Source: a virus
Lineage: Duplodnaviria; Heunggongvirae; Uroviricota; Caudoviricetes
Virus record (IMG/VR): IMGVR_UViG_2617270939_000004
Span: 1-10,894 of that record
Strand: one strand, 5' to 3'
Length of the DNA stretch: 10,894 bases
Each line of letters opens with the position of its first letter. Positions within the stretch are counted from its first letter, which is position 1. Positions 1-10,894 of the stretch are shown here, piece after piece. The notes under the pieces were generated by a model. That model was not told where the DNA came from. It worked only from the letters and a program-made list of their open reading frames with translations, and did not search any database. The position numbers and the translations under genes were made by a program.

Positions 1-405
1 GAGGCCTTCCCCGGGTTAATCCGGCAAACCCACCGGAAAATCAGGTCAGCCGCCGCCGATGGCGCTTACGATACCCGGCTATGTCACGATGAACTGCGGC
101 GTAAGAAAATCAGCGCGCTTATCCCTCCCCGAAAAGGTGCGGGTTACTGGCCCGGTGAATATGCAGACCGTAACCGTGCAGTGGCTAATCAGCGAATGAC
201 CGGGAGTAATGCGCGGTGGAAATGGACAACAGATTACAACCGTCGCTCGATAGCGGAAACGGCGATGTACCGGGTAAAACAGCTGTTCGGGGGTTCACTG
301 ACGCTGCGTGACTACGATGGTCAGGTTGCAGAGGCTATGGCCCTGGTACGAGCGCTGAACAAAATGACGAAAGCAGGTATGCCTGAAAGCGTGAGTATTG
401 CCTGA
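1..405 (+). CDS. IS903-like DDE transposase, C-terminal portion (5' end outside the window)
   Basis: Frame 1 is open from base 1 to the TGA at 403-405, so the listed 181..405 ORF is only the tail of a longer protein. The translation ends ...LVRALNKMTKAGMPESVSIA, typical of an IS903-group transposase C-terminus, and the IS terminal repeat follows about 40 bp downstream. Confidence 0.8.
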   Translation, partial: EAFPGLIRQTHRKIRSAAADGAYDTRLCHDELRRKKISALIPPRKGAGYWPGEYADRNRAVANQRMTGSNARWKWTTDYNRRSIAETAMYRVKQLFGGSLTLRDYDGQVAEAMALVRALNKMTKAGMPESVSIA

Positions 406-461
406 AAACACAACCCGCTACGGGGGAGACTTACCCGAAATCTGATTTATTCAACAAAGCC
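1..461 (+). mobile_element. Right end of an IS903-group (IS5 family) insertion sequence; partial, continues beyond the window start
   Basis: Positions 444-461 read GATTTATTCAACAAAGCC, the reverse complement of the IS903/IS102-type terminal inverted repeat GGCTTTGTTGAATAAATC (recalled from memory). The transposase C-terminus lies immediately upstream. Confidence 0.8.
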
Positions 462-559
462 GTTACGATGCTGCAAAAAATGAGATATCACCGCCAAATG
501 GCACTTCTTATACTGCATCAGAAATTTCTATCAAACGTGTTCCTGATGGGCTGTGTCGA

Positions 560-802
560 GTGAGTAATTCATTGGTTAAGACTATCGAATATAATGGAAA
601 TGCAGGCGGTGTAATGAAGTTCACCTATCGTGAATTTGCAAACGATATGGCTCGTGCAGCATTTACAACAGATTTTTCTGTAGATTCTAAGGGAAGTGAT
701 GTTATCGCTTACAAAGGTGCCAAGTTCAAAGTGAACAAGGCTGATAACTCGTCTATTTCTTATACAATTATTTCTGGCTTTGACAAGGCTGTCACGTTCT
801 AG
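560..802 (+). CDS. Hypothetical small protein, possibly the 3' remnant of a gene interrupted by the IS
   Basis: The reading frame is open from 446 to 802, crossing the IS boundary at 461/462. No convincing ribosome-binding site precedes GTG 560 or the first in-frame ATG at 614. The product is Ser/Thr/Asn/Lys-rich and ends in ...GFDKAVTF. I recognise no family. AT-rich like the downstream operon. Confidence 0.3.
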   Translation: MSNSLVKTIEYNGNAGGVMKFTYREFANDMARAAFTTDFSVDSKGSDVIAYKGAKFKVNKADNSSISYTIISGFDKAVTF

Positions 803-906
803 GTTTCACGCTTACTGAGTATGTTACGATTTTGCACATTCTGCATAAACGCGCATGTCTATGCTGCATGAGATCGCATGATCGTTTGAGGATCTTTTGT
901 GTTAAG

Positions 907-930
907 GCCCGCCAGTTCTGGCGGGCTTTT
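907..930 (+). terminator. Rho-independent terminator
   Basis: GCCCGCCAG (907-915) pairs with CTGGCGGGC (918-926) in a GC-rich hairpin, followed by TTTT (927-930). It separates the small ORF from the ATPase operon. Confidence 0.55.
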
Positions 931-1112
931 GCGTAGATCATGCAGGTGCATGAAAACCACTACATAAAGCGGGCAGGCGTGGCGGGGATACGAGCGCGCG
1001 CTGTGCTGTGTGGTATAGGCCTTAATTTAGTATGATTCAATAGTGTCGGGAGCTTTGCGCTGATCAGTCCTAAGTTATATGATAAGAAAAATGCATAAAA
1101 AAGGTTCGGTTC

Positions 1113-2087
1113 ATGGGGTTAGGATTAAAAGACGCTATTGTGCATACCGCTGCGTTTCATCAAAAGGAAACTAATGAATTGCAATTGCCAAACAATCATT
1201 GGCATCCTGGTTTTATCACTGTCTTAGCAGCTTACGTGAATCATCACAAAATTACCGAAGATAACTGTGTTTTGTCATGCCCGGGCTATATGCGAGCTAT
1301 CAATTTACATGGTGCTTTATGGGGAGAGGATCAGTATCAACAGGAACGTGTAAATGTTGGAAGAAATTACAGTTTGGTTACAGCATTAACCAATGTTGAA
1401 GCTGTTGACGTTGCCACTGGTAGTATTAACAGTTGTGTAAGGCAGTTAACATTCCCTGATCGTGATCCGAGAGATTGTCCCAAGGGACTTACAGATCTAA
1501 CCCATGTTATAGGTGAGCTTCACGATAACGTTTGGTCGCATGGAAAATCAACGGGTTTTTCTTTTGCACAACGTTCGGCTGTACCCCACACTCAAAAAAA
1601 AGAGCACTATTTAGAATTTTCTTTGGCGGACTGTGGGTTAGGATTTCTCCGAGAATTGCGGCGAGCTGGTATACCCGGAATTGAGACTCACCAGGATGCG
1701 ATCGCATGGTGTATTCAAGAGGGACATTCATCTAAGCATGCTGATTTGCAGGATGATTGGGCACAGCAGCTTCCCCAGGACTTTATTGGGGGTAGTGTGT
1801 TTGGCCACGGGGTTTCGGTCAAAGAAAAAGATAATAATCATCAAGGGCTTGGGTTGTATCACTTGATGAAATTGATAAAAACATATAATGGGGAATTGCA
1901 ACTGGCTTCAGGAAATGTATGCTTAGAAGCAATAGGTGATGAAGTGAGCTATACTGAATTACGTACTGAATGGCCGGGTGTAGCAATTTCTTGCCGTTTT
2001 AAGATTCATGAACTGGCAGTCGATAAAGATAGCGAAGAAAATGACCCTCAGCTTATGGAAATAATGCGGGCGTTAGGAGGAGAGTAA
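1113..2087 (+). CDS. GHKL (Bergerat-fold) ATPase, anti-sigma-factor/serine-kinase-like, with an uncharacterised N-terminal region of about 125 aa
   Basis: The translation carries an N-box E135-LHD-N139-VWS-H143, a G1 box D173-C-G-L-G177 and a G2 box G245-L-G-L in the canonical order for GHKL ATPases. No histidine-kinase dimerisation/phosphoacceptor region is evident. A-rich stretch with AAGG lies 9-12 nt upstream of ATG 1113. AT-rich, unlike the flanking phage genes. Confidence 0.7.
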   Translation: MGLGLKDAIVHTAAFHQKETNELQLPNNHWHPGFITVLAAYVNHHKITEDNCVLSCPGYMRAINLHGALWGEDQYQQERVNVGRNYSLVTALTNVEAVDVATGSINSCVRQLTFPDRDPRDCPKGLTDLTHVIGELHDNVWSHGKSTGFSFAQRSAVPHTQKKEHYLEFSLADCGLGFLRELRRAGIPGIETHQDAIAWCIQEGHSSKHADLQDDWAQQLPQDFIGGSVFGHGVSVKEKDNNHQGLGLYHLMKLIKTYNGELQLASGNVCLEAIGDEVSYTELRTEWPGVAISCRFKIHELAVDKDSEENDPQLMEIMRALGGE

Positions 2088-2425
2088 TGAACAAAATCGC
2101 ATACAAGTTACCCGAGGGTGACCTGGCTTCGCGCAATCAGGCTATCCCCCAACGACACAAGATTGAAGGGTTCATTAAAGAAGGGTATACCGTAGATTTA
2201 GATTTGAGCGGTGTTTATTCAATTTCAGAATCATACTCTGATGAAATCTTTGGTGTTTTGGTAGTGAAATTCGGTGTAACCAAAGTTTTGAGTCAAGTTA
2301 AGGTTCGCAATGCACCCCCTTCAATTTTAAAAAGTATTGCAAAAGTGATCCAACGCCGTAGTAATGAAGTAGCATCAAAAAAGGTTCATTCCGTTGGATT
2401 TGATGGTTTATACGCCGTTTGTTAA
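2087..2425 (+). CDS. Small STAS-like protein (anti-sigma-factor-antagonist-like; DUF4325-type by recollection)
   Basis: Its ATG overlaps the upstream TAA as TAATG at 2085-2089, and a strong AGGAGG (2075-2080) sits 6 nt upstream, indicating translational coupling. The motif TVDLDLSGVYSISESYSDEIFGV (residues 35-57) resembles the D-L-S-G-V...S-S-G core of SpoIIAA/RsbV-type STAS domains, with candidate phosphorylatable serines at 45-51. Confidence 0.65.
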   Translation: MNKIAYKLPEGDLASRNQAIPQRHKIEGFIKEGYTVDLDLSGVYSISESYSDEIFGVLVVKFGVTKVLSQVKVRNAPPSILKSIAKVIQRRSNEVASKKVHSVGFDGLYAVC

Positions 2426-2442
2426 TATATGGTTAGTTAGAT

Positions 2443-2468
2443 AAAAGGCGCTGAGATTAGCGCCTTTT
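2443..2468. terminator. Bidirectional rho-independent terminator between the cargo operon and portal gene Q
   Basis: A perfect 10-bp stem, AAAAGGCGCT (2443-2452) with AGCGCCTTTT (2459-2468), encloses a 6-nt loop. It is flanked by an A-run on one side and a T-run on the other, so it can terminate on either strand. Confidence 0.6.
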
Positions 2469-2471
2469 CTT

Positions 2472-3509
2472 TTATTCCTGAACACCTAAAACATAGTCAT
2501 CAAAACGTATTACTTCTGCACCCACCCATTCGTTTAGTTCATGTAGTCGCTTCTGTAGTGGCATCAATTCATTGCGAACAAATACAAGACTAGCCTTCTC
2601 CACATCCCCAAAACCCCCAACATTATTTGGCATAATCCCCATCATCTGTGGCGGAACGCGATGTGCTGCCATCATGTCATCGCGGCTGACATTTTTGATA
2701 TTCAGAAACTCATCCTTCGCCGCAACTTCTGACAAAGGGATGATCTGAAGGCCGTCCTTTTTGCCGTTAGGCGAGTACATAAACAGGTTGCGGAAGTTGC
2801 CTGGACCTTTGGCGCTTTTCATCGCGTTGCGGAGATTGTTCACATCCTCCTGATTCTGCGCGGCGTCGGTCATGTACATGATGAAGCCTGCATGGCTGCC
2901 GTTGATGTAATACTTACGGCGGAACAGCGTGGCGGACTCATTGAGCAGGGCTGACGGAATGGCAGAAAGATAGCCGGGCAGGCCGTAGATCTCCTGGTTA
3001 ATGTCCGGTTCCATCAGATGAAAGATGCTGCCTTTCGTGAACTGATACGGCTGTGTTGTCATACCGTATTGCACAAACCAGTAGGTTTCTAGGTCTAACC
3101 CGCGTCGGGTGTATTTTGCCAGGGCCGGTTCAAGGGCGATAACTTCACCGAAGCGGTTCGTGCGTTTCTCCAGGTAGGCGTTACCAAATACCAGATAGTC
3201 CTGCACAAAACGTGAAAAAGCCTGCTGGCTGAGCAGCGGGTGAGGGATGTAGGTACTGGTCAGAATGTTGCACTTTACTGCAATCGGGGAACTGTGATGC
3301 ACAGCAGCGCGGAAGGTGCGCGCCAGTCCGTCAAAGCTGACAGGAGGCTCATACCAGCGATCTGTCTGTACGCATTCCACATAGTCCAGCAGTTCGCGGC
3401 GGTCAAGTACTGGAATGGGATCACCGAAGCTGAATGCTTCGGCTGTAGTCTGGCTTTTAAGCTGGCTCTGTTTCGTCGCCGCAGCGCGGTTCTTCTTACT
3501 CTTTCCCAT
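2472..3509 (-). CDS. Q: P2-family portal protein gpQ
   Basis: The 345-aa translation closely follows P2 gpQ as I recall it (...FGDPIPVLDRRELLDYVECVQTDRWYEPPVSFDGLARTFRAA...). I place the start at ATG 3507-3509, preceded by GGAG, rather than the TTG at 3510-3512 used by the ORF track. This ATG overlaps the stop of P by one base. Confidence 0.93.
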   Translation of the reverse strand: MGKSKKNRAAATKQSQLKSQTTAEAFSFGDPIPVLDRRELLDYVECVQTDRWYEPPVSFDGLARTFRAAVHHSSPIAVKCNILTSTYIPHPLLSQQAFSRFVQDYLVFGNAYLEKRTNRFGEVIALEPALAKYTRRGLDLETYWFVQYGMTTQPYQFTKGSIFHLMEPDINQEIYGLPGYLSAIPSALLNESATLFRRKYYINGSHAGFIMYMTDAAQNQEDVNNLRNAMKSAKGPGNFRNLFMYSPNGKKDGLQIIPLSEVAAKDEFLNIKNVSRDDMMAAHRVPPQMMGIMPNNVGGFGDVEKASLVFVRNELMPLQKRLHELNEWVGAEVIRFDDYVLGVQE

Positions 3510-5275
3510 CAAAAAATCTCCACAATATTGCTGGTATTGGCGGACTCGCCCTGCAGCGGTTCGTTAAAGAGTGCGTGCATTGTTGCCCAAGCCAGATCGG
3601 CATGGCTGGCTTCTTCGCTGCGGCTGGCTTCATAGGTCGGGCGGTTGCCGCTGGCGGTGGTGGCGCGACGGATTGCCATGAATGACTGCGCAATGTCGGT
3701 GTGTCCGGCGTCAAATTCTAGGCGGCGGTGACTGATAATGTCGTAGGCCTTGAGTACCAGGGCGTTTTTAACGTTGGGGTTGTAGACAAACTCCCGGACG
3801 GCAGGAAAGAATGCTTTCACGTTCTCGTAAACCCCGTGGCCGACGCCAGTTGAGTCGATGCCGATGTATGTCACGTTGTACTGTTCGGTCAGTTTTTTGA
3901 TGGCGTCAGCCTGGGCGCGGAAGTCCACCCCGCGCCACTGGTGACGCTCAAGAATGCGGAACTTACCGCCCGGCACGGCTGGCGGTGCCACCACTACGCA
4001 TCCGGCGCTGTCGCCGTTTTGCGTACCTTTTGCCGGGTCATAACCGATCCACACTTCGCGCCAGCCAAAGGGGCGCAGAGCCAGTGCATGAAAGTCGGTC
4101 CAGACTTCCCAGCTGTCCACCATGCACGCCTGCAGCTCGCTGAGCGGGAACACGGACGCGAGATCGTCCACGAACTCGCACATCAGCAGGTTCTGGTATT
4201 CGTCCGGGCTGTACTCCATGCGCAACTGGTCAAGGTCGAACAGGTTACAGCCGCCGCGCACCGCATCTTCCACGGTGACTATCTGGCGGTATTGCCCGTC
4301 TGCGCACAGCAGGCCGGGGGCCAGATTGCTGTGGGACAGGTCGATGTCCACCTTATCGGCTTTGTTGCGCCCACGGTTGAACAGCGCACCAGACCAGAAC
4401 GGATAAGCACTGTGTGTCAGGCTGGATGGCGTGGAAAAATAGGTTTGTCGCCATTTTTTGTGAATAGCCATACCGGAAGCCACTTTGCGCAGCTCCTGGA
4501 ATTTCGGTATCCAGAAATATTCATCCAGATACAGGTTGCCGTGATAACTCTGGGCAGTGCGGGCATTGGTGCCGAGGAAGTAAAGCGTGGCCCCGTTAGG
4601 AAGCACCATCGGATCGCCTTTCAGCTCCACCTCGACTTCTTTGGCGAAGTCGATGATGTATTGCTTAAAGACGTGAGCCTGTGCCTTACTGGCAGAAAGG
4701 AAAATCTGGTTACGTCCGGTAAGCAGGGCGTCAATCAGGGCTTCACGGGCAAAGTAAAAGGTCGCGCCGATCTGGCGTGACTTCAGCAGATTACGGATGC
4801 GGTTGGTTTTTCCAGCTTCCCACCAGTGGCGCTGGTAGTTGAACATGGAGGAATGGAAGATTTCTTCCAGCTTCTCAATCTGTTCATCGGTGAAAACATT
4901 CTTTTCCGGCTGACGGCGCGGCCCTTTGTTGCGGTTGGCGACGTTAGGGTTTAAGTCGGCTTCGTTGCCGCCATTGTTAAACTTGCCGATCCGCGCGTGG
5001 CGCTCCGACTGGCGTGCCAGCAGGTCAATTTCTTTGAAATCTTTCCCTTCTTTGTGCTCCTTCATAATGAGCTGGCAATAGCGTGCGGCGGTGGTGAGCT
5101 GCATCTGATCCAGCGGCCCATAGTCACCCCACTTGTCGCGTTTTTTCCAGCTGTGAACGGTTGCAACTTTCTCGCCCAGCATTTCAGCAATGCGGGCTAC
5201 GCGGTATCCCTGAAAGTACAGCAGCATGGCCTGCCGACGGGGATCGAGATCTGCGGGTGTCAGTGTGGTGTTCAT
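3509..5275 (-). CDS. P: P2-family terminase large (ATPase) subunit gpP
   Basis: 588 aa, the size and sequence character of P2 gpP. It lies immediately upstream of Q on the same strand with an overlapping stop/start, matching the P2 Q-P arrangement. Confidence 0.93.
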   Translation of the reverse strand: MNTTLTPADLDPRRQAMLLYFQGYRVARIAEMLGEKVATVHSWKKRDKWGDYGPLDQMQLTTAARYCQLIMKEHKEGKDFKEIDLLARQSERHARIGKFNNGGNEADLNPNVANRNKGPRRQPEKNVFTDEQIEKLEEIFHSSMFNYQRHWWEAGKTNRIRNLLKSRQIGATFYFAREALIDALLTGRNQIFLSASKAQAHVFKQYIIDFAKEVEVELKGDPMVLPNGATLYFLGTNARTAQSYHGNLYLDEYFWIPKFQELRKVASGMAIHKKWRQTYFSTPSSLTHSAYPFWSGALFNRGRNKADKVDIDLSHSNLAPGLLCADGQYRQIVTVEDAVRGGCNLFDLDQLRMEYSPDEYQNLLMCEFVDDLASVFPLSELQACMVDSWEVWTDFHALALRPFGWREVWIGYDPAKGTQNGDSAGCVVVAPPAVPGGKFRILERHQWRGVDFRAQADAIKKLTEQYNVTYIGIDSTGVGHGVYENVKAFFPAVREFVYNPNVKNALVLKAYDIISHRRLEFDAGHTDIAQSFMAIRRATTASGNRPTYEASRSEEASHADLAWATMHALFNEPLQGESANTSNIVEIF

Positions 5276-5321
5276 GGCACAAACCTACAACCTTGAATGA
5301 AGGCTTTCCCCGCCTGCGGTT

Positions 5322-5339
5322 TGTGTGGTTGTCGGTACA
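5322..5339. promoter_or_regulatory. Candidate Ogr/Delta activator site (TGT-N12-ACA) of a P2-type late promoter
   Basis: TGT (5322-5324), 12 nt, then ACA (5337-5339), in the 142-bp divergent P-O intergenic region. It is centred about 88 bp upstream of the O start codon, compatible with the -55 position described for P2 late promoters. It is the only exact TGT-N12-ACA in this intergenic region. Confidence 0.35.
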
Positions 5340-5417
5340 AATACCGCGCATTGTTTCACTGCCACCATCACCGCAACCATAAGGCTCCAGTAAGTTTTTT
5401 CTAACGGAGCACAGCTC

Positions 5418-6251
5418 ATGACAGTGAAAGCAAAGCGTTTTCGCATCGGGGTGGAAGGTGCCACCACCGACGGACGCGAAATCCAGCGTGAATGGCTGGA
5501 ACAGATGGCAGCCAGCTACAACCCGACGATGTACACCGCGCTGATTAACCTTGAGCACATCAAGTCTTATCTGCCGGACAGCACCTTTAACCGCTACGGC
5601 AAGGTGACGGCGCTGTTTGCTGAAGAAATCACGGAAGGTCCGCTGGCAGGCAAGATGGCGCTGTATGCCGACGTTGAGCCAACGGAATCACTGGTGGAAC
5701 TGGTGAAAAAAGGCCAGAAATTATTCACCTCTATGGAAGTCAGCCCGAAGTTTGCTGATACGGGCAAAGCCTACCTGGTCGGCCTGGCTGCCACTGATGA
5801 CCCTGCCAGTCTGGGCACTGAAATGCTGACATTCAGCGCCAGTGCAGCCCATAACCCGCTGGCAAACCGCAAGCAGAATCCCGCCAATCTTTTTACCGCT
5901 GCAGAGGAAACGGTGATCGAACTGGAAGAAATCCAGGATGACAAACCGTCCCTGTTTGCCCGTGTCACGGCGCTGTTCACCAAAAAAGAGCAGTCCGATG
6001 ACGCCCGGTTCTCTGATGTGCATAAGGCCGTGGAACTGGTCGCCACTGAGCAGCAGAACCTGAGTGCGCGCACCGAAAAATCCCTGTCTGAGCAGGAAGA
6101 ACGCCTGTCTGAGCTGGAGACTGCCCTGCAGGCACAGCAGACCGCCTTTAACGAACTGGTGGACAAGCTGAGCCAAGAAGACAGCCGCCAGGACTACCGC
6201 CAGCGTGCAACAGGCGGTAACGCCCCCGCTGACACTCTGACCAATTGCTGA
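5418..6251 (+). CDS. O: P2-family capsid scaffolding protein gpO
   Basis: 277 aa, diverging from P at the position P2 O occupies. The sequence resembles P2 gpO from memory, including a C-terminus ending ...TNC. Confidence 0.9.
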   Translation: MTVKAKRFRIGVEGATTDGREIQREWLEQMAASYNPTMYTALINLEHIKSYLPDSTFNRYGKVTALFAEEITEGPLAGKMALYADVEPTESLVELVKKGQKLFTSMEVSPKFADTGKAYLVGLAATDDPASLGTEMLTFSASAAHNPLANRKQNPANLFTAAEETVIELEEIQDDKPSLFARVTALFTKKEQSDDARFSDVHKAVELVATEQQNLSARTEKSLSEQEERLSELETALQAQQTAFNELVDKLSQEDSRQDYRQRATGGNAPADTLTNC

Positions 6252-6267
6252 TGGAGCACAAAACCTG

Positions 6268-6441
6268 ATGAAGAAGAACACCCGCCGCCGTTCAGTTATC
6301 GACAACCCGAAACGTGACCGGATTGAAAACTTTGAATCCGTTAACGAAGCCTATGTGGTTGAGGACTACCGCTGCGCCGCACTGGTGGAAAACATCCAGA
6401 TTGGTGATTTCAGCGCCGCCGCAGCCGAAACCGGAGCGTAA
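6268..6441 (+). pseudogene. N: Remnant of major capsid gene N (57 codons, where P2 N is about 357)
   Basis: This short ORF (MKKNTRRRSVIDNPKRDRIENFESVNEAYVVEDYRCAALVENIQIGDFSAAAAETGA) occupies the N position between O and M. It resembles the extreme C-terminus of P2 gpN as I recall it (...RRVIEENPKLDRVENYESMNIDYVVEDY...VGDFS...). The stop is 3 nt before the M start, as at a normal N-M junction. Confidence 0.55.
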
Positions 6442-6444
6442 TCC

Positions 6445-7095
6445 ATGAGCCTGAGTCCCGCACGGCAGCATCGCCTGCGCGTTCAGGCTGAACAGGCCGC
6501 CCGCGAGGGCGGCAGTGTTCGCCACGCATCGGGCTATGACCTGATGCTGCTGCAACTGGCGGAAGACCGCCGCCGTCTCAAGGGCGTTCAGTCCACGGTC
6601 AAAAAAGCGGAAATCAAGGTGGAGCTGCTGCCGAAGTACGCCGCCTGGGCAGAGGGTGTCCTGGCTGCCGGAGGCGCTCAACAGGATGACGTGCTGATGT
6701 ACGTGATGCTGTGGCGCATTGATGCCGGAGATTATGCCGGAGCGCTGGAGATCGGGCGTCATGCCCTGCGTCATGGCTGGGTGATGCCGCTGGGTAACCG
6801 CAACGTGCAGACCGTGCTGGCAGAGGAAATGGCAGACGCCGCGCAGAGCGCAATGCTTGCCACCACCGGCTTTGATGCCGATCTGTTGCTGCAGACGCTG
6901 GAGCTGACAGACGGTCTGGATATGCCGGACCAGTCACGGGCGCGTCTGCATAAAGCGATTGGCGCGGTCCTGAGTGAAAGCAATCCGGCGTCTGCCCTTA
7001 ATCATCTCAACCATGCGTTACAGCTCGATCCCCGCTGTGGCGTGAAAAAAGACAAACAGCAGCTGGAGCGCAGACTGCGCAATGACAGCCGCTGA
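6445..7095 (+). CDS. M: P2-family terminase small (endonuclease) subunit gpM
   Basis: 216 aa. The N-terminal region (MSLSPARQHRLRVQAEQAAREGGSVRHASGYDLMLLQLAEDRRRLKGVQS...DDVLMYVMLWRIDAGDYAGALEI...) matches P2 gpM by recollection, and the gene follows N in P2 order. Confidence 0.9.
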   Translation: MSLSPARQHRLRVQAEQAAREGGSVRHASGYDLMLLQLAEDRRRLKGVQSTVKKAEIKVELLPKYAAWAEGVLAAGGAQQDDVLMYVMLWRIDAGDYAGALEIGRHALRHGWVMPLGNRNVQTVLAEEMADAAQSAMLATTGFDADLLLQTLELTDGLDMPDQSRARLHKAIGAVLSESNPASALNHLNHALQLDPRCGVKKDKQQLERRLRNDSR

Positions 7096-7190
7096 CAGAA
7101 CGTGCCCCCGCGCACGGGCGGCACGGGGTGGCGAAAGGCACTGCCACATCAAAACCCCGTCCACCGCCCTCTATTTCAGGAGAAAGCAGC

Positions 7191-7730
7191 ATGAAGTTTG
7201 TTGCGCCAGAACAGGCACCGGAACAGGCGGAAATCATCAGAAATACGCCGTTCTGGCCTGATGTGGACCTGTCGGAGTTTCGCAGTGTCATGCGCACTGA
7301 CGGCACGGTGACGCAGCCGCGTTTAAAGCAGGTTGCGCTGTCGGCAATTTCGGAGGTCAACGCAGAGCTGTATGAGTTTCGCAGACGCCAGCAGATGCTG
7401 GGGTATGCCTCGCTGGCAGAGGTTCCGGCGGAACAGCTGGACGGCAAAAGTGAGCGCATTCAGCACTATTTCAACGCGGTTTACTGCTGGGCACGCGCCA
7501 TGCTCAACGAACGTTACCAGGACTATGACACCACGGCATCCGGTGTGAAGCGGGGCGAGGAACTGGCGGAAGCCAGCGGTGATTTATGGCGTGACGCCCG
7601 CTGGGCCATCAGCCGGGTAGATGATGCGGAATGGACCATTACGACTCTGACGCATACCGTCAGCCCCGATAACGGTTTTACAACCAGTCTGGAGCTTGAA
7701 GTGAGGATTGATGATTTCGAAATGGAATGA
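7191..7730 (+). CDS. L: P2-family head completion protein gpL, with a C-terminus that may be altered by a deletion junction
   Basis: I start it at ATG 7191, which has AGGAG at 7178-7182 eight nt upstream; the ORF-track start at 7128 lacks comparable support. The product is 179 aa. The central region (...NAELYEFRRRQ...LAEVPAEQLDG...DLWRDARWAI...) is gpL-like. The last 35 residues or so do not resemble the gpL end I recall. Confidence 0.75.
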   Translation: MKFVAPEQAPEQAEIIRNTPFWPDVDLSEFRSVMRTDGTVTQPRLKQVALSAISEVNAELYEFRRRQQMLGYASLAEVPAEQLDGKSERIQHYFNAVYCWARAMLNERYQDYDTTASGVKRGEELAEASGDLWRDARWAISRVDDAEWTITTLTHTVSPDNGFTTSLELEVRIDDFEME

Positions 7731-7820
7731 TTCTTCGCAATGGAGAACTTTTAAGTTTGCAAAATGGAATAATGCGGTATCATTATTGTGAATTTAGCAA
7801 AAATGGGGAGAACTCGAAAA

Positions 7821-8039
7821 ATGATGATTTGCCCACTGTGTGGAAGTGCCGCCCATACTCGCAGCAGTTTTCAGGTATCTTCATTGACCAAAGAGCGTTA
7901 CAACCAGTGCCAGAACATTAACTGCAGCCATACTTTTGTTACCCATGAAACTTTTGTTCGTTCGATTGCAACGCCAAAAGAGTCAAATCCGGTTCAGCCG
8001 CATCCAATGAAATCAGGACAGGTGGCGCTCTCTCTTTGA
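7821..8039 (+). CDS. ogr: Ogr/Delta-family zinc-finger late-gene transcription activator
   Basis: 72 aa starting MMICPLCGSAAHTRSS..., with an exact C4-x2-C7-x22-C30-x4-C35 zinc-finger spacing, as in P2 Ogr. GGGGAG (7806-7811) lies upstream of ATG 7821. The ORF-track GTG start at 7788 is probably too far upstream. Confidence 0.88.
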   Translation: MMICPLCGSAAHTRSSFQVSSLTKERYNQCQNINCSHTFVTHETFVRSIATPKESNPVQPHPMKSGQVALSL

Positions 8040-8125
8040 CGCTGCCGCCATTTTGTCGCCATCGTTAAAAAACAGTGTTTCTAACATCATGATTTTAAAC
8101 AGCTTAAATTTCAGGCAACAAAAAA

Positions 8126-8162
8126 CCCATCAACCTTGAACCGAAATGGCGGGGTTGATGGG
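8126..8162 (-). terminator. Rho-independent terminator downstream of ybjL
   Basis: CCCATCAACC (8126-8135) pairs with GGTTGATGGG (8153-8162) in a 10-bp stem around a 17-nt loop. On the minus strand it is followed by a run of six T (complement of 8120-8125). Confidence 0.5.
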
Positions 8163-8274
8163 CTCCACAAAATGGGGACATCAAAGAAAAGCAGTGGCAC
8201 TAATTAAGACTGATGCCCTGCGGAAAAGTTCTGCGGTTGTGCAAAAAAATTTCATTTTCAGGGCAACTTCAGTT

Positions 8275-9960
8275 TTATCCTAATCCTGGCCATACCATGA
8301 CGATGATTGTCCCTGCCAGCGTCAGCAGGACGTTGGCGATTGCGTAGGTGCCCGCATAGCCCAGCGCAGGGATGTTACTGCGAGCTGTATCACTGATGAT
8401 CTCCATTGCCGGCGCGCAGGTGCGTGCGCCCATCATTGCGCCGAACAACAGTGCGCGGTTCATTCGCAATACATAAGCACCGAACAAGAAACAGATAACC
8501 ACGGGCACAAGACTGACAATTAATCCGGCAATCAACATCTGACCGCCAATCGCGCCCAGGCCGTTATTAATACCGCTACCGGCGCTCAGACCAACGCCTG
8601 CCATAAACACCATCAAGCCGAACTCTTTCACCATGCTTAATGCACCTTGCGGAATGTAACCGAAGGTCGGGTGGTTAGCACGCATAAAGCCCAGCATAAT
8701 TCCGGCGAATAACAACCCGGCAGCGTTCCCCATGCCGAAACTGAATGTGCTGAACTGGAAGGTGATCATCCCGATCATCAGCCCAATAACAAAGAAGGCG
8801 CAAAATGCCAGCAGGTCAGTGACCTGGCTGTGAATCGAGATAAAGCCGATGCGATCGGCGATGGTTTTTACGCGACGGGCATCACCGCTGACTTGTAAAA
8901 CGTCACCTTTGTTAAGCACGACGTTGTCATCTATCGGCATCTCAATCTGGCTACGAATGACGCGGTTAAGGAAGCAACCGTGATCGGTCAACTTCAGTTG
9001 TGCGAGACGTTTACCTACAGCGTTATGGTTTTTAACGACCACTTCTTCAGTGACGATACGCATGTCGAGAAGGTCACGATCGAAAACTTCTTTACCGTTA
9101 CGGAAGCTGGGATCGAGTCGGGCATGGGCGTCGGGATAGCCTACCAACGCTATTTCATCGCCCATTTGTAGCACGGCATCACCGTCTGGATTTGCCAGAA
9201 TCCCGTTACGTCGAATACGTTCAATGTAGCAGCCGGTTTGTCGATAAATACCCAGTTCACGCAGATTTTTGCCGTCGGTCCAGGCCACCAGCTCCGGGCC
9301 GACGCGATAGGCGCGGATCACCGGTAAATAAACCTTACGGTTGGCATCAGTGTCCAGGCCACGTTCGCGGGCGATTTGCTGGGCGCTGGTCTGTAAGTCC
9401 TGATGCTGCAATTTCGGCAAGTAACGCGCACCAACAATCAAACTCACCAGACCGATTAAATAGGTTAAGGCATACCCGAGGCTCAGATTATCCAGTGCCA
9501 GTGAGAGCTGCCTGCTTTCCATGCCGGAATGACGCAGTGTATCGCCAGCACCGACCAGAACCGGTGTCGACGTCATAGAGCCTGCTAACATACCGGCCGT
9601 CAGGCCAATATCCCAGCCAAACAGCTTACCTAACCCTAAGGCGATCACCAGCGCACTGCCAACCATCACCAGTGCTAACATTAGGTAATTTTTCCCATCG
9701 CGAAAAAAAATGGAAAAAAAGTTCGGTCCGGCTTCGACCCCGACGCAGAAAATAAACAGCATAAAGCCAAGATTAAGCGCGTCGGTGTTAATGCTGAAAT
9801 GTTGTTGGCCTAATAACAGTGATACGACCAAAACGCCAATGGAATTACCCAGTTGGATCGAACCAAGTCGTAACTTTCCGAGACATAGCCCAAGCGCGAG
9901 GACCACAAATAATAACAGAATGTAATTCCCATTTAACAATTCGGCGACGTTTATATTCAC
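8275..9960 (-). CDS. ybjL: Putative transport protein YbjL (AAE-family inner-membrane transporter)
   Basis: The 561-aa translation ([39 protein letters not shown]...VMVWPGLG) matches E. coli YbjL from memory. It is multi-spanning and hydrophobic, with a central soluble region. Confidence 0.93.
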
Positions 9961-10229
9961 GGAGGCTAACTTCTTGTTTACTAGTAAGCTGTTGAAAGAA
10001 ATGGTAATTTACGATAATGTTTTTTACCAGAATTCAGGGCGCAGATTCATTCAGCGCACCTAAACGATAGTAAAGTAACAATATATTTTACTAGTGTAAT
10101 CACATTAGGTATCAACGGCTATATGAATTGCGTTGGCCTATATTAGCATGGAATGCGAAGCGGCTTTATCTTACTGAACGCCACACTGGCGAAAAATGTG
10201 TTCGATAGACGCAGTGTCAGGAGGAACGA

Positions 10230-10607
10230 GTGAAACATAAACAACGTTGGGCGGGGGCAATCTGCTGTTTTGTCCTCTTCATTGTGGTGTGCCTTTTTCT
10301 GGCGACGCACATGAAAGGCGCTTTTCGGGCTGCCGGGCATCCTGAAATCGGCTTGCTGTTTTTCATTCTTCCTGGAGCAGTTGCCAGTTTCTTTTCACAG
10401 CGTAGAGAAGTCCTGAAACCTCTATTTGGCGCAATGCTGGCGGCACCCTGTTCAATGCTTATTATGCGGCTGTTTTTTTCACCGACCCGCTCATTCTGGC
10501 AAGAGCTGGCATGGTTACTAAGCGCGGTGTTCTGGTGTGCGCTGGGGGCACTGTGTTTCTTATTTATCAGTAGTTTGTTTAAACCACAGCACAGAAAAAA
10601 TCAGTAA
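10230..10607 (+). CDS. ybjM: Inner membrane protein YbjM
   Basis: 125-aa hydrophobic protein with a GTG start preceded by CAGGAGG. Its position between ybjL and grxA and its divergent orientation match the E. coli ybjL-ybjM-grxA arrangement. Confidence 0.88.
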   Translation: MKHKQRWAGAICCFVLFIVVCLFLATHMKGAFRAAGHPEIGLLFFILPGAVASFFSQRREVLKPLFGAMLAAPCSMLIMRLFFSPTRSFWQELAWLLSAVFWCALGALCFLFISSLFKPQHRKNQ

Positions 10608-10627
10608 AGCCCTCAACGCGAGGGCTT
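10607..10627. terminator. Shared hairpin terminator between convergent ybjM and grxA
   Basis: AAGCCCTC (10607-10614) pairs with GAGGGCTT (10620-10627) around a 5-nt loop, placed between the two convergent stop codons. Confidence 0.5.
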
Positions 10628-10636
10628 GTCAGACGA

Positions 10637-10894
10637 TCAGGCGTCCAGATTTTCTTTCACCCATGCAGCAAAATCGGTATAGCCGCCGATATGTTGCTGA
10701 TCGACAAAAATCTGCGGCACGGTTTCTACGGGTTTACCTGCCTTTTGTTGTAGATCTTCTTTAGTGATCCCTTCCGCACGAATATCTACATACTGATACT
10801 GAAAATCATCGCGTTCATTGCTCAATTTCTCAGCCAGATCTTTTGCACGCACACAGTAAGGGCAACCCGAACGACCAAAAATAACGGTTTGCAT
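10637..10894 (-). CDS. grxA: Glutaredoxin 1
   Basis: The 85-aa translation MQTVIFGRSGCPYCVRAKDLAEKL...AAWVKENLDA carries the CPYC active site and matches E. coli GrxA. The start codon sits at the very end of the window. Confidence 0.95.
   Translation of the reverse strand: MQTVIFGRSGCPYCVRAKDLAEKLSNERDDFQYQYVDIRAEGITKEDLQQKAGKPVETVPQIFVDQQHIGGYTDFAAWVKENLDA

Follow-up and report, generated by a model that had tools for sequence, protein, structure and literature searches.

An Open Frame at an IS903B Junction as the Very Probable Dead 3′ Half of a Split P2-Like Prophage Lipoprotein Gene

Introduction

The window analyzed here is a stretch of 10,894 nucleotides of viral DNA (Caudoviricetes; IMG/VR record IMGVR_UViG_2617270939_000004) that starts within an insertion sequence (IS) and continues into the genes of a prophage. 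A reading frame stays open across the end of the IS and runs on through a small ORF, which raises the question of whether the element landed inside a gene and, if so, which gene that was, what has become of its two parts, and whether it belonged with the cargo genes that follow. We are highly confident that the open frame is the dead 3′ half of a lipoprotein gene split by a recent and simple IS903B insertion, and that the gene was a stand-alone piece of P2-like prophage cargo. Coordinates of the features discussed are collected in Table 1; positions in the text are those of the window unless another contig is named.

Table 1. Features at and downstream of the IS junction, with the evidence for each. 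Positions are those of the window.
Feature	Position	Strand	Sequence	Evidence
3′ 461 bp of a 1057-bp IS903B-type IS (IS5 family)	1–461	+		Pfam, NCBIfam, RefSeq annotation, full copy in L008
IS5-family DDE transposase C-terminus, 134 aa	1–405	+		Translation, profile matches
Right terminal inverted repeat of the IS	444–461		GATTTATTCAACAAAGCC
Right-hand copy of the 9-bp target-site duplication	462–470	+	GTTACGATG	Repeated at both IS ends in L008
3′ remnant of 225-aa prophage lipoprotein gene, codons 114–225 and stop	464–802	+		Homology from 462; phrog_1353 match; 100% DNA identity to intact alleles
GC-rich hairpin followed by TTTT, terminator-like	904–933	+		Downstream of the lipoprotein gene, within the conserved cos-proximal block
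Putative cos site of the P2-like prophage	976–994	+	GGCGTGGCGGGGATACGAG	Likeness to annotated P2 cosL
Two-gene cargo module (context only, separate from the disrupted gene)	1113–2425	+		Pfam, phrog_3364, phrog_5816
324-aa protein	1113–2087	+
112-aa DUF4325 STAS-like protein	2087–2425	+		Pfam DUF4325, E = 3.1e-9

The IS End and the Open Frame

Read directly, the terminal repeat GATTTATTCAACAAAGCC at 444–461 is the reverse complement of the IS903-type repeat GGCTTTGTTGAATAAATC, which places the end of the element at 461. The C-terminal 134 aa of the transposase are matched by Pfam DDE_Tnp_1 (PF01609, E = 1.3e-15) and by NCBIfam transpos_IS5_2 (NF033579, E = 3.6e-37, profile positions 168–289 of 289), and matching E. 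coli copies carry the RefSeq annotation “IS5-like element IS903B family transposase.” When its length, left end and target duplication are taken from a sister assembly (L008, described below), the element shows every trait of IS903/IS903B (IS5 family, IS903 group): a length of about 1057 bp, perfect 18-bp GGCTTTGTTGAATAAATC ends, a 9-bp target duplication, and a single IS5-family DDE transposase. Nothing notable sets the window copy apart, of which the last 461 bp alone lie within the window.

The frame in question is closed inside the IS by a TGA at 443–445 and is then open for 119 codons, from 446 to a TAG at 800–802; an ORF scan gives GTG 560 as the earliest ATG, GTG or TTG within it, followed by ATG 614. 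The first-pass annotation, made from the sequence alone, had read these features correctly, with the repeat ending at 461, the frame open over 446–802 and the first start codons well inside. The share of the IS in the open frame is only 16 bases (446–461, five codons and one base), directly after the stop, and about 79% of random five-codon stretches are open. The continuity of the frame across the junction therefore has no significance in itself, and what rises above chance is the coding content downstream of 461. Direct reading places the transposase gene and the remnant in different frames, and this difference, together with the TGA that closes the remnant frame within the IS, makes a fusion protein impossible.

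The exact junction had no match in the species-representative genome collection, of which the source genome is not a member, and no junction-spanning sequence was found among complete E. coli genomes. The left end of the IS is not visible in the source assembly (GCA_000704025.1) because the draft contig, L033, begins inside the element.

The Gene in Uninterrupted Loci

Uninterrupted relatives have a single 225-aa lipoprotein gene at this place (WP_000700647.1; STM2726 of Fels-2; phrog_1353), and its carriers include E. coli HS, STEC1587, Fels-2, and Klebsiella P2-like phages. A megablast search with positions 462–1112 against 5426 complete E. coli genomes returned 50 genomes with at least 80% coverage. 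All of these alignments begin at query base 1, which is window position 462, and the gene is uninterrupted in every one of the complete E. coli genomes that carry it (50/50). In HS and STEC1587 the match is the 3′ part of a single annotated gene of 678 bp, whose 225-aa product, WP_000700647.1, is named “hypothetical protein.” When the window, HS and STEC1587 are aligned, identity starts at exactly 462 and the sequence upstream of it is unrelated; the stretch 462–1002 is 100% identical at the DNA level to intact alleles in several E. coli genomes. The proposal made at first pass, that an IS903-group element sits inside a gene and has left its 3′ portion, is upheld by this onset of homology at the very base that follows the IS.

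Searching the translation of the region downstream of the IS against protein families, as the first-pass annotation had advised, led to phrog_1353. The intact protein matches this profile over its full length (positions 1–230 of 230, E = 3.1e-105) and the window piece, 464–802, matches only positions 120–230 (E = 1.3e-50), so the window copy is a truncated member of the family. The remnant has no start codon, signal peptide or lipobox, and its two candidate starts are internal codons of the 225-aa protein, GTG 560 being codon 146 (V146) and ATG 614 codon 164 (M164). The N-terminus of the intact protein, MKINNVALPISLAVILTG/CVPH, comprises a lipoprotein signal peptide and a lipobox (LTG/C at residues 16–19), for which lipidation is predicted; this part of the gene belongs beyond the window, on the far side of the IS.

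The Insertion Event in a Sister Assembly

The sister assembly L008 (GCA_042749005.1) was found among contigs encoding the neighboring 324-aa protein. It is 99.97% identical to the window over 1–6285 and 99.96% identical over 6273–10894, and it carries a junction identical to that of the window. The complete IS lies at 8293–9349 of L008, is 1057 bp long, and has two perfect 18-bp ends. The 9-bp sequence GTTACGATG is found both directly before the left end (8284–8292) and directly after the right end (9350–9358, corresponding to window 462–470), and is thus the target-site duplication that the first-pass annotation had proposed to look for at the other end of the element. That annotation had also taken the 5′ portion of the gene to be lost, and here it was mistaken: the 5′ part is intact beyond the 1057-bp IS, at 7947–8292 of L008.

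When the IS and one copy of the duplication are removed in silico, a 225-aa ORF results that differs from that of STEC1587 at six synonymous sites and at no amino acid; the restored product is 100% identical to WP_000700647.1 and 99.1% identical to Fels-2 STM2726. The 5′ half was not lost, and the event is a simple, recent transposition, with the target duplication and the 5′ half observed in the sister assembly rather than in the source genome. Its recency follows from the identity of 462–1002 to intact alleles and from the perfect restoration of the ORF on excision. By the same comparison the remnant shows no decay, having accumulated no mutations since the insertion. Like STM2726, EcHS_A0921 of HS and WP_000700647.1, the gene lies between a DinI-like gene and cos, but unlike them it is split by an IS, and the window retains residues 114–225 alone.

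These observations can be brought together in a mechanism in which IS903B (1057 bp) transposed by ordinary cut-and-paste into codons 113–116 of a stand-alone 225-codon lipoprotein gene, duplicating the 9 bp GTTACGATG; the host gene is cargo that a P2-like (Fels-2-type) prophage carries in its variable cos-proximal hotspot. Because the window starts within the IS, it shows no more than the right end of the element (up to 461) and the last 112 codons of the gene (464–802), and the apparent passage of the frame over the boundary is due simply to the final 16 bases of the IS, after the TGA, which chance to be free of stops. The split gene is then a pseudogene, neither piece of which is expected to yield a working protein.

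Prophage Context and the Cos-Proximal Hotspot

The surrounding DNA is a P2-like (Fels-2-type) prophage that sits between the E. coli genes rcdA and ybjL. Its order is int, CI, and further genes, then gpA, a 62-aa ORF, the DinI-like gene, the lipoprotein gene, cos, cargo, portal Q, terminase P, and the genes that follow. The lipoprotein gene is therefore located between gpA and gpQ, beside cos, and the locus is the cos-proximal variable hotspot of P2-like phages described by Rousset et al. (2022; PMC9122126). P2 itself has the phage-exclusion genes tin and old in the same slot, between replication gene A and cos/portal Q (PMC9122126), but the lipoprotein has no sequence or profile similarity to P2 tin, old or the PADLOC defence models. 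The supplement of Rousset et al. lists WP_000700647 seven times as “hypothetical,” with varied partners, and lists a “hypothetical + DUF4325” pair separately from it (PMC9122126).

The putative cos site matches annotated P2 cosL (GGCGAGGCGGGGAAAGCAC) at 14 of 19 bases, with the common GCGCGCTG one base further on, and stands between the lipoprotein slot and the downstream cargo module. The hairpin that precedes it has a predicted RNA folding energy of −23.6 kcal/mol (z = −5.0), and none of 200 shuffled sequences was as stable. Both are part of a block, 853–1002, that is conserved in 1277 of the 5426 complete E. coli genomes. Identity to prophages that have the lipoprotein gene but other cargo stops at about 1002, a few bases past cos, and this break would be consistent with cargo swapping via recombination at the conserved block.

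Judged from its gene content, the prophage itself is defective. Relative to L008, L002 and L012, 873 bp of the P2-type major capsid gene N are absent at 6273–6285 (ORF 6268–6441); the two alignment blocks overlap there by 13 bp, and a 57-aa remnant ORF is left. The overlap suggests a deletion between short direct repeats in gene N, and the deletion allele, with entries in 72 blocks of the assembly collection, marks a lineage. Homology to intact P2-like prophages ends at about 7628, within head-completion gene L (ORF 7191–7730; boundary at about 7619–7820), and the next recognizable gene is ogr (7821–8039), so the late lysis, tail and baseplate genes are missing; L008 has the same deletion. After ogr comes ybjL, at 8275–9960 on the minus strand.

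In the module downstream of cos, the start of the 112-aa DUF4325 gene takes the last base of the upstream stop codon. The 324-aa protein has a sub-threshold match to HATPase_c (E = 0.09). Both genes map to a single profile of 441 positions, phrog_5816, the 112-aa protein at 345–440 (E = 6.4e-13) and the 324-aa protein weakly at 158–232 (E = 1.6e-4), and part of DISARM DrmA also resembles the 112-aa protein (E = 4.7e-6). PADLOC systems gave no match to the module, and a literature search for functions of DUF4325 and STM2726 turned up nothing. Upstream of the module, other genomes have at least five other genes (a DUF4145 gene, a 386-aa gene, a pair of 86 and 203 aa, an 883-aa HSDR_N protein) or no gene at all; downstream of the lipoprotein gene, they have a 463-aa protein (HS), STM2723.1 (Fels-2), AIPR proteins, or other cargo. 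Because cos lies between the two and each occurs with many different partners, comparative sequence evidence makes the lipoprotein gene stand-alone cargo and no component of the adjacent module.

Fate of the Two Gene Pieces and Alternative Explanations

The 5′ piece would consist of the signal peptide, the lipobox, 112 native residues, and up to five residues encoded by the IS; its IS-derived tail reads GLC, with a final D re-supplied by the target duplication. The AlphaFold2 prediction for an 88%-identical homologue (pLDDT 80.1) shows a single all-beta structure that runs on without a domain break at residue 113, with strands to either side of it. On this model each piece would be about half of a single all-beta fold, and neither should fold alone. 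The remnant is most likely inert, since the signal peptide and lipobox are missing from its predicted product.

Three other accounts of the open frame have to be weighed against this reading. If, as the first-pass annotation thought possible, the IS supplies outward transcription, transcription could reach the remnant from a promoter facing out of the IS, or from the transposase gene by read-through, and the resulting truncated protein could retain some activity or have gained a new one. Transposase gene and remnant do share a strand, a scan of 405–560 found no terminator-like site, a weak SD-like AGGCGG lies four bases upstream of ATG 614, and the remnant has no mutations, a fact that a recent insertion explains equally well. 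A scan of the plus strand over 300–740, however, found no sigma-70-like promoter reading out of the IS, though weak read-through from the transposase gene may occur. The difference in frame and the TGA at 443–445 rule out a fusion protein, and any product would lack signal peptide and lipobox and comprise between one quarter and one half of a single beta fold; we consider an active truncated protein very unlikely. It is highly improbable, too, that a deletion adjacent to the IS removed the 5′ part of a gene that was a further component or effector of the 324-aa and DUF4325 module, the role that had been suggested at first pass. That the left IS end is outside both the window and the source contig would allow such a deletion, and the module follows the gene on the same strand after only about 310 bp, but L008, whose junction is identical, retains the 5′ half intact and shows the 9-bp duplication. 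Moreover, cos (976–994) and a strong hairpin (904–933) separate gene and module, each of which pairs with other neighbors, and a 57%-identical homologue occurs alone in a Klebsiella island not derived from P2.

We give almost no credence to the remaining account, in which chance alone keeps the upstream frame open and GTG 560 or ATG 614 begins a short independent gene of 62–80 aa. The ORF list does contain 560–802 as an 80-aa ORF, and gene callers give a 62-aa product from 614 in both L033 and L008, with an identical 62-aa call in other assemblies. Those other calls sit among fragmented neighboring genes, however, and are read as frameshifted assemblies; the fragment covers just the last 60 of 230 profile positions, and 21 homologues of 215–238 aa align end to end. 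Every uninterrupted locus encodes one 225-aa protein that runs through 560 and 614, and these loci exclude the short gene that the first-pass annotation had named as the alternative. The 62-aa product was also considered as a count of the IS-interrupted allele and set aside as unusable, the neighboring genes in the matching assemblies (mainly, probably, Klebsiella) being fragmented as well. The open frame is thus best read as the dead 3′ half of the lipoprotein gene.

The Intact Lipoprotein Family

Among 21 homologues of the intact protein, G18 and C19 of the lipobox and two further cysteines (C80 and C144) are invariant, and none of the 21 has Asp at position +2. Under the well-established Lol sorting rule, an outer-membrane lipoprotein is therefore predicted. 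Homologues at 24–27% identity are found in Acinetobacter and Moraxella phages. Searches with the sequence of the 225-aa protein in Pfam, NCBIfam, PADLOC and PDB gave nothing meaningful (in PADLOC, no family at E ≤ 0.1), and a fold comparison of the predicted structure gave no convincing relative. An NCBIfam polysaccharide lyase match (E = 0.02, 13.9 bits vs. a cut-off of 366) was dismissed as noise.

In Klebsiella (contigs L026–L029), the gene for the 57%-identical homologue, at 4001–4672, lies outside any P2-like prophage. It lies on the border of an island that carries putAbiC-like, HTH and resolvase genes, beside Y_phosphatase3 and YkuD genes of the chromosome. Directly upstream of the intact gene, at 7887–7948 of L008, is a terminator-like hairpin of 11 pairs followed by a T-run; the sole promoter-like site upstream of the intact gene overlaps the ATG and is not credible.

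The same gene is also disrupted elsewhere. E. coli GCA_030510975.1 (L032, 3440–3633) has an independent disruption in which an IS5-family end, GGAAGGTGCGAATAAG, follows codon ~152 (…NSLVK/EGANKQ…), and the contig breaks inside the inserted IS. In Salmonella GCA_030107885.1 (L031, ~2975–3000) and in 24 contigs like it, the 3′ region of replication gene A is fused by a deletion directly to about codon 64 of the lipoprotein gene, with loss of the 62-aa ORF, the DinI-like gene, and the 5′ end of the lipoprotein gene. A 155-aa product, P0006, is a miscalled remnant from this deletion.

The most likely role for the intact protein, as a working hypothesis, is that of a lysogenic-conversion lipoprotein in the outer membrane. 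T5 Llp, phi80/N15 Cor and lambda Bor are phage superinfection-exclusion or lysogenic-conversion lipoproteins, and what it shares with them is that it is a non-essential lipoprotein, encoded by a prophage at an accessory locus and predicted to reside in the outer membrane. They differ from it in showing no detectable sequence similarity (Pfam gave no match) and no convincing fold relationship, and each is less than 100 aa long, vs. about 225 aa here. The location of the gene, in a non-essential slot otherwise occupied by phage-exclusion genes, hints at a superinfection-exclusion or phage-defence role, which we put forward tentatively. It is possible, if doubtful, that the protein is a single-gene outer-membrane exclusion or defence factor whose fold has no solved relative, acting, for instance, through receptor masking or a block to DNA entry. 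If this were true, the repeated disruption of the gene (by IS903B, by an IS5-like element, and by the Salmonella deletion) would mean that decaying prophages discard a defence that is costly or has become obsolete.

Significance

The event is ordinary and fully explained: an IS903B-split pseudogene of a catalogued hypothetical prophage lipoprotein. As a textbook IS903B inactivation of an accessory gene in an already defective prophage, it matters little in itself. A 2026 survey found defence-gene pseudogenes to be rare in P2-like prophages, and it describes transposable elements as thought to be infrequent in phage genomes (PMC13586616); the locus provides a specific example of a transposable element together with a pseudogenized cargo gene in the P2 cos-proximal hotspot. 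It also draws notice to a conserved lipoprotein family without known function or recognizable fold, which is a candidate for a cheap phage-exclusion assay.

Follow-up and report, generated by a model that had tools for sequence, protein, structure and literature searches.

A GHKL kinase and STAS protein gene pair from the P2 cargo hotspot: an effector-less relative of the CapK/CapS and VapK/VapS immune switches, probably triggered by phage

What does a kinase-like gene coupled to a STAS-like gene do in the cargo of a prophage? The window analysed here, a stretch of 10,894 nucleotides (IMG/VR record IMGVR_UViG_2617270939_000004), is a defective P2-like prophage of E. coli that carries such a two-gene cassette, ORF1 and ORF2. 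The Q-adjacent hotspot of P2 in which it lies is mostly filled by anti-phage systems (PMC9122126). The exact pair, WP_004011553 and WP_032175284, is P2-hotspot system #112 ('DUF4325') in Table S5A of Rousset et al. 2022, with 28 occurrences in Table S5B, which bears out the association with P2-like hotspots that had been expected of it. The entry is given without function or notes and is outside the systems tested in their Table S2, and a functional study of the pair was not found in the literature. The original prediction described the module as a candidate undescribed one. This is too strong, since the pair itself is listed as system #112 and the related CapK/CapS and VapKSC systems were characterised in 2026. 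Is the pair a classical partner switch that sequesters a sigma factor? Or, is it an immune switch that does not encode a separate effector?

Table 1. Features of the ORF1-ORF2 locus and its flanks, in positions of the window
Feature	Position	Strand	Details
Upstream intrinsic-terminator-like hairpin	907..930	+	GCCCGCCAG / CTGGCGGGC then TTTT; G+C-rich; read from sequence
Candidate weak sigma-70 promoter for the ORF1-ORF2 operon	1055..1083	+	TTGCGC, 17 nt spacer, TATGAT
ORF1	1113..2087	+	324 aa; RefSeq WP_004011553.1 'hypothetical protein'
Shine-Dalgarno AGGAGG of ORF2	2075..2080	+	within ORF1 3' end; 6 nt 5' of ATG
ORF2	2087..2425	+	112 aa; RefSeq WP_032175284.1 'STAS-like domain-containing protein'
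Terminator-like hairpin	2443..2468	.	11-bp stem, A/T runs either side; between convergent ORF2 and portal gene
Portal gene Q, P2-like prophage	2472..3512	-	Pfam Phage_portal E 3.7e-17; RefSeq annotation

The organization of the locus (Table 1) is as the original prediction described it. The stop codon TAA of ORF1 (2085-2087) and the ATG of ORF2 (2087-2089) share one base in the sequence TAATG, and this overlap together with the AGGAGG upstream indicates that the two genes are translationally coupled. The module is flanked by two terminators and is AT-rich relative to the phage genes, with a GC content of 0.40–0.47 against 0.51–0.64 for the phage structural genes. The upstream hairpin, which from its sequence would insulate the module from the leftward gene fragment, was missed by a consensus terminator scan because its T-run and loop are outside the scan criteria. 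A possible weak sigma-70 promoter 5' of ORF1 scores under the scan threshold. Portal gene Q adjoins the module and bounds the cargo hotspot on the right; beyond it are terminase, GPO, GPL and Ogr (RefSeq annotation). The content of the site, which is between the replication/DinI side and portal gene Q, varies among strains (RefSeq contexts). For example, in WWCOL-315 the cargo at the same Q-adjacent site is a hypothetical protein and a PIN protein.

ORF1 has the GHKL fold and an intact ATP/Mg2+ site; among solved proteins, anti-sigma serine kinases are its nearest relatives. It is comprised of an N-terminal domain (residues ~1–120) and a SpoIIAB/VapK-like GHKL serine-kinase/ATPase domain (~125–300), the latter having a lid insertion of ~40 residues (205–244). 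The Bergerat-fold boxes that had been recognized in the sequence, the N-box (E135/N139), the G1 box (D173-x-G175-x-G177) and the G2 box (G245-x-G247), are invariant across 49 homologs with identity down to 40%. The predicted structure (pLDDT 84) is a Bergerat alpha/beta sandwich. Structural comparisons of both proteins used solved structures to April 2026, excluding VapS (9Z7O) and CapS (9Z71), and here SpoIIAB is the top match of the ORF1 model, ahead of RsbW, the RsbW domain of Rv1364c, and UsfX. The RsbW/SpoIIAB-type arrangement proposed for this protein is therefore upheld by its fold, whereas the Pfam HATPase_c profile is marginal (E 0.09). The match to phrog_3364 has an E of 1.9e-66. No histidine-kinase DHp domain is present, as predicted, and an HTH match is absent in the Pfam search.

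The second protein matches Pfam DUF4325 with 36.8 bits (cut-off 23, E 3.1e-9), and PF14213 is present in all 60 ORF2 homologs found. The ORF2 model has a STAS fold with structural matches to RsbV, SpoIIAA and RsbS, so that profile and fold agree on the STAS-like class suggested earlier. A STAS core (3–74) is followed by a conserved C-terminal helix (78–101), in which L81, A85, V87, R90 and R91 are invariant, and by a disordered tail, the sequence past residue 95 being variable in length and composition of residues. With DUF4325 as the sole Pfam match, these 112 aa contain no wHTH or other DNA-binding domain in the Pfam search. The core motif is S45-I-S47-E-S49-Y-S-D52-E53-I-F55-G56, which confirms the predicted serine-bearing core; S47, S49, D52 and E53 are invariant in 34/34 sequences. 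S47 and S49 are placed at the N-terminus of helix 2, the canonical STAS acceptor site, and are the invariant candidate phospho-acceptors of ORF2. Glu48, between them, was considered as a natural phosphomimetic and rejected, since position 48 varies in the family (E 21, G 5, S 3, H 2, D 2) and so is not a conserved phosphomimetic.

The two genes belong together. In all 33 evaluable loci, from Gamma- and Betaproteobacteria, the homologs are adjacent and co-oriented with the STAS gene directly downstream, a pairing far above chance that answers the original call for a check of co-occurrence. Additionally, the fused kinase-DUF4325 family phrog_5816 matches ORF1 and ORF2 alike. The settings of the pair include P2-like phages, other prophages and integrase-flanked islands. 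A search at the protein level found it in two phages, RSA1 (Peduoviridae) and Burkholderia phage vB_SBP7; near-identical DNA of the module is present in none of the sequenced phages. The record of vB_SBP7 does not give family-level taxonomy.

Does the pair travel with a third gene? Two ORFs upstream and two downstream were surveyed at 34 loci, giving 126 proteins, and a conserved third gene or effector was rejected. No Pfam family recurs more than three times among these neighbours, and all-against-all BLAST links are confined to pairs from closely related genomes. The neighbours include integrases, CI/Cro, PD-Lambda-1, restriction-modification genes and AriA-like genes, and housekeeping genes adjoin the pair at many loci. 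PIN/VapC is absent from the 25 most frequent of the 121 Pfam families matched by the neighbours, and in the window ORF2 is followed by a terminator and then by the portal gene, which converges on it. The kinase gene is disrupted at 6 of the 34 loci, with the STAS gene intact at those. This would fit a kinase that is costly or toxic; the 6-to-0 excess is not significant because the kinase gene is threefold longer than the STAS gene. Several of the loci with a disrupted kinase gene are metagenome assemblies.

The nearest characterised relative of the pair is VapKSC, which consists of the VapK kinase, the VapS STAS antitoxin and the VapC PIN toxin (Chambers et al., EMBO J 2026, PMC13373217). When family profiles were compared with hhalign, ORF1 and VapK aligned with an E of 4.6e-6 over 179 columns (ORF1 57–300, VapK 89–285), and the two families have in common the lid motif W-x-C-Q-x-G-N-[ST]-[ST]. 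The ORF1 HMM gives 17.9 bits on VapK, 2.4 bits on a SpoIIAB sequence, and no match on CheA. Conversely, the VapK HMM reaches up to 43 bits on members of the ORF1 family. VapS is itself a DUF4325 protein (E 2.7e-17), yet its direct profile comparison with ORF2 is weak (hhalign E 1.4e-3, probability 17%), and a search of PDB sequences with the ORF2 profile did not reach VapS (9Z7O) at E ≤ 10. As in VapK, a kinase of ~300 aa has an N-terminal domain and then a GHKL domain; as in VapS (~115 aa), helix 2 of the partner begins with conserved serine(s) and a C-terminal helix is present. The order kinase then STAS, the tight coupling, and the mobile or defence-associated context are also shared. There are differences as well. 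The ORF1/ORF2 pair lacks a VapC/PIN gene, or any other conserved third gene, across the 34 loci, its proteins form separate families without BLAST-level cross-matches, and the ~40-residue lid insertion sets ORF1 apart from VapK. In addition, VapS Ser48 aligns with ORF2 Glu48 (the alignment is gapless and both proteins are equally offset to Pfam DUF4325), so that opposite Ser48 is a variable position with invariant serines on either side, and the acceptor would therefore be shifted by one residue.

CapK/CapS also consists of a GHKL kinase and a STAS protein, which control adjacent operons upon DNA damage, and CapK is activated by ssDNA (PMC13373217). Like the present pair it has the STAS partner gene immediately downstream of the kinase gene and is associated with immune loci. 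It is a one-way switch, in which the kinase phosphorylates the STAS partner and a phosphatase is absent; ORF1/ORF2, which likewise encode no phosphatase, would resemble it in this. CapK has an N-terminal HTH, for which ORF1 has no match. We considered the N-terminal domain of ORF1 as a homolog of the VapK/CapK STAS-sensor, but with the ORF1 and VapK N-terminal sub-alignments homology could not be shown (hhalign E 0.57), and an ssDNA trigger is therefore proposed by analogy alone. Within that alignment P32 of ORF1 falls on P57 of VapK, and the always-aromatic ORF1 position 29 falls on F54, the proposed ssDNA-contact residue of VapK, a suggestive match of residues.

ORF1 and ORF2 are an effector-less relative of the CapK/CapS and VapK/VapS immune switches, and are probably a phage-triggered phosphorylation switch. 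The reading that we prefer, with a probability of roughly 0.45, is a self-contained mobile switch of the CapK/VapK type, made up of a kinase and its substrate, in which ORF2 restrains ORF1 and the freed kinase blocks the phage. That such a switch exists is well supported; we infer its trigger, acceptor residue, output and anti-phage role, and offer the anti-phage function as a hypothesis. ORF1 would phosphorylate ORF2 at Ser47 or Ser49, and this phosphorylation would break a complex kept up by unphosphorylated ORF2. ORF2 would thus be a stoichiometric pseudo-substrate or inhibitor that holds back ORF1 itself, and the kinase, once freed, would stop phage growth by acting on conserved targets in the host or the phage. 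Because the pair encodes neither a toxin nor a DNA-binding domain, a sigma factor or a phosphatase, a toxin-antitoxin-like abortive-infection cassette is favoured and would be the most likely form. It is doubtful that the pair is a minimal, self-contained abortive-infection system whose effector or toxin is the GHKL-fold serine kinase, restrained by the STAS pseudo-substrate or antitoxin and fired by a phage-derived signal. GHKL kinases are not known to act as toxins.

ORF2 might instead be an antitoxin-like inhibitor of an unlinked effector, either a conserved protein of the host or one of an invading phage, with phosphorylation by ORF1 releasing or capturing the target. In VapKSC, VapS grips VapC through its STAS domain and C-terminal helix, and the phospho-serine is within that interface (PMC13373217). 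ORF2 shares this layout of a STAS core and a conserved C-terminal helix, but its variable tail counts against this explanation, no candidate target was identified, and horizontal spread over Gamma- and Betaproteobacteria fits poorly with an unlinked target unless that target is universally conserved. We regard this as unlikely.

A classical anti-sigma partner switch, in which an ORF1 dimer sequesters a sigma or transcription factor of the host or phage and unphosphorylated ORF2 frees it, is the explanation that the structures would suggest. The best solved matches of both proteins come from SpoIIAB/SpoIIAA and RsbW/RsbV, with UsfX close behind for ORF1. These modules have the same gene-pair architecture and combine, as is predicted for ORF1/ORF2, GHKL serine-kinase chemistry with a STAS protein that accepts the phosphate where helix 2 begins. 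However, a sigma factor gene is absent from the window, as had been noted from the sequence, and from the 25 most frequent of the 121 Pfam families matched by the 126 neighbours at the 34 loci; a PP2C phosphatase to reset the switch is lacking from the same window and families. SpoIIAB and RsbW are single-domain proteins of about 140 aa, whereas the 324 aa of ORF1 include a further 120-residue N-terminal domain. Sequence likeness of ORF1 to SpoIIAB is negligible, as the HATPase_c value and the score on the SpoIIAB sequence show, and ORF1 is nearer to VapK. Finally, the SpoIIAB/RsbW modules are housekeeping systems and the present pair is phage cargo. The anti-sigma explanation is accordingly quite unlikely. 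For the partner-switching pair originally proposed, the kinase/STAS architecture stands, but the sigma-sequestering form fits worse than a one-way switch like those of CapK and VapK. P4 system #69 (Rousset et al. 2022; 'HATPase_c' and 'DUF4325'), which likewise is entered in the catalogue without function or notes, pairs these two domain types as well and is a distant analogue; it has a third, 1-TM membrane protein and a kinase undetectably related to ORF1 (HMM 1.6 bits).

The pair could also serve the phage, through counter-defence or by modulating the host stress response in lysogeny or induction. The functional temperate phages RSA1 and vB_SBP7 carry it at moron-like positions, and it is not classed as a defence system by PADLOC. 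In PADLOC-DB v2 neither protein significantly matches a defence system: ORF1 matches PDC-M65A with an E of 0.007, no single stretch reaching the threshold, and ORF2 matches only a domain-sized stretch of the DrmA model (positions 314–397 of 1750). NCBIfam gave no match for either protein, and when ORF1, ORF2 and the profiles of their two families were run against the sequences of solved structures, no match was significant. The top match of the ORF2 profile in those structures, to 'GDLASRR' of bL17 (E 0.18), a short motif, probably arose by chance. Against a benefit to the phage are the predominance of anti-phage systems in the Q-adjacent hotspot, the retention of the intact pair in the window and in PSJ-16, both of them defective prophage remnants, where such a function would be useless, and the defensive role of VapKSC, which is protective against phage Bas42 (PMC13373217). 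We consider this improbable. A transcriptional controller of adjacent phage or cargo genes is the least probable explanation of all, for although CapK/CapS regulate their neighbours in this way and the biology of the prophage that carries the pair is governed by DNA damage, CapS represses its downstream operon through a C-terminal wHTH, while ORF2 has no DNA-binding domain, its operon closes at a terminator opposite a convergent gene with no operon after it, and the neighbours of the pair are not conserved.

GHKL-kinase/STAS pairs have only recently been recognized as damage-sensing switches in bacterial immunity, and the two characterised cases have an obvious output, either the wHTH repressor CapS or the PIN toxin VapC. 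The ORF1/ORF2 family has retained the switch with no visible output encoded, and it is conserved, mobile and present in a proven reservoir of anti-phage genes. Once found, its output target would reveal either a new effector logic, in which the kinase is the toxin, or a conserved cellular target of the STAS protein. Characterisation of the pair would annotate an entry of the P2-hotspot catalogue together with about 170–260 related protein clusters. If the kinase does prove to be the toxin, the pair would provide the first example both of a GHKL kinase toxin and of an effector-less system in the CapK/VapK class, one spread across the Proteobacteria by P2-like phages.

ORF1 and ORF2 are co-oriented and lie exactly where the original prediction placed them. 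The signals of translational coupling are present in the sequence, as are the two hairpins proposed as flanking terminators. The module is also AT-rich, as claimed, with a G+C content of 40–47% against 51–64% in the phage genes on its right, which by Pfam and RefSeq annotation are portal (Q), terminase (P), scaffold (O), terminase endonuclease subunit (M), head completion (L), and Ogr.

Features of the gene pair, its flanks, the prophage remnant, and the RSA1 partner gene
Feature	Position	Strand	Detail	Basis
ORF1	1113–2087	+	324 aa	ORF call
ORF2	2087–2425	+	112 aa	ORF call
TAATG stop/start overlap	2085–2089	+	one base common to ORF1 stop and ORF2 start	sequence
AGGAGG	2075–2080	+	six bases 5' of ORF2 ATG	sequence
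Hairpin upstream of module	907–930		G+C-rich, with T-run	sequence
Second hairpin	2443–2468		between ORF2 and convergent gene at 2472–3512	hairpin scan
IS5-type transposase	181–405		C-terminal fragment
Capsid gene N	6268–6441		last ~42 codons left
ORF with head-completion (GPL) match	7128–7730		match over residues 37–171, then ~30-residue tail
ogr	7788–8039		kept
RSA1 STAS gene	about 5885–6247 of L040 (the phage RSA1 record), roughly 38182–38544 of NC_009382.1			ORF2 HMM

The P2-like prophage (1–8100), which RefSeq contexts place between rcdA and ybjL of the E. coli host, is a defective remnant; tail and lysis genes are absent from it in the window. The tail of the ORF with the GPL match may be the 3' end of gene D, judging by P2 gpD. 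ORF1 and ORF2 are intact, and identical proteins are present in the intact prophage of strain S171-1 and the remnant PSJ-16. In RefSeq contexts of intact prophages the pair sits between a DinI-like gene and Q, and in strain WWCOL-315 this site contains different cargo, a hypothetical protein and a PIN-domain protein, in agreement with the predicted P2 hotspot location. The module was found in 25 of 5,426 complete E. coli genomes, always on the chromosome. Upstream of it, the stretch at 462–900 (ORF 560–802) appears, from where a match to H16 DNA starts, to be the 3' part of another hotspot cargo gene, the one whose product in WWCOL-315 is the hypothetical protein (225 aa) preceding the 353-aa PIN-domain protein at this site. 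The hotspot content in the window looks mosaic.

The proposed SpoIIAB-type kinase domain of ORF1 is only marginally matched by Pfam HATPase_c (E 0.09), and all 295 homologs from the protein search are annotated 'hypothetical'. The family evidence is much stronger. Across 49 homologs, down to 40% identity, E135 and N139 (N-box), D173xG175xG177 (G1), and G245xG247 (G2) are invariant, and an AlphaFold2 model built on this alignment is confident (pLDDT 84.3, pTM 0.81). ORF1 is therefore a SpoIIAB-type kinase domain behind a conserved domain of ~120 residues; its GHKL active site is intact and strongly conserved. Exhaustive profile search returned 170 clusters (50% identity) at E≤1e-30 and 264 at E≤1e-10. 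Among the matches listed, setting aside shorter, evidently partial sequences, lengths are 280–400 residues, which indicates a uniform architecture.

ORF2 exceeds the Pfam threshold for the DUF4325 'STAS-like domain' (36.8 bits, cut-off 23). Its model (pLDDT 90.5) matches SLC26 STAS domains, RsbV, RsbS, RsbR, and SpoIIAA. The candidate phospho-serines are conserved in the family: S47, S49, D52, and E53 are invariant in 34 of 34 sequences and S45 is present in 33, around the start of helix 2 at residue 48, the same place as the phospho-acceptor serine of SpoIIAA, CapS, and VapS. ORF2 is a STAS partner dedicated to this kinase, and S47 and S49, at the acceptor position, do not vary. Residues 9–18 (2111–2140) contain an invariant N-terminal motif, [DS]-L-A-S-R. 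The best PDB sequence match of the family profile comes from this motif; it is to ribosomal protein bL17 ('KKGDLASRRNA'), non-significant (E 0.18), and probably due to chance. Residues 14–96 match positions 314–397 of the 1750-position PADLOC model of DrmA (DISARM) at E 4.7e-6, which suggests that a DUF4325-like STAS domain may be embedded in some DrmA proteins.

The two genes are inherited together. In five contigs with distant homologs and 29 species genomes from a GTDB-representative scan, the STAS gene is directly downstream of the kinase gene and co-oriented in 33/33 evaluable loci (gap -25 to +43 nt), the 34th being interrupted by a contig end. In a PHROG family of 441 residues the middle is matched by ORF1 and the C-terminus by ORF2, so fused versions exist. 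Pfam and BLAST clustering of 126 immediate neighbours found no conserved third gene: phage integrase is the commonest Pfam family, with three occurrences, and BLAST links are confined to pairs from sister genomes. The pair is autonomous from any other gene. Its neighbours include integrases, resolvases, CI/Cro repressors, and one P2 GPA replication protein; known defence genes (PD-Lambda-1/DUF4041, type I and III restriction-modification, AriA-like ATPases, MADS components); and, at some loci, housekeeping genes.

Temperate phages and islands carry the pair. In Ralstonia phage RSA1 (Peduoviridae) and Burkholderia phage vB_SBP7 it is at the integrase/att end of the genome; in RSA1 the unannotated STAS partner of ORF51 was found with the ORF2 HMM (E 6e-27). 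The pair-bearing S171-1 prophage also has a DUF4041 protein, between its integrase and CI genes (3729–5405 of L001, the S171-1 locus); this phage would carry two cargo sites. The neighbours of the pair that match DUF4041/T5orf172 and PD-Lambda-1 are in other genomes.

The module had been put forward as a candidate undescribed one. The very proteins of the window (WP_004011553 and WP_032175284) are in the table of P2 hotspot loci that Rousset et al. 2022 published (PMC9122126), where the pair makes up system #112 ('DUF4325') and is counted 28 times; it has no note there and is outside the systems tested in that study. A distant analogue in the P4 hotspot table (Table S1B), system #69, combines HATPase_c, DUF4325, and one-TM proteins, and the same triad is present in a Francisella prophage (phage KIRK, Fhv_0046-0048). 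Its first protein, of ~300–370 aa, is HATPase_c kinase-like in the P4 satellite hotspot and an unannotated hypothetical in Francisella; the others are a DUF4325 protein and a small transmembrane protein. The triad looks like a further variation on the kinase/STAS theme in which the effector would be a membrane protein.

Kinase/STAS systems have recently been described (Chambers et al. 2026, PMC13373217). CapK, an HTH-STAS-GHKL kinase, is activated by ssDNA and phosphorylates Ser54 of CapS, a STAS-wHTH repressor, de-repressing adjacent immune operons. VapK (STAS-GHKL, 302 aa) phosphorylates Ser48 of VapS (116 aa, a STAS domain followed by a C-terminal region), freeing the PIN toxin VapC; VapKSC protects about 100-fold against phage Bas42. 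Using VapK and VapS sequences transcribed from the source data of that paper, we assigned VapS to DUF4325 (E 2.7e-17), which is also the Pfam family of ORF2. The ORF1 family profile aligns with VapK (hhalign E 3e-6) and with a profile of the VapK family built from 31 members (E 4.6e-6, 179 columns, ORF1 57–300 to VapK 89–285); both families share the lid motif W-x-C-Q-x-G-N-[ST]-[ST]. The ORF1 HMM gave VapK 17.9 bits and, as controls, a provisional SpoIIAB sequence 2.4, the #69 kinase 1.6, and a CheA no score; the VapK HMM gave ORF1-family members up to 43 bits. The ORF1/ORF2 and VapK/VapS families are nevertheless distinct: there are no BLAST-level cross-matches, the N-terminal domains of the kinases do not align significantly (E 0.57), a search of PDB sequences with the ORF2 profile failed to pick up VapS, and ORF1 has a lid insertion of ~40 residues. 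The pair falls outside VapKSC and CapKS, as it has neither the PIN toxin nor the wHTH domain by which these are defined, and outside SpoIIAB/RsbW modules, as it has no sigma factor; SpoIIAB also lacks the N-terminal domain of ORF1. The module, already catalogued, is an effector-less form of this recently described kinase/STAS kind.

Most likely it works like VapKSC and CapKS. By analogy with CapK and VapK, an infection-generated signal, probably ssDNA, would activate ORF1, which would phosphorylate ORF2 at S47 or S49 and break up a complex held by unphosphorylated ORF2. The cassette encodes neither toxin, DNA-binding domain, sigma factor, nor phosphatase, which leads us to prefer a design like that of a toxin-antitoxin pair: ORF2 would restrain the kinase itself, and freed ORF1 would act on conserved targets. 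Split or truncated kinase genes occur in 6/34 loci (L020, L033, L034, L036, L037, L038; isolate genomes of Halomonas olivaria and Neisseria weixii among them), and every STAS gene is intact, a weak pointer that is not statistically significant. Such disruption may have been selected because the kinase is costly, or may simply follow from a threefold larger target and assembly errors. In the main alternative, ORF2 would hold a conserved protein of host or phage that is not linked to the cassette. A CapS-like repressor role for ORF2 and a classical sigma-sequestering partner switch fit this cassette less well.

The observation as a whole is confirmed, and its structural interpretation supported. 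The kinase/STAS paradigm has already been published; the missing output of this pair is a real and testable puzzle.

Follow-up and report, generated by a model that had tools for sequence, protein, structure and literature searches.

The 142 bp between the terminase gene P and the scaffold gene O of an E. coli prophage remnant (positions 5276-5417) are, at a probability that we put at about 0.85 from sequence comparison, the intact bidirectional PP/PO late-promoter region of a 4LV2017-like remnant, served by an Ogr-family protein. The TGT-N12-ACA element inside this gap is, by homology, a genuine and intact counterpart of the single site that the divergent late promoters of phages P2 and 186 share, and in this sense it is real but ordinary.

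Setting and gene content of the remnant

The whole stretch of DNA analysed, referred to here as the window, is 10,894 nt long, and all positions are counted from its first letter. It is E. coli DNA containing a P2-family prophage remnant inserted at rybB/ybjL. The right third, with ybjL, ybjM and grxA, is chromosomal and matches many complete E. coli genomes at 99.8% identity. The prophage spans about 462 to about 8130, a part that shares 96-99% identity with Klebsiella phage 4LV2017 (Elveevirus) as well as with many prophages of E. coli. The late genes lie in the order Q and P on the minus strand, followed by O, an N stub, M, an L'-'D fusion and ogr on the plus strand.

181-405: C-terminal fragment of an IS5-family DDE transposase (Pfam DDE_Tnp_1, below threshold)
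976-994: cos-like sequence GGCGTGGCGGGGATACGAG, whose first 13 bases equal the 186 cohesive end (15/19 match overall)
1113-2087: cargo gene 1, 324 aa, no Pfam match
2087-2425: cargo gene 2, 112 aa, STAS-like DUF4325 protein
2443-2468: GC-rich hairpin between cargo and Q, probable two-way terminator
2472-3509, minus strand: Q, portal protein (Pfam Phage_portal); its ATG shares one base with the P stop codon
3509-5275, minus strand: P, terminase large subunit, 588 aa (Pfam Terminase_5, Terminase_6N and Terminase_6C)
5418-6251, plus strand: O, capsid scaffold/protease, 277 aa (Pfam Phage_GPO, E=6.9e-113)
6268-6441, plus strand: stub of N (major capsid), 57 codons (Pfam Phage_cap_P2, positions 286-327 only)
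6445-7095, plus strand: M, terminase small subunit, 216 aa (Pfam Phage_term_smal)
7191-7730, plus strand: L'-'D fusion (Pfam Phage_GPL; blastn and blastp junctions)
7821-8039, plus strand: ogr, Ogr/Delta zinc-finger activator, 72 aa (Pfam PF04606)
about 8111-8129: attR core, mapped from the 4LV2017 annotation
8117-8195, minus strand: rybB small RNA gene (Rfam, 105 bits)

Since the attR core overlaps the 3' end of rybB, the phage integrated into that gene, which Table 2 of PMC3032704 names as a place where P2-type prophages are inserted in E. coli B, W and Crooks. At the other end, the region of the transposase fragment (181-461) adjoins the start of phage homology, from which we take it that an insertion sequence truncated the left part of the prophage, with its replication, immunity and integrase genes. 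No immunity or repressor gene is visible within the window. The cos-like site lies upstream of the cargo, and the remnant keeps it along with both terminase subunits. The two cargo genes occupy the hotspot between cos and Q, and the same pair is found in E. coli PSJ-16. A PADLOC search with the pair gave no confident match and only a partial match to DrmA (4.7e-06); the two genes may be a candidate defence pair.

Q, P, O and M had been described from the sequence alone as full length, and this is borne out, as all four align with their 4LV2017 counterparts from end to end at 94-99.5% identity: Q at 93.8% over 341/341 residues, P at 99.2% over 588/588 (both proteins from the same ATG), O at 97.8% over 277/277 and M at 99.5% over 216/216. 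The remnant as a whole, 96-99% identical to complete phages, shows no point-mutational decay, and its losses are two internal deletions. In N, the first six codons are in frame with the last 50 or so, about 886 bp having been removed (blastn junctions against 4LV2017), with a junction overlap of 13 bp at 6273-6285. Between L and D, every lysis and tail gene is deleted, and residues 1-146 of the 154 of L (head completion) are joined in frame to the C-terminal 39 or so codons of D, with a junction overlap of 19 bp at 7610-7628. Lacking N, the remnant would make no capsids of its own.

The predicted activator site between P and O

The gap runs from the P ATG (A at 5275, minus strand) to the O ATG (5418, plus strand), and the genes on both sides of it were identified by Pfam. 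The TGT-N12-ACA element reported in the sequence-only reading is present exactly at 5322-5339, as TGTGTGGTTGTCGGTACA, and its dyad extends outward to TTTGT-N12-ACAAA.

5320-5341: predicted shared Ogr-type activator site, TTTGTGTGGTTGTCGGTACAAA; core 5322-5339, dyad centre 5330.5
5264-5281: second exact TGT-N12-ACA, overlapping the P start codon, 58 bp from the first

The motif count alone is no proof, and it is position and conservation that carry the case. Bare TGT-N12-ACA is matched seven times in the window, mostly inside genes, against 2.69 +/- 1.63 expected (4 of 200 shuffles reach seven matches), and TTGT-N12-ACAA is matched once against 0.20 expected, with at least one match in 32 of 200 shuffles. 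The weight-matrix scan proposed in the sequence-only reading, for which a matrix was built from eight P2, 186 and P4 sites (a weak matrix at that number), did not discriminate. With the matrix symmetrised, the site ranks first in the window with a score of 11.9, but with the asymmetric matrix it ranks fourth with 11.3 (the training sites score 11-24), and it does no better than shuffles, 64 of 200 shuffled windows reaching the window's top score in the former case and 14 of 200 in the latter.

Taken by themselves, the recurrence of the pattern in the window, mostly within genes, and a matrix score that does not rise above shuffles would fit a chance match without a role. The site's position and its pattern of conservation make that reading extremely unlikely. 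The TGT precedes the O ATG by 96 nt in the window, exactly the distance seen in 186 and PSP3. We fetched 80 related loci from viral contigs, 76 of which could be examined, and TGT-N12-ACA was found at -93 to -97 from the O ATG in 76/76, with spacer bases that differ from locus to locus (TTGTCGG, TTTACCG, CGAAAGG, CCGACCG and CGGGCGG). Among the 50 distinct sequences that made up the conservation set (the window and its relatives), 9/10 positions of the arms TTTGT/ACAA(R) do not vary, whereas the spacer is fixed at 3/12 and the gap as a whole at 69/142. A scan with P2 gpO, which recovered only loci whose O is 100% identical to that of P2, was left out of this footprinting. A Gegavirus phage that is only 78% identical in the region has the same dyad at the same distances, its centre 55.5 bp from the P ATG, and the gap in the window differs from other E. 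coli copies at two or three bases, none of them at a conserved position. Invariant arms around a variable spacer are the footprint to be expected of a dimer-type binding site, and it is as such a site that we would read the element.

The further claim that the element is an activator site of the P2 late type holds up on comparison with the annotated phages, in which it has positional homologues in the shared Ogr and B sites, features annotated from experiment. The P2 RefSeq record (NC_001895) annotates one "activator binding site; pO, pP promoters" at 3057-3087, with transcription starts at 3016 on the minus strand and 3127 on the plus strand, and the 186 record (NC_001317) annotates one B-protein site at 3798-3817 "for activation of pV and p12". 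The 18-mers in both are TGT-N12-CCA, centred 55.5 bp from both starts.

The second exact TGT-N12-ACA was considered as a second site of the P4 Psid kind and rejected, being lost in the relatives L051, L053 and L061 and in Gegavirus. Close relatives retain it, in some cases as TGT-N12-CCA, and it is probably a by-product of P codons 1-4 and the spacer between the -10 element and the ATG. A small terminator-like hairpin at 5333-5346 was also set aside, as it has no consistent support in relatives.

Predicted promoters on either side of the dyad

Compatible -10-like hexamers exist on both strands, in line with the promoter role first suggested for the gap and against the refuting case named in the sequence-only reading, a motif placed where no -10 element on either strand would fit. 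These candidate hexamers are found 43.5-44.5 bp from the dyad centre, and in the four P2 and 186 promoters the -10 hexamers, TAGCCT leftward and GAAACT rightward (the latter in P2 PO and 186 pV), begin 43.5 bp from it.

5282-5287, minus strand: predicted PP -10 element TAGGTT, 43.5 bp from the dyad centre, in the register of TAGCCT (P2 PP, 186 p12)
5375-5380, plus strand: best candidate for the PO -10 element, AACCAT, 44.5 bp from the centre; AAACAT in relatives
5406-5409, plus strand: O Shine-Dalgarno GGAG, 8 nt before the ATG at 5418; ACGGAG is invariant in relatives

On the P side, relatives also show TATGTT and TAGGCT where the window has TAGGTT, so that the hexamer changes at positions 3 and 5 and is constant at 1, 2, 4 and 6. 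We also considered AAGCCT (5306-5301), which resembles the TAGCCT of P2 and would give P a 19-nt leader. It was rejected: the dyad would then sit at -36 and no dyad-like sequence would be found at -55, it is 5287-5282 that has a hexamer in P2/186 register with a conserved TA..-T, and relatives have no conserved Shine-Dalgarno before the P ATG. On the O side, AACCAT shares with GAAACT the A at position 2 and the T at position 6, and transcription is predicted from sequence to start at about 5386-5387. Two alternatives, GCAACC (5373-5378) and CATAAG (5378-5383), overlap it within an almost invariant block (GCAACCATAAG, 5373-5383), so that the PO hexamer is one of three candidates that conservation does not tell apart. 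A consensus scan of 5276-5417 on both strands (at least 9/12) returned no sigma-70-like promoter, which is what one would expect if the promoters depend on an activator.

A predicted leaderless P mRNA

The distance from the dyad centre to the P ATG is 55.5 bp in the window, against 78.5 bp (55.5 plus a 23-nt leader) in P2, 186 and PSP3, and the gap, 142 bp here, is 173 bp long in P2 and 165 bp long in 186, with the missing length on the P side. TAGGTT is followed by six bases and then by the P ATG.

5273-5275, minus strand: P start codon, whose A (5275) lies 55.5 bp from the dyad centre and is the predicted PP start

A stop codon in frame at 5287-5285 overlaps the hexamer and rules out any start codon of P further upstream, and the DPRRQA motif and the Pfam Terminase_5 domain both begin before Met17 of P. 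Most relatives have no Shine-Dalgarno before the P ATG. On these grounds, the P mRNA is predicted to be leaderless, and this in the whole lineage rather than in the remnant alone. In Erwinia phage ENT90, the TAGCCT of P2 stands seven bases before the P ATG, and the P mRNAs of Gegavirus and ENT90 look leaderless too. Precedent for such a start is found in gene V of P2, where the annotated transcription start coincides with the start of the coding sequence.

If P starts at the conserved ATG, the RefSeq gpP of 4LV2017 is annotated 16 codons short. The RefSeq protein (NC_047818) does lack 16 codons of the conserved N-terminus (11379-11426), and PGAP gives the 588-aa form of P in E. coli copies.

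The ogr gene and its control

An intact ogr with a C-x2-C-x22-C-x4-C finger had been noted from the sequence alone, and we find the same: its product scores 77.6 bits against the Ogr_Delta profile (cut-off 26.3, E=6.7e-22), and all four cysteines align with those of P2 Ogr (52% identity) and 186 B (55% identity). Its sequence is 100% identical to that of 4LV2017 Ogr, and four other E. coli prophages encode the same protein. The gene is placed after the D fragment and before the attR core.

7756-7783, plus strand: ogr promoter candidate from a consensus scan, sigma-70-like TTTGCA-16-TATCAT, 38 nt before the ATG

The candidate lies in the 90-bp spacer between D and ogr, of which three of four other E. 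coli prophages have an exact copy and the fourth a copy with one base changed, and it resembles in position the annotated ogr promoter of P2 and pB of 186, the latter annotated as repressed directly by CI. Three direct repeats of the form ATGGA/ATGGGGA(GAAC) flank it (at about 7740, 7764 and 7803) and might be operator-like, but they have no match in the 4LV2017 immunity region. A comparison of the 4LV2017 CI-cII region with the ogr spacer for a shared operator gave one 9-mer only, which is not convincing.

Terminator prediction on the plus strand between O and ogr returned none. Through the L-D deletion, ogr has become the last gene of the O operon, with no predicted terminator in the interval. 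On the plus strand after ogr no hairpin with a U tract was found, so that transcripts may run on antisense to rybB and ybjL.

Proposed working of the region

From the motif, its position and conservation and the integrity of the genes around it, we infer binding, transcription starts and expression as follows. An Ogr-family zinc-finger protein would bind the dyad and recruit RNA polymerase to two promoters without a usable -35, one dyad, about 55.5 bp from both predicted starts, serving PP and PO alike. Leftward, a leaderless P-Q mRNA would begin with the A of the P ATG, or right beside it, and run to the hairpin at 2443-2468. This hairpin is called as a terminator on the plus strand; on the minus strand it has -15.5 kcal/mol (z = -4.2) and is followed by UUUUAUCU, and its position is that of tQ in P2, annotated just after Q. 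Rightward, an O-N'-M-L'D' mRNA would run into ogr owing to the L-D deletion, and Ogr would thereby feed its own gene.

The activator would be the remnant's own Ogr or a compatible Ogr or Delta from a P2-like phage or P4-like satellite. Ogr and P4 Delta both activate P2 and P4 late genes (PMC8628076, PMC7552001), and recognition of the present site by activators as distant as P2 Ogr or 186 B (52-55% identical to this Ogr) is assumed by analogy. It had been proposed in the sequence-only reading that a superinfecting phage or satellite supplying Ogr or Delta could induce the resident head genes and that transcription might read into the neighbouring cargo. The inducibility itself is plausible from what is known of the family and from cross-activation, but that the block waits for an invader is doubtful, since the resident ogr, with a promoter-like site and no repressor in the window, may already have switched it on. 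Self-activation by the resident Ogr is a more economical reading than reliance on an invader, and the likeliest way in which the proposal would have to be changed. Read-through into the cargo is unlikely: the P-Q transcript would converge on the cargo genes with a terminator hairpin in between, and the O-side transcript would head towards ogr, rybB and ybjL, away from the cargo. Interference with an incoming phage, or use by it, is conjecture.

Spread in E. coli and other remnants

Among 5426 complete E. coli genomes, the P/O region is found in 1078, ogr in 1142 and the N core in 983, from which it follows that most carriers hold fuller prophages and that roughly a tenth hold N-less remnants. 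In four other remnants at this site the internal deletions are different ones: O'-'D in two, N'-'U in one and N'-'D in one, the last of which also has an IS66-family element in Q. All four have an identical Ogr and a near-identical P/O gap. We considered whether the in-frame fusions in the window had been selected for expression from PO through to ogr, and rejected this, as coordinate arithmetic puts the fusions in the four other remnants out of frame. That both deletions here are in frame is probably a matter of luck. The loss of O or Q in some of these remnants also speaks against selection for the head block.

Alternative readings of the remnant

One alternative to a block awaiting an incoming activator is that the promoters work without any invader because ogr, free of its repressor, is expressed constitutively, with read-through from PO in addition (a loop from Ogr to PO to ogr), so that P, Q, O and M are always made. 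We regard this as a serious possibility, though at less than even odds. The entire D-ogr spacer with its sigma-70-like site has been retained, the part of the prophage that would hold an immunity gene has been cut off at the IS fragment with no such gene left in the window, no plus-strand terminator separates O from ogr, and loss of CI should free the promoter if it behaves as the homologous, CI-repressed pB of 186. The spacer between ogrK and yegZ in K-12 has a listed RNA polymerase holoenzyme "constitutive promoter" peak (PMC3946193). On the other side, a second, related prophage elsewhere in the genome could supply the repressor, no convincing operator is common to the CI-cII region of 4LV2017 and the ogr spacer, and terminase made constantly beside a chromosomal cos-like site might be costly. 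In favour of the constitutive reading, again, is work by Slettan et al. from 1992, in which the cryptic ogr genes of K-12 and B reportedly proved to work and to be transcribed constitutively. Were the block indeed constitutive, a superinfecting Ogr or Delta would add little.

The remnant could also be recent and intact but silent, with ogr off or with Ogr inactive on a template that does not replicate, and with deletions that are simply young. P2 late transcription in infection is normally also coupled to phage DNA replication, of which the remnant is incapable. Its 96-99% identity to complete phages with no point-mutational decay, the minority standing of N-less remnants (about 90% of genomes with the P/O region hold the N core, 983 vs 1078) and the loss of O or Q at the same site elsewhere would all agree with a relic that has had little time to decay. 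Neither the promoter nor ogr, however, shows a disabling change, and P4 Delta and plasmid-borne ogr activate late promoters without P2 replication, both on non-replicating P2 prophages and on reporter plasmids, so that we think a silent relic rather unlikely. More improbable still, in our estimation, is that the remnant is a domesticated packaging-interference element, in which a self-contained module running from Ogr to PO and back to ogr would keep P, M, Q and O on, or sharply inducible, beside the cos-like site; if it were so, the products of the module would interfere with incoming P2-like phages and P4-like satellites or be parasitised by them. Our preferred reading stays with the conserved P/O gap as a late-promoter region that an Ogr-family protein would serve.

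Comparison with known systems

The arrangement is close in design to PP/PO of P2. Both have a single dyad flanked by divergent P and O genes, a left arm TTGTGT, no usable -35, and as activator a 72-aa C4 zinc-finger protein encoded beside attR. The dyad of P2 is about 55.5 bp from each start and 43.5 bp from the -10 hexamers, and the predicted starts and candidate hexamers in the window would fit that geometry. In P2, too, ogr is wired in this way, through the F operon, whose transcript shares with that of ogr the annotated ogr terminator. P2 differs in its right arm (CCA vs ACA here), its gap (173 bp vs 142 bp), a P mRNA with a 23-nt leader where the predicted start here is the A of the ATG, and an Ogr that is 52% identical. 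Similar to the window, 186 and PSP3 have the TGT 96 nt before the ATG of the scaffold gene and one site for both promoters, and the left half of the 186 site, TTGTGTGG, is identical to that of the window. In contrast, the right arm of the 186 site is CCA, the gap in 186 is 165 bp and the terminase mRNA has a leader, and the B protein of 186 is 55% identical to the Ogr of the window, its gene being annotated as CI-repressed.

The satellite P4, with its late promoters Psid and PLL, has perfect TGT-N12-ACA dyads upstream of sid at 9493 and 9531, and another at 9133, and its activators are interchangeable with Ogr (PMC8628076, PMC7552001). It differs in having two dyads 38 bp apart before sid and satellite genes under their control, whereas the window has one conserved dyad and head genes of the helper type. 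A fragment of D with an intact ogr beside the attachment site is likewise seen in the "ogr-D'" remnant of K-12 (ogrK-yegZ, at cyaR) and in the rybB prophages of B, W and Crooks. The K-12 remnant keeps D' and ogr only, with no late promoter left to act on, whereas the present one keeps the PP/PO region, Q, P, O, M and the cos-like site.

Implications

The finding means that a common E. coli prophage lineage uses the already well-known P2/186 late-promoter design, which is of little import beyond annotation, and it would gain real importance only if the head proteins of the remnant affect the outcome of infections. Nevertheless, the remnant indicates that decayed copies can retain an activator and its target promoter together. 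The predicted leaderless terminase mRNA would be a small new addition to what is known of gene expression in the P2 family, and a resident Ogr could cross-talk with incoming P2-like phages and P4-like satellites, in keeping with an old idea of P2/P4 genetics.

Follow-up and report, generated by a model that had tools for sequence, protein, structure and literature searches.

A 57-codon open reading frame (ORF) lies between the head genes O and M of a P2-type operon, at the position where P2-like phages carry the major capsid gene N. The question that this locus raises is whether so tidy a loss of one gene calls for an explanation beyond the ordinary erosion of a prophage. The DNA analysed, hereafter the window, is the whole stretch of 10,894 nucleotides (positions 1 to 10,894 of the IMG/VR record IMGVR_UViG_2617270939_000004). 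The reading that we favor, with a probability of about 0.9, is that the short ORF is a product of ordinary neutral decay in a P2-like prophage, generated by one short-repeat deletion and having no function of its own.

Of the prophage, which is P2-like (Peduoviridae, Wadgaonvirus-like) and defective, the window holds the right-hand part. From the ORF listing and Pfam scans, the late region within it is of the P2 type and has the order Q-P / O-deltaN-M-L'::'D-ogr, with the following features.

2472-3512, minus strand: portal gene Q, full length (Pfam match; same length as in the sister prophages)
3509-5275, minus strand: large terminase gene P, full length (Pfam match; same length as in the sister prophages)
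5322-5339, plus strand: TGT-N12-ACA dyad in the P-O intergenic region, a candidate Ogr site read from the sequence
5418-6251, plus strand: capsid scaffold/protease gene O, full length (277 aa; PF05929)
6252-6267, plus strand: native O-N spacer with the ribosome-binding site of N (GGAG at 6253-6256), collinear with and near-identical to the spacer of intact relatives
6268-6441, plus strand: 57-aa N stub ORF, between O and M
6445-7095, plus strand: gene M for the small terminase/endonuclease subunit, full length (216 aa; PF05944, E=1.4e-40)
7191-7730, plus strand: L'::'D fusion ORF (PF05926 match; BLAST arms to phage 500465-1)
7822-8039, plus strand: late-gene activator gene ogr, intact (PF04606, E=6.7e-22; also called as a gene in an identical locus)

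The late promoters of P2 contain dyads of the TGT-N12-ACA type that are bound by Ogr. Beyond the prophage, the window continues into the chromosomal genes rybB, ybjL, ybjM, and grxA. Long ORFs were also found antisense to M, O, and P (e.g., one of 160 aa at 6292-6774 on the minus strand), and these probably amount to shadow ORFs of the genes on the other strand. The Rfam scan returned nothing inside 6252-6444, its sole match being rybB outside the prophage, and scans of 6252-6444 for promoters and terminators returned nothing, with counts at the level of shuffled sequence.

The gap between O and M was measured to be 193 bp (6252-6444), slightly above the 190 bp given in the original prediction. 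The statement made there that O and M are full length was borne out by the Pfam matches and by the lengths of the two genes (834 bp for O and 651 bp for M), which equal those of intact relatives; residues 6-277 of gpO match positions 2-268 of the 268-position PF05929 profile from end to end (E=6.9e-113). The 57-aa ORF matches positions 286-327 of 327 in the gpN profile PF05125 (E=2.8e-15, 56.7 bits versus a cutoff of 27) and positions 283-326 of 326 in TIGR01551, the latter with only 29.4 bits versus an equivalog cutoff of 219.65. Its sequence reads MKKNTR followed by RRSVID...ETGA. Over its final 51 residues, it does not differ from the C-terminal end of N (352 aa) in phage 500465-1 and in the STEC1587 prophage. 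The N stop codon (TAA at 6439-6441) is separated from the M start by 3 nt, the same distance as in the references, and the ribosome-binding site of M (GGAG at 6433-6436) is located within the surviving 3' end of N. The ORF had indeed been proposed to be the extreme C-terminus of gpN with the normal tight N-M spacing, and both points are in agreement with these matches. At its other end, the stub starts at the genuine N ATG behind the native GGAG site, and both ends of the gene are thus retained.

In all the intact relatives examined, the O-M position is occupied by an N of 351-352 aa (352 aa in the Wadgaonvirus 500465-1 and 351 aa in vB_EcoM-813R9) and not by a short gene. An intact 352-aa relative aligns over its full length with the structure of P2 gpN (7jw1, E=2.7e-136). 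Judged from these sequence comparisons, the ORF at 6268-6441 is a remnant of the P2-family major capsid gene N, beyond chance similarity. By the same comparisons, it is what is left of a family member and not a functional member, as most of the capsid fold is uncovered. With approximately 84% of the HK97-fold protein gone, the stub cannot build a capsid or the HK97 fold.

The missing part of N was mapped by megablast of 5400-7200 against the phage collection. For 50 records, the query was covered in two pieces with 96.6-97.5% identity, and the segment that measures 1801 bp in the window spanned 2683-2686 bp in the intact records. An overlap of 13 nt between the two BLAST arms was seen at 6273-6285, and N has undergone a single in-frame deletion of 885 bp (295 codons). 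Alignment with related phages and prophages, which the original prediction had suggested for locating the endpoints and any microhomology, yielded this one deletion with A[T/C]ACCCGC at both ends. A single clean loss of most of N had been anticipated correctly, at a size of about 900 bp instead of 885 bp. The accompanying view that only the 3' end of N was left in place had to be revised: the ribosome-binding site, the ATG, and the first four to six codons also survive, and the deletion is internal and in frame. The parts of the stub are as follows.

6268-6278, plus strand: 5' remnant of N, comprising the ATG, codons 1-3, and the first two bases of codon 4 (the left alignment arm reaches 6285)
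6277-6285, plus strand: deletion junction, comprising the hybrid codon 4 AAC and then ACCCGC (6280-6285), from base-level comparison with intact copies
6279-6441, plus strand: 3' remnant of N, beginning with the third base of codon 299 and running to codon 352 and the stop (right arm, with 97-99.7% identity to the 3' ends of intact N)

In the seven references inspected, codons 1-7 of intact N invariably read ATG AAG AAG AAT ACC CGC TTT and codons 296-302 TGG CAG GAA GAC ACC CGC CGC, while the stub begins ATG AAG AAG AAC ACC CGC CGC CGT. The hexamer ACCCGC is found at N nucleotides 13-18 and 898-903, preceded by A[T/C], in 7/7 intact references. The endpoints accordingly lie in an imperfect repeat, A[T/C]ACCCGC (7 of 8 positions match), which covers N codons 4-6 and 299-301, and the ACCCGC of codons 300-301 is common to the left repeat. 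Codon 4 of the stub (AAC) is a hybrid of the left AAT and the right GAC, in which the A at 6277 matches the left copy alone (G in the right one) and the C at 6279 the right copy alone (T in the left one). We considered an ancestral N with AAC at codon 4, which would have provided a perfect 8-bp repeat. When a 92-nt AAC probe was searched against 5,426 complete E. coli genomes, 988 carried the matching region and none of them matched the probe exactly, making such an ancestor unlikely. As codon 4 was AAT in all seven intact copies and the AAC probe had no exact match, the C at 6279 is assigned to the distal copy. The hybrid codon thus places the exchange either at the single shared A or within ACCCGC, in the latter case with the T/C mismatch resolved toward the distal copy. 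No foreign or inserted DNA, insertion sequence (IS) end, or recombinase site was found at the N junction, where the arms abut and overlap and leave no unaligned bases.

The anatomy of the junction, as read from the sequence, is that of a short-repeat illegitimate deletion. We infer that N lost its 885 bp in one event of RecA-independent illegitimate recombination or replication slippage, in which AAT-ACC-CGC (codons 4-6) would have recombined with GAC-ACC-CGC (codons 299-301) and left the hybrid AAC-ACC-CGC. With the two repeats in the same codon phase, such an event would produce an in-frame 57-aa stub that keeps the translation signals of N and the ribosome-binding site of M. Direct 6-mer repeats are abundant in intact N (267 pairs, of which 43 are at least 600 nt apart), and 57% of the pairs have in-frame spacing. 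This spacing is frequent in N because repeated codons create such pairs, and an in-frame outcome is therefore to be expected in about half of such deletions. The stub would then be a by-product of neutral decay, like the deletion that made L'::'D and the IS fragment at the window's left end.

The second internal deletion is much larger. The L'::'D ORF joins approximately 146 of the 154 codons of the head-completion gene L in frame to the last approximately 37 codons of the late-control gene D and terminates at the native D stop, with approximately 110 bp of D retained. Approximately 15.6 kb is missing at this junction, including every lysis and tail gene; the two BLAST arms in phage 500465-1 correspond to 12915-13443 and 29030-29140. 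The L-D junction (7617-7619) lies in imperfect quasi-repeats (CAGCCG...GATGCG) with a strict crossover of 1 nt, in the same style as the N junction. The O-N-M-L order described in the original prediction is indeed conserved, but the operon cannot be called otherwise preserved, with L truncated and fused to D and the lysis and tail genes gone. At the contig edge, window positions 1-405 (plus strand) encode the C-terminal 134 codons of an IS5-family transposase (NF033579, E=3.6e-37), and collinearity with a sister prophage resumes at window position 462, inside the gene for WP_000700647.1. The IS probably interrupted the prophage near position 462 and caused the contig break. The element combines a P2-type gene order with the absence of essential morphogenesis genes that are present in the complete STEC1587 and S171-1 prophages. 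Since the 15.6-kb L-D deletion is by itself lethal to the phage, no additional advantage has to be assumed for the loss of N.

By exact match of the protein, the window was assigned to contig JNQD01000105.1 of E. coli 2-156-04_S4_C2, and a locus 100% identical to the window was recovered with an offset of 1 nt. The prophage is inserted between rcdA and ybjL, at the rybB 3' end, and its right end is marked by the following gene.

8117-8195, minus strand: RybB sRNA (Rfam RF00110, 105 bits), immediately right of the prophage

A 14-nt att core, AACAAAAAACCCAT, is found at window positions 8117-8130 and overlaps the rybB 3' end. The same AACAAAAAACCCAT is repeated at attL beside the integrase in the complete STEC1587 prophage (locus position 10574), and the attL of the window's own prophage falls outside the contig. 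From these sequences, the P2-like phage family appears to use the 3' end (terminator) of rybB as its integration site and to restore it on insertion.

In STEC1587 and S171-1, the rcdA-rybB/ybjL site is occupied by apparently complete prophages whose cargo genes are those of the window and whose N is intact, and decayed ones were found as well. The E. coli PSJ-16 prophage carries the same cargo and is approximately 99% identical to the window over the shared segments; its O is fused to D out of frame (O'::'D), with 315 bp of D kept (locus 7566-8674). PSJ-16 was considered as a further-decayed descendant of the window allele and rejected: its 315 bp of D exceeds the approximately 110 bp left in the window, and its deletion is thus independent. 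WWCOL-315 has lost the lysozyme-to-tail-fibre interval as well as the interval from the invertase gene to D (locus 11218-13169), and O adjoins L in EC26. These loci show that prophages at the rybB/ybjL site decay by different, independent deletions across E. coli lineages, forming a series of decay states. The original prediction had regarded the clean, nearly gene-sized loss of N as unusual for random decay; this finds no support, given the short imperfect repeats at the junction, which are typical of illegitimate recombination, the independent deletions at the same site, and an in-frame outcome being expected about half of the time.

A comparison with PSJ-16 was made in search of relaxed selection, and the differences in Q, P, and O are mostly synonymous (pN/pS of 0.04-0.14). 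Over 853-6219 of the window, divergence from PSJ-16 is a mosaic, with pS of approximately 0.5-1.3% in the cargo genes and Q and of 5-9% in P and O. Taken at the sequence level, this mosaic indicates recombination among related, functional P2-like phages before inactivation, and the low pN/pS thus reflects the history of functional phages and not selection on the remnant. Divergence that built up in functional phages ahead of a recent inactivation would be just as likely to give a low pN/pS.

The stub junction was absent from the 5,426 complete E. coli genomes. The exact 57-aa protein was recorded on 57 contigs, indexed in 72 blocks (NCBI and Logan assemblies), and the two other loci that were fetched were 100% identical to the window over the shared length. 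The identical junction and protein were present in NCBI GCA_000704025.1 and Logan SRR33018279. The window derives from a draft assembly, and the stub might in principle be an artefact of an assembly collapsed between two short repeats. The same junction in independent assemblies from different sources, the recovery of the protein on 57 contigs, and an imperfect repeat of 8 nt, far too short for assembly collapse, leave this reading with practically no weight. The stub allele is real but rare and apparently young, and the stub reads as a recent pseudogene. It has already been deposited in GenBank (KDX36231.1) under the label "phage major capsid, P2 family protein".

Two functional explanations for the stub or for the loss of N were weighed against neutral decay, with arguments that draw in part on a pair of cargo genes next to Q.

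1113-2087, plus strand: 324-aa cargo protein with faint GHKL/HATPase_c similarity (E~0.09)
2087-2425, plus strand: 112-aa DUF4325 STAS-like cargo protein, whose gene overlaps the 324-aa gene by one base

The pairing resembles anti-sigma/anti-anti-sigma partner switching. No confident assignment of the 324-aa protein was obtained by PADLOC, NCBIfam, and Pfam scans. The pair is located in the cos-proximal P2 defence hotspot (PMC9122126), between the gpA side and gpQ. At an identity of at least 98%, it was found in 19 of the 5,426 complete E. coli genomes and was absent from the phage collection. On the strength of its sequence and position, the pair is a candidate for an uncharacterised anti-phage system.

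One explanation is that positive selection favored the loss of N because it disarmed the prophage, averting lethal induction, exploitation by a P4-like satellite, or an autoimmunity that N triggered with the neighbouring cargo system (faint GHKL-like ATPase and STAS-like protein). Inactivating prophage deletions are known to be advantageous in some cases (reviewed in PMC6379469), and both of the closely examined remnants with this cargo (the window and PSJ-16) are without N. We nevertheless consider disarming very unlikely, as the cargo pair coexists with an intact N in the apparently complete same-site prophages of STEC1587 and S171-1, strain B27 and the DG/OZ392436 strains have the cargo and an N 3' end approximately 5 kb apart, and the L-D deletion would have killed the phage by itself. 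Autoimmunity driven by the cargo was rejected as the selective cause, since complete prophages hold the same pair together with an intact N.

The other explanation is that the stub, possibly with the L'::'D fusion and Q, P, O, and M, has been retained because it interferes with P2-like phages or P4-like satellites that superinfect the cell. The Ogr or Delta that these bring in would activate the late promoters of the remnant, and the capsid fragment or the fusion proteins would poison head assembly in a dominant-negative manner. The native ribosome-binding site and ATG of N, the dyad upstream of O, and an intact ogr have all been kept, and the remnant lies beside a conserved cargo pair in a P2 defence hotspot (PMC9122126). 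Neither internal deletion shifts the frame, and Q, P, O, M, and ogr are still ORFs of full length, which could hint at selection keeping the late operons translatable. These signals, however, are what any recent deletion would also leave, and approximately 57% of 6-mer repeat deletions in N are expected to be in frame. In addition, a 57-aa end of the HK97-fold A-domain is unlikely to fold or co-assemble, sister remnants exist without any N, the PSJ-16 fusion is out of frame, and the allele occurs only in a rare and apparently clonal lineage, a distribution that gives no sign of maintenance by selection. Retention for interference is thus highly improbable. The fullest version, in which the in-frame stub and L'::'D are kept translatable under Ogr-dependent promoters and the dead prophage serves as an assembly-poisoning immunity module against P2-like phages and P4, is more improbable still. 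If interference were true, it would mean that a dead prophage reuses its broken structural genes as a defence.

Under neutral decay, the phenomenon is one already known, and the consequence is mainly one of annotation: the entry KDX36231.1 should be named a pseudogene remnant of gpN, not a capsid protein. The locus shows clearly that deletions between short imperfect repeats stay in frame, and look deliberate, when the repeats share a codon phase. It also illustrates the decay of prophages via different deletions at the same integration site in different E. coli lineages.

Compared with P2 gpN (PF05125/TIGR01551; PDB 7jw1), the stub has the same O-M position, start codon, stop, and spacing to M, and differs in retaining 57 of the 352 residues (codons 1-6 and 302-352). 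Its junction is like those of RecA-independent short-homology deletions in enterobacteria, in which progenitor repeats are found at both endpoints, one copy is kept, and no foreign DNA is present at the junction. It differs from the enterobacterial slippage deletions in three respects: only 7 of the 8 repeat positions match, the copy left behind is a hybrid, and the strict crossover interval shrinks to 1 nt if no mismatch correction is assumed. Defective P2-like elements in which core genes have become pseudogenes while the cargo is conserved are reported to be common, and no core gene is consistently lost from them, except that primase pseudogenes are more frequent (PMC13586616). The element in the window resembles the cryptic P2-like prophages of E. 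coli (PMC13586616; PMC9122126) in having core genes pseudogenised or deleted, a cargo pair intact between the gpA side and gpQ, a fixed chromosomal integration site, and complete versions in other strains. It shows no essential difference from them and stands out only in that both of its internal deletions are in frame and leave ORFs of tidy appearance.

Follow-up and report, generated by a model that had tools for sequence, protein, structure and literature searches.

Prophages decay in steps in which lytic functions are lost and fragments are left by the att sites, while the surviving genes may stay intact (PMC6379469). The cryptic prophage PR-X of E. coli K-12 (ogrK and yegZ, a pseudogene derived from D) retains a 3′ fragment of gene D, the D–ogr spacer, ogr and an att site, its late genes being deleted. 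The same parts are retained by the element described here, which lies in a window of 10,894 nucleotides (the whole stretch of DNA that was analysed). PR-X, however, belongs to the true P2-type lineage, with about 72% identity over 96 nt to the D fragment of the window, and occupies a different chromosomal site. It retains 219 nt of D versus 112 nt in the window, its left side is all gone, with no fusion to L, and its breakpoint differs from the recurrent D endpoint reported below.

Much closer are intact relatives of the Elveevirus-like P2 group, namely Escherichia phage Cartapus, Klebsiella phage 4LV2017 and the prophage of E. coli L73. They have the gene order of the window and are 95–99% identical to it at the nucleotide level in Q, P, O, M, L, the 3′ end of D, ogr and attR. 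All three contain a complete 15.3-kb block from X to D and a gpL of 154 aa, whereas the window lacks this block and most of N. The present case also differs from general prophage decay in that many independent deletions share an endpoint precise to the nucleotide and several other sites are reused.

Organisation of the element beside ybjL

The window is an exact copy of nt 2–10895 of contig JNQD01000105.1 (E. coli 2-156-04_S4_C2) and contains the right part of a P2-like prophage, beyond which lie E. coli genes. A fragment of an IS5-family element lies at the left edge; the left end of the draft contig breaks inside this IS. Two cargo genes follow (1113–2425), for which a padloc scan returned weak hits only. 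The portal gene Q (2472–3512, minus strand), the terminase gene P (3509–5275, minus strand), the scaffold gene O (5418–6251, plus strand) and the small terminase gene M (6445–7095, plus strand) are all full length; P, O and M have the same lengths as in L73. Between O and M, the major capsid gene has been reduced by an internal in-frame deletion to a stump of 57 aa, N′ (6268–6441, plus strand). M is followed by a chimeric ORF of 179 aa, L::D′ (7191–7730, plus strand), which starts at the ATG at 7191 and ends with the TGA stop at 7728–7730.

The chimera is followed by the native D–ogr intergenic spacer of 90 bp (7731–7820, plus strand), in which a consensus scan picks out a promoter-like pattern match, TTTGCA-16-TATCAT (7756–7783). 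The late-gene activator gene ogr (7821–8039, plus strand, ATG at 7821) is intact and encodes a zinc-finger protein of 72 aa with a match to Pfam Ogr_Delta (PF04606; E = 5e-22, residues 4–49). Its size, its zinc-finger domain and its position downstream of D are those of Ogr/Delta late-gene activators. The right boundary of the prophage is the attR core CAGGCAACAAAAAACCCAT (8112–8130, plus strand), located just upstream of the 3′ end of ybjL and identical to the annotated attR of phage 4LV2017. The host genes ybjL, ybjM and grxA lie to the right of it. The P2 cos 19-mer was searched for in the window and is absent.

Between attL and attR, an intact P2-like prophage has the full set of late genes: Q, P, O, N, M, L, X, lysis, R, S, V, W, J, I, H, G, FI, FII, E, T, U, D and ogr. 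The window has intact Q, P, O, M and ogr, an N of 57 aa and an L that is cut and fused; X through U are absent. The element is a defective P2-like prophage remnant.

Deletions relative to the L73 prophage

The apparently intact prophage of E. coli L73, which is integrated at the same ybjL site, was used as a reference. It is a proxy for the true parental phage, being 96.7% identical to the window in L and 95–97% across the head genes. Mapped on L73, the window forms four collinear blocks, with two jumps (18310→33617 and 16082→16956). The larger jump is a deletion of 15,324 bp that joins L nt 428 to D nt 990 of 1101. The deleted block comprises X, the holin and lysozyme genes, LysA/B/C, R, S, V, W, J, I, H, the invertible tail-fibre segment with its invertase, FI, FII, E/E′, T, U and 90% of D, and the element is therefore unable to make tails or lyse the cell. 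The initial annotation, made from the letters alone, had recognised that the genes between L and ogr are missing; it gave the L-to-ogr distance of P2 as about 20 kb, and in L73, the closest intact relative, the missing block measures 15.3 kb.

The second deletion has removed 885 bp (295 codons) from N, in frame, and its junction lies within a short repeat, (C)ACCCGC, at about 6279–6285. It is later than the L/D deletion: other carriers of the identical L::D′ junction keep an N of 352 aa. Such carriers (e.g. L008) have the L/D deletion only; over the rest of their sequence, identity to the window is 99.97%.

One internal illegitimate deletion of about 15.3 kb in a P2-like (Peduoviridae, Elveevirus-like) prophage beside ybjL fused L and D, a reading to which we assign a probability of about 0.95. 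The event is an ordinary scar of prophage decay.

The chimeric L::D′ protein and its junction

The L-derived part of the ORF (7191–7618, plus strand) corresponds to nt 1–428 of the 465 nt of L, and the D-derived 3′ fragment (7619–7730, plus strand) to D nt 990–1101, which are the last 36 codons and the stop. Residues 1–143 of the product are identical to gpL of L73 at 139 of 143 positions, and residues 144–179 match the gpD C-terminus of L73 at 36 of 36. At the DNA level, the L-derived part is identical to L of L73 at 414 of 428 positions, with 97–98% identity to Cartapus and other Elveevirus-like phages. Identity to the D–ogr region of L73 is complete in the D-derived part (112/112) and in the spacer (90/90), and reaches 218/219 in ogr.

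Pfam Phage_GPL (PF05926) covers residues 16–150 of the 179, at profile positions 1–135 of 139. The chimera holds 143 of the 154 aa of gpL; the last 11 L codons (QDAPHCTVELI) are missing. From gpD (baseplate hub, late control protein, PF05954) it holds only the last 36 of 366 residues, and the Pfam search of the chimera gave no gpD domain hit.

A BLAST search of 7100–8150 against phage records split the query in two. The left part (7100–7628) matches L of Cartapus-like phages with 97–98% identity, and the right part (7610–8150) matches the 'gpD-like tail protein / Ogr-like / attR' region of 4LV2017 with 96% identity; the two matches overlap by 19 bases (7610–7628). Three-way alignments, with Cartapus L and 4LV2017 D as well as with both parental regions of L73, place the switch of parents at 7618. 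At the breakpoint (7617–7619, plus strand), G7617 is specific to L, T7618 is common to both parents and A7619 is specific to D. The junction codon, GTA (Val143), is thus composed from L and D; both parents break at codon position 2, which keeps the reading frame through the fusion.

These results bear out what the initial annotation had proposed, with corrections to quantities only. It had suspected that the deletion junction falls in the 3′ end of L and connects it with the 3′ end of D, and the split BLAST matches and the alignments locate it there. The approximately 35 terminal residues that it found unlike gpL are a non-L tail of 36 residues (DDAEW...DDFEME); the product does not align end to end with gpL, as this tail is that of gpD, and the sequence downstream of it is the D–ogr spacer. 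The distance of 90 bp from the stop to ogr was exact. It was also right that the ORF is longer than gpL; the excess is, however, 25 codons over the true parent, gpL being 154 aa in the window's own phage lineage, and not about 10, a figure that was given relative to P2 L.

The breakpoint lies in a patch of imperfect similarity between L and D (7610–7628, plus strand; L, CAGCCGGGTGCAGGATGCG; D, CAGCCG-ATAGATGATGCG), in which 14 of 19 positions match and the perfect microhomology is 1 nt (T7618). The deletion is collinear and leaves few bases common to the parents at the junction, as in microhomology-mediated or illegitimate deletion, and other junctions in related remnants have 0–4 nt of microhomology. 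With a perfect microhomology of only 1 nt, 'microhomology-mediated' is a weak description of the L/D join.

In the proposed course of events, a P2-like prophage beside ybjL lost about 15.3 kb when L nt 428 was joined to D nt 989/990 in the same codon phase. The product is gpL residues 1–143 extended by the final 36 residues of gpD; the D–ogr spacer, ogr and attR downstream were left untouched. The ends may have been joined by RecA-independent end joining or by template switching at 1 nt of microhomology. This would have been a single deletion event, after which the remnant was probably inherited or moved by homologous recombination in its flanks, and went on losing DNA, the N deletion of the window included. 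The chimeric protein is most likely a functionless by-product. The public name therefore needs correcting: what hundreds of records list as a 'head completion/stabilization protein' is an L::D′ fusion that marks a dead prophage.

Distribution of the junction and decay of the remnant

The L::D′ junction is absent from all 5,426 complete RefSeq E. coli genomes and is known from draft or other assemblies only. The exact 179-aa chimera occurs on at least 234 public contigs (373 index blocks), including contigs of 5.2–5.3 Mb, and always beside ogr–ybjL; public records call it 'head completion/stabilization protein', among other names. An identical 80-nt junction is present in all ten loci fetched, which were assembled independently (NCBI, ENA, Logan). 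These loci show seven upstream architectures, ranging from A-cargo-Q-P-O-N-M-L::D′-ogr down to int-CI-cII-L::D′-ogr. Nine of them differ by 0–2 substitutions over the 4.3 kb of D′, ogr and host flank; in the tenth, the phage part is identical and there are 25 differences, all in host genes (a different ybjL allele).

The pattern suggests a single founding L/D deletion, after which further ones came rapidly. The remnant has also come to lie beside the different ybjL allele, probably either by its own transfer or by replacement of the flank. A single origin is deduced from the identity of the junction. Because deletions recur at the D endpoint and an independent event (L025) also used the L site (nt ~428), there is a small chance that L428 and D989 were joined a second time, independently.

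Two other remnants at the same ybjL site have different junctions. EC21Z-097 has a P′::D′ junction in which the D fragment starts at the same nucleotide as in the window; its Q–P segment is 94.6% identical to that of the window, which indicates a different phage of origin. PSJ-16 has an O′::D′ junction with a D fragment of 315 nt. Nested remnants in nearly identical hosts show with unusual clarity how quickly a prophage, once disabled, is pared away.

Alternative readings of the fusion

The uncommented public name and the strong Pfam GPL match would be consistent with a natural long variant of gpL, encoded by an L gene that adjoins ogr by nature. A tail matching the gpD C-terminus at every residue, followed by 90 bp of D–ogr spacer, leaves next to no room for such a variant. 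Moreover, every other member read from its 90%-identity cluster is 154 aa long, entries labelled partial aside, and in intact relatives at the same site the tail and lysis genes fill 15.3 kb between L and D. It is hardly more credible that the junction is an assembly chimera of a draft genome. The window does come from a draft contig with its left end broken in an IS, but the junction recurs unchanged in ten independent assemblies, with contigs of 5.2 and 5.3 Mb among them, and a microhomology of 1 nt could not mislead an assembler.

An improbable reading, if less so than these two, is that selection has kept the fusion in a functional element. The remnant would then be either a satellite-like element that has head genes only and relies on a helper phage for tails and lysis, or a domesticated cassette of ogr or defence cargo. 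The least-decayed carriers hold A, cargo, Q, P, O, N, M, L::D′ and ogr, all intact; both deletions of the window are in frame; and no remnant seen lacks ogr, which PR-X of E. coli K-12 has kept too. Yet at least seven further-deleted architectures in near-identical flanks, from which N, O, P, Q and replication genes have been lost, speak for ongoing decay, and the window is left without a usable capsid gene. The carriers were found by means of the chimera itself, which makes its retention an ascertainment effect, and two in-frame deletions are expected by chance in one case in nine. Decay after a single internal deletion is the reading retained here.

A recurrent endpoint in gene D

A search with the gpD C-terminus over 5.8 billion proteins returned more than 12 short chimeric ORFs in which an unrelated N-terminus leads into x-DDAEWTITTL..., the residue x being I, L or V in every case (an NTA codon). 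DNA was fetched for the chimeric-ORF hits and, together with two more complete genomes, gave 13 independent DNA-verified junctions, that of the window included. In all 13, the retained part of D starts exactly at TAGATGATGCGGAATGGAC. At least 13 independent deletions thus share the fixed endpoint ...CAGCCGA|TAGATGATGCGG..., in which the break is at D nt 988|989 and the T that follows it is window position 7618.

The left partners differ: L nt 427; P nt 1178 and 1457; the P–O spacer; N nt 371 and 896; LysA nt 69 and 91; FII nt 399; T nt 974, 2146 and 2372; and U nt 100. Further left partners were seen at the protein level only. The events took place in phages with different cargo genes and at different loci, namely ybjL, ssrA/smpB (L026) and a position beside another prophage (L027). 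The D end is invariant even with zero microhomology (L024). The left parents continue with T in 11 of the 13 junctions (p about 1e-5), and with CACCCGC in the other two.

In complete genomes, a 101-nt query centred on the site gave 1,311 D-positive records, of which 120 are partial within ±50 nt; every partial D hit sampled begins at the same T. The reciprocal class, in which the upstream half of D alone is kept, was not seen among these 1,311 records. The right end of the deletion is not random: this D gene has a strongly preferred break point. Within the limited literature that could be searched, no P2-like prophage is described in which deletions recur at an endpoint precise to the nucleotide. 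If deletions are channelled through specific nucleotides, prophage domestication would not be purely random decay, and the responsible activity could be identifiable by genetics.

Possible causes of the recurrent endpoint

At rolling-circle-origin nick sites and in IS-adjacent deletions, one invariant endpoint is joined to many variable partners with little or no homology. This fixed-end/variable-end signature is also that of the D hotspot; the D site, however, is unlike the P2-type ori nick, and the D junctions have no IS, inverted repeat or footprint. The P2 nick, at annotated nt 29892 (gcgcctc[G]gagtcctgtcaataac), does not resemble CAGCCGA|TAGATGATGCGG, and neither does its homologue inside gene A of L73, so a pseudo-origin for gpA, the rolling-circle Rep protein, was rejected; an 11/12 match, CCGATAGAAGAT, in the 3′ end of A lies away from the origin. 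A transposon or IS end was likewise rejected: there is no inverted copy in the window and no inverted repeat across D–ogr–attR, no second copy of the end sequence was found, and all 13 junctions are free of an adjacent IS.

A serine-invertase (Cin/Hin/Pin-type) site at the break does not apply either. The natural crossover sites of the L73 invertase, TTCTCNNAAACC-NN-GGTTTNNGAGAA, are unrelated to it; they are the classical TTCTCCCAAACC-AA-CGTTTATGAAAA, and AAACC/GGTTT arms are absent at the D, L and N break sites. For CRISPR self-targeting, no spacer-like hit was found in the 5,426 complete genomes (101-nt query, E ≤ 10) by megablast, which needs an exact 28-nt word and misses diverged spacers; the shortest hits were D fragments of 49–52 nt. 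A predicted hairpin has the D site at its 3′ foot (z = −2.8). Stalling or cleavage at hairpin feet was rejected, as the hairpin-foot energy of 38 break sites does not differ from background (p = 0.10 and 0.06) and the N site is unstructured. A mosaic boundary or the start of a conserved block at D nt 989 is contradicted by D of the ssrA type, which is 93–100% identical on both sides of this position and diverges past about nt 1060, with a mosaic boundary near nt 1060–1080. The att core is loosely similar to the D site (a CAG-N4-YA look); a secondary site for Int is unlikely, since the same break occurs in the ssrA-type phage, which has a different ogr/att/int module.

It is possible, though we hold it only tentatively, that a dedicated sequence-directed activity made the junction, by cutting or nicking at D nt 988|989 or by protecting the end there, e.g. 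through an exonuclease-blocking protein. A fixed D end would then join a variable upstream end, and L::D′ would be the product of a recurrent prophage-disabling process. Several observations argue for such an activity: the 13 verified left partners all abut one D nucleotide, in differing phages at ybjL, ssrA and a third locus; the D end stays fixed without microhomology; 120 of 1,311 D records are truncated around the site, every sampled one starting at the same T, with no reciprocal class; and other sites are reused, with TA at 12 of 35 breaks versus 4%. Against it, none of the candidates tested (invertase, transposon, ori, CRISPR, hairpin, mosaic, Int) fits, and in several left partners the sequence is similar to the deleted D flank (CAGCCG...), a likeness that would also arise from ordinary short-homology pairing. 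The hotspot might be due to a barrier to exonuclease or a protected end where D′ begins, or to a nuclease or topoisomerase with a site preference.

The wider proposal, that D nt 988|989 (window 7617|7618) and a handful of lesser 'SSG-N|TA' sites of the late region are targets of an undescribed sequence-directed activity, is somewhat more doubtful. If it were true, a host- or phage-encoded system of breakage-joining or end protection would repeatedly delete the tail and lysis module and leave harmless remnants, and the L::D′ scar of the window would be one footprint of that process.

Other reused break sites

All junctions harvested from the remnants give 35 unique break sites, and several of these are reused in independent events. 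The L site of the window junction also occurs in L025, joined there to LysA nt 152. P nt 895/896 is shared by L026 and L027, the cII site by L013 and L009, the P–O spacer by L009 and L031, and E′ nt 57–66 by L024 and L025. O nt 800–803 is used in PSJ-16, P0052 and L009, and N nt 895–897 in the window, L010, P0108 and L022.

The composition of the 35 sites is biased towards C or G at −4, G at −2, T at +1 and A at +2, and can be summarised as S-S-G at −4 to −2 with TA at +1/+2. The enrichment of TA after the break (background 4.1%) stays when the partners of the D site are left out. The protein-tail search, when repeated on the N site, gave scattered starts and partial recurrence only; the N site is a weaker hotspot than the D site.

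Break sites and decay of the remnants

The deletion junctions of the P2-like remnants studied here are concentrated on a few similar sites, as seen from 35 break sites of 20 remnant loci placed in the coordinates of the L73 prophage (L006, reverse complement), an apparently intact relative integrated at ybjL. The similar sites are CAGCCGA|TA, CAGCCGGG|TA, CAGCCGGG|TG, CAGGCGG|TA, TTCCGG|TA, GTGCGG|TA and AACGGA|TA; 10 of the 35 break sites have CAG 4–6 nt before the break, against a background of 7%. In the window, an in-frame 885-bp deletion at a (C)ACCCGC repeat has reduced major capsid gene N to a 57-aa remnant (6268–6441). The gene resumes at about N nt 896, a position common to three further independent junctions, found in remnant or prophage loci L010, P0108 and L022.

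Loci L007–L016, all of which carry the same L::D′ junction, where L is fused in frame to the 3′ end of D, display at least seven distinct further-deleted architectures in host backgrounds that are 0–2 substitutions apart over 4.3 kb; deletions therefore accumulated in this remnant much faster than point mutations. A comparison of L010 with window positions 6279–10894 showed that M (small terminase), L::D′, ogr (late-gene activator) and attR are 100% identical and that all 25 differences are located in host genes ybjL, ybjM and grxA. This identity of the phage part, with differences confined to host genes, indicates that recombination has transferred either the remnant or its flank from one host background to another.

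Attachment site and prophage types

The late genes of ybjL-type prophages and of ssrA-type prophages, which reside at another locus, are about 95–97% identical (L032 versus L73, D–ogr region). The ogr–spacer–att modules of the same two prophages are unrelated, and the mosaic boundary lies near D nt 1060–1080, shortly before the D stop codon. Overlapping the att core is an inverted repeat with perfect 10-bp arms, CCCATCAACC ... GGTTGATGGG (window 8121–8157), about 120 nt past the ybjL 3′ end; this repeat is probably the ybjL transcription terminator, reconstituted by phage sequence upon integration.

Left part of the window

A 150-nt block (853–1002) is conserved with about 90% identity across all related prophages and is kept whatever cargo flanks it, for example in L73 and in strains EC21Z-097 and PSJ-16, which contain other remnants. 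This block could be cos, but a search for the P2 cos 19-mer, allowing up to three mismatches, found no copy in the window. A two-gene cargo cassette (1113–2425) directly adjoins portal gene Q on its left and encodes two proteins: one of 324 aa that matches no Pfam family, and one of 112 aa that is DUF4325/STAS-like. Related prophages possess unrelated cargo at this position, including HsdR-N with a P-loop NTPase, TIR, retron-type RT and SMC-like ATPases. A padloc search of the cargo yielded weak matches only, to a DrmA-like segment (E=5e-6) and PDC-M65A (E=0.007); the cassette may represent an uncharacterised anti-phage system.

The contig starts within a partial IS5-family (DDE_Tnp_1) element (1–460). 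The ORF at 560/615–802 (window 560–802) is the 3′ remainder of a 225-aa gene, which is intact in L008 and L016 and split by the same IS in related loci L011 and L014.
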